Of a stretch of DNA of 64,000 nt, positions 1-64,000 are shown in pieces. A program made the translations under genes and the position numbers. Below the pieces are notes generated by a model. The model had not been told where the DNA came from and did no database searches. It saw only the letters and a list, made by a program, of their open reading frames with translations. Source of the stretch: an uncultured Acidobacteriota bacterium (GTDB taxonomy: Bacteria; Acidobacteriota; Thermoanaerobaculia; Multivoradales; UBA5704); contig CAVYRF010000002.1 in NCBI GenBank assembly GCA_963770895.1, positions 4,800,001 to 4,864,000 on the forward strand, in the 5' to 3' direction. Within the stretch, counting starts at the first letter, position 1. Each line of letters opens with the position of its first letter.

Positions 1-590
1 TTGTCGTTGTCGCGCGTGCGCAGGTGGGTGGTGCGCCAGGTGATCGCCACGACGCGCCCCTCCTGGTCGCCGACGCGAATCCAGTCGTTGATGCGAAAGG
101 GGCGCTCCAGGCTGATCACCAGGCCGGCGAAGAAGTTGGCCAGGATGGGTTGCAGCGCCAGGCCCAGGACCAGCGAGGTCACCGCGCTGGTGGCGAGGAG
201 CGGTCCGACGTCGAAGGCCGGAAAACTCAGCCGCAGGGTCACCAGGGCGGCCAGCAGGTAGACCAGCGCCATGGCCACCGCCGGCAGCAGCGGCGGCAGC
301 CGCATGCCCCGCCTGCCGCGCAGGAGGACATCGAACAGAAACAGCGCCAGCAGGCGCAGGATGACGGCGATGCCCAGGAACAGCACCACCCACGAGCGCG
401 CCGCCGGCAGCCAGGGCCAGGCGGGCCGCAGCCAGCGGGAGCACAGCTCCACCGCCGCGGCCAGCGCCGCCACGGTCAGCGGGAACGCCAGCTGCCGCGC
501 CCAGAAGGTGCGGCGCGCTGCATAGGCGATGGCGGCAAGCAGCAGGGCCAGGCAGGCGACGCCGCCGACGAGCGCCAGGGCGCCGGTCAT
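1..590 (-). CDS. MscS-family mechanosensitive ion channel (3' end runs off window)
   Basis: Read manually from ATG at 590 (not in ORF track): MTGALALVGG..., several TM segments, then GLALQPILANFFAGLVISLERPFRINDWIRVGDQEGRVVAITWRTT, the MscS signature region. Confidence 0.9.
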   Translation of the reverse strand, partial: MTGALALVGGVACLALLLAAIAYAARRTFWARQLAFPLTVAALAAAVELCSRWLRPAWPWLPAARSWVVLFLGIAVILRLLALFLFDVLLRGRRGMRLPPLLPAVAMALVYLLAALVTLRLSFPAFDVGPLLATSAVTSLVLGLALQPILANFFAGLVISLERPFRINDWIRVGDQEGRVVAITWRTTHLRTRDND

Positions 591-772
591 CGCGTTGCCT
601 CCCCCAGCTCTGTAAGTGCCTGTCGTGTCATGCGCGCTGGTCCCTCGCCCGGGCGGGCGCGGGCGCATTGTAGCCCGCAATACCCGCGGCTCAACGCGGG
701 GCGCGCTATGATGCCGCGACGATTGCTGTCACGAATGAGATGTCTATCAAACCCAGGAAGAGGAGGCAGCAC

Positions 773-1396
773 ATGCCGATGCGCAAAGGGTTGGCCGGAA
801 TCTGTTGTACCGCGGTACTGATGGTGGGCGCGCTGGGCCTGCGGGCGGCGGGCGCGCAGATGGGCCAGTCGGGCAGCACGCAGGGGATGGCGGCCAAGCC
901 GATGGCGGCGGCCGCGGCGGCCCCGACCGTGCGCGGGCTGATGCAGCACCAGATCGCCGACGCCCAGAAGAAGCTCATTCAGCTGGCCGAGGCGACGCCG
1001 GCCGACAAGTACGGCTGGCGGCCGGCGCCGGGGGTGCGTTCGACCGGCGAAGTGTTCATGCACGTCGCCAGCGCCAACTACGGGCTGCCCCCGTTCTGGG
1101 GCGCCACGGCGCCGGCGGGCGCGCCGCACGACCTCGAAAAGATGGGTGGCGACAAGGCGCAGGTGGTGGCGGCGCTCAAGGACTCCTTCACCTATGCCAG
1201 AGCCGCGATCGACGCCGAGTCGGACAGCGACCTGGGGCGGCCGATCAAGGTCTTCGGCCACGATGCCACGGTGGGGGATGCGATGATGATCATCGTCTCG
1301 CATGCCCACGAGCACCTGGGCCAGTCGATCGCCTACGCGCGCGTCAACGGCATCGTGCCGCCGTGGTCGGCGCCCGACGCCAAGGGCGGGCACTGA
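773..1396 (+). CDS. DinB/YfiT-family protein with signal peptide (copy 1)
   Basis: AGGAGG RBS before ATG 773; WRPAPGVRSTGEVFMHV and HAHEHLGQSIAYAR..GIVPPWS motifs. Confidence 0.85.
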   Translation: MPMRKGLAGICCTAVLMVGALGLRAAGAQMGQSGSTQGMAAKPMAAAAAAPTVRGLMQHQIADAQKKLIQLAEATPADKYGWRPAPGVRSTGEVFMHVASANYGLPPFWGATAPAGAPHDLEKMGGDKAQVVAALKDSFTYARAAIDAESDSDLGRPIKVFGHDATVGDAMMIIVSHAHEHLGQSIAYARVNGIVPPWSAPDAKGGH

Positions 1397-1397
1397 T

Positions 1398-2006
1398 ATG
1401 AGCCGCACCAGCAAAATGATCTGTCGCGGGGCCGTCGCCGCCCTGGCGCTCGGGGTGACCGCGGCCTGGTCTGCCGCGGCCGCCGCCCCCGCCGCAATGC
1501 CGGCGGCCAAGGCGATGTCCGGTGAGCGCGCCTCCTTGCAGCACGGCCTGGACGGCGCGGAAAAGCAGCTGATCTCGCTGGCGAGCGCGATTCCGGCGGA
1601 CAAGTTCACCTGGCGCCCCGGCGCGGGCGTGCGTTCCATCGGCGAGGTGTGCCTGCACGTGGCGGGCGGCAACTACGAGATCGGCGCCCTGTGGGGCATG
1701 AAGCCGCCGCCCAACCTGGACCTCAACAAGATCGAGCAGCAGGGGGCGGACAAGGGCAACGCCGTGGCTGCGATGCGGGTCTCGTTCGCCAAGGTGCGCG
1801 AATCGATCGCCGCCATGTCGGATGCCGACATGGACCGTTCCATCGACTTCTTCGGCCGTCCGGGCACCGTGCGGCAGGCCGTGCTGGCGGCGGTGACCCA
1901 CGCCCACGAGCATCTCGGCCAGCTCATCGCCTACGCGCGCATGAACAACATCGTGCCGCCGTGGACCGCACAGCAGCAGCAGGCGCCTCCGCCGGCGCAT
2001 CACTGA
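1398..2006 (+). CDS. DinB/YfiT-family protein with signal peptide (copy 2)
   Basis: WRPGAGVRSIGEVCLHV and HAHEHLGQLIAYARMNNIVPPW; starts 1 nt after copy 1. Confidence 0.85.
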   Translation: MSRTSKMICRGAVAALALGVTAAWSAAAAAPAAMPAAKAMSGERASLQHGLDGAEKQLISLASAIPADKFTWRPGAGVRSIGEVCLHVAGGNYEIGALWGMKPPPNLDLNKIEQQGADKGNAVAAMRVSFAKVRESIAAMSDADMDRSIDFFGRPGTVRQAVLAAVTHAHEHLGQLIAYARMNNIVPPWTAQQQQAPPPAHH

Positions 2007-2073
2007 GGTGGGGCGACCGCGCGCGCCGGCCCGCAGCACGGCCGGCGCGGCGGCTCGCTGTCGTTCGTACTAC

Positions 2074-2361
2074 CTAGCCGAGCCGTTCGCGGTAGAGCTT
2101 GTCCATGGCCAGGCGCAGGGCTTCCAGGCGGCCGCCCTGGCCCAGCTTGGCGGCGTCGTCGGCCTTGACGACCAGCGGCCAGTCGAAATCGACGTTGTCG
2201 ATGACGCGGATGCGCCAGACCCGTTTGCCGCCGTCCCAGCGGCCGGTCAGCGCCGGCGCCATCTCGTCCAGTGCGTCGTCGGCGCCCTGCAGGTGCCAGC
2301 CGCTCGGCAGGAAGCTGCGCACCTCGTCTTCGGTATATCCCAGCGGTTCGTTGGCTGTCAT
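2074..2361 (-). CDS. small hypothetical protein
   Basis: MTANEPLGYTEDEVRSFLPSGW...; globular composition, fills the gap between genes. Confidence 0.7.
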   Translation of the reverse strand: MTANEPLGYTEDEVRSFLPSGWHLQGADDALDEMAPALTGRWDGGKRVWRIRVIDNVDFDWPLVVKADDAAKLGQGGRLEALRLAMDKLYRERLG

Positions 2362-2465
2362 GGCGTCGGCAATTCTGCCGCAAACCGGGCCGGTAAGCGA
2401 GCGGCGCGGCAAAGTCGCGCCGCCGCTGGCTTGGCGAAGGCCGCCGCTGCCGGCGGAAACCTTCC

Positions 2466-2494
2466 TTGACCCCCCACAGGGGGGTTGTTACGAT
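2466..2494 (+). promoter_or_regulatory. sigma70-type promoter for acyl-CoA dehydrogenase operon with palindrome in spacer
   Basis: TTGACC-17 nt-TACGAT with TGn extended -10; ACCCCCC-ACA-GGGGGGT inverted repeat at 2469-2485. Confidence 0.55.
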
Positions 2495-2550
2495 CCGGCG
2501 AGCGGCGCCCACCCCCACTACCCGCGCTCGGACAAGGTGAGAGGATCATC

Positions 2551-3696
2551 ATGGAGACCCAGCTCAACGAGGAGCAGACGCTGCTGCGCGCAACGGTGCG
2601 GCGCTTTGCCGATGAAGTGGTCCGCCCGCGGGCCAAGGAGATCGATCGCACCGGTGAGTTCCCGCGCGCCTTCTTCACCCAGGCCGGCGAGCTTGGGCTG
2701 GCCGGGGTCGCGGTGCCGGAGGAGCACGGCGGCGGCGGCATGGACACGGTGTCGTACTGCCTGGTGATCGAAGAGATCAGCCGCGCCTGCGCCAACTCCG
2801 GCGTCATCCTGTCGGTCAACAACTCCCTGGTCTGCGAGCCGCTGCTCAAGTTCGGCAGCGACGAGCAGAAGCGCCAGTACCTGACGCCGCTCGCCGCCGG
2901 CAGGCTCCTGGGCTGCTTCGCGCTCACCGAGCCCGACGCCGGCAGCGACCCGGCGGCCCTGCGGACGTCGGCGCGGCGCGACGGCGACGACTACGTGCTC
3001 AACGGCAACAAGGTGTTCATCACCAACGGCACGCACGCCGACGTCGCCCTGGTGTTCGCCACCGTCGACCCCGGCAGGAAGCACCACGGCATCACCGCCT
3101 TCATCGTGCCGACCACGACGCCGGGCTTCCGCCATGGCGAGCACGAGGTCAAGCTGGGCGTCAACGCCTCGGGCACGACCGAGCTGTCGCTCACGGACGT
3201 GCGCGTGCCGGTCGCCCAGCGCCTGGGCGAAGAAGGCGAAGGGTTCAAGATCGCCATGGCGACGCTCGACGGCGGCCGCGTCGGCATCGCCGCGCAGGCG
3301 GTGGGGATCGCCCAGGCGGCGCTCGACGACGCGCTCACCTACGCCCAGCAGCGCAAGCAGTTCGGCCAGGCGCTGTCGGAGTTCCAGGCGATCCAGTTCT
3401 ACCTGGCCGACATGTCGACCGAAATCGACGCCGCCCGCCTGCTGACCTGGAAGGCGGCCTGGGCCAAGGATCTCAAGAAGCGGTACACGCTGGAGGCGGC
3501 GCAGGCCAAGCTGTTCGCCTCCGAGATGGCCCAGCGCGTCACCAACAAGGCGCTGCAGATCCACGGCGGCTACGGCTATTCGCGCGAATACAACGTCGAG
3601 CGCTACTTCCGCGACGCGCGCATCACCGAGATCTACGAGGGCACGAGCGAGATCCAGAAGATGGTGATCGCCGATTGGGTGCTCAACAAGGGATGA
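2551..3696 (+). CDS. acyl-CoA dehydrogenase
   Basis: FALTEPDAGSD, LNGNKVFITNG, ALQIHGGYGY, ITEIYEGTSEIQ motifs. Confidence 0.95.
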   Translation: METQLNEEQTLLRATVRRFADEVVRPRAKEIDRTGEFPRAFFTQAGELGLAGVAVPEEHGGGGMDTVSYCLVIEEISRACANSGVILSVNNSLVCEPLLKFGSDEQKRQYLTPLAAGRLLGCFALTEPDAGSDPAALRTSARRDGDDYVLNGNKVFITNGTHADVALVFATVDPGRKHHGITAFIVPTTTPGFRHGEHEVKLGVNASGTTELSLTDVRVPVAQRLGEEGEGFKIAMATLDGGRVGIAAQAVGIAQAALDDALTYAQQRKQFGQALSEFQAIQFYLADMSTEIDAARLLTWKAAWAKDLKKRYTLEAAQAKLFASEMAQRVTNKALQIHGGYGYSREYNVERYFRDARITEIYEGTSEIQKMVIADWVLNKG

Positions 3697-4901
3697 CCGT
3701 GACGCTTTCGGCCGGCCCCGCCGCCGCCGCCGCCCAACCCGGCGCTGCCGGCGGCGGACCCGACTTCGCGTTGAGCGAGGAGCAGGAGATGGTGCGCGAC
3801 CAGGTGCGCCGCTTCGCGGAGGAGCGCGTCCGCCCCGGCGCGCAGCAGCGGGACCGCGACCACCAATTCCCGAGCGAGATCGTGCGCGAGATGGGGGAGC
3901 TGGGCCTGCTCGGCATGATGGTCGACGAACAGTACGGCGGCGGCGGCGTGGACGTCCTCACCTACGCCCTGGCGGTCGAGGAGCTGGCCCGCGCCTGCCC
4001 GGCGACGGCGGTGACGATGAGCGTCAGCAACTCGGTCTGCTGCTGGCCGATCGCGCAGTTCGGCGGCGAGGCGCTCAAGCGGCGGGCGCTGACCGAGCTG
4101 GCCGGCGGCGCCCTGGGCGGCTTCGGTCTCACCGAGCCGGGCTCGGGCAGCGACGCCGCCAGCCTGCGCACCGCGGCGCGGCGCGACGGCGACGACTGGG
4201 TGCTGTCGGGCGAAAAGGCCTGGATCAGCAACGCGGGGTTCGCGCGCTGGTACGTGGTGGTCGCCCGCACCGACCCGGCGGCGGGCAAGCGGGGGCTGTC
4301 CGCCTTTGCGCTCCCCGCCGACACGCCCGGCTTCAGCGTCGGCCAGACCGAAGAGAAGCTGGGGCTGCGCGCCTCGCGCACGGCGGCCATCCACTTCGAC
4401 AACTGCCGCGTGCCGGGCGAATACCTGCTGGGCGTCCCCGGCCAGGGGCTGAAGATCGCCCTGGCGACCCTGGATCATTCGCGGGTGGGCATCGGCGCGC
4501 AGGCGGTCGGTATCCACCAGCGGGCGCTCGATCTGGCGATCGACTACGCGCGCCAGCGGGTGCAGTTCGGCGTGCCGATCGCGCAGCACCAGGCGATCCG
4601 CTTCCTCATCGCGCAGATGGCGACCGAGCTGGCGGCGGCCCGCATGCTCACCTACAGCGCCGCGCTCGCCGCCTCGGCCCATGCCCCCGACGCCGGGCGG
4701 CTGGCCGCCCAGGCCAAGGTTTTCGCCTCGGAAGCCGCCAACCGCGCCTGCCAGGACAGCCTGCAGATCCACGGCGGCAACGGCTTCCACGACGACTACG
4801 AGATCTCCCGGCTGTACCGCGACGTGCGGGTGACCACCATCTACGAGGGCACCAGCGAGATGCAGCGCCTGGTGATCGCCCGCCACCTCCTACAGGGATA
4901 G
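3693..4901 (+). CDS. acyl-CoA dehydrogenase
   Basis: [30 protein letters not shown]; ATGA overlap with upstream gene. Confidence 0.95.
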
Positions 4902-4944
4902 CCGTGGGCGCCGCGGCACCCCAGGCACGCCCGGGACCGCTAGC

Positions 4945-6540
4945 ATGATCGGCTGGGGCATGCTGGCCGTGGTGGCGGGCGGCGCGGCGGCGGCGGGAGC
5001 GGCGATCGCCTGGCTGCTGGCTGCCGGGCGCGGCGCGGCGGCGCGCGCCGTGCTGGAGGAGCGCCAGCGCGCGCAGGCGGCCGACGCGGCGCGCGTGGCG
5101 ACGGCGGCGTCGCTGGCCGCGGCGGAGCTGGGCCGCCTGCGCGAGGAGCTGCGGGCGGAAAGCCAGCGGCGCGGCGCCGCCGAAGAGCGCGTGTCGCGCA
5201 TCCCGGACCTCGAGGCGCGCCTGGCGGCGCGCGAGGGCGACCTGGAAGCGTTGCGGCGCGATCGCGCGGCGCTGGGCGAACGCGCGGCGGCGCTGGCCAC
5301 GACGCTCACCAAGGAGCGCGAGGAGAACGACGGCAAGCTGCGCCTGGTGGCCGATGCGCAGTCGCAGCTGGGCAACGCCTTTCGCGCCCTGTCGGCGGAG
5401 GCGCTGCGGCAGAACAACGAATCGTTCCTGGACCTGGCCCGGACCAAGCTGTCGGCATTCCAGGACGGCGCGCGCGGCGACCTGGAGGTGCGCCAGCAGG
5501 CGATCGGCGACCTGGTGCGGCCGCTGTCCGAATCGCTGTCCAAGGTCGACCAGAAGCTGCAGGAGCTGGAAAAGGAGCGCGCCGTCGCCTGGTCGGGCCT
5601 GGACGAGCACCTGCGCAGCCTGACCGCCACCCAGACCAACCTGGAGCGCGAAACCGCCCGCCTGGTCAACGCGCTGCGCACCCCCGCGACGCGCGGCCGC
5701 TGGGGGGAGATCCAGCTGCGGCGGGTGGTCGAGATGGCCGGGATGGTCGAATACTGCGACTTCGCCCTGCAGCTGGACATCGCTTCCGAAGCCGGCCGCC
5801 TGCGCCCCGACATGGTGGTGCGCCTGCCGAGCGGGCGGCAGGTGGTGGTCGACGCCAAGGCGCCGCTGGAAGCCTACCTGGACGCCCTGGACATCGTCGA
5901 CGAGCCGGCGCGCCGCTCGCGCCTGGCCGACCACGCCGGGCAGATCCGCAGCCACCTGATGAAGCTGGGCGAAAAAAGCTACTGGAGCCAGCTGGAGGCC
6001 ACTCCCGAGTTCGTGGTGCTGTTCCTGCCCGGCGAGGTCTTCTTCAGCGCCGCCCTGGAGCAGGACCCGCGCCTGATCGAGTTCGGCGTCGAGCACGACG
6101 TGATCGTCGCCACGCCCACCACCTTGATCGCGCTGCTGCGCGCCGTCCACTACGGCTGGCGCCAGGAGCGCGTGGCCGAGAACGCCCGCGCCATCAGCGA
6201 CCTGGGCCGCCAGCTTCACGACCGCCTGCGCACTTTTTCCCAGCACCTGGAGGGTCTGCGCCGCGGCCTCGACAACAGCGTCAAGGCCTACAACGAAGTC
6301 GTCGGCTCGCTGGAGGGCCGCATCCTGCCGCAAGCCCGCCGCTTCCAGGAGCTGGGAGCCGCCACCGGCGACGGCATCCCCACCCTGCACCCCGTCCTGC
6401 GCGGCACCCGTGCCGTCGACGTCCTGGCGCCCGAGGAGGCCGGCGACGGTGCTGCCGCGGCGGCCGACGCCGGGGTCGCCGCGCCCACCAATGGCGGCGG
6501 CGCGGACGTGGCGCCGGGCGCCGCGCCGCGCGACCGGTGA
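4945..6540 (+). CDS. rmuC: DNA recombination protein RmuC
   Basis: N-terminal TM, coiled coil, [43 protein letters not shown]. Confidence 0.93.
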
Positions 6541-7421
6541 CGGGGGCGAGGCGCGCCCTGGATCGCGCCGGGATCGCGGCGTTTTTTGCCGCCGACGGCG
6601 GCGGCGCTGCCGGCGACCGCAGGTCGCTGCTGGTGTGCGGCGACAGCGCGCGGGTGTTGACAACCTTTCCGCCGGATACGTTTCAGACGTGCGTCACGTC
6701 GCCGCCCTACTGGTCGCTGCGGGACTATCAGATCGCCGGCCAGATCGGCCTGGAGCGCTCGGTCGGCGCCTACCTGGACCGCCTTGGAAAGGTTTTTTCC
6801 GAGGTGCGGCGGACGTTGCGCGACGATGGGACGCTGTGGGTGAACCTGGGCGATTCCTACACGTCGGGCGGCCGCACCTGGCGGGCGGCCGACAGGAAGA
6901 ACCCGGTGCGGGCGATGCGGACGCGTCCGCCCACGCCTGACGGCTTGAAGCCCAAGGACCTGATCGGCCTGCCCTGGCAGCTCGCCTTTGCGCTCCAGCG
7001 GCAGGGCTGGTACCTGCGCGCGGACATCATCTGGCACAAGCCCAACTGCCAGCCGGAGAGCGTCAAGGACCGGCCGACCCGCTGCCACGAATACCTCTTT
7101 CTGTTCAGCAAGAGCGAGCGCTACCGCTACGACCCGCAGGCGCGCCGCGGGCCGCACGGGCGCAACTTGCGCACGGTCTGGGAGATCCCCACCGAGGCGT
7201 ACCCGGCGGCGCATTTTGCCACCTTCCCGCCGGCGCTCGCGGCGCCCTGCGTGGCCTTGAGCACGGCGCCGGGCGACCTGGTGCTGGACCCGTTCCTGGG
7301 CTCCGGCACCACCGGCCAGGTGGCGCTCCAGACAGGGCGCCGCTTCGTGGGGGTCGAGCTGAATCCCGACTATCTGCAGCTGGCCCAGGAGCGGATGAGC
7401 CAGGCGAACCCGCGCGGCTAG
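6537..7421 (+). CDS. site-specific DNA methyltransferase, beta class (N4-C/N6-A), orphan
   Basis: TSPPYW (motif IV) N-terminal, [18 protein letters not shown] (motif I) C-terminal. Confidence 0.92.
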
Positions 7422-7461
7422 TGCCGGAACGCTTGCGCGGCGCGGGTCAGGCCGTCCGGGC

Positions 7462-9021
<1,560 letters not shown>

Positions 9022-9048
9022 CCGGGACCACCTTTCCTTGTCCGCCGC

Positions 9049-11766
<2,718 letters not shown>

Positions 11767-11930
11767 CAGGCTCTCATGAACGGGGAAAAGCGTGGGTGTA
11801 CGTCCCGCAGTGCGCCGCGGTCAGCGGTTCCAACGCCGAGTCTAGCAGAAAGATTCCGCCCTCCCCGCGGCTGGCCTGCAGCTCCGCGGCAAGGCGCGAG
11901 CGGCGGCCGCGCGCGCCTCATCCGGCCGGT

Positions 11931-12197
11931 TCAGCGGTCGTAGTGGCCGCCGATCGCCATGACGTAGATGGCCTCGCCGTCGAAGCGGTAGATCAGCCGA
12001 TCTTTGAGCGAGAGCCGGCGCGACCACAGGCCGGCGAGCGCGTGCTTGAGCGGCTCGGGCTTGCCGGTGCCCTGAGCCGGATCGCCGCGCTGCAGCTCCT
12101 TGAGTTGCCGGCACAGTCCGCGATGGAGCGCCGGATCGCGTCGGCGGAGGTCTTCGTAGCGCTCCCAGGTGTCGCCTTCAAACACGATCGAGCGCAT
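11931..12197 (-). CDS. yoeB: Txe/YoeB family toxin
   Basis: GTGKPEPLKH..AGLWSRR..RLIY...GHY. Confidence 0.9.
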   Translation of the reverse strand: MRSIVFEGDTWERYEDLRRRDPALHRGLCRQLKELQRGDPAQGTGKPEPLKHALAGLWSRRLSLKDRLIYRFDGEAIYVMAIGGHYDR

Positions 12198-12450
12198 CCA
12201 GTTCCTTGCCGGACGGCCGGTACCCCGCGGCCGCCTGGTGCGTCTGCAAGGAGCGTTCGATCTGCTTCATCAAGGACGGGTTCTGCAAGACGTACAGCGT
12301 CTCTTGCTCACGCTCCCAGTCCTCGGCGCTGACGACGACGAAGTCCTGGCCGCCGCGCCGCCGGACGCGCAGGGGGGTGTGATCGCCCACGACCTTTTCG
12401 ACTGCGTCCCGCAGACGGCTGCGGAATTCAGCGACCGAGATCTCACGCAT
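12178..12450 (-). CDS. yefM: Phd/YefM family antitoxin
   Basis: FRSRL..AVEKVVGDHTPLRVRRR...VVVSAEDWEREQETLYVL; overlaps the toxin start. Confidence 0.9.
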   Translation of the reverse strand: MREISVAEFRSRLRDAVEKVVGDHTPLRVRRRGGQDFVVVSAEDWEREQETLYVLQNPSLMKQIERSLQTHQAAAGYRPSGKELDALDRV

Positions 12451-12504
12451 GCTGCGAATTGTACCAGCTTCCGGTACGCCGTGCGGCGCCCGCGCTGGGA
12501 AGGG

Positions 12505-13392
12505 CTAGGAGGGGCCGGCGGAGTCGTTGAGGATGTAGGCGACGGGGTTGACGGGGACGCCGTCGACGCGGACTTCGTAGTGGAGGTGGGCGCCGGTGGA
12601 GTGGCCGGTGGAGCCGATGCGGCCGATGAGATCGCCGCGGTGGACGCGCTGGCCGGGGCGGACGTCGATTTCAGAGAGGTGGCCGTAGCGGGTGCTGAGG
12701 CCGTAGCCGTGCGCCAGGTAGATGGCCTCGCCGTAGCCGTTGGCGGTGCCGGCCAACATGACCAGGCCGTCGGCGGCGGCGTAGACGGGCTGGCCGGCGG
12801 CGGCGGCGATGTCGACGCCCTGGTGGACGCCGGGCTCATGCGACATGGGGTCGTTGCGGGCGCCGAAGCCGCTGGTGAAGATGCCGCGGGCGGGGGCGAT
12901 CGTGGGCGTCGAGGAGATCCAGCGGACGCGCTCTTCGAGCTTGGCTTCGATGGCGTCGAGCAGGCCGCCGACCTGGGCGGCACGGCTGTGCAGGTGCGGC
13001 AGATCGCCGGCGGCGGTGCTGGCGTCGGCGTCGGTGGGGGGAGTGCCGCCGATGCCGACTTCAGCGCCGCTGCCCAGGCTTTCGAGGCCGGCCATGATCG
13101 CGAGCTGGCGGGTGCGGTCCTCGGACGAGGCGAGCTTGGTCTGCAGGCTCTTGAGGCTGGATTCGAAGCCCTGATTGACCTGGCGCAGGCGCGAGTTCTC
13201 GCTGCGCAGGCGGGTCATCTCGGCGGGGCTGACGGACGTATTGAAGTGAGACCAGGCGAGCCAGCCGGCAACCAGGGTGAGGGCGATGAAGCCGCCGGAG
13301 GCCAGGGCGATCTGGACGTTGCTGACCTGCCACTTGCGCAGCTTGGCCTGGGCGTGTGGAACGAAGATGACGGTATGGCGCTGTCGTGGCAT
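12505..13392 (-). CDS. M23 family metallopeptidase (TM + coiled coil)
   Basis: HQGVDIAA, YGHL, STGAHLHYEV. Confidence 0.92.
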   Translation of the reverse strand: MPRQRHTVIFVPHAQAKLRKWQVSNVQIALASGGFIALTLVAGWLAWSHFNTSVSPAEMTRLRSENSRLRQVNQGFESSLKSLQTKLASSEDRTRQLAIMAGLESLGSGAEVGIGGTPPTDADASTAAGDLPHLHSRAAQVGGLLDAIEAKLEERVRWISSTPTIAPARGIFTSGFGARNDPMSHEPGVHQGVDIAAAAGQPVYAAADGLVMLAGTANGYGEAIYLAHGYGLSTRYGHLSEIDVRPGQRVHRGDLIGRIGSTGHSTGAHLHYEVRVDGVPVNPVAYILNDSAGPS

Positions 13393-13469
13393 AAGGGCAG
13401 CTTCCGGAAGCGGCGCGGTTCCGGCCTTCAACGAAGCCAAGTTGCAACGATCCAGGTGTGGCGGGGTGT

Positions 13470-13498
13470 ATTCTGGGTAGAGCGAACCTGCCTGTCAA
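13470..13498 (-). promoter_or_regulatory. putative sigma70 promoter for M23 (-secA) unit
   Basis: minus strand TTGACA-17 nt-CAGAAT. Confidence 0.45.
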
Positions 13499-13636
13499 CC
13501 TTACAGGAAAATATGGTGCAGTGGCATTCGAAAGTGCTGCTTAGGCGCTATCGCAGCAGCTATTCGCGCGGTTGCTTGCGATGCGGTTCGCCCATACTAC
13601 TTCAGTCCGGCACCGCGTTGACGCCTGGCTGCCGCT

Positions 13637-15013
13637 TCAGGCGGCGGCCGCCGGCAGCTCCTTGACCATGGCGCCGACGAAGGCCTTGGCGTCGCCGAAC
13701 AGCATCATCGTCTTGTCCATGTAGTACAGCTCGTTGTCGATGCCGGCAAAGCCGGGGCTCATGCCGCGCTTGATGACCATCACCGTGCGCGCGCGGTCGA
13801 CTTCGATGATCGGCATGCCGTAGATCGGGCTGGTGCGGTCGTGGCGGGCGGCGGGGTTGGTGACGTCGTTGGCGCCGATGACCAGGGCCACGTCGGCCTG
13901 CGGCATGTCGGAGTTGCTGTCTTCCATTTCAAGCAGCTTGTCGTAAGGGACGTCGGCTTCGGCCAGCAGCACGTTCATGTGGCCGGGCATGCGGCCGGCC
14001 ACCGGGTGGATGGCGAAGCGGACGTCGACGCCGCGCCGGGTCAGGGCGTCGTACAGCTCGCGCACCTTGTGCTGCGCCTGCGCCACCGCCATGCCGTAGC
14101 CCGGCACCACGTAGACCAGGCGGGCGCCGTCCAGGATCGCCGCCGCCTCTTCGGGCGTGGCGCTGCGCGCGGTGCGCTGCTCGGTGGCGCCGGCTGCCAC
14201 CGTCTGCACCTGGCCGAAGGCGCCGAACAGGACGTTGGTGAAGGAGCGGTTCATGGCGCGGCACATGATGATGGAGAGGATGAAGCCGGAGGAACCGTCG
14301 AGCGCGCCGGCGATCATCAGCAGCTTGTTGTTGAGCACGAACCCCATGGCGACCGCCGACATGCCGGCGTAGGAGTTGAGCAGCGAGATCACCGTCGGCA
14401 TGTCGGCGCCGCCGATCGGCACGATGAGCAGCACGCCGAAGGTCAGCGCCAGGGCGATGAACACCGGGAACAGCCAGCTGGTTTCGGGCGACACCATCAG
14501 CACGATGCCGCAGGCGATGGCGACCGCGAGCAGCGCCAGGTTGACCAGGTTCTGATTGCGGTAGGTGATGGGGCGCGTCGGCAGGATCTCCTGGAGCTTG
14601 CCGAAGGCCATCAGGCTGCCGGTGAAGGTGAGCGCGCCCAGCAGCACTTCCAGGATCAGCGCCACCATGGCAAAGCCGTGCGGTGTTTCGCGGTAGTACT
14701 CGGCGGTGCCCACCAGGGCGGCGGCCAGGGCGCCGAAGGCGTGCGACAGCGCGGTCCGCTGCGGCACCGCCGTCATCGGCATCAGGTACGCGAGCGGCAC
14801 GCCGATGGCGGTGCCCAGGAAGAGCGCGGCGATGATCCACTGGTATTCGACGACTTCCTGGCGCAGCAGGGTGCCGACCACGGCGAGCAGCATGCCGACT
14901 TCGCCGGCGACGACGCCGCGGCGGGCGGTGGCAGGGGTGTTGAGCCACTTGAGCGCCAGGATGAACAGCGCTGCCGCGGCGATGTAGACCGGAGCCAGGA
15001 CCTGGGCGCTCAT
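13637..15013 (-). CDS. pntB: NAD(P)+ transhydrogenase beta subunit
   Basis: IGGADMPTVISLLNSYAG, VPGYGMAVAQAQH, IHPVAGRMPGHMNVLLAEA; start MSAQVLAP overlaps the upstream stop. Confidence 0.96.
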   Translation of the reverse strand: MSAQVLAPVYIAAAALFILALKWLNTPATARRGVVAGEVGMLLAVVGTLLRQEVVEYQWIIAALFLGTAIGVPLAYLMPMTAVPQRTALSHAFGALAAALVGTAEYYRETPHGFAMVALILEVLLGALTFTGSLMAFGKLQEILPTRPITYRNQNLVNLALLAVAIACGIVLMVSPETSWLFPVFIALALTFGVLLIVPIGGADMPTVISLLNSYAGMSAVAMGFVLNNKLLMIAGALDGSSGFILSIIMCRAMNRSFTNVLFGAFGQVQTVAAGATEQRTARSATPEEAAAILDGARLVYVVPGYGMAVAQAQHKVRELYDALTRRGVDVRFAIHPVAGRMPGHMNVLLAEADVPYDKLLEMEDSNSDMPQADVALVIGANDVTNPAARHDRTSPIYGMPIIEVDRARTVMVIKRGMSPGFAGIDNELYYMDKTMMLFGDAKAFVGAMVKELPAAAA

Positions 15014-15309
15014 GACTTTGCGGCTCCGCGGCGCCGGAACATCTTGAGCATCCGGTCGGTGATCAGAAAGCCGCTGACGATGTTGCAGGTCGAGGCGGTG
15101 ACGGCGATGAAGCCCAGCCACTTGCTCAGCGGCGAAGCGTCCTTGGCGCCGGCGACGAGGATCGCGCCCACCACGGCGATGGCCGAGATGGCGTTGGTCA
15201 GCGACATCAGCGGTGTGTGCAGCAGCGGCGACACCCGCTTGATGACCTCCAGACCGAGGAAGGTCGCCAGCATGAAGACGTAGAGGCCAAGCTCCAGGTC
15301 GCTGTTCAT
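15010..15309 (-). CDS. pntA: NAD(P)+ transhydrogenase alpha subunit, membrane part (alpha-2)
   Basis: LLHTPLMSLTNAISAI, GFLITDRMLKMF; AAGGAGGAG RBS. Confidence 0.94.
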   Translation of the reverse strand: MNSDLELGLYVFMLATFLGLEVIKRVSPLLHTPLMSLTNAISAIAVVGAILVAGAKDASPLSKWLGFIAVTASTCNIVSGFLITDRMLKMFRRRGAAKS

Positions 15310-15383
15310 GACAATGCGCTCCTCCTTTGGGAGATGCGGGGCGGTCGCTGTCGGTGTCGCTGGCGGTGGTCGGCGGCGGGGCG

Positions 15384-16697
15384 TCAGCTGGGCGGCGAGG
15401 CGGGGCCGGGGGCCGCCGTGGCTGCGGTGGTCGCCGGCGGTGCCTGCGGCGGCGGCGCGGCCGGAGCGTCGTGCGGTGCCGGCTGGGCCGCGGTGGCCGG
15501 AGCGGTTGGTGCGGCCGGAGCGGCCGGAGCGGCAAGCGGCTCCAGGCCGAGCAGCGGGCGGACGCGTTGGTGGACGACCTGGCTGTCGCGAGTGACCAGC
15601 GTTTCGCGGGTGATTTCGTCGCCGGCGTCGAGCGGGAGCTTGCCTTCGTGCAGCAGGTGGCTCAGAAAGGTGACGACGTTTTTGGCGTACAGCTGGCTGG
15701 CGTGGTACGGGACGGTCGAGGCCAGGTTGAGCGGTCCCAGGATGGTCACGCCATGGTCGACGACGGTCTCTCCCGGCCGCGTCAGCTCGCAATTGCCGCC
15801 GCGCTCGGCTGCCAGGTCCACGATCACCGACCCCGGCGCCATCCCTGCCACCATCTGCGCGGTGACCAGGACGGGCGCGCGCTTGCCGGGCACCGCCGCG
15901 GTCGAGATCACCACGTCGTGGTCGCGCACCGCGCCGGTCATCAGCTCGCGCTGGCGGCGGTAGAAGTCCGCGTCCATCTCCTTGGCGTAGCCGCCGCGGT
16001 CTTCGGCGCCGCCGCTGTCGAGCGCCAGGGAGAGGAACTTGGCGCCGACGCTTTCCACCTGTTCGCGGGAGGCGGGGCGCACATCGTAAGCGGTGACCAC
16101 GGCGCCCAGACGCCGTGCCGTCGCGGCCGCGAACAGCCCGGCGACGCCGGCGCCGATCACCAGCACGCGGGCCGGCGTCACCGTCCCCGCCGCTGTCATC
16201 AGCAGCGGAAACAGCCGCGGCAGCGCGTCGGCGGCGAGCAGCACCGCCTTGTACCCCGCGATCGTCGCCATCGACGACAGCGCATCCATGCTTTGCGCGC
16301 GGGTGATGCGCGGCATCAGCTCAAGCGCCAGCAGGGTGACGCCGCGCTCCGCCAGCGCCGCCGCCGCCTGCGGCTGGCCCAACGGGTCGGCAAAGCCGAT
16401 GACGATCTGTCCGGCGCGCAACCCGGACAGGTCCGGCACGTCGGCGCTGCCCGGCACGCGCACCTGCACCACCACGTCGGCCGCGGCGAGCAGTTCCGCC
16501 CGCGTCGCCGCCAGCCGCGCCCCCTTGTCCGTGTAGGCGGCGTCGGGATAGCCGGCAGCGCTCCCCGCCCCCGCCTCCACCAGCACCTGGGCCCCGGCCT
16601 TGAGCAGCGGCGCCAACACTCCCGGCACCATGGCGACGCGCCGCTCGCCCGCCGCCGTCTCCTTCGGCACTCCGATGATCAGGCTCACGGCACGCAT
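15384..16697 (-). CDS. pntA: NAD(P)+ transhydrogenase alpha subunit, soluble part (alpha-1)
   Basis: IGVPKETAAGERRVA, RITRAQSMDALSS, GAGVAG, DLAAERGGNCE. Confidence 0.95.
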   Translation of the reverse strand: MRAVSLIIGVPKETAAGERRVAMVPGVLAPLLKAGAQVLVEAGAGSAAGYPDAAYTDKGARLAATRAELLAAADVVVQVRVPGSADVPDLSGLRAGQIVIGFADPLGQPQAAAALAERGVTLLALELMPRITRAQSMDALSSMATIAGYKAVLLAADALPRLFPLLMTAAGTVTPARVLVIGAGVAGLFAAATARRLGAVVTAYDVRPASREQVESVGAKFLSLALDSGGAEDRGGYAKEMDADFYRRQRELMTGAVRDHDVVISTAAVPGKRAPVLVTAQMVAGMAPGSVIVDLAAERGGNCELTRPGETVVDHGVTILGPLNLASTVPYHASQLYAKNVVTFLSHLLHEGKLPLDAGDEITRETLVTRDSQVVHQRVRPLLGLEPLAAPAAPAAPTAPATAAQPAPHDAPAAPPPQAPPATTAATAAPGPASPPS

Positions 16698-16850
16698 TGT
16701 ACGACTAAGTTGCTGCCGCGTGAGAAGGGGTTTGCACGGCGGCCGGCGGGCGCGATCGGGGTCGTCGATGGCGGCGCCGGCGCAAGGTCGAAGGCGAGAA
16801 GCCGCGCCCGTCCGCCGGCCGCCCGGCACGTCCGGCGCTTGCCGGATGGC

Positions 16851-18776
16851 TCAGGGGGTGGGGAAGGCGAGGCGGAGGAGGGCGATGCCCAGGGCGCGCG
16901 CGGCGCCGACCATGGCCTGGGGCTTGCGGTCGGTGGTGTTTTCGGGGGTGTCGCCCGAGGCGTGGTAGTAGCGCGAGTAGTCGATCGTCAGGTTGGCGGG
17001 GTCCGGGGTGCCGGGCGACTCCCAGCCGGGGGTCTGGCGCAGATGGCCGGCCTGGTCCCAGGCGGCGGTGTAGACCGTCGTCGCCGGGATGTGGGGGGCG
17101 TCGTCCGGGAGCTCGCCCTGGAAGGCCTGGGGCAGGAAGGCGTACGAATCGGTGCCGCCCTGCGAGGGGTTGGTGGTGTATTCGGGCCAGTAGCCGGGGC
17201 GCCCCACGTAGTCGGCGCCCACCTGGTTGAGCGTGCCCAGGAGGGTGCGGTTCCACGGAATCTCGTTGGATTCGAAGTAGAGCGCGTTGCGCTCCGCGCC
17301 GGTGCCCACCTCGTCGAGGTTGAGCACGCCCAGGCAGTTGCCCAGGCGCTTGCCCTCCCGCGCGACGTAGGCCTCGGACGAGGCGTACTCCGACCCCCAG
17401 ATCGCGAACCGCAGCGCCACGCGCGGCGGCGCCAGGCGGCCTTCGCGGATCAGCAGCGTGTAGGCGCGCGCCAGCTCCAGCACCACCGCATCGCCCGAGC
17501 CGTTGTCGTCGGCGCCGGGCCCGCCGGAGTCCGAGTCGCCGTGGGCGCAGATCAGGTAGTAGTGATCGTTGTCGCGGCCGGGAACGGTCGCGATGACGGT
17601 GCGCGGCTGCCCGCGCCGCACGGTCGAGCGCAACGCCAGGTGCACGCGCGCCCCGTTGCCGGCCGCGGTCAGGCGCTCCCCGTCCTGCCAGGAGACGGCG
17701 AACACCGGAATCGGCCGCTGGGCGACGCCGTTGACGACCTGGGCCCCCGGCGGCGCCGGCAGCGATTCCAGCCGCGCCGAGTCGAGATACCGCCGCCGGT
17801 CGCCGGGAGCGCTGGTCAGGATCGCCAGCGGCCGGTCGGCGCCGGTGGCCAGAGCCGCATAGGCGCCCAGCATGTTGCCGGGCACGAACAGCACCTTGCC
17901 GCGCCATTCGGGGTGCGGCACCATCACCTGGTCCTTGCTGTTGGCCGGTTCGCCGCGCCCGTTGTCGTCGGCAGCGGCGGCGTCGGTCCCCGCGGCGGCG
18001 CCGGCGCCGCCAGCACCGCCGGCACTTGTGCCTCCAGAGCTACCGGCGCTTCCTGCATTGCCGGGACTGCCGGCGCTGCCGGCGCTGGCGGGCGGCGCCG
18101 CGGCCGCGCTCTTGCGTGGCGCCTTGAGGCCGCCGGGCAGCACGACCAGCTGCGCGGTCACCGGTTCCAGCGAGGGAGAAAAGCCGTATGGATAGGCGGT
18201 TGCCAGCTTGCCTCCGGGTTCCAGCTGGACGCTCCAGCTGTCTTCCCAATGCACCGCGTGCGGCGGGTCCTCCACGACCTCGACCGCGACGCCCGCCGTC
18301 TTGAAGGCGGCGGCCAGGTATGCCGCCGCGCGGTCCCCGGAGGGCGTGCCCCCCATGCGCGGGCCGATCTGCACCAGGTCGTGGACGGTCTGCGCCATCC
18401 GCTTGACGTCGATCGCGCCGGCCATCAGCGCCTCCTGCGCCGGGGGAACGAAAGGCTTGGCAGCGGACCGCACGACGAGCGCCGGCGCGGTCGGCGCCGC
18501 GGTCGCAGGAGACGGCGGAGCGGCCGCCGGCGCTGCCGCGGCGGGGGATGCCGGAGCCGCGGATGCCTTGGCAACCGGCGCGGCGGGTGCGGATGCCGAT
18601 GGCGGCGCCGGTTGGGTCGGAGCCGCCGCGGTTGCCAGGACCACCTGCGCGGTGGCGAGCGCCGGTGTCACCAGGGCGGCCCCGGCGCCGGCCAGGAGCG
18701 TGGCGACTGCGCTCCACACGCCGATCAAGACGGAGGTGGAACGGCCCGCGCGGCCGCGCGGTGAACCCTGCACCAT
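16851..18776 (-). CDS. secreted M28-family peptidase with PA-like insert
   Basis: signal-like N-terminus; ICAHGDSD..PGADDNGSG, WGSE, LNLDEVG, TDS, YHASGDT. Confidence 0.85.
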   Translation of the reverse strand: MVQGSPRGRAGRSTSVLIGVWSAVATLLAGAGAALVTPALATAQVVLATAAAPTQPAPPSASAPAAPVAKASAAPASPAAAAPAAAPPSPATAAPTAPALVVRSAAKPFVPPAQEALMAGAIDVKRMAQTVHDLVQIGPRMGGTPSGDRAAAYLAAAFKTAGVAVEVVEDPPHAVHWEDSWSVQLEPGGKLATAYPYGFSPSLEPVTAQLVVLPGGLKAPRKSAAAAPPASAGSAGSPGNAGSAGSSGGTSAGGAGGAGAAAGTDAAAADDNGRGEPANSKDQVMVPHPEWRGKVLFVPGNMLGAYAALATGADRPLAILTSAPGDRRRYLDSARLESLPAPPGAQVVNGVAQRPIPVFAVSWQDGERLTAAGNGARVHLALRSTVRRGQPRTVIATVPGRDNDHYYLICAHGDSDSGGPGADDNGSGDAVVLELARAYTLLIREGRLAPPRVALRFAIWGSEYASSEAYVAREGKRLGNCLGVLNLDEVGTGAERNALYFESNEIPWNRTLLGTLNQVGADYVGRPGYWPEYTTNPSQGGTDSYAFLPQAFQGELPDDAPHIPATTVYTAAWDQAGHLRQTPGWESPGTPDPANLTIDYSRYYHASGDTPENTTDRKPQAMVGAARALGIALLRLAFPTP

Positions 18777-18893
18777 GTTGCCTTGGCACTCGATCATTGC
18801 AGTGGTCCCCTGGCGGCGACGACCTGGCCGGAACGTGATCTGACGGCGTGAACGGCGCGCGCACAGGCAGCGGCGCGCGCCGGGGTGCGTGCT

Positions 18894-19085
18894 CTAGCGG
18901 TGGTGGTGGCGCCGATGGTGGCGCGGGTGATGGTGGCGCCGCGGATGATGATGGCGCCGGTGGTGGACGCCGATCGAGCGCTCTCCCGGGAAGTGGTGGT
19001 TGACCAGCGACTGGGCTGAGGCGCGGGAGGCCGCGGGAAGCATGCAGATCGCGGCGAGCAGGACGGCAAACAGGACTTTCTTCAC
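18894..19085 (-). CDS. small secreted His/Arg-rich peptide
   Basis: GGAAGGAG RBS before GTG; MKKVLFAVLLAAICMLPAASRASA signal peptide, then ...HHRRHHHPRRHHHPRHHRRHHHR. Confidence 0.75.
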   Translation of the reverse strand: MKKVLFAVLLAAICMLPAASRASAQSLVNHHFPGERSIGVHHRRHHHPRRHHHPRHHRRHHHR

Positions 19086-19176
19086 AAACGCTCCTTCCAA
19101 GGCAGATCCCTGACGAACGACGACGAATCGATGCAAACCCCCAAGCGGGCGTGCCTCCCGTTGAGTCGCGACGGGC

Positions 19177-19431
19177 TCATTGTAATGCTTTGGCAGCATC
19201 CGCTTCAACGAGCGCCGGGAAGCTGAGCGCGGCCGCGGCGCCCGGCGGCGGCCGCGCGGTGTCGCGTTCGGCGTTCTGCTTGATCTGGTCCAGGACCCGG
19301 CGGTGGATGCGGTGAAGGATCATGTCGGACCACAGCCGCCAGTAGGCGGCGGGCACCCGCGTCCCCCAGGCGGCAAGGCCGATCGCCACGACCGCGACGA
19401 CCAGCCATCCAACGATCCCCATGACAGCCAT
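19177..19431 (-). pseudogene. short membrane ORF, probable internally deleted remnant of a larger (SRPBCC-like) gene
   Basis: GGAGG RBS, good promoter and operator; a TM helix is joined directly to PAAYWRLWSDMILHRIHRRVLDQIK, which resembles the C-terminal helix of longer SRPBCC-like proteins (from recall). Confidence 0.45.
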
Positions 19432-19442
19432 GGTGGCCTCCC

Positions 19443-19480
19443 AAATTTGAACGAGCTCAATATTGAACGCGTTCAAATTT
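19443..19480. promoter_or_regulatory. double TetR-type operator
   Basis: AAATTTGAACG...CGTTCAAATTT perfect 11-bp inverted repeat containing TTGAACGAGCTCAA and TTGAACGCGTTCAA; lies between divergent genes. Confidence 0.8.
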
Positions 19481-19509
19481 AGGATAGGCTGCCGCCGCGG
19501 AGGTGTCAA
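19481..19509 (-). promoter_or_regulatory. sigma70 promoter abutting the operator
   Basis: minus strand TTGACA-17 nt-TATCCT. Confidence 0.7.
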
Positions 19510-19625
19510 GAGGAGACTTCTGCTAGCCTCGTTCTGCGCCGGCCCGCCGCGTCCGCGCCCTGGTGGCAGGGTTCCCGGCGACCGGTGCGATGACGGCGCG
19601 GTCAAGGTAGAGGGCGAGAGGTTCG

Positions 19626-20366
19626 ATGGAGCCGAACGAGGGCGCCGGGGAGGTTGCGATCCCGGCGGAGGCAGAGGGCGGCAAGTCCTGGACGCGCAAG
19701 GGGGTGCAGACCCGCGCGCAGATCCTGGACGCGGCGCTGACTCTGTTTCGCGATCGGGGCTTCGAGGCGACGACGATGCGCGCCATCGCCGACAGCGCCG
19801 GCGTGGCGATGGGCAACGCCTATTACTACTTCCGCTCCAAGGAGTACCTGGTCCAGGAGCTGTATCGCCGTACGCACGAGGAACACCAGGCGGCCTTTGC
19901 GCCGCTGCTGGCCGGCGAGGGGAATTTCAAGCGGCGGCTGCTGATCGTGATGCGCGCCAAGGTGGACACGCTGATGCCGTACCACCGGTTTGCCGGCGTC
20001 CTTTTCAAGACCGCGGCCGACCCGGCGAGCCCGCTCAATCCATTCAGCGGCGCGTCCGATGCGCTGCGGCGCGATGCCGTGGCGGTGTTTGCCGAGGTCG
20101 TGGCGGGGTCGCGCCTGCGGATGGCAAAAGAGCTGCGGCAGGAGCTGCCGCGCCTGCTCTGGCTCTACCACATGGGCGTGATCCTGTACTGGATCCACGA
20201 CTCGTCGCCGGGCTGCCGGGCTACCTACCGGCTGGTCGGCGGCAGCGTCGACCTGATCGATCGCCTGATCAGCCTGTCGCGCCTGCCCATCGCCCGCGGG
20301 TTGGTGTTGTCCGCCCTGCGGCTGGCCGCCGAGCTGCGGCCGGATCCCGCCGGAGGCGCGGAGTGA
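19626..20366 (+). CDS. TetR/AcrR family regulator
   Basis: TRAQILDAALTLFRDRGFEATTMRAIADSAGVAMGNAYYYFRSKE. Confidence 0.93.
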   Translation: MEPNEGAGEVAIPAEAEGGKSWTRKGVQTRAQILDAALTLFRDRGFEATTMRAIADSAGVAMGNAYYYFRSKEYLVQELYRRTHEEHQAAFAPLLAGEGNFKRRLLIVMRAKVDTLMPYHRFAGVLFKTAADPASPLNPFSGASDALRRDAVAVFAEVVAGSRLRMAKELRQELPRLLWLYHMGVILYWIHDSSPGCRATYRLVGGSVDLIDRLISLSRLPIARGLVLSALRLAAELRPDPAGGAE

Positions 20367-20540
20367 GCACCGGGCGGGGGAGGGAGCAGTGCGCGCTGGT
20401 GGCTGGGTTCAGGTGGGCGGGCGCCCCTGGGAGCGACGCGGCGAACCAGCCGATTGCCGCGGCTCCCAGGGGCGCCCGCCGATGGTGGGGCGGTGGGGTG
20501 GGTCGATGCAGGCGAGGGCGTCGATCCGTGGATCAGGCGA

Positions 20541-20873
20541 TCAGACGTTGCCCTGGAAGTAGACGACGAAGTTGCTGCCGGCGTTGTTCGGCGAGGCGAT
20601 GTAGTAGTTGTTGTCGCCGGTCGCCACCTTGCTGGCGTCGAAGGTCCCCGCCTGGGTGAGCGCGGCGACGATCTCGTCGTTGGCGCCGCCCTTGTCGTGG
20701 ACCAGGGTGGCGGTGATGCCGGGCGCGCCGGAGGTGCCGGTGAAATACGAGGTGATGACTCCCGACGAAGGCACCGCCAGGAACACAAAGTCGGTGCCCG
20801 CGCGATTCTTCTGTCCGGACAGCGGCTGGGCTTCGGCGGCGGTGGCGGCGATCGATTGGACGCTCATGGTCAT
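20541..20873 (-). CDS. hypothetical beta-rich protein, paralog A (110 aa)
   Basis: AAGGAG RBS; clear paralogy with 20899-21216 (SGQKxR, VPSSG, DASK, YYxAxP, FVVYF). Confidence 0.85.
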   Translation of the reverse strand: MTMSVQSIAATAAEAQPLSGQKNRAGTDFVFLAVPSSGVITSYFTGTSGAPGITATLVHDKGGANDEIVAALTQAGTFDASKVATGDNNYYIASPNNAGSNFVVYFQGNV

Positions 20874-20898
20874 GGTCTCCTTGTGGTTTGGCGCGGCA

Positions 20899-21216
20899 TC
20901 AGGCGCTGAAGTAGACGACGAAGTCTTCGCTCGCCCCCGACGGGTCGGCGAGGTAGTAGGTGTTGCTGGCGTCAATCTTCGACGCGTCGATGACGCCGCC
21001 CGTCGCGAAGCCGCCGATGAGCTTGTCGGAGCCGAGGCTGACGTCCTGATAGAGGTTGGCGTTGATCGCGCCGGCGTTGGGCGTGCCGTCGATGGTGGCG
21101 GTCAGATCGCCGCTCGACGGCACTCCCGGCAGGAACTGGAAGTTGGGACCCGAGCGGTGCTTCTGCCCGGACTCCGTGGAACTGCCCGAGATCGCGGCTC
21201 CCCAGGGCTGACTCAT
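20899..21216 (-). CDS. hypothetical beta-rich protein, paralog B (105 aa)
   Basis: AAAGGAGAA RBS before MSQPWGAA; paralog of the downstream gene; buried inside a spurious long ORF in the track. Confidence 0.85.
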   Translation of the reverse strand: MSQPWGAAISGSSTESGQKHRSGPNFQFLPGVPSSGDLTATIDGTPNAGAINANLYQDVSLGSDKLIGGFATGGVIDASKIDASNTYYLADPSGASEDFVVYFSA

Positions 21217-21491
21217 GGTGGCTTCTCCTTTTTCTGGTCGTGGACGACCGGTTTGTCGGCGGCCGGTCCGGCGATCCTGTTCGCGGCGCCGGCGCGCCTC
21301 CGTCGCACCGTTAGTGGGACGACCCGGCCGTCTATCGCACCCCACCTGGCACGCCGGCGGATTCGCCGGTCCGTCGCCCGCGGGGCGGAGGGCCGCGGTG
21401 GGCTGCCGGGGGCGGCAGGGTCTCTGGCAGGGCCGCGAGACGCCCACGGCGGAAGGCGCGATCCGACCGGGGCGCTGGCAGGCGTGCGGCG

Positions 21492-23294
21492 ATGACCCCC
21501 TTGGCCGCGTTGGGTCCCGAGGTGCGCAGCCTCGACGAGGTGCTGGCGCTGCGCGCCGCCGCGGCGCCCGATACGCTGGCCTTCGGCGCCGGCGACGAGC
21601 GGCTGACGTTCGGCGGCTTGGACAGTGCGGCGACAGCGCTGGCCGCCGCCATCGCGCGGTGCGGCGTGGGCGCCGGCGACCGGGTGGTGCTGCTGCTCCC
21701 CGCCGGGCTCGGTTTCGTGCGGGTGTTCTTCGCCCTGCAAAGGCTGGCCGCGGTGCCGCATGCGCTGTCGCCGGCGCTGCCGGCGGCGACGGCGGCGCGG
21801 AGCGCCGCCCGGGTGCGCCCACGGCTGGTGATCGCCAGCACGGCCGGCGGCGCCGCCGGCCGAGAGCTGCTGGCCGCCGCCGCCGCGGCAGGGTTGGCGG
21901 CGGTCGATCTCGCCACGCTCGCCGGCGCCGATTCCGTTGATGGCGCTGGTGGCGCTGGTGGTGGTGGCGCCGGTAGCGCTGATGGCCCTGGCGGCGGTGG
22001 TGGCGCCGCGCCGGTGCCCGCGACGGCGGCCGGGCCGGACGCGCCGGCATTCCTCCAGGCCACCTCGGGAACGGCGGGGGAGCCGCGCGCGGCGATCATC
22101 CTGCAGCGCAACGTGCTGGCATCGCTGGCGGCGGCGCGCGACCGACTGGCCTTCGGGCCGGCCGACGTGTTGGTCGGCTGGGTGCCGCCGTGGCACGACC
22201 TGGGGCTGCTGCGCTTCATTCTGGGACCGGTCTACTTCGGAGCGCCCTGCCACCTGGTGCCGCCCGCCATCAGCACCATCCCGCTCTGGCTGCGCACGGC
22301 GGCCGCGGTGCGCGCCACGATCCTGGGCGCGCCGGACTTCGCCTATCGCCTGGCTGTCCGGCTGGTGGACCCGGCGGGGCTCGACCTTTCGGCCCTCCGC
22401 TATGCCACCAACGGCGGCGAGCCCGTGCGCCGGAGCACCATCGAGGCCTTCGAAAGCCGCTTCGGCCTGTCGCGCGTCGTGCGGCCGGGCTACGGCCTGG
22501 CGGAGGCGACCCTCGGCGTCACCTGTCTGGCTCCCGGCGAGCCGCTGCGCGTGGATGCCCGCGGCAACGTCTCCTGCGGCCGGCCCCTCCCCGGCGTCGA
22601 GATCCGCATCGCCCCGCCGGCGCTGCCAGAGGAGCCGGCCGGCGGCGCCGGCGGCGGCGGGAGTGGCGGCGGCGACGGCAGCGACGGCAGGGACGGGAGG
22701 GCGGCCACTGCCGGCAGGGGTGGGAGCGACCGGGGGGCGCGGGGGGAGACCGCGGACTGGCAGGCCAGCGGTGTGGCCGGCGAGATCCTGGTGCGCGGCC
22801 CCGGCGTGTTCGCCGGGTATTTCGACGGCGGCGATGCGAGCCGCGAGGTGCTGCGGGAGGGCTGGCTGCACACCGGTGACCTGGGGCTGCTCGATCGGGA
22901 CGGGCATCTCTACGTGCTCGGCCGCCAGCGCGCCATGCTCAAGCGCGGCGGGGCGCCCCTGGCGCCGCGCGAGGTCGAAGAAGCGGCGGAGCGAGTGGCC
23001 GGGGTGCGCGGCGCGGCAGCCGTCGCCCTGCCCGCCGGCGACGTCGCCGTCACCGAGGAGATCGTGCTGGTGGTCGAAGCCCATGCCTCTGGCGCCGCGG
23101 CGGCCCTGGCGGCGCAAGTCGCCGCGGCGGTGGAGACGGCGCTCGGCTTTGCGCCCACCCGCGTGCTGGTCGTGGCGCCGCGCGGCATTGCGCGCACCGC
23201 CAACGGCAAGCTCCGCTACGACGAGATCCGCCGCGCCCTCCTTACCGGCGAGCTGCTGCACAGCGGCGCCGTGCTCTTCGGCCGCCCCACCTGA
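21492..23294 (+). CDS. fatty acyl-AMP ligase-like AMP-binding enzyme
   Basis: FLQATSGTAGEPR, WVPPWHDLGL, GGEPV, PGYGLAEAT, WLHTGDLG, RTANGKLR. Confidence 0.88.
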   Translation: MTPLAALGPEVRSLDEVLALRAAAAPDTLAFGAGDERLTFGGLDSAATALAAAIARCGVGAGDRVVLLLPAGLGFVRVFFALQRLAAVPHALSPALPAATAARSAARVRPRLVIASTAGGAAGRELLAAAAAAGLAAVDLATLAGADSVDGAGGAGGGGAGSADGPGGGGGAAPVPATAAGPDAPAFLQATSGTAGEPRAAIILQRNVLASLAAARDRLAFGPADVLVGWVPPWHDLGLLRFILGPVYFGAPCHLVPPAISTIPLWLRTAAAVRATILGAPDFAYRLAVRLVDPAGLDLSALRYATNGGEPVRRSTIEAFESRFGLSRVVRPGYGLAEATLGVTCLAPGEPLRVDARGNVSCGRPLPGVEIRIAPPALPEEPAGGAGGGGSGGGDGSDGRDGRAATAGRGGSDRGARGETADWQASGVAGEILVRGPGVFAGYFDGGDASREVLREGWLHTGDLGLLDRDGHLYVLGRQRAMLKRGGAPLAPREVEEAAERVAGVRGAAAVALPAGDVAVTEEIVLVVEAHASGAAAALAAQVAAAVETALGFAPTRVLVVAPRGIARTANGKLRYDEIRRALLTGELLHSGAVLFGRPT

Positions 23295-23351
23295 GCAACG
23301 GCCGCCCGCCGCCTGCGGACTGCAGCCTGAAGGCCGGCCGGCGCGGCGTGG

Positions 23352-24335
23352 TCAGGCGGTACCGAGCAGCGCGCGCAGCAGGCCGAGACTCAGGTCGCCG
23401 GGGGCGGCCAGCAGATGGCGCTCCAGCCAGGCGGCCGCGGCGCCGGCGAGAGCGGCGTCGCGCTCGCGATCGGCAGGGGGCGAGTCCGGCGGGCCGTCAT
23501 GGTTCGGGCTGCGGTGGCTCGGGCCGCCGGCGCGCGGGAGGTTATCGAGCGGGTCAAGGTGGTAAAGCGGGTCAAGGGAGTCGAGCGGCGCGAGCGGCGG
23601 GCCGACGATCGTGTCGAGACCGTGGGCGGACCAGCGCACCACGATGGGTTGGAGCGGTGCGGCGGCGAGCCGCGCCAGGGCGAAGGGGCCGCGCGCCAGG
23701 TGCATGGGGCGACCCAGGCAGCTGGTTGCGATGGTGGCGGTGGGACCGTCGGCGAGGTCGGCCGCCAGGGCGACGAGTCCGCCCTGGCGCAGGTGGTCGA
23801 GGCCGCGGAGGAACGCCTTGGCGCGCGCCTGCTCGCCGCCCGCGGTCGAGACGACGGCCAGCGGTGGACGGGGCTCGTGCAGCAGGCCGTGGCGGAAACG
23901 CAGCGCGGGCGCGGGCAGGCGTTCGAGGGCCGCGCCCAGCGCCTGCACGGCGCCGACGTGGAAGGTGCAGAGGACCAGGGGCGGGCGCAGCTCGGCAAGG
24001 GCCGGCGCGCTCCGCACCAGGGCGGCGACCGCCGCCAGGCCGCGGTGCCGGATCAGCTCGACCACCAGGCGGTTGCGCGCCTCGGCGGCGCCGATCGTGC
24101 GGGCGACGCGGGCCGCGGCCGCGCGGTCCAGGTGGGGGAAGAGCTGGGCGACCTGCTCCACGCTCGGCCAGGCGCCGGAGAGCCGGTTGCGCATCCTGCC
24201 CACGGCTGCCGCGGCGCCCAGAGCCGGCAGCGCCCGGCGCGGCGAGCCGGCCGCCGCGAACACCGTCAGGCCGCGCTCCAGGGCGTCGAAGGCGTGCCGT
24301 GCGGCGCTGCGGCCGGCTCCGCGGCGCTCGCTCAA
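23352..24335 (-). CDS. LpxL/LPLAT-like acyltransferase
   Basis: LVLCTFHVGA, LRQGGLVALAAD, CLGRPMHLARGPFALARLAAAPLQP, WLERHLLAAP; TTG start coupled to the ACP stop (start inferred). Confidence 0.65.
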   Translation of the reverse strand: MSERRGAGRSAARHAFDALERGLTVFAAAGSPRRALPALGAAAAVGRMRNRLSGAWPSVEQVAQLFPHLDRAAAARVARTIGAAEARNRLVVELIRHRGLAAVAALVRSAPALAELRPPLVLCTFHVGAVQALGAALERLPAPALRFRHGLLHEPRPPLAVVSTAGGEQARAKAFLRGLDHLRQGGLVALAADLADGPTATIATSCLGRPMHLARGPFALARLAAAPLQPIVVRWSAHGLDTIVGPPLAPLDSLDPLYHLDPLDNLPRAGGPSHRSPNHDGPPDSPPADRERDAALAGAAAAWLERHLLAAPGDLSLGLLRALLGTA

Positions 24336-24637
24336 GCGTGCGCTCGCGACACTGCCGCCCGCACCGCGGCGACCAGGCGGCCGACGGTCAGCGGCGCGGG
24401 CGCGTCGTCGAGCAGCTCGGCCGGCAGCGGGATGGCGAAGCGCTCGCTGCATTCGAGCAGCAACTCGACCAGCGCGATCGAATCGAGCCCGGCGCCGCCG
24501 GCGCCCAGCCGCACCTCTCCGCCCAGCTCCATCGCCACGCTGCCCAGCGAGGCGCGGGCGCGGACCAGCTGACGCACCGCCGCCTCGATCTCGGGTTCCG
24601 TCCACACGCCAGCGAGTGTAGGCATTCGCCCCCGCAA
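24332..24637 (-). CDS. acyl carrier protein
   Basis: GLDSIALVELL...ERFAI, LTVGRL; start uncertain. Confidence 0.85.
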   Translation of the reverse strand: MRGRMPTLAGVWTEPEIEAAVRQLVRARASLGSVAMELGGEVRLGAGGAGLDSIALVELLLECSERFAIPLPAELLDDAPAPLTVGRLVAAVRAAVSRAHA

Positions 24638-24665
24638 ACGCGAGGGACCGGAGCGGTAGTGCGCT

Positions 24666-24694
24666 TTGACATCGCCCGCTGCGGCGCATAGGAT
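24666..24694 (+). promoter_or_regulatory. sigma70 promoter for the metalloprotease gene
   Basis: TTGACA-17 nt-TAGGAT. Confidence 0.7.
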
Positions 24695-24739
24695 GGTTTG
24701 CTAGTATTGCGAGACATTCTAAAAACGGGGGGCGTCGGC

Positions 24740-26173
24740 ATGCTACGGGGCATCCAACGGCTGTCGGTCGGGTTGCTGATGGTTTCGCTGTGCGCCTTCA
24801 GCGGCGACCAGAAGAGCGGCCAGGGCGCCCCCACCGCTCAACCGTCGCCGGCCGAACGCGTCGCGGCGCAGGCGCTCGCCAAGCTGGAGCCCTATCACTT
24901 GGTGCAGATCGACACCGTGGCGGTTTCTCGCGCGGTGCGCGCCGGAGCGCAGGTCCGCCTGCCCTACGTCAGCGTCGGCAACCACCTGGGCTGGGTCGAC
25001 GTGCAGCTCAGGCCGCGCAACCTGCGCAGCTCGACTCTCACCGTCGCCGATGTGAAGAACGGCGTCGACAAGAGCTGGCGCCCCATCTCGCTGCCGCCGC
25101 CGGCAACCTATCAGGGCAGGGCGAAGGGCGAGCGGGCGGAGGAGCTCGGCGCGGCCGTCTTCACCATCAACCCGCAGGTGGTCGAAGGCAACGTCCTGCT
25201 GGCGCCGGGAACGAACGGCTGGTCGATCATCGAGCCGCTCGAACCGCAGCTGCGGCTGCAAGGCGTCGACCCACAGCAGCGGGCGGCGCTGCTCAAGCAG
25301 TTCAATCACATCGTCTACAATGCCAAGGACCAGCACCGGAGCTTCAAGGTGGACGCTGACCTGTACCCCCACCCGACGACGGTGCGACGGGCGGCGGTCG
25401 CGCCGCCGCCCCCTCAGCTGGTCGTCTCCACCGTCGTCGACGGCGACGATGCCTTCTATCGCGCCTATCCGCAGAATTCGGTGATGCCGTTCTGGCTGAA
25501 GGAAGAGTCGCTGTTCAACACCCTCGACTGGCTGTTCAACTGCATCGAGCCCGAGGCCAACGCCGCCAACGCCTACACCTTCTGCGCCAACCACGAGTTC
25601 GACGGCGGCCACGACGGCTTCCGCGCCAGCGTGCGGCTCGAGCGGCTGGAGGTCTGGGAAGCCGGCGGCCCTAACGCCACCGTGCGCGAAACGCTGCTGC
25701 GCCAATCGGCGCGCGACACGCACCAGGCGACGCCGCCCTGCTGCGGCCCACCGCACACCGCCGGCCGTGCGGCCCTGGTCTTCTTCTTCAGCGGCCGCAC
25801 GCTCACCATCGGCGCCGGCGTGGCCAGCGTCGACGGCCTCAACGTCTACGGCCCCAGCTGTTTCGCCGACGACAACAGCTACCTGTGCCACCACGCCCTC
25901 ACCCAGGCCACCCCAGGTGGCGAGTTCCCCGGCAGCGTCTACTACCAGGAGCTGCTGGTCGCCCACGAGGTCGGCCACATCATCGGCGGCCCCGAGAACG
26001 TCATAGGCCTTCCCATCTGCTGGCTGGGCGGCACCCAGTGTGGCCCTGACCTGATGAGCTCCCTGGCCTTCGGAACAGGCCCCATTTACGTCTTCACCGA
26101 AGAAGACACCCATGGTCTGATGGGCCCCCTGATGAAAGCGCGCCTGGGCGGCGTGCAGCCTGGCGGTAAGTAA
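24740..26173 (+). CDS. secreted metzincin (M12/reprolysin-like) metalloprotease-like protein
   Basis: signal peptide, pro-domain-like N half, LVAHEVGHIIGGPE, Met-turn-like DLMSS, several Cys. Confidence 0.7.
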   Translation: MLRGIQRLSVGLLMVSLCAFSGDQKSGQGAPTAQPSPAERVAAQALAKLEPYHLVQIDTVAVSRAVRAGAQVRLPYVSVGNHLGWVDVQLRPRNLRSSTLTVADVKNGVDKSWRPISLPPPATYQGRAKGERAEELGAAVFTINPQVVEGNVLLAPGTNGWSIIEPLEPQLRLQGVDPQQRAALLKQFNHIVYNAKDQHRSFKVDADLYPHPTTVRRAAVAPPPPQLVVSTVVDGDDAFYRAYPQNSVMPFWLKEESLFNTLDWLFNCIEPEANAANAYTFCANHEFDGGHDGFRASVRLERLEVWEAGGPNATVRETLLRQSARDTHQATPPCCGPPHTAGRAALVFFFSGRTLTIGAGVASVDGLNVYGPSCFADDNSYLCHHALTQATPGGEFPGSVYYQELLVAHEVGHIIGGPENVIGLPICWLGGTQCGPDLMSSLAFGTGPIYVFTEEDTHGLMGPLMKARLGGVQPGGK

Positions 26174-26288
26174 GGCCGGCGAGCCGCCAGGCGAGAGCAA
26201 CTGCCGCGGCGGTGTGCTCCGCCGGTTTGACCGCTGGCGACGGCCCTGACATCATCGCGGCGCCTCGCTTGGCGGGGTGAGGGGGGCC

Positions 26289-26708
26289 ATGTTCCGACAC
26301 CTGCTGGTACCGGTCGATTTCACCGACAAGAACGAGGCGGCGATCGGCATTGCCATCGAGACCGCGCGTCGCGACGGCGCCGAAGTGGTGTTGCTGCACG
26401 TGATCGAAACCATCGATCACATGGAGTTCGACGAGATGGCCGACTTCTACCGCAAGCTGGAGACGCGCGCCGCGGCCAAGCTGGCGGTGCTGGCCGAGCG
26501 CTTCACCAGCGCCGGGGTGCGGGCGCGCTACGAGATCCTGTTCGGCAAACGCGCCGAATCCATCCTGCGCAGCGCCGCCGGCACGCCGACCGACCTGATC
26601 GTGCTGTCGTCGCATCGCGTCGATCGCGAGCATCCGGCGCTGGGCCTGGGCGCCATCAGCTACCAGGTCGCGATCGTCGCCCGCTGTCCCGTCCTGCTGG
26701 TCAAGTAG
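26289..26708 (+). CDS. universal stress protein
   Basis: MFRHLLVPVDF, LLHVI, DLIVLSSH, RCPVLLVK. Confidence 0.92.
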   Translation: MFRHLLVPVDFTDKNEAAIGIAIETARRDGAEVVLLHVIETIDHMEFDEMADFYRKLETRAAAKLAVLAERFTSAGVRARYEILFGKRAESILRSAAGTPTDLIVLSSHRVDREHPALGLGAISYQVAIVARCPVLLVK

Positions 26709-26831
26709 CGGCGGCGTGATCCGCACCCTCGCCCGCACCTATCGGCGGGCCTTTCCCGGCCTCAGCCGCGACGCGGGCTTTCTGGCGTTGGTGGGCCAGG
26801 CCGCCGCCGGCAGCGCCGCGGCGCGCCGCCG

Positions 26832-27383
26832 CTAGTCCTTGGGCGGCTCGGGGTCGTCCAGGTGGCGGTAGGTGCGGTTCCAGTAGACCAGCGGCTGCTG
26901 CTCCGGCTCCGGCACGCCGCTGGCCATCACCATGCCGACGTAGATGCTGTGGGTGCCGGCGGGGTAGCGGGCGTGGATGCGGCAGTCGAGCCAGGCCAGG
27001 CAGTCGGTCAGGATGGGGGCGCCGGTGACCGCGGTGTCCCAGCGGCCTTCGTTGAAGCGGTCGCCCTCCTTGAGCCAGGCGAAGCGGTCCGACAGCGCGG
27101 TCTGGTCGTGGCGCAGGATGTTGACCGCGAAGACCGTGTCGTCCTGCTCCAGCATCTGGTAGGCCTTGTGGCGGTGGTCGATGACCGTCACGATCAGCGG
27201 CGGCTCGGCGGAGACCGAGGCGAAGGCCGACACCGTCAGGCCGTGCACTTCGTCCCCCTGGCGGATGGTGACGATGGTCACGCCGGCGGGAAAATGGCGC
27301 AGGGCGTCCCTGAAGTCGACGGACGAGATCACAGAGCGGGTCTCCAATTGGTATGGCGCCGTCTGGCTCGCTGATTCTCCCAT
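26832..27383 (-). CDS. flavin reductase family protein
   Basis: FRDALRHFPAGVTIVT, GLTVSAFASVSAEPP, GTHSIYVG, PLVYW. Confidence 0.92.
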   Translation of the reverse strand: MGESASQTAPYQLETRSVISSVDFRDALRHFPAGVTIVTIRQGDEVHGLTVSAFASVSAEPPLIVTVIDHRHKAYQMLEQDDTVFAVNILRHDQTALSDRFAWLKEGDRFNEGRWDTAVTGAPILTDCLAWLDCRIHARYPAGTHSIYVGMVMASGVPEPEQQPLVYWNRTYRHLDDPEPPKD

Positions 27384-27493
27384 AACCCACCTCCGGCTCC
27401 GGCTGTGTCGGGACATCCTTTACTGATAATGGTGTTCCATCTAAGCTAGACGCGTCTCGGAGTCAAAAGATGCCACCCAGGAGGACGTGCGCA

Positions 27494-28282
27494 ATGCCTG
27501 TAGGTCCGTCGACCGTACAACTGCCGCCTGCAGCGCCGCCCAGGGGCGCCGCCGGGCGTGGCGCCGTCTCCAGGCTGGCCCCTTCCCTCCTGGCCCTGAC
27601 CCTGGCGGCCTGCGCCGCCGCCGCCCTGGCGCCGGGGGGCGGCAGGCTCCAGGCCGACGACCTGAGCGGCCGTATCGAGCTGCTGGCCAAGGACGGCAAG
27701 GCGGTCGCGCGGGGCAGCAGCGATCCGCACCAGGCGGTGGTCTACTTCGAGCCCGCCAACCCCGGCCACGCGGTCAAGGCGCCCGAAGCGCCCTTCCAGC
27801 TGATCACCCGCCGCAAGGAGTTCATCCCCCGCGTCCTTGCCGTGCCGGTCGGCAGCCTGGTGCGGTTCCCCAACGAAGATCCGATCCTGCACAACGTGTT
27901 TTCGGTGTCGCCGGGCAACTCCTTCGACCTGGGGATCTACCGCAACGGTCCCCCCAAGGAGAAGCGCTTCGACCAGCCGGGGCTGGTGCGGGTGTTCTGC
28001 AACGTCCACCAGACGATGGTGGCGTACATCCTGGTGCTCAACACGCCGTTTTACTCCCAGCCGGGTGACGACGGCGCCTTCCGGTTGAGCGGCCTGCCCA
28101 AGGGGCCCGGCAAGCTCACCGTCTGGCACGAGCAGGCGGATCCCTGGACCACCCAGCTGACCCTGCCGCTGGCGGAAGGAACGCCGCCGCTGCTGGCGAA
28201 GCTGGTGGTGGCGCGGCCGAAGCTACCCCCCCACACCAACAAGACCGGCGGCTCCTACAACCGCAGTGAAGACTACCGATAG
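27494..28282 (+). CDS. secreted cupredoxin-like / carboxypeptidase-regulatory-like protein
   Basis: FPNEDPILHNVFS, FDLG, VFCNVHQTM (His...Cys-x2-His-x2-Met), C-terminal beta-sandwich ending VWHE. Confidence 0.8.
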   Translation: MPVGPSTVQLPPAAPPRGAAGRGAVSRLAPSLLALTLAACAAAALAPGGGRLQADDLSGRIELLAKDGKAVARGSSDPHQAVVYFEPANPGHAVKAPEAPFQLITRRKEFIPRVLAVPVGSLVRFPNEDPILHNVFSVSPGNSFDLGIYRNGPPKEKRFDQPGLVRVFCNVHQTMVAYILVLNTPFYSQPGDDGAFRLSGLPKGPGKLTVWHEQADPWTTQLTLPLAEGTPPLLAKLVVARPKLPPHTNKTGGSYNRSEDYR

Positions 28283-30929
28283 CCCGGACCGGCGCCTCAA
28301 CCTGTCGCTGGGGACCCGGATCGTCCTGGTCACCTCGCTGCTGATCGCCCTGTCGGTGGGCGCGGCGGTGGCGGTCACCTCGTTTGTCCTGCACGACATC
28401 GCGCGCAAGGCGGCGCACGATGCGCTCTTGGGCAGCGCCGCGGCGCAGGATACCTTGCAGGCGCAGTATTACGAACAGCTGAAATTGATGTCGCGCCTGT
28501 TCGTCAGCGATCCGGCGCTCACCGCCTATATCGCGCAGGCGGCGGAAGACAAGGATACGGCTTCGATCCTGGACCAGCTGTCCAGCCGCCAGCAGGACCT
28601 CAAGTTCACCTTCGCCATCGTCGTCGATCCGGCCGGGCGGGTCATCGCGCGCACCGACAATCCGGCGTCGCACCAGGACCTGTCGCAGCAGGCGCTGATC
28701 CGCGAGGCGGTCAACGGTCCCAAGGAGACGGCCGGCGTCTGGCGGGAAGGCGATCGCCTGTACTACGCGGTGGCGGTGCCGATGACCAAGAACTTCGAGC
28801 TGCTCGGCTTCATGGTCACCGCCTTCGAGATCACCAACGCCACGGCCAGCCGCGTCAACGCCGCCACCGCCACCGACGTGGCCTTTGTGGCGATGGACGC
28901 CAACGGCGTGCGGGTGGTGGCAAGCACGCTGGGCGCCTCGATGCGCCAGCCGCTGGCACTCGCCCTCAACGCGCTGGCCGACCACCCGCTGATCGTGGGC
29001 CGCAGCGCCGGCGCCGGCGCCGAGCCGCGCGACCTGGGAATTTCGCTGCTCGACGAGCCGTGGCTTGCCCTGGCGTCGCCGCTGATGGACGCCGCCGGCC
29101 GCCAGGTGGGGGCCAGCGTGGCGCTGGCGTCGGTGCGCAAGGAAGAGGCGGCCTTCGGCAAGATCCAGCAGGTGGTGCTGCTGTCGGGCCTGGCGGCGGT
29201 GCTGATCGCGCCGCTCCTGGCCCTGGTGGTGACGCGGCGCACGCTGGCGCCGGTGCACCGGCTGGTGGCGGCGGCCGAAGCGGCGCGCCAGGGCGACTAC
29301 AACCAGCAGATCGTCGTCGGCGGCGCCGACGAGGTGGGCAAGCTGGCGCGCGCCTTCGACGTGCTGCTGCGCGACCTGCGCGAAAAACGCGACATGGAAG
29401 CCTACGTCACCGAGCTGTCGCGCAACCTGCCCGAGCCGGGCGGGGCGACGTCGCGGGTGGTTCTGGGCGGTGCCCAGATGCGCGATTCGGTGGTCATGGG
29501 CCTGGAGCTCTTCGGTTTCAGCAGGTCGCGCGTCGAGGGCGGTCCCGAGCGGGCGCTGGATCGGCTCGGCAAGGCGATGACCTGGATCGCCTCGACGGTC
29601 GAAAGCGCCGGCGGCGAGATCGAGGCCGTTGCCGGCCATCGCGTGCTGGCGCGCTTCACCCGTGGGCGGCAGCCGCTGGGGGCGCTGGCGGCGGCGGCGC
29701 AGATCCTGCAGCCCAACGCGGTGTGGGGGGAAGAGGGCAACGGCGAGCCGCCGAGCATCGCCCTGGCCTCCGGCACGGTGATCACCGGCCTGGTCAGCTG
29801 GGCCGACCAGTCCGAGCGCGGCCTGATCGGCCAGCCGGTGCAGCAGATCGAAAGCCTGCTGCGCGAGGCGACGCCGGGCGACATGGTCCTGGCGCGCGAC
29901 GTCTACATGCAGCTGCGCGACACCTTCGTGCGCGCCGGCTACGATCTGGCGCCGCGGCGCGGGCTGGTCAGCCCGCAGCCCATCTACGCCCTGACCGCCG
30001 ACCTGGCTGCCCGCCTGGTGAGCAGCCCGGTGCTGCGCAGCGGCTCGGGCGAGCTGGCGGCCGGCACGACCCAGGAGACCAGCGCCGTCGTCACCCTGTC
30101 GGGGGTGGCGCCGGGGACGCTCATGGGGCAGCGGTTCCAGGTGCTGTCGGTGCTCGGCAGCGGCGGCATGGGGGTGGTGTACAAGGCGCGCGACCGCGAG
30201 CTGGACGACCTGGTGGCGCTCAAGGTGCTGCGCCAGGAGCAGTGGGGCGACGCGGCGCAGCTGGAGCGGCTCAAGAGCGAGCTCAAGCTGGCGCGCAAGA
30301 TCACCCACCCCAACGTGCTGCGCACCTACGATTTCGGCGAGATCGACCGGGTGGCGTTCATCTCCATGGAGTACGTGCGCGGCGTCACCCTGCGCTTCAT
30401 GCTCGATCAGTCGCACCGCCTGCCCTATTCCGCCGCGCTGCGGCTCGGCAAGCAGCTGTGCGCCGGCCTGGCGGCGGCGCACGCGGTGGGCGTGATCCAT
30501 CGCGACATCAAGCCCGAAAACCTCATCCTGGAGCCGACCGGCAACGCCAAGCTGATGGACTTCGGCATCGCCCGGCCGGTGCAGCGCCTGCAGCCGGGCC
30601 AGACCCAGGCCGGCTTCATCATCGGCACGCCGCAGTACCTGGCGCCCGAGCAGGTGCAGGGAGGGGAGATCGACACCCGCGCCGACATCTATTCGTGCGG
30701 CGTGGTGCTGTTCGAGATCTTCAGCGGCGAGGTGCCGTTCAAGGCGCCGACGGCGATGGAAGTGGTGCTCAAGCACCTGCAGACCGAGCCGCCCTCGCCG
30801 CGCGAGTACTGGAGCGAGATGCCGCCGCGGCTGGAAGCGGCGATCCTGCGCTGCCTGCGCAAGTCTCCGGACGAGCGCTTCCAGCGGGTGGAAGAGCTGC
30901 AGAGCGAGCTGGAAGCGCTGAGCGCCTGA
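28266..30929 (+). CDS. membrane Ser/Thr kinase: Cache-like sensor + HAMP + degenerate class III cyclase + kinase
   Basis: 2 TM, DEVGKLARAF HAMP, GSGGMGVVY, VALK, HRDIKPEN, DFG, GTPQYLAPE. Confidence 0.9.
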   Translation: MKTTDSPDRRLNLSLGTRIVLVTSLLIALSVGAAVAVTSFVLHDIARKAAHDALLGSAAAQDTLQAQYYEQLKLMSRLFVSDPALTAYIAQAAEDKDTASILDQLSSRQQDLKFTFAIVVDPAGRVIARTDNPASHQDLSQQALIREAVNGPKETAGVWREGDRLYYAVAVPMTKNFELLGFMVTAFEITNATASRVNAATATDVAFVAMDANGVRVVASTLGASMRQPLALALNALADHPLIVGRSAGAGAEPRDLGISLLDEPWLALASPLMDAAGRQVGASVALASVRKEEAAFGKIQQVVLLSGLAAVLIAPLLALVVTRRTLAPVHRLVAAAEAARQGDYNQQIVVGGADEVGKLARAFDVLLRDLREKRDMEAYVTELSRNLPEPGGATSRVVLGGAQMRDSVVMGLELFGFSRSRVEGGPERALDRLGKAMTWIASTVESAGGEIEAVAGHRVLARFTRGRQPLGALAAAAQILQPNAVWGEEGNGEPPSIALASGTVITGLVSWADQSERGLIGQPVQQIESLLREATPGDMVLARDVYMQLRDTFVRAGYDLAPRRGLVSPQPIYALTADLAARLVSSPVLRSGSGELAAGTTQETSAVVTLSGVAPGTLMGQRFQVLSVLGSGGMGVVYKARDRELDDLVALKVLRQEQWGDAAQLERLKSELKLARKITHPNVLRTYDFGEIDRVAFISMEYVRGVTLRFMLDQSHRLPYSAALRLGKQLCAGLAAAHAVGVIHRDIKPENLILEPTGNAKLMDFGIARPVQRLQPGQTQAGFIIGTPQYLAPEQVQGGEIDTRADIYSCGVVLFEIFSGEVPFKAPTAMEVVLKHLQTEPPSPREYWSEMPPRLEAAILRCLRKSPDERFQRVEELQSELEALSA

Positions 30930-31038
30930 CGGCGCGCAAGCACCGCTGCGCCAGGGCGCGGCAGCGGAATTTGTGCGCTTGCGGCACAATGTATCGTATT
31001 GTTGCTATATGTTTCGGTCACTTCCGGGAGACGGACCG

Positions 31039-32274
31039 ATGACCCAGGCAGGAGCCGGAGTCGAAGCCGCCGCCGCGCCCACGACCACTGCCGATGCCGC
31101 AGCCGGCGCCGCATCCGCCGCCGCGGCCCCAGGCGGCGACCCCGCCGACCTGGCGGGCCGGCTGCTGGAATACGAAACGCTGCTGGAGATCGGTTCCAAG
31201 CTGGCGTCCTCCCTGGACCTGGCGACCGTGCTGGAGCTGGCCCTGTCCGCCGCCGAGCGCTTGTGCCGCGCCGAAACCAGCTCTATCTGGGAGCTGGACG
31301 AAGAGCGCCAGGAGCTTTTCTTCCGCCTGGTGCGCGGCCGGGCGGCGGGCGAGATCCGCGGCCTGCGCGTGCCGTTGGGGCAGGGCATCGTCGGCAGCGT
31401 GGCGCAATCCGGGGTTGCAGAAGCGGTCAAGGACGTCAATGCCGACCCGCGCTGGCACGGCGACCCCCAGGACGTGTTCCAGACGCGCGCCATCCTGGCC
31501 GTGCCGCTGCTCGCCAACGGCCAGGTGGTAGGCGTGCTGCAGCTGCTCAACCCGCTGGGCCGGGATCATTTCACCGGCGAAGACGTGCGGCGCATGCAGC
31601 GCTTTGCCGACATCCTGGCGCACCCGCTGCAGAACGCCCGCCTGTACGCCGCCCAGCGGCGCCAGTTCCTGAACATGGTCACGGCGCTCGCCGAAACCCT
31701 GGAAAAGAAGGACCCCTACACCGGCGGCCACGTCCGCCGCGTGGTCAGCTATTCGATGCTGCTGGGCGCCGAGCTGGGCCTGGACCACGCCGATCTCAAG
31801 GATCTGTGGCTGGCCGCGACCCTGCACGACATCGGCAAGATCGGCGTGCCCGACCGCATTCTGGGCAAACCCGCGCCGCTCGACAGCGACGAGGCGGCGG
31901 TGATGCGGCGCCACACCACCGACGGCGCGGAGATCGTCTCCCACCTGTCCAATCCCCACGTCCTGCCGGGGGTGCGCAGTCACCACGAGCGCCTGGACGG
32001 CACCGGCTACCCCGACGGTCTGAGCGACGGCCAGATCCCGCTGGCGCCGCGCATCATTGCCGTGGCCGACACCTTCGACGCCATGACCACCAGCCGCCCC
32101 TATCGCGTCGGCCTGTCGCGCGACAGCGCCGCCGCCGAGATCCAGCGCGCCGCCGGCAGCCAGCTCTGCCCGCACGTCGTCACCGCCTTCGTCGCGCTCT
32201 TCCAAAGCGACCGCTTCACCCTGGCCGCCGGCGAAGAGGTGCTGCAGTCGATCTCCGAGCTGGAACCCGAATAG
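31039..32274 (+). CDS. GAF + HD-GYP phosphodiesterase
   Basis: GAF (GQGIVGSVA, ILAVPL); KDPYTGGH, LHDIGKIG, HHERLDGTGYPDGL, ADTFDAMT. Confidence 0.93.
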   Translation: MTQAGAGVEAAAAPTTTADAAAGAASAAAAPGGDPADLAGRLLEYETLLEIGSKLASSLDLATVLELALSAAERLCRAETSSIWELDEERQELFFRLVRGRAAGEIRGLRVPLGQGIVGSVAQSGVAEAVKDVNADPRWHGDPQDVFQTRAILAVPLLANGQVVGVLQLLNPLGRDHFTGEDVRRMQRFADILAHPLQNARLYAAQRRQFLNMVTALAETLEKKDPYTGGHVRRVVSYSMLLGAELGLDHADLKDLWLAATLHDIGKIGVPDRILGKPAPLDSDEAAVMRRHTTDGAEIVSHLSNPHVLPGVRSHHERLDGTGYPDGLSDGQIPLAPRIIAVADTFDAMTTSRPYRVGLSRDSAAAEIQRAAGSQLCPHVVTAFVALFQSDRFTLAAGEEVLQSISELEPE

Positions 32275-32409
32275 CGCCCTCGCCGCCTTGCCGCCTTGCC
32301 GCTTTGCGGGGACTGCCACCGTCCCCTTGAGCGGCCTGCCGCCCAGGCTTGAGGAGGAGCGGCCCCCGCCGCGCCAGCGCCTGGATCAGCGTTTGGATAA
32401 GATAGGTCG

Positions 32410-33456
32410 GTGCGCCACCTCATCGTTTGCGCCCGCTGCCGCCGCCAGCTGGATGCCGGGCAGCGGCAGGCGGGTGAGTCGGTCCGCTGCCCTTGCGGCG
32501 AGCGGGTGGAAGTGCCGGCGCTGCGCGCTCACGACTCGGCGGTGGTGCGCTGCTCGGCGTGCGGCGCGCCGCGCGGCGGTGGCGAGCCGGGCTGCCGGTA
32601 CTGCGGCTCGACGTTCACCGTCCACGACAGCGACCTGGATACCGTCTGCCCCGCCTGCATGGCGCGGGTGACCGGCAGCGCACGCTTCTGCGATCACTGC
32701 GGCGGGCCGATCCTGGTGGCCCAGGCGGTGGCCGCGGGGGAGCCGCTGGGCTGCCCCGGATGCGGCGGCGGCCGCCAGCTTGCCAGCCGGCGCTTGGGCG
32801 ACGAGCCGGTGGCGGTGTCCGGCTGCGAGATCTGCGGCGGCCAATGGGTGGAGACCGCGGCTTTCGAGATCCTGGCGGCGCGCGCCCGGCACGCCCAGCT
32901 CGGCAACCTGGAAGACCCGGCGGCAGGCGGCGCGACCGGCGCGGCTCGCCAAGGCGCCGGCGCAATTGGCACCGGATCGGCTGCCCGGGCCGGTGGCGGA
33001 CCTGGCGGCCGGATCGGCGTGGAACCCGGAGGCGGGTCCGGGAGCAGGCCTGGAGACGGTGTCGGAGGCGGCATTGGGAGCGCATCTGGCGCCAGCGCCG
33101 GCGGACGCCTGTACCGCCCCTGCGCGCGCTGCGGCAAGTTGATGAACCGCATCAACTTCGGCCGCAAGAGCGGGGTCATCCTGGATTTCTGCCGCGGCCA
33201 CGGCATGTGGTTCGACGACGGGGAGCTGCCCCGCATCCTGCTGTGGATCCAGAACGGCGGCGAGCAGCGGGCACACCGTCTCGACGCCGAACAGGCCGCC
33301 GCCGCGGCGCGCGATCAGCGCCTGGCGCGCGACGCCGACCGTGCGTCCGCCGGCGCCAGGGTGTGGTCGGGCCAGCCCCTTGTCGACCTCGACACGGCGG
33401 GCGACCTGGTGGACCTCCTGGGCGCCGGTATGCGCCAACTCTTCGGCCGCTGGTAG
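32410..33456 (+). CDS. multi zinc-ribbon (zf-TFIIB-like) protein
   Basis: ten CxxC-type knuckles; LDFCRGHGMWFDDGEL. Confidence 0.8.
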   Translation: MRHLIVCARCRRQLDAGQRQAGESVRCPCGERVEVPALRAHDSAVVRCSACGAPRGGGEPGCRYCGSTFTVHDSDLDTVCPACMARVTGSARFCDHCGGPILVAQAVAAGEPLGCPGCGGGRQLASRRLGDEPVAVSGCEICGGQWVETAAFEILAARARHAQLGNLEDPAAGGATGAARQGAGAIGTGSAARAGGGPGGRIGVEPGGGSGSRPGDGVGGGIGSASGASAGGRLYRPCARCGKLMNRINFGRKSGVILDFCRGHGMWFDDGELPRILLWIQNGGEQRAHRLDAEQAAAAARDQRLARDADRASAGARVWSGQPLVDLDTAGDLVDLLGAGMRQLFGRW

Positions 33457-33460
33457 CGCG

Positions 33461-34582
33461 TTGCGACCTGCATCCCCCAGCCCCAACCAGACCGCCAGAT
33501 CGGCGGACGCGGACGCCGCTGCCGACGCACCGACGTCGCCACCCCGCGGCGGCGCGCGCCGTCCGCCGCGGCTGGCGCCGCACCTGTGGACGATCGTGCC
33601 GCGCGTCCGCCACATGCTGCACCGCCGGCAGCCCCCACCCGCCACGCCCTGGCAGACCGCCGTCGCCGACCCGGTGGTGGGGTCGGTCCGTCTTTCCGGC
33701 TGGTTGCAGGCGGCGCCGGACGCCGCCGGCGCCGCCGACGGCGATGAAATCGTCGTGCTGGTCCACGGATTGGGTGGTTCGGCGCAAAGCCACTACATGA
33801 TCCGCGGCGCCCATGCCGCGGCGGCGGCGGGTTTGGCCTGCCTGCGCCTCAATCTGCGCGGCGCCGACCTGAGCGGCGAAGACCTGTACCACGCCGCCCT
33901 GACGGCCGACCTGCACGCCGCCCTGGCCAGCTCGGACCTGCGCCGGTACCGGCGGATCCACGTGCTCGGCTATTCGCTGGGCGGCCACGTCGCGCTGCGG
34001 TTCGCCGCCGAAGCCGCCGACCCGCGCGTCGTCCGCGTGGCGGCGATCTGTTCGCCGCTGGACCTGGGCCGCGCCCAGCAGGCCATCGACGGCCCGGCCG
34101 GGTGGCTGTATCGCCGCTACCTGACCGCCCACCTGGTGCGCCACTACGCCGCCATCGCCGCCCGCCGCCCCGTCCCCCTGCCGCTGGCCGCCGTCGCGCG
34201 CCTGCGCACGATCCGCGACTTCGACCAGCACATCGTCGCCCCCCGCTTCGCCTTTGCCGGCGCCGACGACTACTACGCCCGCGCCAGCGTCGGCCCCTGT
34301 CTGCCGCGGCTCCGCCTGCCCGCCCTGCTGGTCAACGCCGAGCACGACCCCATGGTCCCGGCCGCCGCCGTGCGCCCCGCCCTGGACCCGCCGCCGCCCC
34401 GCCTCACCGTTCGCTGGCTGCCGCAAGGCGGCCACGTCAGCTTTCCTGCCGCCGTCCACCTCGACCTCGAAGGCGACCGCAATCGCGATCGCGAGCGCGA
34501 CCTTCCCAAACCGCCGCCCAGCGCTCCCTCTCGCGCCGCCACCCTGGACGCCCAGGTCCTCGCCTGGCTGCGCCAGCCCTGA
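33461..34582 (+). CDS. YheT-like alpha/beta hydrolase
   Basis: HLWTI, VHGLGGS, GYSLGG, NAEHDPMV, GGHVSF; start uncertain. Confidence 0.85.
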   Translation: MRPASPSPNQTARSADADAAADAPTSPPRGGARRPPRLAPHLWTIVPRVRHMLHRRQPPPATPWQTAVADPVVGSVRLSGWLQAAPDAAGAADGDEIVVLVHGLGGSAQSHYMIRGAHAAAAAGLACLRLNLRGADLSGEDLYHAALTADLHAALASSDLRRYRRIHVLGYSLGGHVALRFAAEAADPRVVRVAAICSPLDLGRAQQAIDGPAGWLYRRYLTAHLVRHYAAIAARRPVPLPLAAVARLRTIRDFDQHIVAPRFAFAGADDYYARASVGPCLPRLRLPALLVNAEHDPMVPAAAVRPALDPPPPRLTVRWLPQGGHVSFPAAVHLDLEGDRNRDRERDLPKPPPSAPSRAATLDAQVLAWLRQP

Positions 34583-34907
34583 ACCGGCGCCGCGAACCTG
34601 AAGCGGCACGGTCAGCCCGCGGTGTCGGCAGGGGCACGGAGGACGCGCCGGGACTGCGCACGCGACCCGTCGATCTCGACCTGGATCCAGGACGCGGCGG
34701 CCGCCAGGGCAGCGGGCGGGGCGGGGTAGTGGACTGGTTTTCCCACGACCGATCTTGCAGTTGGTACCGACTTTGCTTCGCGGAACCCGTCAGGGCCGCT
34801 TGCCACAGGTGGCTGGCAGGGGCGCGAAACCTGCGGGGCGGGGCGGCCGTAAGGTGGCACATGCGGCGGCGGTTGGTGCGCCGGCCGGTCATTGCGAGGT
34901 CCAGGCC

Positions 34908-37370
34908 ATGGGGAGCATCCTGCAAGATCTGCGGTTCGGCAGTCGCTTGCTGTGGAAAGACAAGGGTTTCACGCTCACCACGCTGCTCACGCTGGTGGTC
35001 TGCATCGGCGCCAATGCCGCGATCCTGGCCGTCGTCCATTCGGTGCTGCTGCGGCCGCTGCCGTTTGCCGAGTCGGACCGGGTGGTCCTGGCTTACAACA
35101 GCTATCCGGGGGCGGGGGTGGAGCGGTCTGACAGCGGCGTGCCGGATTTTTACGATCGCCAGCGCGACGTCAGTGCGTTCGAACAGATCGCGATGTACCA
35201 GGAGCGCGGCATGACGCTGGGCGGCGAAGGGTCGGCCTCGCGGGTGGATGGCACCGGCGTCACGCCGTCGTTCTTTCCGCTGCTGCGCGCCCAGGCGCTG
35301 CGCGGGCGGGTGTTTCGCGCCGAGGACGGGGAGGTGGGCGGTGAGCACAAGGTGATCCTGAGCTACGCGCTGTGGCAGCGCCTGTTTGCCGGCAGCGACG
35401 CGGCGCTGGGCAAGGACCTGCGCATCAACGGCGTGCCCTATGCGATCGTCGGCGTCATGCCGGCGGATTTTCTGTTCCTCAAGGCCGACACGCAGCTGTG
35501 GATTCCGCTGGCATTTACCATCAAGGAGAAGGCCGACGAGTCACGCCACAGCAACAACTGGACGATGATCGCGCGGCTGCGGCCGGGCGCCAGCGTGCGG
35601 CAGGCGCAGGAACAGATCGATGCGCTCAACGCGCGCAACCTGGAGCGGTTCCCGGCGATGAAGCTGGCGCTGGTCCGCGCCCGTTTTCACAGCGTTGCCG
35701 TGCCGCTGCAGGAAGACGTGGTGAGCACGCTGCGGCCGGTGCTCTACCTGCTGTGGGCCGGCGTGGTGTGCGTGCTGCTGATCGGTTGCGTGAACATCAC
35801 CAACCTGGCGCTGGTGCGCGCCAGCGGCCGTCTCAAGGAGCTGGCCACCCGCAACTCGCTCGGCGCCAGCCACTACCGCATCGTGCGCCAGCTGCTGATC
35901 GAATCGGTCCTGGTCACCCTGCTGGGCGGCCTGGGCGGCGTGCTGCTGGGCGCGTGGGTTCTCGGGTTCCTCGCGCGCCTGAACATGGACGACCTGCCGC
36001 GCGCCAGCGAGATCCACATGGATGCGTTTGTGGTGGCGTGCATGCTGGGAGTGGCGCTGGTGATCGGCCTGGTCATCGCCGTCGTGCCGGTGCTCAAGCT
36101 GTGGCGGGCCAGCCTGGGCTCGCTGCTGCGCGACGAGGGGCGCGGCGGCACCAGCGGCCAGGGGGCGCGGCGCACGCGGCGCGCGCTGGTCACGGCGCAG
36201 TTTGCGTTCGCCTTCATCCTGCTGGTCTGCGCGGGGCTCCTGGTGGTCAGCTTTCAGCAGGTGCTGGCCGTGCGTCCCGGCTTCGAGCCGGACGGCGTGC
36301 TCACGGCGATGATCAGCCTGCCGATGGCCCAATACAAGTCCGACGCGGAGATGCTGGGCTTCGTCCGGCGCGTGCTGGAGGCGACGCGGCGGCTGCCGGG
36401 GGTGCAGTCGGCCGGCATCACCACCTCGATCCCGTTTGGCGGCGACTACAGCGACAACGTCATCTTTCCGGAAGGCTATGTCGCCGACAAAGGCGAGGTG
36501 ATTTCGCCGAGCGAGCTGCGGGTCAGCGAAGGCTATCTCGAAACCATGCGCACCCGGCTGGTGAGCGGCCGGCTGTTCAACGCCGGCGACACCGCCCAGG
36601 CGCCCAAGGTCGTCCTGGTCGACACCCGGCTGGCACACAAGTTCTGGCCGAACCTGGACCCGATCGGGCGGCGGATCTTCCGGCCCCAGGACGCACAGCA
36701 CCTGGCGGCAGGCCCCAAGACGGAGTACTCCACGGTGGTGGGGGTGGTGGACACGGTGAAGCTGCGCGGCCTGGTCGAAGGGGACGCGCGCTTCGGCTCC
36801 TACTACGTCCCCTTTGCCCAGGGGCCGCAGCACTTCTGGACGCTGGCGGTGCGGTCGACGAGCGACCCCCGCCTGCTCACCTCGACGATCCGCGGCGTCG
36901 TGGCGGGGATCGATCCGGGCCTGCCCCTGTTCGGCATCCGAACGATGAACCAGCGCACCGCGTCGGCGCTCATCGGCCGGCGCGTGCCCATGCTGCTGGC
37001 GCTGGGCTTTGCCGCGGTGGCGCTGTTCCTGTCCGCGGTCGGCGTCTACGGCGTGCTGGCCTACCAGGTGGCGCAGCGCACGCGCGAGATCGGCATTCGC
37101 ATGGCGCTCGGCGGCACGGCGGCAACCATTTCACGCCTGGTGCTGGGTGAAAGCGTGCGCATGCTGGCGGTGGGTCTGGGCATCGGCCTGGTGGGCGCTT
37201 TTGTCGCCAGCCACGCGATGAGCACTCTGCTCTATGGGGTGCAACCCATGGATCCGCTGGTCCTGGTCACCGTGGCGATGGCCCTTGCGGGTGTCGCCCT
37301 GGTCGCCGCGGCCGTGCCCGCCCGCCGTGCGCAGCGGATCGATCCGGCCGTCGCCCTGGCGGCCCAGTAG
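34908..37370 (+). CDS. ADOP-type duplicated orphan ABC permease (MacB/FtsX x2)
   Basis: MGSILQDLRFGSRLL...VLLRPLPF, VLLIGCVNITNL, QRTREIGIRMALG, PARRAQRIDPAVAL; no adjacent ATPase. Confidence 0.93.
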   Translation: MGSILQDLRFGSRLLWKDKGFTLTTLLTLVVCIGANAAILAVVHSVLLRPLPFAESDRVVLAYNSYPGAGVERSDSGVPDFYDRQRDVSAFEQIAMYQERGMTLGGEGSASRVDGTGVTPSFFPLLRAQALRGRVFRAEDGEVGGEHKVILSYALWQRLFAGSDAALGKDLRINGVPYAIVGVMPADFLFLKADTQLWIPLAFTIKEKADESRHSNNWTMIARLRPGASVRQAQEQIDALNARNLERFPAMKLALVRARFHSVAVPLQEDVVSTLRPVLYLLWAGVVCVLLIGCVNITNLALVRASGRLKELATRNSLGASHYRIVRQLLIESVLVTLLGGLGGVLLGAWVLGFLARLNMDDLPRASEIHMDAFVVACMLGVALVIGLVIAVVPVLKLWRASLGSLLRDEGRGGTSGQGARRTRRALVTAQFAFAFILLVCAGLLVVSFQQVLAVRPGFEPDGVLTAMISLPMAQYKSDAEMLGFVRRVLEATRRLPGVQSAGITTSIPFGGDYSDNVIFPEGYVADKGEVISPSELRVSEGYLETMRTRLVSGRLFNAGDTAQAPKVVLVDTRLAHKFWPNLDPIGRRIFRPQDAQHLAAGPKTEYSTVVGVVDTVKLRGLVEGDARFGSYYVPFAQGPQHFWTLAVRSTSDPRLLTSTIRGVVAGIDPGLPLFGIRTMNQRTASALIGRRVPMLLALGFAAVALFLSAVGVYGVLAYQVAQRTREIGIRMALGGTAATISRLVLGESVRMLAVGLGIGLVGAFVASHAMSTLLYGVQPMDPLVLVTVAMALAGVALVAAAVPARRAQRIDPAVALAAQ

Positions 37371-37485
37371 GACGGGCAGGGCGCGGAACGCGCGCCCCTG
37401 CCGCGTGCGCGGCTGGGGCGGTGTCCGCGGGATCGTGGGGAGCGCTTGCCGGGCTTGCCGCCGGCGGTGCGGGCGGCCAGCAGAG

Positions 37486-37695
37486 TCAGGCAAGACCGGC
37501 TTGGGCCTGCCACACGCAGCCGGCGTAGCAGGTGTTGAAATAGCAGCTCTGCAGGCACGAATCGCCCGCCTGGCTGATGGGACTGACACCACCCTGCGCG
37601 ATGCCGCCGGCGAGGGCGGGGGTCTGCATCTGCGCATCGCTCAGCCGCTGCAGCGTCTCTTTTCCCAACCGCAACGTCCGCGTGTGCTTCTTCAT
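37486..37695 (-). CDS. RiPP precursor 1 (class I lanthipeptide-like, 69 aa)
   Basis: GAAGGAG RBS; MKKHTRTLRLGKETLQRL (LxLxKx5L) ... AGG, core ...SQAGDSCLQSCYFNTCYAGC. Confidence 0.8.
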   Translation of the reverse strand: MKKHTRTLRLGKETLQRLSDAQMQTPALAGGIAQGGVSPISQAGDSCLQSCYFNTCYAGCVWQAQAGLA

Positions 37696-38011
37696 GACGG
37701 CTCCTTCTCTGCCGGATCGAACCGGCGACACCTGCGTGATGATCGATTGCTTCGACGTGGCAACCTGGCCGCCGAGGCGGTACCTGTCAACCATAAGAGG
37801 TGCCGTGGGCGCACGCACCGGGGCCGCCCGGCCCCGGTGCGGCGCGCCGCCCGCGGCGCCGAGCGGCCGCGCGGCGTCCAGCCCTCGGACGCCGGCGCAC
37901 CGGCGACCGCGGGCGCCCGCCACGACCGGTCACCGCCTTGTGCTGTGCTAGCGTTGCGCCGGTGGCCGCGTGGAATGTCGCTGCCATGCTGCTCAAGGTG
38001 AGGAGGCGGCC

Positions 38012-38407
38012 ATGACCGCAGGAACCGGCGAAGGCATCGTCAGCAAGCCCAGCAGTCATTCGGTCGAGGAGACGGTGGCGCGGCTGACGGGCCTGCTGCA
38101 AGCCAAGGGCGTGACGCTGTTTGCCCTGGTGGATCACAGTGGGGAAGCCGCCAAGGTCGGGATGAGCATGCCTCCCACCAAGCTGCTGATTTTTGGCAGC
38201 CCCAAGGCCGGTACGCCGCTGATGCTGGCGGCGCCCAGCGCGGCCCTCGATCTGCCGCTCAAGATCCTGGTCTGGCAGGACGCCGGAGCCAAGGTCTGGG
38301 TCACCTACAACAGTCCCGCCTACCTCCAGCAGCGCCACGGTCTGCCCGCCGAGCTGCTGGCGAATATCGCCGTCGTCGAAGCGCTGGCCGCCAAGGCCGC
38401 GGAATAG
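38012..38407 (+). CDS. DUF302 domain protein
   Basis: LFALVDHSGEA, LLIFGSPKAGTPLM, ALDLPLKILVW. Confidence 0.9.
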   Translation: MTAGTGEGIVSKPSSHSVEETVARLTGLLQAKGVTLFALVDHSGEAAKVGMSMPPTKLLIFGSPKAGTPLMLAAPSAALDLPLKILVWQDAGAKVWVTYNSPAYLQQRHGLPAELLANIAVVEALAAKAAE

Positions 38408-38429
38408 GCAGAGAGGAAGAGCGATCGCC

Positions 38430-39293
38430 ATGGCTCACCACGAGTTTGACGCTGCCGAGTACAAGGCCGACCAGCGCCGGGCGTGGGACACCGCGGCCGC
38501 CGGTTGGCGACGCTGGTGGCAGGCGATCGAGCGCGGCTTGCAGCCGGTCTGCGACCGGATGCTCGACCTGGCGCAGGTGGCTCCGGGCGAGCGCGTGCTG
38601 GACGTCGCGACCGGCATCGGCGAGCCGGCGCTGAGCGCCGCGGCCCGCGTCGGCCCCACCGGTCATGTCGTGGCGACCGACCTGGCTCCCGCGATGCTGG
38701 CGATCGCCGCCGAACGGGCGCGCCAGGCGGGCGCCGGCAACGTGGAATTCATCCAAGCCGATGCCGAGGCGCTGGAGCTGGCACCCGCCAGCTTTGACGC
38801 GGTCCTGTGCCGCTTCGGCCTGATGTTCCTGCCCGATCCCGGCCGCAGCCTGGCCCGCATGCGAACCCTGCTCAAGGACGACGGCAGGATCGCCGTCGCG
38901 GTGTGGGGGCCGGCGGCCCAGGTGCCGATGATCGCCATGCCGCTGGCGGTGATCCGGCGCGAGCTGGAGCTGCCGCCGCCGCCCGCGGGGGTGCCCGGTG
39001 CGCTGAGCCTGTGCGACGTCCCCGCGCTGGAGCTCCTGGCGCGCGATGCCGGTCTGTCCGCGGTGGCGACCGAAACCGTCGAGACCGTGACGCACCTGCC
39101 TTCGCCGGACGCCTTTGTGCGCTTCCGTCAAGACATCGCCGCGCAGGTCCAGGAGCTGCTGGCGGGACAGAGCCCCGATCGCCAGCAGCGCGCCTGGCAG
39201 GCCGTCGCCCAAGCTGCCGCGGCCGACTACGGGCAGCCCGACGGCAGCATCCTCATGCGCAACCAGGCGATCGTGCTGACCGCCGCGGCGTAG
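38430..39293 (+). CDS. class I SAM-dependent methyltransferase (UbiE-like)
   Basis: VLDVATGIG, ATDLAPAML, FDAVLCRFGLMF. Confidence 0.9.
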   Translation: MAHHEFDAAEYKADQRRAWDTAAAGWRRWWQAIERGLQPVCDRMLDLAQVAPGERVLDVATGIGEPALSAAARVGPTGHVVATDLAPAMLAIAAERARQAGAGNVEFIQADAEALELAPASFDAVLCRFGLMFLPDPGRSLARMRTLLKDDGRIAVAVWGPAAQVPMIAMPLAVIRRELELPPPPAGVPGALSLCDVPALELLARDAGLSAVATETVETVTHLPSPDAFVRFRQDIAAQVQELLAGQSPDRQQRAWQAVAQAAAADYGQPDGSILMRNQAIVLTAAA

Positions 39294-39378
39294 ACCGCGG
39301 TGGCACAGCGAGCGGCCGGCGGCAGGGCGAGGGCGTCCGGCGCCGGCCGCGGCTCGCCAAACCGGCACCGGCCGCGGC

Positions 39379-39528
39379 TCAAGGGCAGGTGTCGGTGCAG
39401 GTGTGGGTGCAGACCTTGGCGTTGGAGCAGATCGCTCCCTCGGTCACCAGGCCGGCGACCACCTGCTGGAGTGTCATCCGGTGCAGCGTCTCGCGGCTGA
39501 GGTTGAGTTTTTTCGATTTCGGCTTCAT
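39379..39528 (-). CDS. RiPP precursor 2 (class I lanthipeptide-like, 49 aa; not in ORF track)
   Basis: AAAGGAG RBS; manual translation MKPKSKKLNLSRETLHRMTLQQVVAGLVTEGAICSNAKVCTHTCTDTCP; paralog of precursor 3. Confidence 0.88.
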   Translation of the reverse strand: MKPKSKKLNLSRETLHRMTLQQVVAGLVTEGAICSNAKVCTHTCTDTCP

Positions 39529-39753
39529 AAGAGCTCCTTTTCGATCGAACTCACCGAATATACCGTTGCGCGATCGCCATCGTCCATCGCCGGAGGGGGG
39601 CCGCCATCACGGGCACGCGTGGCGGCCGGTACGCAGGCGCGGGGGTCTTGCATAGGCCTGATCGGTGGCATGGGCCGCGGCGGGCGGCGGGCGCCCGGAT
39701 GGGCTTGGTAGCGAGCCCGCCCGACTGCCCTGCCGCCCGCTCTGGCTGGTGCT

Positions 39754-39915
39754 TTACGGGTTGCCGGTGCCGCAGGTGACGGTGCAATCCTCGGTGCACA
39801 CCTTGGCGTTGGAACAGATGAGGTTGTTGGTGACGGCGCCGGCGGCCACCTGCTTGAGCGTCATCCGATGCAACGTCTCGCGGTTGAGGTTGAGCTTTTT
39901 CGATTTCGGCTTCAT
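39754..39915 (-). CDS. RiPP precursor 3 (class I lanthipeptide-like, 53 aa)
   Basis: AAAGGAG RBS; MKPKSKKLNLNRETLHRMTLKQVAAGAVTNNLICSNAKVCTEDCTVTCGTGNP. Confidence 0.88.
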   Translation of the reverse strand: MKPKSKKLNLNRETLHRMTLKQVAAGAVTNNLICSNAKVCTEDCTVTCGTGNP

Positions 39916-40032
39916 TAAACTCTCCTTTCGGTCAAACAAACAAACTGGGTATACGGTTGTAAGCCGCAAGCTGTCTAACGCTGTAATGACAGCAGAAGTA
40001 GTGTGCGCCGCTAAGGTAGGTGCTCAGAGACA

Positions 40033-40056
40033 ATTGACGGGTACCATTGACGGGTA
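40033..40056. repeat. 11-bp direct repeat ATTGACGGGTA x2 in low-GC divergent intergenic region
   Basis: copies at 40033-40043 and 40046-40056. Confidence 0.6.
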
Positions 40057-40198
40057 TGTGATTGCCCCGTTTGAGGGATTGGGGACCGTCTGAGATGTCG
40101 GCCCACCACCGCCGGCAGGCGCGCCGGGCCGTAGTTGCCGCGGCGGTGCATCCCCGGCAGAATGGGCCGGCGGCGCGCGGGGGAGGGGCGCCAGGACG

Positions 40199-41788
40199 AT
40201 GGCGGGATCGCAGACGTTGTGGCGTCCGTTGCAGGTGCCGGTGTTTCGCCGGCTGCTGGCGGCGAACGTGGTGTCGGACGTCGGCGCGTTCATGCAGAGC
40301 GTCGGCGCGGCGTGGCTCATGGTGTCGTTCGGCGCCGGACCGCTGGCGGTGGCGCTGACGCAGACGGCGTCGTCGCTGCCGTTCTTTCTGCTGGCGCTGC
40401 CGGCGGGGGTGATCGGCGACCTGGTGGATCGCCGCAAGCTCATCCTGGCGACCGAAACCTGGATGGCCGGGTGCGCGCTGCTGCTCGCGGTGCTGACCCT
40501 GGCGGGGCGGGTATCGCCGTGGATCCTGCTGGGATTCACCTTTGCGATCTCGGCGGGCGACGCGATCGAATCGCCCAGCTGGCGCGCCGTTCTGCCCGAC
40601 CTGGTGCCGGCGGCGGACCTGCCCGCCGCTTCGGCGCTCAACGGCATCGAATTCAACCTGGCGCGCGCGGTGGGGCCGGGAGCGGCCGGCGCCCTGATCG
40701 CCGTGGCCGGCGTCGGCGCGGCGTTCGCCGTCAACGCGGTATCGTTCGCCGGCGTGATCCTGGTCATCGCGCGGTGGCGCCACCGGCCGGCGCCGCGCAC
40801 GACGCCCAGGGAGCACCTGCGGGGAGCGACGGTCGCGGCCCTGCGCTACGTCCACTATTCGCCCCAGATCCGCGGTCTCATCCTGCGCGCCGGCGCGGTG
40901 ATGTTCGGCGCCGGCGCGATCCTGGCGCTGCTGCCGACGATCGCCCACCGCGAGAGCCACAGCCCGCTCGGCTATGGGCTGCTCGTCGGCTGCTTTGGCG
41001 CCGGCGCGATCGCCGGCGCGCTGCTGATGCAGCCCGCCCGCTCCCGCTGGTCCACCGAGACGTTGACCTCGGGCGCCGTCGTCGGGCTGGGCGCGGCCAT
41101 GGTGGCGATCGCCTTCGCCCGCGGCCTGCCGGCACTGGCGGCGCTGCTGCTGGGCGCCGGCGCCTGCTGGATCGTCTTCATCTCGCAGGTCTCCGCGGCG
41201 GTGCAGGTCCTGGTGCCCGACTGGGTGCGCGCCCGCGCGCTCGCCATCTACCTGCTGGTCTTCCAGGGCGCCATGGCGGCCGGCACCGCGCTGTGGGGAG
41301 AGATCAGCGAAAAGGTGAGCGTGGACGCGGCGCTGGCCTCCGCGGGCCTGGTCACCCTGGTTTCCGCGGCGCTGGGCGCGGTCTGGCGGGTGCCGGACGG
41401 CCCCGGCGACGTCAGGCCCTGGGAGCACTGGCCGGCGCCGGCGCGTGCCACCGGCACCCTGCCCCTGCCGGCCCTCTCCGGCGGCCCGGTGCTGGTGACG
41501 ATCGACTACACCGTCGACCCGGAGAACGCCGCGGCGTTCGTCGCCGCGATGCACGCCTTCGAGCGCATCCGCCGCCGCGACGGCGCCGAGCAATGGGGGA
41601 TCTTCCAGGACAACGAGGCCCCCGGCCGCTTCGTCGAAACCTTCCTGGTCGACACCTGGGACGAGCACCTGCGCCAGCACACCCGCCTGACCCAGGCCGA
41701 CCGCGACGTCGCCGCCCGCGTCCAGGAGCTGACCCGCGGCACCCCGCTGGTGCGCCACCTGCTCTACGCCCCGCAGCCGGAATCGTAA
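40199..41788 (+). CDS. MFS transporter (DUF894/MFS_3 type with C-terminal soluble domain)
   Basis: 12 TM pattern, GDLVDRRKL, FNLARAVGP, C-terminal RIRRRDGAEQW...FVETF...WDEHLRQH. Confidence 0.9.
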   Translation: MAGSQTLWRPLQVPVFRRLLAANVVSDVGAFMQSVGAAWLMVSFGAGPLAVALTQTASSLPFFLLALPAGVIGDLVDRRKLILATETWMAGCALLLAVLTLAGRVSPWILLGFTFAISAGDAIESPSWRAVLPDLVPAADLPAASALNGIEFNLARAVGPGAAGALIAVAGVGAAFAVNAVSFAGVILVIARWRHRPAPRTTPREHLRGATVAALRYVHYSPQIRGLILRAGAVMFGAGAILALLPTIAHRESHSPLGYGLLVGCFGAGAIAGALLMQPARSRWSTETLTSGAVVGLGAAMVAIAFARGLPALAALLLGAGACWIVFISQVSAAVQVLVPDWVRARALAIYLLVFQGAMAAGTALWGEISEKVSVDAALASAGLVTLVSAALGAVWRVPDGPGDVRPWEHWPAPARATGTLPLPALSGGPVLVTIDYTVDPENAAAFVAAMHAFERIRRRDGAEQWGIFQDNEAPGRFVETFLVDTWDEHLRQHTRLTQADRDVAARVQELTRGTPLVRHLLYAPQPES

Positions 41789-41841
41789 GCGCCCGCCGGC
41801 CTGGCGAAGCCGGCACAGCGTGTGCAGCGGGTTGATGCGCC

Positions 41842-44175
41842 ATGGTGGATTCGGCCTCCGACCCGACGCGTGCCCCGGCCCTGGTCTCCCCTCTGCCCCC
41901 GCCTGGGGCGGTGGCTGCGAGCGGGGGTGCGGTTGCTGGTGGGGCGGGGCTGCCGGCCGGCCGCCGGCTGCCGGTGGGTGCCGAGGTGGCACCCGGCGGG
42001 GTGCACTTCCGGGTGTGGGCGCCGGACCGCGAACGCGTCCAGGTGGTCTGGAGCGATCGGGAGGCGCCGCCGCCGGCAGCCGACGTGGACCGGACGCCGG
42101 GCGCGCCAGCGGGCTCGACGGATAAGACCGCGGGCTGGGCTTCGGCGGGCGACGGCGCGGGCCGGGCGTCGGCAGGTGACGGTGCGGGCCGGGTGGACGA
42201 AGACGGGCGGCGGGCGCCGGTCGACCTGCGCCGCGCCGGGCCGGAGGGCTACTTCGAGGGGTTTGCGGCGGGGGCGGCGGCGGGCGACCTGTACCGGTTG
42301 CGGCTGGATGGCGGTGACGCGCTTCCCGACCCGGCGTCGCGGTTTCAGCCGGAGGGTCCGCATGGGCCGTCTCAGGTGGTCGACCCGGCGGCGTTCCGGT
42401 GGAGCGACGGGGAGTGGCGCGGCGCCGGCCGGGACGGCCAGGTGCTCTACGAGCTGCACATCGGCACGTGCACCGGCCCTGGCACCTGGGAGGCGGCGGA
42501 GCGCCTGCTGCCGGCGCTGGCCGATTTGGGCATCACGGTGCTGGAGGTGATGCCGGTGGCGGAGTTCCCCGGCAGCTTCGGTTGGGGGTATGACGGCGTG
42601 GGGCTGTTCGCGCCGACGCGCCTGTATGGCGTCCCCGATGCCTTTCGCCGCTTCGTGGACCGGGCGCACGGCCTGAGCCTGGGCGTGATCCTGGACGTCG
42701 TGTACAACCACTTTGGCCCGGACGGCAACTACTTGAAGGCGTTCGCGGCGGGATACTTCACCGACCGGCACGCCAACGATTGGGGGGAGGCGATCCAGTT
42801 CGACGGGCCGGCCGAGGTGCGCGAGTTTTTCATCGCCAACGCCGAGCACTGGATCGCGGAGTATCACCTGGACGGCCTGCGCCTGGATGCCACGCAGGAC
42901 ATCCACGACAGCTCCGGCGAGCACATCGTCGCCGCCATCGGACGCGCCGCGCGGCGGGCCGCGGCGGCCCTGCCGCCGGGCCGGTCGGTGCTGCTGGTGG
43001 CGGAAAACGAGCCGCAGGACAGCCGGTTGGTGCGGCCGGCGGCGGCGGGCGGCTACGGGCTGGACGCGATCTGGGTCGACGACTTCCACCACGCGGCGCG
43101 GGTCGCCCTGACGGGGCGCGCCGAGGCCTACTACAGCGACTACGCGGGCTCGCCGCGCGAGCTGGCGGCGGCGGTGCGCTACGGTCCGCTGTTTCAGGGG
43201 CAGCGGTATTCCTGGCAGAAGCAGCGCCGCGGCACGCCTGCGACGGGCCTGCCGCACAGCGCCTTTGTCTACTTTCTCGAAAACCACGACCAGGTTGCCA
43301 ATTCGGCGCGCGGCGAGCGCCTGCACATGCTGGCCAGCCCCGGCGGCTATCGCGCGCTGACGGCGCTGCTGCTGCTCGGGCCGGCCACGCCGATGCTGTT
43401 TCAGGGCCAGGAGAGCGGCTCCGCGTCGCCCTGGTACTACTTCTGCGACCACCAGGGGGAGCTGGCCCGCGCCGTCAAGGCGGGGCGCCTGAAGCTCCTC
43501 GGCCAGTTCCCCAGCATCGCGGGCGAGGTGGCGCGCCACCTGCCCGCCCCGGAGGCGCTTGAGACTTTCCTTATGAGCAAGCTGGAAACGGATGCACCCG
43601 CCACTCGTACCGACCGCCTTGACAGCTCCGACCGCTCCGATGGTGCCGACCGCTCCAATGGCCGCGATCGCCGCGATGGCTCCGACCGCCGCCGGACAGC
43701 CGCCCTGGCCTTGCACCGCGACCTGCTGCGCCTGCGCCGCGAGGACCCGGTTTTCCGCCTGCAGGGGGCGGCCGGCCTGGACACCGCGGTCCTGGGGCCG
43801 GCGGCCTTCGTGGTGCGGTTCTTCGCCCCCTCGCCGGGGGCCGCGGCGGCGCCGGCGACAGCGGCGTCGCAGGGTGCCGGCGCGAGTCTGGCCGATGTCG
43901 CCGCCGGCGCCGACGTCGCCGATGTCGCCGACGGTCCGGGCGACCGGCTGCTGCTGATCAACCTGGGGCGCGACCTGGCGCTGGCCGGGCCGTCCGAGCC
44001 GCTGCTGGCGCCGCCGCCGGACGGGCGCTGGCAGGTGCTGTGGTCGAGCGAGGCGCCGGCCTACGGCGGGTCGGGGGCGGCGCCGCCGGAAGACTCCCAG
44101 GGCCGCTGGTGCATTCCCGGCCAGGCGGCGGTGGTGATGCGGCCGGCGCGGCGCGGCGGGGAGGTGGGCCGATGA
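41842..44175 (+). CDS. treZ: malto-oligosyltrehalose trehalohydrolase (GH13)
   Basis: FRVWAP, PDPASRFQPEGPHGPS, WGYDGV, DVVYNH, GLRLDAT, AENE, ENHDQ. Confidence 0.9.
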   Translation: MVDSASDPTRAPALVSPLPPPGAVAASGGAVAGGAGLPAGRRLPVGAEVAPGGVHFRVWAPDRERVQVVWSDREAPPPAADVDRTPGAPAGSTDKTAGWASAGDGAGRASAGDGAGRVDEDGRRAPVDLRRAGPEGYFEGFAAGAAAGDLYRLRLDGGDALPDPASRFQPEGPHGPSQVVDPAAFRWSDGEWRGAGRDGQVLYELHIGTCTGPGTWEAAERLLPALADLGITVLEVMPVAEFPGSFGWGYDGVGLFAPTRLYGVPDAFRRFVDRAHGLSLGVILDVVYNHFGPDGNYLKAFAAGYFTDRHANDWGEAIQFDGPAEVREFFIANAEHWIAEYHLDGLRLDATQDIHDSSGEHIVAAIGRAARRAAAALPPGRSVLLVAENEPQDSRLVRPAAAGGYGLDAIWVDDFHHAARVALTGRAEAYYSDYAGSPRELAAAVRYGPLFQGQRYSWQKQRRGTPATGLPHSAFVYFLENHDQVANSARGERLHMLASPGGYRALTALLLLGPATPMLFQGQESGSASPWYYFCDHQGELARAVKAGRLKLLGQFPSIAGEVARHLPAPEALETFLMSKLETDAPATRTDRLDSSDRSDGADRSNGRDRRDGSDRRRTAALALHRDLLRLRREDPVFRLQGAAGLDTAVLGPAAFVVRFFAPSPGAAAAPATAASQGAGASLADVAAGADVADVADGPGDRLLLINLGRDLALAGPSEPLLAPPPDGRWQVLWSSEAPAYGGSGAAPPEDSQGRWCIPGQAAVVMRPARRGGEVGR
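43609..43698 (+). repeat. five degenerate 18-bp tandem repeats inside treZ
   Basis: units like tccgaccgctccgatggt encoding TDRLDS-SDRSDG-ADRSNG-RDRRDG-SDRRRT. Confidence 0.7.
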
Positions 44176-46388
44176 CGCGGCTGATCACCGCCCTGGATCG
44201 GCTCCCCGAGGAGGGCGACCGCGCCGCCGACCTGGAGCCGCAGCCGGCGGAGCAGCTCGACCTGGCGGTCGCCACCCCAGCGCGGTCGCTGCTCTACCGC
44301 GAGTGGCTGGTCACCAACGGCCTGGGCGGTTATGCGTCGGGGACCTTGGCGGGCATCCCGACGCGGCGCTATCACGGCACGCTGGTGGCGGCGCTGCCGG
44401 CGCCCGTCGGACGGACGCTCATGCTGGGGCAGATCTACGAGGTTTTGCGCCTGGCCGACGGCCGCATCGTGCGCCTGGACGCCGAGCCGCAGGACCTGGC
44501 GCGGCCGGCGGCGGCCGCGGCGGCGATCGGCGCCGGCCGCTTGCGCGAATTCCGCCTGGTGGCCGGGCTGCCGATCTGGCAGTACGAAGTGGGCGAATAC
44601 CGGATCGAAAAGCGCATCTTTCTGGGCCACTTGCAGAACACCGCCTACGTGCTCTACCGCATGGTCGCCGGGCCGGAGACGCTGCGCCTGGAGGTGCATC
44701 CGACGGTGCACTTCCGCCCCCACGACGCGCCGGTGTCGACGCCGCTCGGGCCGCCCTACGTGCTGACCGCGACCGAGGACCGCTACGAGCTCTGCTCGGG
44801 CTGGCCGGGGCTGCCGCCGCTGCGTCTGTGGCTGGGCGGCACCAACGCCAGCTTCACCGTCGCCGGCCGCACCCTGGCCGGCGTGCGCTACGAGCTGGAG
44901 GCGCGCCGCGGCTACGACTCGGTGGGGGACCTATGGAGCCCCGGCCACTTTGCCGCCGACCTCGCCCAGGGCGAGGAGGCCGGCCTGGTGGCATCGACCG
45001 AACCGTGGGACACCTTGCGCGCGCTGGCGCCGCGCGAGGCGCTGGCGGCCGAGATGGAGCGCCGCGAGCGGCTGCTGGCGCAGGCCGATCCGCGGGCGCA
45101 GGCGGGCACCCCGGCCGAGCTGGTGCTGGCGGCCGACCAGTTCGTCATCACCCCCGGCCGCAGCGAGGATGCGGCGCGGGCGCGCGCCGCGGGCGACGAG
45201 GCGCGCAGCGTCATCGCCGGCTATCACTGGTTCACCGACTGGGGCCGCGACACCATGATCAGCCTGGAAGGGCTGACCCTGCTCACCGGCCGCCAGGCGG
45301 AGGCGGGGTGGATCCTGCGCACCTTCGCCCGCCACGTGCACGACGGGCTGATCCCCAACCTCTTCCCGGAAGGCAATCGCGAAGGGCTGTACCACACCGC
45401 CGACGCCTCGCTGTGGTTCTTCCACGCCGTCGACCGCTACGTCACCCTCACCGGCGACCGGGACACGCTGGAGCTGCTGCTGCCGACGCTGCGCGACATC
45501 GTGGAGCATCACGTCGCGGGGACGCTCTTCGGCATCCACGTCGATCCCGCCGACGGCCTGCTGCACGAGGGCGCCCCCGGCTACCAGCTGACCTGGATGG
45601 ACGCCAAGGTGGGGGATTGGGTGGTGACGCCGCGGCGTGGCAAGCCGGTGGAGATCAACGCCCTGTGGTACAACGCCCTGCGCCTGCTCGCCGGCTGGCT
45701 GCGGCAGGAGGGGCCGGAGAGCGTCGGTGCCGCCGAACCTGGCCCTGCCGCCGCCGGCGCCGATCGAGATGGCGAGCTGGCCACGGTCGAGCCGCTGGCG
45801 CACGGCCAGGCGGCGCGCCTCGACCGCCTGGCGGAGCAGGCGCGCACATCGTTCAACCGCCGCTTCTGGAACGCCGCGCGGGGATTCCTGTATGACGTGG
45901 TGGACGGCGAGCACGGCGACGATCCGGCGTGCCGGCCCAACCAGATCTTTGCCCTGTCGCTGCGCCACCCGGTCCTGGCCGAGGAGCACTGGCGGCCGGT
46001 CGTCGAAACCGTGCGGAGCCGCCTGCTGACGCCGCTCGGCCTGCGCTCCCTCGCCCCCGGCGAGCCCGACTACAAGCCGACCTACGACGGCGACCTGCGG
46101 GCGCGCGACGCCGCCTACCACCAGGGGACGGTGTGGGCGTGGCTGATCGGCCCCTTCGTCGACGCCTGCCTGCGCACCTATCCCCAGGACGCCGCCGCCG
46201 CGCACGCCCTGCTGCAGGGCTTCGCGCCGCACCTGAGCGAAGCCTGCCTGGGCACCATCAGCGAGGTCTTCGACGCCGAGCAGCCGTGGCTGCCGCGCGG
46301 CTGCGTCGCCCAGGCCTGGAGCGTCGCCGAGGTGCTGCGCGCCTGGCTGCGCACCCTGCCCGCCGCCGCGGCGGAACCGGCGGTCTAG
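44172..46388 (+). CDS. amylo-alpha-1,6-glucosidase (glycogen debranching enzyme)
   Basis: REWLVTNGLGGYASG, AGYHWFTDWGRDTMISL, LTWMDAK, YHQGTVW, GCVAQAWS. Confidence 0.93.
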   Translation: MTRLITALDRLPEEGDRAADLEPQPAEQLDLAVATPARSLLYREWLVTNGLGGYASGTLAGIPTRRYHGTLVAALPAPVGRTLMLGQIYEVLRLADGRIVRLDAEPQDLARPAAAAAAIGAGRLREFRLVAGLPIWQYEVGEYRIEKRIFLGHLQNTAYVLYRMVAGPETLRLEVHPTVHFRPHDAPVSTPLGPPYVLTATEDRYELCSGWPGLPPLRLWLGGTNASFTVAGRTLAGVRYELEARRGYDSVGDLWSPGHFAADLAQGEEAGLVASTEPWDTLRALAPREALAAEMERRERLLAQADPRAQAGTPAELVLAADQFVITPGRSEDAARARAAGDEARSVIAGYHWFTDWGRDTMISLEGLTLLTGRQAEAGWILRTFARHVHDGLIPNLFPEGNREGLYHTADASLWFFHAVDRYVTLTGDRDTLELLLPTLRDIVEHHVAGTLFGIHVDPADGLLHEGAPGYQLTWMDAKVGDWVVTPRRGKPVEINALWYNALRLLAGWLRQEGPESVGAAEPGPAAAGADRDGELATVEPLAHGQAARLDRLAEQARTSFNRRFWNAARGFLYDVVDGEHGDDPACRPNQIFALSLRHPVLAEEHWRPVVETVRSRLLTPLGLRSLAPGEPDYKPTYDGDLRARDAAYHQGTVWAWLIGPFVDACLRTYPQDAAAAHALLQGFAPHLSEACLGTISEVFDAEQPWLPRGCVAQAWSVAEVLRAWLRTLPAAAAEPAV

Positions 46389-46650
46389 GCCAGCTTGTCG
46401 ACTGGCACCCTCGGGCGAGGAGGGCTGCAACCAGATGTATCCCTTTTCGAAAACGATCGGAACATCGCGACGCCGTGGTAGCGAGGCCGAAAAGTTCCCG
46501 CTTCTTTCCTGATCAAGGGAACAAATGGGCCATGGGCGAACATGAAGCCTGCCCAAAGGTCCCTGAAAGTAGCTATAAGTTACCGATGTCGATCTCCGCA
46601 ACTTATTGTGCCAACTGGACTTAAGACGTGAACGCCAGTACATTCGCGGA

Positions 46651-47088
46651 ATGTGGAGCAAGGCCGACTTCGGACAGGCGATCGTGTTCATAGCCGAGAA
46701 GCTGGGACTGAATCAAAAGAAGCTGGCCAGCGCTCTGCACGTCAAACCCAAGACGATCTCTGCCTGGAAGCGCGGCGATCGGCGGCCCAATCGCGGCGCC
46801 ATGCAGGCGCTCCCCGATCAGCTGAAGTGCACCATGGCTGAGCTCGAATCCATCGCGGCCTACCATTCCCTGTGGCGCGACGAGATGAAGGGCAGGAAAG
46901 GCCGCCGCGCCGAAGGGACCACTCGCCAGGTCCCTGCCGATATGATCAGCGAACCCTCTGTCGAGTTTCATCTGGACGATGAAGATTGGGAGCGCCGATT
47001 TGGCCGCGCCGTGGCCGCGGTGGCTCGCGTTTGGGAGGAACGGCACTGGGCGAAGGGTCCGCCGCCGCCGGGTGCGTCCGATGTGTAG
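46651..47088 (+). CDS. XRE-family HTH protein
   Basis: LGLNQKKLASALHVKPKTISAWKRGDRRP; lower GC than neighbours. Confidence 0.8.
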   Translation: MWSKADFGQAIVFIAEKLGLNQKKLASALHVKPKTISAWKRGDRRPNRGAMQALPDQLKCTMAELESIAAYHSLWRDEMKGRKGRRAEGTTRQVPADMISEPSVEFHLDDEDWERRFGRAVAAVARVWEERHWAKGPPPPGASDV

Positions 47089-47141
47089 GTGTCCCGGCAG
47101 CGGCTTGCTATTGCGCCGGGCGGCCGGGCGAGGCTGCTGTT

Positions 47142-47765
47142 CTACAGCACGCCGGCCTTGAGGCCGGCGAGCAGCAGGAGCAGGACGCTTTGGGCGTCCT
47201 GGTGGGCGCGAGCGGGGGGCAGGGTGGCGGCCTGGCGGATGGCGTGCGGTTCGACGAAGCGGGACATGGCGGCGCGCAGGGCGGTGACGGCGGCGCCGGC
47301 GTCGGCGACGACGAACTCGCCGGTCTGGATGCCGTCCTGGACGATGCGGGACAGGTGGCGGCGGTTCTCGGCCAGGTGGTCGTCGATTACTTCGCGCGCC
47401 TCTTCGCCGGCGGCGTAGTAGGCGGCGAACAGCTCGGGGTCGTCCAGGACCTTGCGGCGCTTGGCATCGGCGAGGGCGAGAAACCAGGATTGCAGACGCT
47501 CGGCAGCCGGGCCCGGACGCTCGGCGATCGCAGCCAGCGGCGCGGTGATGGTGCCGAGCCACCGGCGCACCAGGGCGTCGCGCAGCGCTGCCTTGCTGGC
47601 GAAATGGCGGTAGACGTTGGCGTGGCTCATGCCCAGCGAGCGCGCCACGTCCACCACCGTGAGCTTGTCGACGCCGTGCTGGCGCAGCTGCCGCTCGGCG
47701 GCATCCAGGATGCGCTCGTGAGCGCGGGTCAGGGTGCCGGCGGCGGTTTCCGTCACATTTTCCAA
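47142..47765 (-). CDS. TetR family regulator
   Basis: RILDAAE..LTVVDVARSLGMSHANVYRHFASK. Confidence 0.92.
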   Translation of the reverse strand: MENVTETAAGTLTRAHERILDAAERQLRQHGVDKLTVVDVARSLGMSHANVYRHFASKAALRDALVRRWLGTITAPLAAIAERPGPAAERLQSWFLALADAKRRKVLDDPELFAAYYAAGEEAREVIDDHLAENRRHLSRIVQDGIQTGEFVVADAGAAVTALRAAMSRFVEPHAIRQAATLPPARAHQDAQSVLLLLLAGLKAGVL

Positions 47766-47768
47766 CTG

Positions 47769-48767
47769 CTAGCTGCGCTGGCCATCCAGGCCGGCCATCG
47801 CTTGGGCGGGGTAGCGGTCACCGGCCACGGCGCCGGTGGGGACGGCGCCTTCGATGCTCGCCAGGTCGGCGGGGGTGAGCTCCAGGTCCACGGCGGCCAG
47901 TGCGTCTGCCAGCTGGCGGCGGTGGCGGGCGCCCGGGAGGGGCACCACGTCCTGGCCGCGGGACAGGACCCAGGCTAACGCGAGCTGGCCGGCGGGCACG
48001 CCGCGCGCCTGCGCCACGTCTTCCAGGGCGGCGACCAGCTGCAGGTTGCGTTCAAGGTTGGCGCCCTGGAAGCGCGGGAAGCCGGCGCGGAAGTCGCCGG
48101 CGGCGCGCGGCTGCGCGGCGGCGGCGCGCGCTCCGACCAGTCCGCGCCCGTAGACGCCGTAGGCGACCAGCGCGATGCCCAGCTCGCGCAGGGTGGGCAG
48201 GGTCTCGGCTTCGACGCCGCGGCTGAACAGCGAATATTCGATCTGCAGCGCGGCGATCGGGTGCACGGCGTGAGCGCGGCGGATGGTGGCGGCCGAGACT
48301 TCGGAGATGCCGATGTGGCGCACGTAGCCCGCCTGCACCAGGTCGGCGACCGCGCCGATGGTGTCTTCGATCGGCACGTTGGGATCGACGCGCGCCGGTT
48401 GGTAGAGGTCGAGATAGTCGGTGCCGAGACGCTGCAGCGAGTAGGAGACGAAGCTCTTCACCGCCGCCGGCCGGCCGTCGAAGCCCAGGAACGCTCCCTT
48501 GGGATCGCGCTGGGCGCCGAACTTGACCGAGATGAAGGCGCGCTGGCGGCGCTCGCCCTTGAGCGCTTCGCGCAGCAGCAGCTCGTTGTGGCCCATGCCG
48601 TAAAAGTCGCCGGTGTCCAGCATGGTGATGCCGGCGTCGAGCGCGGCGTGGATCGTGGCGATGCTCTCGGCTTCTTCGGCGGGGCCATAGCCGCCGGACA
48701 TCCCCATGCAGCCCAGCCCCACCGCCGAGACGGTCGGCCCGTTTTTACCCAGCTGTCGTGTTTGCAT
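47769..48767 (-). CDS. aldo/keto reductase
   Basis: GLGCMGMS, LDTGDFYG, SLQRLGTDYLDLY, LQIEYSL; GGAGG RBS. Confidence 0.94.
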   Translation of the reverse strand: MQTRQLGKNGPTVSAVGLGCMGMSGGYGPAEEAESIATIHAALDAGITMLDTGDFYGMGHNELLLREALKGERRQRAFISVKFGAQRDPKGAFLGFDGRPAAVKSFVSYSLQRLGTDYLDLYQPARVDPNVPIEDTIGAVADLVQAGYVRHIGISEVSAATIRRAHAVHPIAALQIEYSLFSRGVEAETLPTLRELGIALVAYGVYGRGLVGARAAAAQPRAAGDFRAGFPRFQGANLERNLQLVAALEDVAQARGVPAGQLALAWVLSRGQDVVPLPGARHRRQLADALAAVDLELTPADLASIEGAVPTGAVAGDRYPAQAMAGLDGQRS

Positions 48768-48810
48768 CGGTTCACCTCCTGGTGTCAGGGCGGTGAGCAT
48801 GGCAGAGGCC

Positions 48811-48834
48811 ATGACGAATTACAAGTTTTGTCAT
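48811..48834. promoter_or_regulatory. putative TetR operator upstream of AKR-tetR operon
   Basis: ATGACGAA-TTACAAGT-TTTGTCAT inverted repeat in an AT-rich patch. Confidence 0.6.
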
Positions 48835-48861
48835 TTGTCACTAGAGTGATTGTGGTGGTGG

Positions 48862-50535
48862 TCACGGATGGTGCGGCGAGTCGAGGCGACGGCTCAGGAG
48901 CAGTTCCGGCCCGAGCGGACCCGGCGGATGGAAGAAGGCGGCCAACTGTTCGATCCCGTCGACCAGCCGCGGTCCGGGCCGGCTGAAGCAGCCGTTGGCG
49001 TCGACCGGATGCACGCGCCCCTGGCGCACGGCGCGCAGCGCCTGCCAGTGGGGCTGGCCGGCAGCCAGCGCCACCTGCGCGGCGGCGCCGGCGGCGTCGT
49101 AGCCACAGGGCATGGCGACGATGACGTCGGGGTCGAGGCGGGCGACGTCGTCCCAGCTCAGCCGGGCCGAGTGCTGGCCGGGGGAGGCTGCCACGTCGAT
49201 GCCGCCGGCGGCGGCGATCATCTCGGGTACCCAATGGCCGCCGGCAAAGGGAGGGTCCAGCCATTCCATCGCCAGCACGCGCGGCCGCGGCCGTCCGGCG
49301 ACCCGCATCCGCACCGCCGCCAGGCGGTCGCGCAGCGACCCGACGAGCGCCGCGGCGGCGGCGGCATACCCCGTCCGTTTGCCGATCAGCTGAATGTCGG
49401 CGAACACCCCGGCGAGCGAGGTGGGGTCGAGCGACAGCAGATCCGGACAGCGAGGAAGCGGAGCCGTGGCGGTCGCCACCTGGTCGGTCGAAACCGCGCA
49501 CACCGGGCACAGCTCCTGGGTGACGATGAGGTCCGGCGCCAGCTCGGCGATGCGCGCCTCGTCGAGGGCGTACAGGCTGGCGCCGCTCGCCAGCTGCGCG
49601 CTGACGGCCCGGTCCACCTCGGCGGCTCCCAGCCCGGCGGGCAGCGCGCTGCCCGTCAGCACCGGCAGCCGGCGCGCCGCGGGCGGAAAGTCGCATTCGT
49701 GGCTGACGCCGACGACGCAATCGCCGGCGCCCAGCGCAAACAGGATCTCGGTCGCGTTGGGTACCAGTGACACGATGCGCAGCGCGGGTGCCGGCGCCGC
49801 GGTCTGGCGCCGCCGGCAGTCGGTGGCCGCAGCGGTCGCGGCGGCTGTAGCGGTCGCGGAGACTACGATGACGGTTGCGGTGGCTGCGGCGTTAGCGGCA
49901 GTCGCAGCGGCTGTAGCAGTTGCGGGGATCGCGCCGGCGCGCGTTGTGCCCGACGCGGCCGCAGGGCCGGTGGTCGCTGCGGCCTTGGGACGTTTGGGGA
50001 TGAGAGGGGGAAGATCGGCCAGCTCGGCCGGAAGGGTGGCCCAGGCCACGGTGTCGCCGGTCCTCACGTCGCCGCCGATCAGAACCTCGGCAAAGGCGCC
50101 GCCGCGCCAGGGAAGGGACATGGCGCGCCGGAGGCCGGGGAACGCCTGGTCCATGCGCTCGCAGGGGCGCGTTTCGCCCACTACGCGCAGCAGGGCTTCG
50201 CCCAGACGCAGCAGGCGCCCGCGGCTATCGGCCAGCGGCAGGCCGGAGATCAGGATGTTGGCGCGCCGCGCGGCAGGGGACAGGGGGAGGCCGCCCAGCT
50301 CGTCCATCATTTCGGCCCATCGCTCTTCTTCGATAAGCGTCACCTGGCGGCGCCCGCGCTGGTCGGCATTGCCGTGCACGCCGCGGCCGGCGACCAGCGT
50401 GATGCGCGCCGCCGCATCCATCGGCCCCAGCTTGGCACGCTTGACCCACATCGCCAGCACGGCGCCAACCGACGCGGCAGCGCCGGCGACCACGCCCGCG
50501 GCCGCAACGCGGCTGGCATCGTCAGCGTGCTCCAC
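48862..50535 (-). CDS. MOSC domain fused via Ala/Thr linker to BtuF-like (cobalamin/iron-binding) domain
   Basis: MOSC: RQVTLI, RRANILISG, ETRPCERMD; BtuF-like: RIVSLVPNATEILFALG, VGVSHECDFP, EWLDPPFAGGHWVPEM, FSRPGPRL. Confidence 0.82.
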   Translation of the reverse strand: MEHADDASRVAAAGVVAGAAASVGAVLAMWVKRAKLGPMDAAARITLVAGRGVHGNADQRGRRQVTLIEEERWAEMMDELGGLPLSPAARRANILISGLPLADSRGRLLRLGEALLRVVGETRPCERMDQAFPGLRRAMSLPWRGGAFAEVLIGGDVRTGDTVAWATLPAELADLPPLIPKRPKAAATTGPAAASGTTRAGAIPATATAAATAANAAATATVIVVSATATAAATAAATDCRRRQTAAPAPALRIVSLVPNATEILFALGAGDCVVGVSHECDFPPAARRLPVLTGSALPAGLGAAEVDRAVSAQLASGASLYALDEARIAELAPDLIVTQELCPVCAVSTDQVATATAPLPRCPDLLSLDPTSLAGVFADIQLIGKRTGYAAAAAALVGSLRDRLAAVRMRVAGRPRPRVLAMEWLDPPFAGGHWVPEMIAAAGGIDVAASPGQHSARLSWDDVARLDPDVIVAMPCGYDAAGAAAQVALAAGQPHWQALRAVRQGRVHPVDANGCFSRPGPRLVDGIEQLAAFFHPPGPLGPELLLSRRLDSPHHP

Positions 50536-50710
50536 GTCGCTTTGCCAGCCGATCTCGCACCTCCCAGCGGTTGCGATGTAACCGTTCCCGGACCAGTCTA
50601 GCCCACCATCGCTCAGCCCGGAACCATCCCGCGTCCGCGCACCAAGCGGCCTGGCGCCACTGCAGTCCCGATCGCAGGACGAACCGCGCGCATTCGGCTA
50701 CACTCGAAGT

Positions 50711-50965
50711 ATGTCCGGCACTGGCCACTCACCCCGGGGTCCCTCTGCGCTTCCGGTAGGCGGTATCCGGCGCATCTCGCGCCGACCTGAAGGGCAGGAC
50801 GTCATCCGTGACGTCGCGATTTTGCAGTGCACGATCAACGAGCTGCGTGGCGCGGCTCTCGTGCCGAAAGGCGTGTACCGTTTCCTCAGCCACGCGGAGG
50901 CAGATGCGTGGATGATGCGGCAGATGGCGTCTACTCACGCGCGCCGGTCCTCCAAGACCTCCTGA
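50711..50965 (+). CDS. small hypothetical protein, overlapping partner of the nucleotidyltransferase remnant
   Basis: PKGVYRFLSHAEADAW motif; overlaps the next ORF. Confidence 0.65.
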   Translation: MSGTGHSPRGPSALPVGGIRRISRRPEGQDVIRDVAILQCTINELRGAALVPKGVYRFLSHAEADAWMMRQMASTHARRSSKTS

Positions 50966-51129
50966 CGCTCTGTGCGGCCCTCAACCGCACGGTCCAGGGC
51001 GTCGAGATCCCTGTGGCCAGCAAAGAGCTGCTGATCCGCATGAAGGATACTGTCCGGCCGAGCGACGCGGCCGACGTGGCTTTTCTTCGTCTGCGGATCG
51101 AGGAAGGCAAACACCACGGCAAGCAGTGA
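50908..51129 (+). pseudogene. nucleotidyltransferase-like gene remnant with in-frame loss of catalytic core
   Basis: GGAGG RBS + GTG; YSRAPVLQDLLTLCAALNR is joined directly to TVQGVEIPVASKELLIRMKDTVRPSDAADV; no GG/DxD motif. Confidence 0.6.
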
Positions 51130-51195
51130 ACAAGGCGCTGGGCGAGGCGCCTGCCTTGCCCTGACCGAGCCTGGCTGTGCTGGCTTTGATGGCCG

Positions 51196-53511
51196 CTAAG
51201 GGTCGGTGCTGACGGGCACCTGGCGGGTGATGGGGGGGAGGCAGCGCCGGTCGTCGCAGAGCTGGTAGGTGAGCTCCAGGTGTGCGGTGGCGGGTGGTGC
51301 GGCATCTGGGTGCGGGCGCAGCTGGCCGGTGATCTCGACGTGGCCGGTGTAGAGGGCGAGGGGTTGGGCGCCGAAGGGGGTCTGGCGGGGGGCGCCGGCT
51401 GGATAGACCACCTGCTGGAGCTGGGCGCCGGTGGCTGCCAGGGTGGTGGCCATCAGGTAGGGCTCGGTGGCCGGGTTTGCCTGGACGTGCCAGCCGGGGG
51501 CGATGTCGAGCGCCAGCTGGAAGGGGCGCCAGGCGGGCTGGCCTTCGCTGGATGCGGTTGCTGCGGCTGCGGGGGCGATGGCGAGCGACAGGCGGACGTG
51601 CTGCTCGCTTTCGTGCTGCAGCATGTCGATCGAGCCGCCGGTGGCTTCGCGCTGGTGGGCGGCTTCCTGGCGTGCCGGGGGGCCGCCGTGGAAGCGGCGG
51701 GCGGCGACGGCGAGCATGCGGACGGCTTCGGGGTGCTGCTCGGCCAGCATGCCGAAGGCGCACAGGGCGGCGTGGGCACGGTCGCGCCAGGGGGTGGCGT
51801 CGGCTCCTGCGGGGCGGCGCGCGGCCAGGGTGACGAAGTTGAGGATGCCGACGGCGTTGGCGGCGGGCAGGGCGCCGTCGAAGGGGTCCTTGCTGCGGAA
51901 CAGCAGGTCGGGGCTGGCGGCGGCGACGAACCAGCCGCCGGCGGCCGGGTCGGCCAGACGCGCTTCCTGCTCGCCGGCCAGGTCGGCCGCGGCGTCCAGC
52001 CAGCGGGCGGCGCCGGTCGCGCGGTGGAGGGCGAGCAGGCCGCGCACCAGGAAGACGTAGTCCGCCAGGTAGGCGGGGATGCGGGCACGGCCCTGGCGCC
52101 AGACGTGGAGCAGCGGGCCGCCCGGCGGCCGCATGGCGCGCAGCACGAAGTCGGCGGCTCGTTCCGCCTGGGCGACGATGGCCGGCTCTTGCAGCAGCCG
52201 CCCCGCCGTGGCCAGGCCGGCGATGGCGATGCCGTTCCAATCGGCCAGGATCTTGTCGTCGGTGGCGGGCCTTGGGCGCTGGCCGCGCACGGCCAGGCAG
52301 CGCTGGCGCAGGGCGGCGACCTCGGCGATCAGCTCTTCGGGCGGCAGGCGGCGGCGGCTGGCGGTCTGGTCCCAGCGCTCGGGCTGGTGCAGGACGTAGG
52401 CGTCTTCCTCGAAAAAGGGCGGGCCTTCGTAGCCCAGGAGCGGCGCCGCGAAGGCGGCGTCTTCTTCGCCCAGGGCGGCGTCGAGCTGGGGGCGGGTCCA
52501 GACGTAGCAGGCGCCTTCGTGGCCGCCGGTTTCGGCGTCGATGGCGCTCCACAGGCCGCCTTCGGGCGCGGTCATTTCGCGCTCCAGGAAGGCGGCGGTT
52601 TCGCGGGCGACGCGGGCTGCCTGGAGGTCGCCGGTGCGGGCGTGCTCGCGGGCGTAGAGCTCGAGCAGGAAGCCGTTGTCGTAGAGCATCTTTTCGAAGT
52701 GCGGCACCTTCCATTCGCGGTCGGTGGCGTAGCGGTGGAAGCCGCCGCCCAGCTGGTCGTAGATGCCGCCGCGCGCCATGGCGTCCAGGGTTGCCGCCAG
52801 CATGTCGCCGGCGTCCTGCCGCTCGCTGGCCATTTCCAGCAGCAGCAGGAGATTGGCCGGGGTGGGGAACTTGGGGGCGCCGCCGAAGCCGCCCCAGGTG
52901 TGGTCGAAGCGGCGCGCCAGCGAATCGACGGCGCGCCAGGCGCTGCCCGCGCCGGGCGGCTCGGTCGCCGGCTGGACGCGATCTTCGAGGAAGCGGCTCA
53001 TCGCCTGCGCCACCTCCTGGGCCTGCTCTTCGACTTCGGCGCGGCGCTCCGTCCAGGCGTCGGCCAGGTCGGTGAGGACGTTGGCGAAGCCAGGGCGGCC
53101 GTGGCGGTCGTCGGGCGGAAAATAGGTGCCGGCAAAGAAGGGCTTGAGGTCGGGGGTGAGGAACAGCGAATTGGGCCAGCCGCCCTGTCCGGTGAGGATC
53201 TGGGTGGCGGTCATGTAGATTTCGTCCAGGTCCGGCCGCTCTTCGCGATCGAGCTTGATGTTGACGAATTGGCGGTTCATCGCCGCGGCGACGCGCGCAT
53301 CGGAGAACGATTCGCGCTCCATCACGTGGCACCAGTAGCAGGTGGAGTAGCCGACCGACAGAAAGATCGGCCGGTCTTCGCGGCGCGCGCGCTCCAGGGC
53401 TTCTTCGCCCCAGGGGTACCAGTCGACCGGGTTGTGCTGGTGCAGCAACAGGTAGGGGCTGCTCTCGCCAGCAAGGCGGTTGGTGCCGCCCTGCGCATTG
53501 TGCTCGCTCAT
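51196..53511 (-). CDS. YyaL/DUF255 thioredoxin-domain protein with C-terminal DsbD-N-like domain
   Basis: [43 protein letters not shown]; C-terminal IAPGWHV...[12 protein letters not shown]. Confidence 0.92.
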
Positions 53512-53709
53512 CGCGCCGCTCCTTGCCCGCCGTCCCCGTCGCCTCCGGGCGCGGCGACAACGGGCCGCGCGCAGTCTATCAGCCGCGATCCGCGCGCCGA
53601 TCGCCGTCGATCTGCATCACCGCCATCACCGCGCGCGGACCGCGCCGGGCGCGGCGGCCTCGGCGCGCGGCAGGTGCGACAGCCGGTGGTGTACTATTAA
53701 AGAGGCGCC

Positions 53710-55161
53710 ATGGACCGGTTTGCGCAGCACCCACCCCTTCCATTACGGCGGCGTCTCGCCCTGAGCCTTTGCGTCGTCGGGTTGCTGGCGGTGCTGCCGG
53801 CCTTCGCCGCGGCGCGGGCAGCGGCGCCGGTGCCGGCGCTTCCGCCGCATCCGGCGCTCGCTCCGCTCCCTCCCACCGCCGCGAGCGCCGCGCCGGCGCC
53901 GCGGGTCGTCGTGGTGCGGCTGGACACGTTCATTCAACCGGTGGCGGCGGCGGTCTTGCGATCGGCGATTGCGCGCGCGGATCGCGAGCGCGCGGCGGCG
54001 GTGGTGGTGGAGCTGGATACGCCGGGCGGCTTGATGACGACGATGCACCAGATGACCGAAGACATCCTGGCGGCGCGGACGCCGGTGGTGGTGTACGTGG
54101 CGCCCAGCGGCGCGCGGGCGGCTTCGGCGGGGTTCTTCCTGCTGATGGCGGCGGACGTGGCGGCGATGGCTCCGGGCACCAACACGGGCGCGGCGCATCC
54201 GGTGGGCGCGGGCGGCCAGACGATCGCGGGCACGGAAGGCGACAAGGTCGAGCAGGACGCCGCCGCAGCGATCCGCTCGCTGGCGGCGCGCAACGGTCGC
54301 GACGTGGGGCTGGCCGAATCGGCGGTGGCGGCCAGCCGCTCGTGGAGCGCCGGCGAGGCGCTGGCGGCGCGGCTGGTGGACGTGCTGGCGCCGGACGTGC
54401 CCGACCTGCTGCGGCAGCTGGACGGCAGGAGCGTCCACAAGCAGGGGGGCGTGCAGGTGCTGCACACCGCGGGCGCGACGGTGATCGCGGTGGCGATGAC
54501 GCCGGGCCAGCAGGTGCTGGCGGCGGTGGCGCACCCCGAGCTGGCGTACATGCTGCTGATGCTGGGCGGCGTCGGCCTGTTCTTTGAGATCACGCATCCC
54601 GGCACGCTGCTGCCGGGCGTGGTCGGCGCCGTGGCGCTGGCGCTGGCGTTTTTCGGTCTGTCGCTGCTGGCGGCAAGCTATGCGGGCGCGGCGCTGATCC
54701 TGTTGGGGATCGGCCTGTTCGTGGTCGAGCTGAAGGCGGGCGGCCACGGCGCGTTCGCGCTGTCGGGGGCGGCGGCGCTGGTCACCGGGTCGGTGCTGCT
54801 GTGGAGCGGCCCCGAATCGGGGCTGTGGCTGCCGACCGGATGGATCGTGCTGGGCACCCTGCTGACCTTGGCGGCGGTCGGCGCGGCGCTGGTGGCGGCG
54901 CGGCGGGCGCGCCGGCGGCCGGTGCGCACCGGCGCCGAAGGGCTGGTGGCCGAGCGGGGCGTGGCGCGCTCCGACCTGCGCCCGACCGGCAAGGTGTTCG
55001 TGCATGGTGAGATCTGGGACGCCGCGGCGGAGCAGCCGGTGGCGTGCGGCGAAGTGATCGAGGTGGTGGCGGTCCGCGGCATGACGCTGGCGGTCCGGCC
55101 GCTGCCGGTGGCGGTGGCAGGCACGGAGCCTGGCGGAGCGCGGCCGGCATGGAGGACCTGA
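53710..55161 (+). CDS. nfeD: NfeD-family membrane-bound serine protease
   Basis: [23 protein letters not shown] block, [12 protein letters not shown] domain. Confidence 0.92.
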
Positions 55162-55162
55162 C

Positions 55163-55936
55163 ATGGGAGCGGAGATGCCGATGATCCCGTTTGGCTTCAT
55201 TTTCCTGGTGGTGGTAGGCATCTTTCTGCTCTCCCGCTGGGTCAACGTGCTGCAGGAGTGGGAGCGCGCCGTGACGTTCTTCCTGGGGCGCGCCTCGCAG
55301 CACCCGCGCGGCCCCGGCGTGGTGTTCATCTACTGGCCCTTCGAGCGCATGGTGCGGGTGGATCTGCGCACCCTGGTCCTGGAGGTGCCGCCGCAGGACG
55401 TCATCACCCGCGACAACGTATCCATGAGAGTGAGCGCCGTCGTCTACTTCCGGGTGGTCAACCCGGTGCGGTCGGTGATCGAGGTGGGCAACTACCTGGA
55501 TGCCACCCGCCAGCTGGCGCAGACCACCCTGCGTTCGGTCCTGGGCCAGGCCGACCTGGACGAGCTGCTGTCGTCGCGCGATCGGCAGAACGCCCGCCTG
55601 CAGGAGATCATCGACGCCCACACCGATCCCTGGGGGGTGAAGGTGGCGATGGTCGAGGTCAAGCAGGTGGACCTGCCGCAGGAGATGCAGCGCGCCATGG
55701 CCCGCCAGGCGGAAGCGGAGCGCGAAAAGCGCGCTAAGATCATCCATGCGGCCGGCGAGCTGGAGGCGTCGACCAAGCTGAGCGAAGCTGCCGACGTGAT
55801 GGCGAAGAACCCGGTGACCCTGCAGCTGCGCTACCTGCAGACCCTGACCGAGATCTCGGCGGAGAAGAACTCGACCATTCTCTTCCCAGTGCCGATCGAG
55901 ATGATGAAAAGCTTCCTGGGGCATCATTCCGAATGA
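55163..55936 (+). CDS. SPFH/stomatin-like (slipin) protein
   Basis: [43 protein letters not shown]. Confidence 0.95.
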
Positions 55937-56973
55937 CGACAGACATCGAACGCGGCGGCCTCGACGTGGGCGGAGCCCACGAGCCCAGCTACTACGAGAT
56001 TGCGCTCACCAACCGCCAGGTGATGGTGGCCTTCGTGGTGCTGCTCGTCTGCGTGGTGGCGGCCTTCCTGGCGGGCGTCTGGCTCGGCCGCGAAAGCGCC
56101 GTGCGCGCTCAGGAAAAGCTCACCCTGCTGACGCGCGGCGCGGCCGCCGGCGTGCCGGGCTCCGACGCCGGCTCCGACAAGGAAAAGCCGGAAGGGCAGG
56201 CGCTGCAGGAATTCAAGTTCTTCGCCGATTCCCGCCACCGGTCGGCCGAAGCGGGCGCCTCGCCCACGTCGCGCAACGGTGGCAATGGCGGTAACGCGGG
56301 CAACGGCGGCACCGCCGGAAACACCGCGGCGGCAAACGGTGACGACTCCGCGGCGCTGGCTGCGGGCGGCGCCGGTGACGACGGCAACGCCGTCACCCCC
56401 GGCGCCAACCGGGCCGCGCCGGCGCCCGCCAAGGCCGGCGCCGGCCGCGCCCCCGGCGCCGCGGCCTTCCCGCCGTCGTCCGCGTCGCCCCCGGCGAACA
56501 ACGTCGCCGCCCCCGCCGGGCGTCCCGGCCAGGCGGGGCGCTCCGGCTCCGCCTCCGCCGCCAGTCCGGCCGCGGCGCAAAAGACCGCCAAGGCCGCGCC
56601 TGCCGCGGCGCCGGCCGGCGAAGGTGAAACGCAGTCCGCCGCGGCCGACAACGGCGGCGACGTGGTGCGGCCCCGCCAGCTGCCCGACGGCGGTGGCCGC
56701 GCCGCCGCGTCCCCCGCAGGCGGCAGTGACAAGGCGGCGGGCGGCGAGGTGGTGATCCAGGTCTTCTCGTCGGCCGACAAGGAGCAGGCGGACCGGGTGA
56801 AGGACGGCCTGGTGGAACACGGCTTTGCCGCCTTCCTGTCGCCGATCGACAAGGACGGGCAGACCATGTACCGGGTGCGCATCGGGCCGTTCGCCAATCG
56901 CGCCGCCGCCGAGCCGGTGGCGGACAAGGTGCGCAAAGAGCAGAAGCTGGACACCTGGATCACGCCCAAGTGA
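55933..56973 (+). CDS. SPOR domain protein (DedD/FtsN-like)
   Basis: TM, long low-complexity linker, VIQVFSS...YRVRIGPF. Confidence 0.88.
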
Positions 56974-58541
56974 TCGCCGGCGATTCCGGCGGCGCACGCG
57001 GCCGCCGTCTTGCCTGGCTGGCCCTGGCCGCCGCGGGCGGTGTGGTGTGGGGGCTCTCCTTCCAGCGCACGCCCCTGGGTCTGGGAGCGTGGCTCACCCT
57101 GGTGCCGCTGCCGCTGCTGCTGGGCGCCCGCCGCGCCGGGTGGCTGGGCTTCGTGCACGGCCTGGCGGCCTGGGAGACGTCGCTCTACTGGATCGTGCCG
57201 ACGCTGACCCACTTCGGCAGCCTGTCGGTGCCGCTCGCCGTGCTGCTGGCCACTGTCCTGGCAGCGTTCCTGGCGCTGTTCCACGCCGTCTTCGGCTGGT
57301 TGGGCGCGCCGCTGTGGCGGCGCTGGCGGGCCGGCGGCGGCCTGGCGCCGCTGCTGCTCGGGCTGCCGGCGCTGTGGGTGGCGCTCGAGTGGCTGCGCAC
57401 CTACTTCATCGGCGGCTTCCCGTGGAACCTTTCGGCGTACGCCTGGATCTCGGTCCCCGGCGCGCTGCCGGTGTCGGCGCTCATCGGCGCCTACGGCGTC
57501 TCGTTCCTGGTGATGCTGATGGCGGTGGGCATCGCCGCCTGGGCGGTGCTGCTGGTCGAGCGCCGGCCGCGCGCCTGGGTGCCGCTGATCGCGGCGGTGG
57601 CCGCGCCGCTGATGCTGCTGCCGGCGGCCGCCCGCTGGAGCCTGCCGCGCGCCGCCGTCGAGCGGCTGCGCGCCGCCTATGGCGGGATCCCGGTGAGCCT
57701 GCTGCAGCCCAACGTCGCCGACCAGGTCGGCTTCGACGCGCGCCAGGCGCTGGCCGACTACCGCAAGGTCGCCGAGATGTCGTACGCCGCCTGCAAGCCG
57801 GGGGTGCTGGTGGTCTGGCCGGAGAGCGCCGGCTGGCCCTTGGAATACCACCGCGACGCCATGCTCGACCGCGACCTGGAAGCGATGGTGGGGCGCGGCT
57901 GCGGCGTGCTGTTCAATACCGACACCCCTGTCGGCGCCGGCTCCGAGCAGGCCTACAACTCCGCCATCCTGCTGGCCCCCGACGCGGCGCCCCAGCGCTA
58001 CGACAAGCGCCACCTGGTGCCCTTCGGCGAGTACGTGCCGTTCGAAAAGGTGCTGTTCTTCGCCAAGACGGTGGCGCGCAACGTCGGTCAGTTCAAGCCG
58101 GCGGAGCGCCTGACCCTGCTGCACTGGCGCGCCGAGGCGCTGGGGCCGGCGATCTGCTACGAAGTGGTGTTTCCCGAGGAGACCGCGGCGCTGACCCGCG
58201 CCGGGGCGTCGATGCTGGTCTCGGTGGTCAACGACGGCTGGTACGGCGACACCGCCGCCCCCTGGCAGCACCTGCGCGCCGCCCGCTTTCGCGCCGCCGA
58301 AAACCGCCGGCCGATGCTGCGCGCCGCCATCACCGGCGTGTCGGCGGTGATCGCGCCGGACGGCTCCGTCCTGGGCCAGCTGGAAGTCGGCCGCGAAGGG
58401 GTGCTGCGGGCGCAGGTGGCCGGCGAGCGCTGGCTCTCCCCCTACGCCCGCTGGCCCTGGCTGCCGCCGCTGGCCTGCACCCTGGGCGCCCTGTGGGCGG
58501 TGGTCGCGTCTCGCCGCTATACTTCCCGACCGAGGAGTTGA
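56970..58541 (+). CDS. lnt: apolipoprotein N-acyltransferase
   Basis: GGFPW, WPESA, KRHLVPFGEYVP, ICYEVVFP, NDGWYG. Confidence 0.95.
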   Translation: MIAGDSGGARGRRLAWLALAAAGGVVWGLSFQRTPLGLGAWLTLVPLPLLLGARRAGWLGFVHGLAAWETSLYWIVPTLTHFGSLSVPLAVLLATVLAAFLALFHAVFGWLGAPLWRRWRAGGGLAPLLLGLPALWVALEWLRTYFIGGFPWNLSAYAWISVPGALPVSALIGAYGVSFLVMLMAVGIAAWAVLLVERRPRAWVPLIAAVAAPLMLLPAAARWSLPRAAVERLRAAYGGIPVSLLQPNVADQVGFDARQALADYRKVAEMSYAACKPGVLVVWPESAGWPLEYHRDAMLDRDLEAMVGRGCGVLFNTDTPVGAGSEQAYNSAILLAPDAAPQRYDKRHLVPFGEYVPFEKVLFFAKTVARNVGQFKPAERLTLLHWRAEALGPAICYEVVFPEETAALTRAGASMLVSVVNDGWYGDTAAPWQHLRAARFRAAENRRPMLRAAITGVSAVIAPDGSVLGQLEVGREGVLRAQVAGERWLSPYARWPWLPPLACTLGALWAVVASRRYTSRPRS

Positions 58542-58546
58542 CCATC

Positions 58547-59687
58547 ATGCTCGCCAGCCCCGTCCAGCAGCGCATGGAGCGCCTTTCCGAACAGATCACC
58601 AACCTCCGGGGGTATCTTTGACGAGACCGGCCTGGAGCGCCGGCTGTCCGAGATCGACTCTCAGATGGAAGCGCCGGGCTTCTGGGACAGCCCGGCCGGT
58701 AACGCGCCGCTGCTGCGCGAGCGCCGCGACCTGGAGCGCCGCCTAGCGACCCTCAAGCGGCTGCGCGCCGACGCCGGCGAGCTGGCGGCCTGGGACGAGC
58801 TGCGCGCCGCCGACCGCGAGGCGGTCGAAAACGATCCCGACCTGGAGAGCTTCCTGGTGCGGGTGGCGACGGAGCTGGACCGGCTGGAGCTGGAGCTCAA
58901 GCTGTCCGGTCCCGACGACGACAAGAACGCCATCGTCGCCATCCATCCCGGCGCCGGCGGCACCGAATCGCAGGATTGGGCCGAGATGCTGCTGCGCATG
59001 TACCTGCGCTGGGCCGAGCGCGACGGCTTCGACGTCGAGATGCTGGATCGCCAGGAGGGCGACGAAGCGGGCCTCAAGAGCGCCACCTTCGCCGTGCGCG
59101 GCCCCAACGCCTACGGCTATCTGAGCGGCGAAGCCGGCGTGCACCGGCTGGTGCGCATCAGCCCCTTCGACTTCCAGGCGCGCCGCCACACTTCGTTTGC
59201 CTCGGTGGACGTCTATCCGGAAGTCGACGACACGGTGGTGATCGACATCGCCGACAAGGACCTGCGGGTGGATACCTTTCGCTCCTCCGGCGCCGGCGGC
59301 CAGCACGTCAACAAGACGGAATCGGCGGTGCGCCTGACCCACCTCCCGTCCGGCATCGTGGTGTCCTGCCAGAACGAGCGCAGCCAGATCAAGAACCGCG
59401 CCATGGCGATGAAGATCCTGCGCTCGCGGCTCTACGACCGCGAGATGCAGAAGCGCGCCGCCGAGCAGGCGGAGCGCGAAGGCAAGAAAAAAGACATCGG
59501 CTGGGGCAGCCAGATCCGCAGCTACGTGCTGCACCCCTACCGCATGGTCAAGGACCACCGCACCGGTGCGGAAGTGGGCGATGCCGACCGCGTGCTGGAC
59601 GGCGACCTGGACCCCTTCATCGAAGCCTGGCTCAAGGGCCAGATGGCCGCCGGGTCGCCGCAGGGCGACGGCGCCGATCTCCCCTGA
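58547..59687 (+). CDS. prfB: peptide chain release factor 2 with programmed +1 frameshift
   Basis: MLASPVQQRMERLSEQITNLRGYL then CTT-TGA-C (58616-58622) with internal SD GGGGG; the +1 frame has SPF, GGQ and WGSQIRSY. Confidence 0.96.
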
Positions 59688-59721
59688 CCGGGTGGCGGCC
59701 GACGTGGGCGTGGGCGAACCG

Positions 59722-61635
59722 GTGAGCAGCGCGACGGCGACGGCGGCGGCGGCAACAGCTGCGGCAGCGCCGGGCGGGCCGGGGCTGTCGCCTGGCCCGG
59801 CACTCCCGGCAGGTCGCGACGCGGCGGCGCGGTGGCCGCGGATCGACTTTGTGTCGCCGCTGCCGCCGGTGCGTTCGGGCATCTCCGACTACAGCGTCGA
59901 CCTGCTGCCGGGCCTGGCGGCGCTGGCCGACGTGCGGGTCATCCACCTGCCGGACCAGCCGGTGGCGCCGGAGGTCGCGGCGGCGTGGCCCAGCGCCGGC
60001 ATCGCCGCGGTGGGTATGGCGGAGGGTGGCGCCAGGCTGCCGCTCTACCAGATGGGCAACAACCGCTACCACGAGGCGGTCTACCAGCTGGCGCTGGCGC
60101 ACCCCGGCGTGTTGACGCTGCACGACGTGGTGCTGCACCACCTGCTGCTGGACGTGACGCTGGGGCGCGGCGACTTTTACGGTTACAAGGAGCGGCTGGG
60201 GCGCGACCACGGCTGGGTGGGCGAAGCCGCGGCGGTGGCCAAGCGCTGGGGCGCCTACGGCGACGCGCCGATCTTTGCGCTGCCGGCCCACCGCACGGTG
60301 CTGCGCCGCCAGCGCGGCGTGCTGGTGCACAGCTCCTGGGCCGCCGCCCTGGTGCGCGAAGAAGACCCGGACCTGCGGGTGCGGGCGGTGCCGATGGGGG
60401 TGCCGCTGCCGCCCGCCGCCGACCCGGCGGCGGGGCGCGCGCTGCGCCAGCGCCTGGGCCTGCCGGCGGGCGTGCCGGTGCTGGGCTCCTTCGGCTTCCA
60501 GACGCCGATCAAGCGCACCGTGCAGGCGATCGCGGCGCTGGCGGCGCCGGGGCTCGAGCGCGTGCACCTGCTGGTGGTGGGCGAAGAGGCGCCGGGCACC
60601 GGCCTGTGGGAAACCGCCCGCCGCGCCGGCGTCGCCGACCGCGTGCGCATCCTGGGTTACCTGCCGTTCGCGGAGTTTGCGGCGGCGATCGCCGCCACCG
60701 ACCTGTGCCTCAACCTGCGCTATCCGACCGCCGGCGAAACCTCGGCTTCGCTGCTGCGCGTGATGGCTGCCGGCCGCCCGGCCATCGTCTCCGACTACGC
60801 CCAATTCGCCGAGCTGCCCGACGCCATCGCCATCAAGGTGCCGCTCACCGCCGCCGCGGACGACGCCGCGGGGCTGGCGGCGCTGCTGGCCGCCCGCCTG
60901 GGCGGCCTGGGCGGCGGCGAAGGCGCCGGCGGCACGGCTGCCGCCGACGCCCGCGAGCGCCTGCGCGCCATGGGCGAGGCGGCGCGCGAGCACGTGCGCC
61001 GCCACCACGACCCGCGCCTGGCCGCCGCCGCCGTCGCCGCCGCCTGCCGCGACTGGGAGCACGCGCCGCCGGTCGAAGCGCCGGACTCCGCTGCCGCCAC
61101 CGCGACCGCGGCCGCCTCCGCCGACAGGGCGGTGGTGGAGAGTTGGTGGCGCGACAGCGCGCCGTCGTCATCGTCATCGTCATCGTCGCCGGCGCCGCCG
61201 CTCGAGCGCCCTTCCAGCGTGGCCTGGGGGCGGCTGCCGGGCGACATCGAAGTGTCGGGCGCCGAGCTGCCGTGGCCGGAGGGGGAGCGGCGGCGGCTGG
61301 CGGTCGTGGTGCGCAACCGCGGCTTCGCGCGGTGGCTGGCGGGCGGCCGCGGTCCCGGCGGCGTGGCGCTGGTGGTCAAGCTGATCGCGGCCGGCCGCGA
61401 CCTGCTGGCCGACCGTGCCTGGCTGCCGCTGCCGCGCGACCTGGAACCGGGGCAGGAGGCGCGCTTCGAGCTGGACGTGCGGCGGCCGCCGGGACCCGCC
61501 GCGCCGCCGTGGCCGGCGGGCGTGACGCGGCGGCCGATCTCGCCCGAGCACATCCGCTTATGGATCGAGCCCCACCTGTTTGGCGGCGTCGGCCTGTCGC
61601 AGCTGGGAGGCCCACGATGGGAACGGGACCTGTAG
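59722..61635 (+). CDS. GT4 glycosyltransferase with C-terminal Ig-like domain
   Basis: SPLPPVRSGISDYS, YQMGNN..H, LHDVVLHH, NLRYPTAGETS; C-terminal VRNRG..W...LPRDLEPG; start uncertain. Confidence 0.85.
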   Translation: MSSATATAAAATAAAAPGGPGLSPGPALPAGRDAAARWPRIDFVSPLPPVRSGISDYSVDLLPGLAALADVRVIHLPDQPVAPEVAAAWPSAGIAAVGMAEGGARLPLYQMGNNRYHEAVYQLALAHPGVLTLHDVVLHHLLLDVTLGRGDFYGYKERLGRDHGWVGEAAAVAKRWGAYGDAPIFALPAHRTVLRRQRGVLVHSSWAAALVREEDPDLRVRAVPMGVPLPPAADPAAGRALRQRLGLPAGVPVLGSFGFQTPIKRTVQAIAALAAPGLERVHLLVVGEEAPGTGLWETARRAGVADRVRILGYLPFAEFAAAIAATDLCLNLRYPTAGETSASLLRVMAAGRPAIVSDYAQFAELPDAIAIKVPLTAAADDAAGLAALLAARLGGLGGGEGAGGTAAADARERLRAMGEAAREHVRRHHDPRLAAAAVAAACRDWEHAPPVEAPDSAAATATAAASADRAVVESWWRDSAPSSSSSSSSPAPPLERPSSVAWGRLPGDIEVSGAELPWPEGERRRLAVVVRNRGFARWLAGGRGPGGVALVVKLIAAGRDLLADRAWLPLPRDLEPGQEARFELDVRRPPGPAAPPWPAGVTRRPISPEHIRLWIEPHLFGGVGLSQLGGPRWERDL

Positions 61636-63620
61636 CCGGGGCGCCGCGCCTGGCCGCCGCCGCCGGCCCCGGCCGCGGACGGCAGAGCGGGGCGGTGTCG
61701 GCGTCGGCGGGGATCGTGCGGCGCGAAACGCTGGCCGCCGAACCTGTGGTGACGGTGGCCGAGCCGCCGACGGGAATCGGCGAGTGGCTGAGCTGGGCGG
61801 TCCTGGCGTCGCTGCTGTTCGCGGTGCTGGTCGCGGCGGCGCTGTTCGATCGCACCGGCCGCCCGTCGCTGATCGGCGACGAGGCGACCTATGCGATGCA
61901 GGCAGCCAGCCTGGCGTGGGATTTCGACCTGAAGTACACCCGCGCCGACTACGATCGTTTTGTCGCGCAGTGGGGAGGGCCGCCCGACGGGGTGATCCTG
62001 CAGAGCAACGACGGCGGCGCGCACATCACCTACGGCAAGCCGTTCCTGTACGCCCTGGTGGTGGCGCCCTTCGTGCGGGTCGCGCCGGTGCGCGGCCCGG
62101 TGGTGGCCAACGCGCTGATGCTGGCGGCGGCCGCCCTGCTGGTGGCGCACGCCCTGCGGCAGGTGGCGGGGGCGCTGGCGCCGCTCGCGGTGGCGGTGCT
62201 GATCTTCGCCTCGGTTTCGTTTGCCTACGTGTTCTGGGTCCACGCCGACCTGTTCCTGTTCGCCGCCACCGCCGCCGGCTTCGCCCTGGCCTATGGGCGG
62301 CCGCCGGCGGTCGCGGTCTACGGCGCGGAGGGGCGCCGCTGGATGGTGCGCTGGTTCCTGGCCGGCCTGCTGCTGGCGGTGCCGGGTGCGTACCGCCCGT
62401 TCTACCTGGCGCTGCTGCTGCCGGCGGCGCTGGCGGTGCCGGCGGGAAGGCGGCTGCGCGGTCTGGGCGCGCTCGCCGCCGGCGCCCTGGCGCTGCTGCT
62501 GGTGACCGCCGTGGTGCAGCGCGCCTCCGGCGGCGGGTGGAGCGGCTACAGCGGCGAGCGGCTGGGCTTCTATCCGCGCACCGGCTACCCGGAGGTCGAT
62601 TTCCCAGCCTCCGAATGGGAGACCCGGCTGCGCCGGTGGGGCAACAACTCGTGGGTGCAGGAGGGGGCGTTCGACCCCAGCCGCAGCCCGCGGCTGTGGG
62701 CCTGGAACGGGCTCTACTTCCTGCTCGGCCGCGACATCGGCGTGCTGCCGTACTTCCTGCCGCTGCTGCTGGGTATCTTTGCCTTTCGCGGCGAGCGCGG
62801 GCGATGGCTGCTGCCGCTGGCGGTGGTGGTCGCCGCCGCCGGTTTTCTGCTGGTGCGGCCGTTCAACTTCTACGGCGGCGGCGGCGCCATCGGCAACCGG
62901 TATTTTCTGCCGCTCTATCCGGCGCTCTGGTTCCTGATCGCGCGGCCGCTGCGCGCCATCCACCTGGCGCTGGTGACGGCGCTGGCGGCGCCGTTCCTGC
63001 TGCCGCTGTGGCGCCAGCCGACGGCGTTCCCGATCGGCGAAGACGGGCGCTACAACCACGTGTCGTCGCTGGCGCAGCGCCTGCTGCCCTATGAAACGAC
63101 CCAGGCCACCATTCCAGGCGGCCAGGACGCCGTCCGCCACGGCCTGTGGGTGAAGCTGCTGGACCACGACGTCTGGTGGTCGTCCGCCGGCTCCGGGCTG
63201 CGGCCGCCGGTGCGCCCCGGCGGCCCCGACCAGCCGTCGCCGCCGGAGTCGACGACGCTGCGCATGGTCGGCAGCGCCGAAGCCCACCTGCTGGTCGGCA
63301 CCCCCAAGCCGTTGAAGTTCCTGGCGGTCGAGCTGGACCGCCACGCGCCGGCGCGCATCGACGTCGACGGCCGCGAGCTGCGCCCGAGCGTCCTGCGCCC
63401 CGACGGCTGGGAGGTCTTCGAGGTGCCGATGCTGCGGCCGCGCGCGGTCCACCCGATGTGGTGGACGCACGACGACTACTACCTGTATCGGATCAACGTG
63501 CGCCTGGTGGGCGGCAAGCCCGTGCCGGTCGGCCTCGATCTCAGCCTGGGCGAGGACCCCGAGCACTTCGACGAAGACCTGGATCCCGACCCCGGCACGC
63601 GGGACCTCACCCCCTCATGA
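61617..63620 (+). CDS. polytopic membrane protein, GT-C glycosyltransferase-like
   Basis: GDEATY after TM1, about 11-13 TM segments, GNRYFLPLYP; start uncertain (61617 or 61696). Confidence 0.7.
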   Translation: MGTGPVAGAPRLAAAAGPGRGRQSGAVSASAGIVRRETLAAEPVVTVAEPPTGIGEWLSWAVLASLLFAVLVAAALFDRTGRPSLIGDEATYAMQAASLAWDFDLKYTRADYDRFVAQWGGPPDGVILQSNDGGAHITYGKPFLYALVVAPFVRVAPVRGPVVANALMLAAAALLVAHALRQVAGALAPLAVAVLIFASVSFAYVFWVHADLFLFAATAAGFALAYGRPPAVAVYGAEGRRWMVRWFLAGLLLAVPGAYRPFYLALLLPAALAVPAGRRLRGLGALAAGALALLLVTAVVQRASGGGWSGYSGERLGFYPRTGYPEVDFPASEWETRLRRWGNNSWVQEGAFDPSRSPRLWAWNGLYFLLGRDIGVLPYFLPLLLGIFAFRGERGRWLLPLAVVVAAAGFLLVRPFNFYGGGGAIGNRYFLPLYPALWFLIARPLRAIHLALVTALAAPFLLPLWRQPTAFPIGEDGRYNHVSSLAQRLLPYETTQATIPGGQDAVRHGLWVKLLDHDVWWSSAGSGLRPPVRPGGPDQPSPPESTTLRMVGSAEAHLLVGTPKPLKFLAVELDRHAPARIDVDGRELRPSVLRPDGWEVFEVPMLRPRAVHPMWWTHDDYYLYRINVRLVGGKPVPVGLDLSLGEDPEHFDEDLDPDPGTRDLTPS

Positions 63621-64000
63621 CCCTGCCGGGCGAGCCGCAGCAGCCCAACAGCTGGATTCTGGAGGTGCGCGGCCGGCTCGCCACGCCGCCGCCGCGCCGC
63701 CTGGCGGCCAACGACCTGCGCCCGGCGTCGGTCCTGGTGCCGCTCTTCGTCGACGGCCAGGAGCTGTGGACGGTGCTCACCCGCCGCACCGCGACGCTGA
63801 CCGCCCACCCCAACCAGATCGCCTTCCCCGGCGGCAGCCGCGAGCCGGGCGAGGACCCCTGGATGGCAGCGCTGCGCGAGGCGCGCGAAGAGGTCGCGAT
63901 CGATCCGGCGCACGTCCTGCGCCTGGGGGAGCTGGACGAGCAGGACGTGCCCAGCGGGTTTCGCATCGTCCCCTGCGTCGGCGCCATCCCGCGCGCCTAC
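63617..64000 (+). CDS. Nudix CoA pyrophosphatase (3' end off window)
   Basis: ASVLVPL, LTRR...HPNQIAFPGG.RE.GE...AALREAREEV Nudix box. Confidence 0.9.
   Translation, partial: MTLPGEPQQPNSWILEVRGRLATPPPRRLAANDLRPASVLVPLFVDGQELWTVLTRRTATLTAHPNQIAFPGGSREPGEDPWMAALREAREEVAIDPAHVLRLGELDEQDVPSGFRIVPCVGAIPRAY

Follow-up and report, generated by a model that had tools for sequence, protein, structure and literature searches.

A scattered family of putative class I lanthipeptide precursors and a single distant LanB/LanC pair in an Acidobacteriota bacterium

Two described groups of lanthipeptides come closest to the genes analyzed here. One belongs to the marine picocyanobacteria and their class II enzymes, ProcM and SyncM. 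Going by the accessible portions of the published accounts, the prochlorosins comprise 29 precursor peptides (PMC12328550), the SyncA precursors number up to 79 (PMC9872173), and many of the ProcA genes are distant from the gene for LanM (PMC7268733). The other group is the class I lanthipeptides of Bacteroidetes, for whose LanAs an LxLxKx5L leader is reported in the part of the survey available to us; as described there, that survey considered only seven genes on either side of the LanC gene (PMC7268733). In a literature search that left most subscription journals out of reach, we found no description of a class I dispersed-precursor library or of such expansions in Acidobacteriota.

The window, by which we mean the whole stretch of 64,000 nucleotides that was analyzed (C2:4800001-4864000), contains three small precursor genes, which we call genes 1 to 3 (Table 1). 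A preliminary description had reported three small minus-strand genes with strong ribosome-binding sites (RBSs), and our analysis agrees with it on each structural point: the leader motifs LRLGKETLQRL (gene 1), LNLSRETLHRM (gene 2), and LNLNRETLHRM (gene 3) were found exactly as given, as were the AG/GG junctions (LAGG, VVAG, and AAG, respectively) and the cores with exactly 4 Cys and 5 (gene 1) or 6 (genes 2 and 3) Ser/Thr residues. All three genes therefore have the LxLxKx5L motif, with Arg in place of Lys in two of them, a Gly-Gly-type leader end, and a core that contains both Ser/Thr and Cys and is capable of forming rings. Each begins with ATG, 6 to 8 nt downstream of AAGGAG. Their GC content at third codon positions is 0.84, 0.88, and 0.91 and at first and second positions 0.45 to 0.59 (genome GC, 70.7%), which is the pattern of real genes in this genome. 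The promoter match upstream of gene 2 (1 site, compared to a mean of 0.1 in shuffled sequences) is a match to consensus only. The flanking permease, DUF302, methyltransferase, and MFS genes are also as previously described, and we found no functional link of genes 1 to 3 to any of them. Within the genus, DUF302 and MFS homologs are on different contigs without peptide orthologs beside them; because the neighborhood is not conserved, the neighbors say nothing about function.

Table 1. Coordinates of features in the window and of distant enzymes in the same genome (positions refer to the window unless contig C1 or C2 is named)
Feature	Position	Strand	Details
MacB_PCD+FtsX permease	34755-37370	(+)	Window neighbor
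Precursor gene 1	37486..37695	(-)	69 aa; leader MKKHTRTLRLGKETLQRL...LAGG; core SC-x3-SC-x4-TC-x3-C
RBS AAGGAG of gene 1	37701..37706	(-)	Read from sequence
DUF302	37970-38407	(+)	Window neighbor
SAM methyltransferase	38430-39293	(+)	Window neighbor
Precursor gene 2	39379..39528	(-)	49 aa; leader MKPKSKKLNLSRETLHRMTLQQVVAG; core LVTEGAICSNAKVCTHTCTDTCP
RBS AAGGAG of gene 2	39534..39539	(-)	Read from sequence
Sigma-70-like promoter match TGGACG-18-TATATT	39557..39586	(-)	Upstream of gene 2
Precursor gene 3	39754..39915	(-)	53 aa; leader MKPKSKKLNLNRETLHRMTLKQVAAG; core AVTNNLICSNAKVCTEDCTVTCGTGNP
RBS AAGGAG of gene 3	39922..39927	(-)	Read from sequence
MFS_3	40199-41788	(+)	Window neighbor
LanB, full-length	G000:C2:5180050-5183583		PF04738 + PF14028
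LanC, convergent to LanB	C2:5178405-5180015		PF05147 + zinc-site motifs
C39 peptidase-ABC exporter	C1:1782768-1784981		With HlyD-like partner
C39 peptidase-ABC exporter	C2:2970253-2973840

We built a profile from the leaders and scanned the genome and its relatives with it, as the preliminary description had proposed. Small ORFs on all three contigs matched (82 at E ≤ 1e-3, 97 at E ≤ 0.05), compared to 0 matches at E ≤ 0.05 in a reversed six-frame control, and the family was also detected in 34 of 61 related genomes. The 97 genes occupy 87 loci, and 86 of them have a Shine-Dalgarno-like site (compared to 12% of random 20-mers). Genes 1 to 3, with E values of 1.3e-8, 1.7e-11, and 3.3e-12 against this custom profile, are real genes and represent three of approximately 80 to 100 scattered paralogs. 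In 1,200 sampled pairs of the 82 members at E ≤ 1e-3, mean pairwise identity was 40% for leaders (19% when shuffled) and 22% for cores (20% when shuffled), so the 82 to 97 genes fit a pattern of numerous precursors at scattered loci whose leader is conserved and whose core is hypervariable. Among the 67 of 97 members amenable to a leader/core split, the cores consist of 16% Cys, 15% Thr, and 8% Ser, and Ser/Thr(i)-Cys(i+5) pairs number 106, compared to 59 in shuffles.

The preliminary description also raised the possibility of an undescribed RiPP family, which we did not confirm, given that the leader is of the known LxLxKx5L type and is matched by NF038153, a model of class I lanthipeptide leaders. 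NF038153 is the sole NCBIfam match of genes 1 to 3 (18, 14.4, and 16.5 bits, all below the 22-bit cutoff), three paralogs exceed its cutoff (27.5 to 28.5 bits), and none of the three genes has a Pfam match at E ≤ 10. The system is best read as class I (LanB/LanC) with a known leader type, not a new RiPP class. In public data, leader-matching peptides make up more than 7,000 sequence clusters, nearly all of them without a name: 7,287 representatives of 50%-identity clusters match the profile at E ≤ 0.001 among 1.84 billion proteins. We looked up the names of eight of the top representatives and of two homologs of the gene 1 product (P0001), and all that had a name were labeled as hypothetical proteins.

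Several features that might unite the 97 genes were tried and set aside. A k-mer search for a shared promoter gave only GGCAC-type words at variable positions (10 to 11 genes, compared to 2 to 3 expected) and allowed no conclusion; sigma-54 patterns occur upstream of only 0 to 1 of the 97 genes. An origin as a mobile cassette or by recent transposition was rejected using all-versus-all blastn of the 97 genes with 400-nt flanks, which gave 42 similar pairs, mostly overlapping flanks of neighboring genes; the sole clear duplication that reaches past the coding sequence is between C2:3876-3877 kb and C2:4747-4748 kb. Proximity to members of the duplicated permease family (45 copies) was not significant when tested per locus: a permease lies within 3 kb of 12 of 97 precursors (4.7 expected), and of 8 of 87 when precursors are collapsed to loci (4.25 expected, P = 0.055).

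Whole-genome Pfam scans gave no match to LanB, LanC, LanM, C39, YcaO, or radical SAM domains inside the window, in line with the earlier statement that the 64 kb encode no modifying enzyme or C39 transporter. Across the genome, the scans gave 2 matches to PF04738, 14 to PF05147, 2 to PF13575, 9 to PF03412, 1 to PF02624, and 31 to PF04055 (radical SAM). The preliminary description had called for a search for these enzymes and had stated that a genome without a RiPP synthetase would refute its proposal; this is not the case here. The genome encodes one intact, full-length LanB and LanC (C2:5178405-5183583), located 342 kb from the window, and two complete C39 peptidase-ABC exporters. The LanB carries both domains (Lant_dehydr_N 2-645 of 649, Lant_dehydr_C 1-253 of 255) without stop codons, the nearest solved relatives are MibB and NisB, and the LanC keeps the motifs AHGVPG, WCYG, and CHG. 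A full dehydratase and cyclase are thus present in the same genome as the precursors, and for genes 1 to 3 they are not in the same cluster. Neither here nor in the three same-genus genomes that we checked does a precursor adjoin the LanB/LanC pair, and we found no plausible hidden small Cys-rich ORF with an RBS beside it. Only 8 of the 97 family genes have a LanB or LanC-like gene at a distance of 15 kb or less. The genome also has two LanM genes, approximately 10 stand-alone LanC-like genes, and a second LanB with only the N domain, some of which could handle a subset of the peptides.

We compared the distribution of the leader family and of LanB across the 61 related genomes. A PF04738 match is present in all 34 genomes with the family, and in 30 of them there is just one hit, scoring 475 bits or more; of the 27 genomes without the family, 17 have no LanB and only one has a strong LanB. 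Presence and absence of the two agree inside four genera (g5, g6, g7, and g8), and all five distant members of the phylum that have the family carry exactly one strong LanB. The family was therefore never seen without LanB in the 39 genomes tested. Because related genomes are not independent samples, these counts overstate the evidence. G041 has LanB but no member of the family; G002, G017, G026, G029, and G042 have LanB and a single member; and four family-rich genomes (G005, G013, G020, and G024) have LanB in pieces only. The five LanB pieces of G024 are all on the same strand and may represent a broken gene.

In five genomes of other genera (G026, G036, G037, G039, and G042), arrays of one to six precursors with the same leader adjoin LanB. 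The LanB proteins at these arrays are 47 to 60% identical to the LanB studied here over their full length, the LanC proteins are 42 to 52% identical, and the G042 cluster includes a C39 exporter. For a P0001 homolog in a Thermoanaerobaculia metagenome-assembled genome (L126), tblastn gave no hits to LanB, LanC, or the window neighbors within 7.7 kb.

Taken together, these data make it probable that genes 1 to 3 are class I lanthipeptide precursors (LanA) matured in trans by the distant LanB and LanC. The preliminary description had proposed that a library of dispersed precursors is processed in trans by a synthetase encoded elsewhere, an idea that now has the support of comparative genomics, though not of chemistry: 82 to 97 paralogs share a conserved leader in front of unrelated cores, an intact LanB/LanC pair has no precursor of its own, the leader family and LanB co-occur across genomes, and the same leader is found beside orthologous LanB genes in other genera. 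The genes, their family, the presence and intactness of the enzymes, the co-occurrence, and the adjacency in relatives were observed directly. That genes 1 to 3 are substrates is inferred, as are the ring pattern, the cleavage site, and the exporter. In the inferred pathway, the single full-length LanB, 342 kb away, would recognize the shared leader (MKKxxxKLxLxRETLxxL...L..AxGG), glutamylate core Ser/Thr residues using Glu-tRNA, and then eliminate glutamate to leave dehydro-residues, to which LanC would add Cys thiols to form thioether rings. Cleavage at the AG/GG site would then remove the leader, and one of the two distant C39 peptidase-ABC transporters would export the peptide. Dehydration and thioether rings in these three peptides remain inferred, without mass spectrometry or enzyme assay data.

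A predicted complex of LanB residues 1 to 800 with the leader scored 0.58, compared to 0.00 for the best of three controls, with contacts that agree by at least 64% between runs and a partner pLDDT of at least 51. When the method was calibrated, 58 of 80 solved complexes reached the mark, compared to 2 of 110 mismatched pairs; with scores of ≤0.60, only 7 of the 80 solved complexes did so, and both passing mismatches fall in this range. Because a NisB-leader complex is already solved, the result may reflect likeness to that structure rather than binding, and we treat the prediction as weak support for leader recognition.

A different fate for the peptides is conceivable, although we consider it unlikely: they could be unmodified or disulfide-bonded, cleaved and secreted by a C39 exporter after a double-glycine leader, with LanB acting only on the few members near the enzymes. 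The two complete exporters, the AG/GG leader ends, the even number of Cys residues (four, enough for two disulfides), and the lack of an enzyme near genes 1 to 3 are all compatible with this. Such peptides would not explain why the leader family was never found without LanB, why Ser/Thr residues are enriched at a fixed spacing before Cys, or why four Ser/Thr residues, which disulfides do not require, are invariant together with four Cys at i+5/i+6 spacing in the P0001 homologs. They would also leave the precursor-less LanB/LanC pair of this genus otherwise without a substrate.

Slightly less plausible still is that the peptides are lanthipeptide precursors matured by another synthetase, either a LanM (class II) or a stand-alone LanC-like protein with an unrecognized dehydratase. 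The genome has 14 LanC-like matches, two family members lie directly beside stand-alone LanC-like genes (C1:1568272 and C2:3323047), and a family member with nine Cys residues is 3.5 kb from the LanM at C2:4307702-4310992. However, the stand-alone LanC-like proteins are incapable of dehydration, an ELxxxxGG-type peptide of its own is encoded near the LanM at C2:272850, and in relatives the leader adjoins LanB, not LanM. LanM presence does not follow the leader family: no LanM was detected in 10 of the 34 family genomes, including G018, G027, and G034, which have 33 (in a 100% complete genome), 21, and 53 family copies, respectively, and 5 of the 27 genomes that lack the family have one.

We also considered whether genes 1 to 3 are decaying or silent family copies without a product, which the state of the genes themselves renders very doubtful. 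Their frames are intact, with strong RBSs and coding-type GC3. The gene 1 product has five homologs with 54 to 61% identity, in which S41, S46, C47, S50, C51, T55, C56, C60, and W62 are invariant, a pattern that, judged from the alignment, indicates selection on the core. For genes 2 and 3, no orthologs were found in a search of 5.8 billion database proteins or in 40 genomes of the family, which means that conservation offers them no backing, and their leaders fall short of the family consensus in length and terminate in AG instead of GG. The two genes are 79% identical. Against decay, their codons differ by 7 synonymous-only and 10 residue-changing differences with every Cys and its flanking Ser/Thr kept. 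Expression has not been demonstrated; the only sign of it is one 175-nt contig from an RNA library in which DNA may also be present. This contig spans positions 39656-39830 without mismatch and covers the end of gene 3, a point against silent copies. The library offered no exact cover for most of the 6-kb stretch, and we did not count this absence as evidence.

Finally, we consider modification by radical SAM chemistry (sactipeptide or ranthipeptide type) or by YcaO enzymes encoded elsewhere very unlikely. In its favor are the Cys-rich cores, the 31 radical SAM matches and one YcaO match of the genome, and a radical SAM gene 0.9 kb from the family member at C1:1001314. Against it, only 3 of 97 members by hand count have a radical SAM gene within 5 kb (approximately 3.7 expected by chance), and among NCBIfam and Pfam families the leader matches nothing but the model of lanthipeptide leaders.

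We are evenly divided on a broader proposal: that one LanB/LanC pair is a natural generalist for approximately 80 to 100 unrelated cores at separate loci per genome, in a layout common to a whole Acidobacteriota family and, independently, to a second family of the phylum. If this is correct, the system would be a class I counterpart of the prochlorosins, with more lanthipeptides in one genome than in any library to date. A single pair that handles approximately 100 unrelated cores would be a naturally substrate-tolerant class I enzyme pair; to our knowledge, only class II enzymes (ProcM and SyncM) have so far been exploited as substrate-tolerant tools in peptide engineering. Because 89 of the 97 precursor genes are more than 15 kb from LanB or LanC-like genes, genome mining restricted to the surroundings of the enzymes misses more than nine-tenths of the precursor genes in these genomes.

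The prochlorosins and SyncA peptides resemble this system in that one synthetase is accompanied by many distant, scattered precursors with a conserved leader, hypervariable cores, and unknown function; until now this layout had been seen only in marine cyanobacteria, with another class of enzyme. The prochlorosin-like logic suggested in the preliminary description thus holds for the layout and fails for the enzymes: instead of a bifunctional, ProcM-like LanM as sole synthetase, we found separate LanB and LanC (class I, Glu-tRNA dependent), and LanM presence, with two such genes in this genome, does not track the family. The leader is LxLxKx5L rather than Nif11- or nitrile-hydratase-like (no Pfam hit at E ≤ 10), and the CHG zinc motif of the LanC is the usual one. 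The host is a soil bacterium of the Acidobacteriota type with high GC content, and the copy number is higher (82 to 97). With the Bacteroidetes class I lanthipeptides (pinensin-type; Walker et al. 2020, PMC7268733; NF038153 lant_leader_L1a), the system shares the leader motif, the GG-type end, LanB with LanC, and, as far as the accessible part of that survey tells, a C39 protease-exporter that is often present. The same part describes the Bacteroidetes precursors inside gene clusters, in contrast to the dispersed genes found here; the window peptides also score below the NF038153 cutoff, and the phylum is different. A third comparison is with the clustered class I loci of related Acidobacteriota, which have the same leader family and orthologous LanB and LanC. 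Because those genera keep their precursor arrays beside LanB and this genus has none at the enzyme locus, the lineage provides a natural series in which to ask how a library comes to leave its cluster, and why.

The three peptides encoded by genes 1, 2, and 3 of the window are best explained as class I lanthipeptide precursors, with their chemistry untested. They would be matured in trans by a single pair of enzymes, a LanB (class I dehydratase) and a LanC (cyclase), and the matured peptides would be released by a C39 (peptidase-ABC type) exporter. Each gene has an ATG start and AAGGAG 6 to 8 nt upstream, the third-position GC content (0.84 to 0.91) matches that of genuine genes in the genome, whose overall GC content is 70.7%, and each core holds 4 Cys and 5 to 6 Ser/Thr. 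These features and the leaders support the preliminary description, which had proposed three small precursor genes. The adjoining genes are also those it named (a MacB_PCD/FtsX permease, DUF302, a SAM methyltransferase, and an MFS_3 transporter), and its claim that the 64 kb hold no modifying enzyme was borne out by whole-genome Pfam scans, in which LanB, LanC, LanM (class II synthetase), C39, YcaO, and radical SAM had no match inside the window.

Precursor genes of the window (positions from window start) and the LanB/LanC pair of the study genome (positions on contig C2)
Feature	Position	Strand	Length	Remarks
Gene 1	37486-37695	minus	69 aa	leader MKKHTRTLRLGKETLQRL...LAGG
Gene 2	39379-39528	minus	49 aa	leader MKPKSKKLNLSRETLHRMTLQQVVAG
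Gene 3	39754-39915	minus	53 aa	leader MKPKSKKLNLNRETLHRMTLKQVAAG
LanB, full-length	C2:5180050-5183583		1177 aa	complete for both Pfam domains and free of stops; single full-length copy
LanC	C2:5178405-5180015			convergent with LanB

Five homologues of gene 1 occur in public data (54 to 61% identity), and across them S41, S46, S50, and T55 and C47, C51, C56, and C60 are invariant; from their spacing in the sequence we infer that these residues would fit four overlapping rings (i+5/i+6). One homologue, in a Thermoanaerobaculia MAG, adjoins another member of the leader family (small ORFs with a KLxLxRETLxxL-type leader), and no LanB or LanC was found near it within 7.7 kb of sequence. Genes 2 and 3 are paralogues (79% identical) in which 7 codons differ synonymously only and 10 change the residue, with every Cys and flanking Ser/Thr retained; no orthologue of either was found among 5.8 billion proteins searched or in 40 genomes of the taxonomic family. 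A 175-nt contig of a soil RNA library equals 39656-39830 with zero mismatches, which is only a weak hint of transcription because such libraries can contain DNA.

The sole NCBIfam match of the three peptides was NF038153 (class I lanthipeptide leader), and none had a Pfam match. Genes 1, 2, and 3 scored 18, 14.4, and 16.5 bits against a cutoff of 22 bits and do not meet strict membership in this curated family; three paralogues elsewhere in the genome exceed the cutoff. For Bacteroidetes class I LanAs, Walker et al. 2020 (PMC7268733) describe the LxLxKx5L motif, often accompanied by a Gly-Gly end, and a C39 protease associated with it.

The study genome comprises 8.16 Mb in three contigs, with the window at C2:4800001-4864000, and a simple leader pattern returned 50 small ORFs from it. 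We ran the genome-wide leader scan suggested in the preliminary description, using a profile built from 52 seeds, all from this genome. Of the 97 ORFs that it recovered at E ≤ 0.05, 82 remain at E ≤ 1e-3, 69 at E ≤ 1e-5, and 37 at E ≤ 1e-10; a reversed six-frame control gave no match at any of these thresholds. The 97 genes are spread over all three contigs at 87 loci; 81 start with ATG, and 86 have a Shine-Dalgarno-like site, compared to 12% of random 20-mers. Across 1,200 pairs sampled from the 82 members that pass E ≤ 1e-3, mean identity was 40% in the leader (shuffled, 19%) and 22% in the core (shuffled, 20%); by this measure, conservation lies in the leader, the cores being unrelated to one another. 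For the 67 of the 97 members to which the leader/core split could be applied, core composition is 16% Cys, 15% Thr, and 8% Ser, and Ser/Thr is followed five residues on by Cys 106 times (59 in shuffles). Recent mobile spread is ruled out by the scarcity of DNA similarity between members, which indicates that the family is old.

Several other observations concern the surroundings of family genes. Two precursor clusters (C2:3876320-3877268 and C2:4747622-4748460) form a segmental duplication, approximately 83% identical over 270 nt, and two of their peptides have a nearly identical core. Words containing GGCAC are enriched approximately 4- to 5-fold 20 to 130 nt upstream of family genes (10 to 11 of 97 genes), at no fixed position and with no sigma-54 partner element found. 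The permease that abuts gene 1 (34755-37370) belongs to a MacB_PCD/FtsX duplicated-permease family of 45 copies, the other 44 lying elsewhere in the genome; permease-precursor adjacency across the genome was not significant (8 of 87 loci, 4.25 expected, P = 0.055). Of the four copies of an S15-type peptidase, three are immediate same-strand neighbours of a family precursor (C1:257832-260053, C1:652841-655249, and C1:859132-861583; locus-level P = 0.005, post hoc and uncorrected). The one copy checked has Peptidase_S15 and PepX_C domains, and the enzyme could act in tailoring or in trimming the leader.

Searching the genome for lanB/lanC and C39 genes, as had also been suggested, located one LanB/LanC pair, separated from the window by 342 kb, along with two complete C39-ABC exporters, of which one has an HlyD-like partner. 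The closest solved structures are MibB and NisB for LanB and a LanC-like protein and NisC for LanC, which retains AHGVPG, WCYG, and CHG motifs that we take to be the catalytic His and zinc ligands. No precursor was found beside the pair; the closest family member lies approximately 16 kb from LanC, and only 8 of the 97 have a LanB or LanC-like gene closer than 15 kb.

The genome further encodes two LanM genes, approximately 10 stand-alone LanC-like genes, and a second LanB-like gene (C2:4507910-4510687) with the N-terminal (glutamylation) domain only (129 bits), which overlaps the end of an opposite-strand 4412-aa ORF (4494669-4507907) and is itself followed by a TPR protein. Two stand-alone LanC-like proteins (C1:1580203-1581279 and C2:2707932-2709005) have neither the WCxG nor the CHG zinc-site motif, and one of their genes precedes a Cys-free leader-bearing peptide. 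Another (C1:1567258-1568097), adjoining a precursor at C1:1568272, has CCG in place of CHG. Near the LanM at C2:272850-276463 lies a small ORF of its own, whose leader is of the ELxxxxGG type and whose core contains Cys; this appears to be a distinct class II locus of the ordinary kind.

In five relatives, precursors with the same leader directly adjoin LanB: six in tandem in G039, two in G037, and one each in G026, G036, and G042, the last with a C39 exporter also in the cluster. Their LanB proteins are 47 to 60% identical to that of the study genome over the full length, and their LanC proteins 42 to 52%. No precursor was found near the LanB/LanC locus of three same-genus genomes (G002, G003, and G009).

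We searched 61 genomes (the study genome and 60 relatives) with a 23-leader alignment and Pfam families. All 34 genomes with the leader family have a PF04738 LanB match, as one hit scoring 475 bits or more in 30 and in pieces or weaker in G005, G013, G020, and G024; PF13575 LanM was not found in 10 of the 34, including G018 (33 copies), G027 (21), and G034 (53). Among the 27 genomes in which the family was not found, 17 had no LanB and 10 had some, only one strong (G041), and LanM was present in 5. Within genera g5, g6, g7, and g8, genomes without the family also lack a strong LanB. Because only 123 candidates were scored per genome, family counts are lower bounds (at least 83 in the study genome and 58 in the top relative). 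In G024, which has 25 members, the only LanB-like matches are five pieces on one strand (C3:1392860-1394854), which may reflect frameshifting or breakage of a gene, or errors in the assembly. In a phylum sample of 251 genomes (250 evenly chosen, at least 90% complete, plus the study genome), 11 carry the family, counting the unpublished G202; high counts are limited to G037 and to two families, that of the study genome and f46. A single strong LanB is present in each of the five distant carriers tested. Because related genomes are not independent, all these counts carry less statistical weight than they suggest.

A predicted complex of LanB residues 1 to 800 with the leader scored 0.58, compared to 0.00 for the best control, with contact agreement between runs of at least 64% and partner pLDDT of at least 51. 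Calibration of the tool passed 58 of 80 solved complexes and 2 of 110 mismatched pairs; only 7 of the solved ones passed with a score of 0.60 or below, as did both of the mismatches. The model gives weak support to LanB-leader pairing, and the existence of a solved NisB-leader complex may account for its passing.

Against a library of 1.84 billion proteins, the leader profile matched 7,287 representative proteins at E ≤ 0.001; ten proteins were checked (eight profile matches and two homologues of the gene 1 peptide), and all named ones are annotated as hypothetical proteins. In the literature, as far as its accessible text extends, we found no account of dispersed class I precursors forming such a library; the Walker survey (PMC7268733) was itself limited to seven genes around LanC. 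The preliminary description had proposed a prochlorosin-like library matured in trans. That logic remains the best supported, pending tests of the chemistry, and the likeness is one of way of working rather than membership: enzyme class and leader type both differ, which places the family outside the prochlorosin system.
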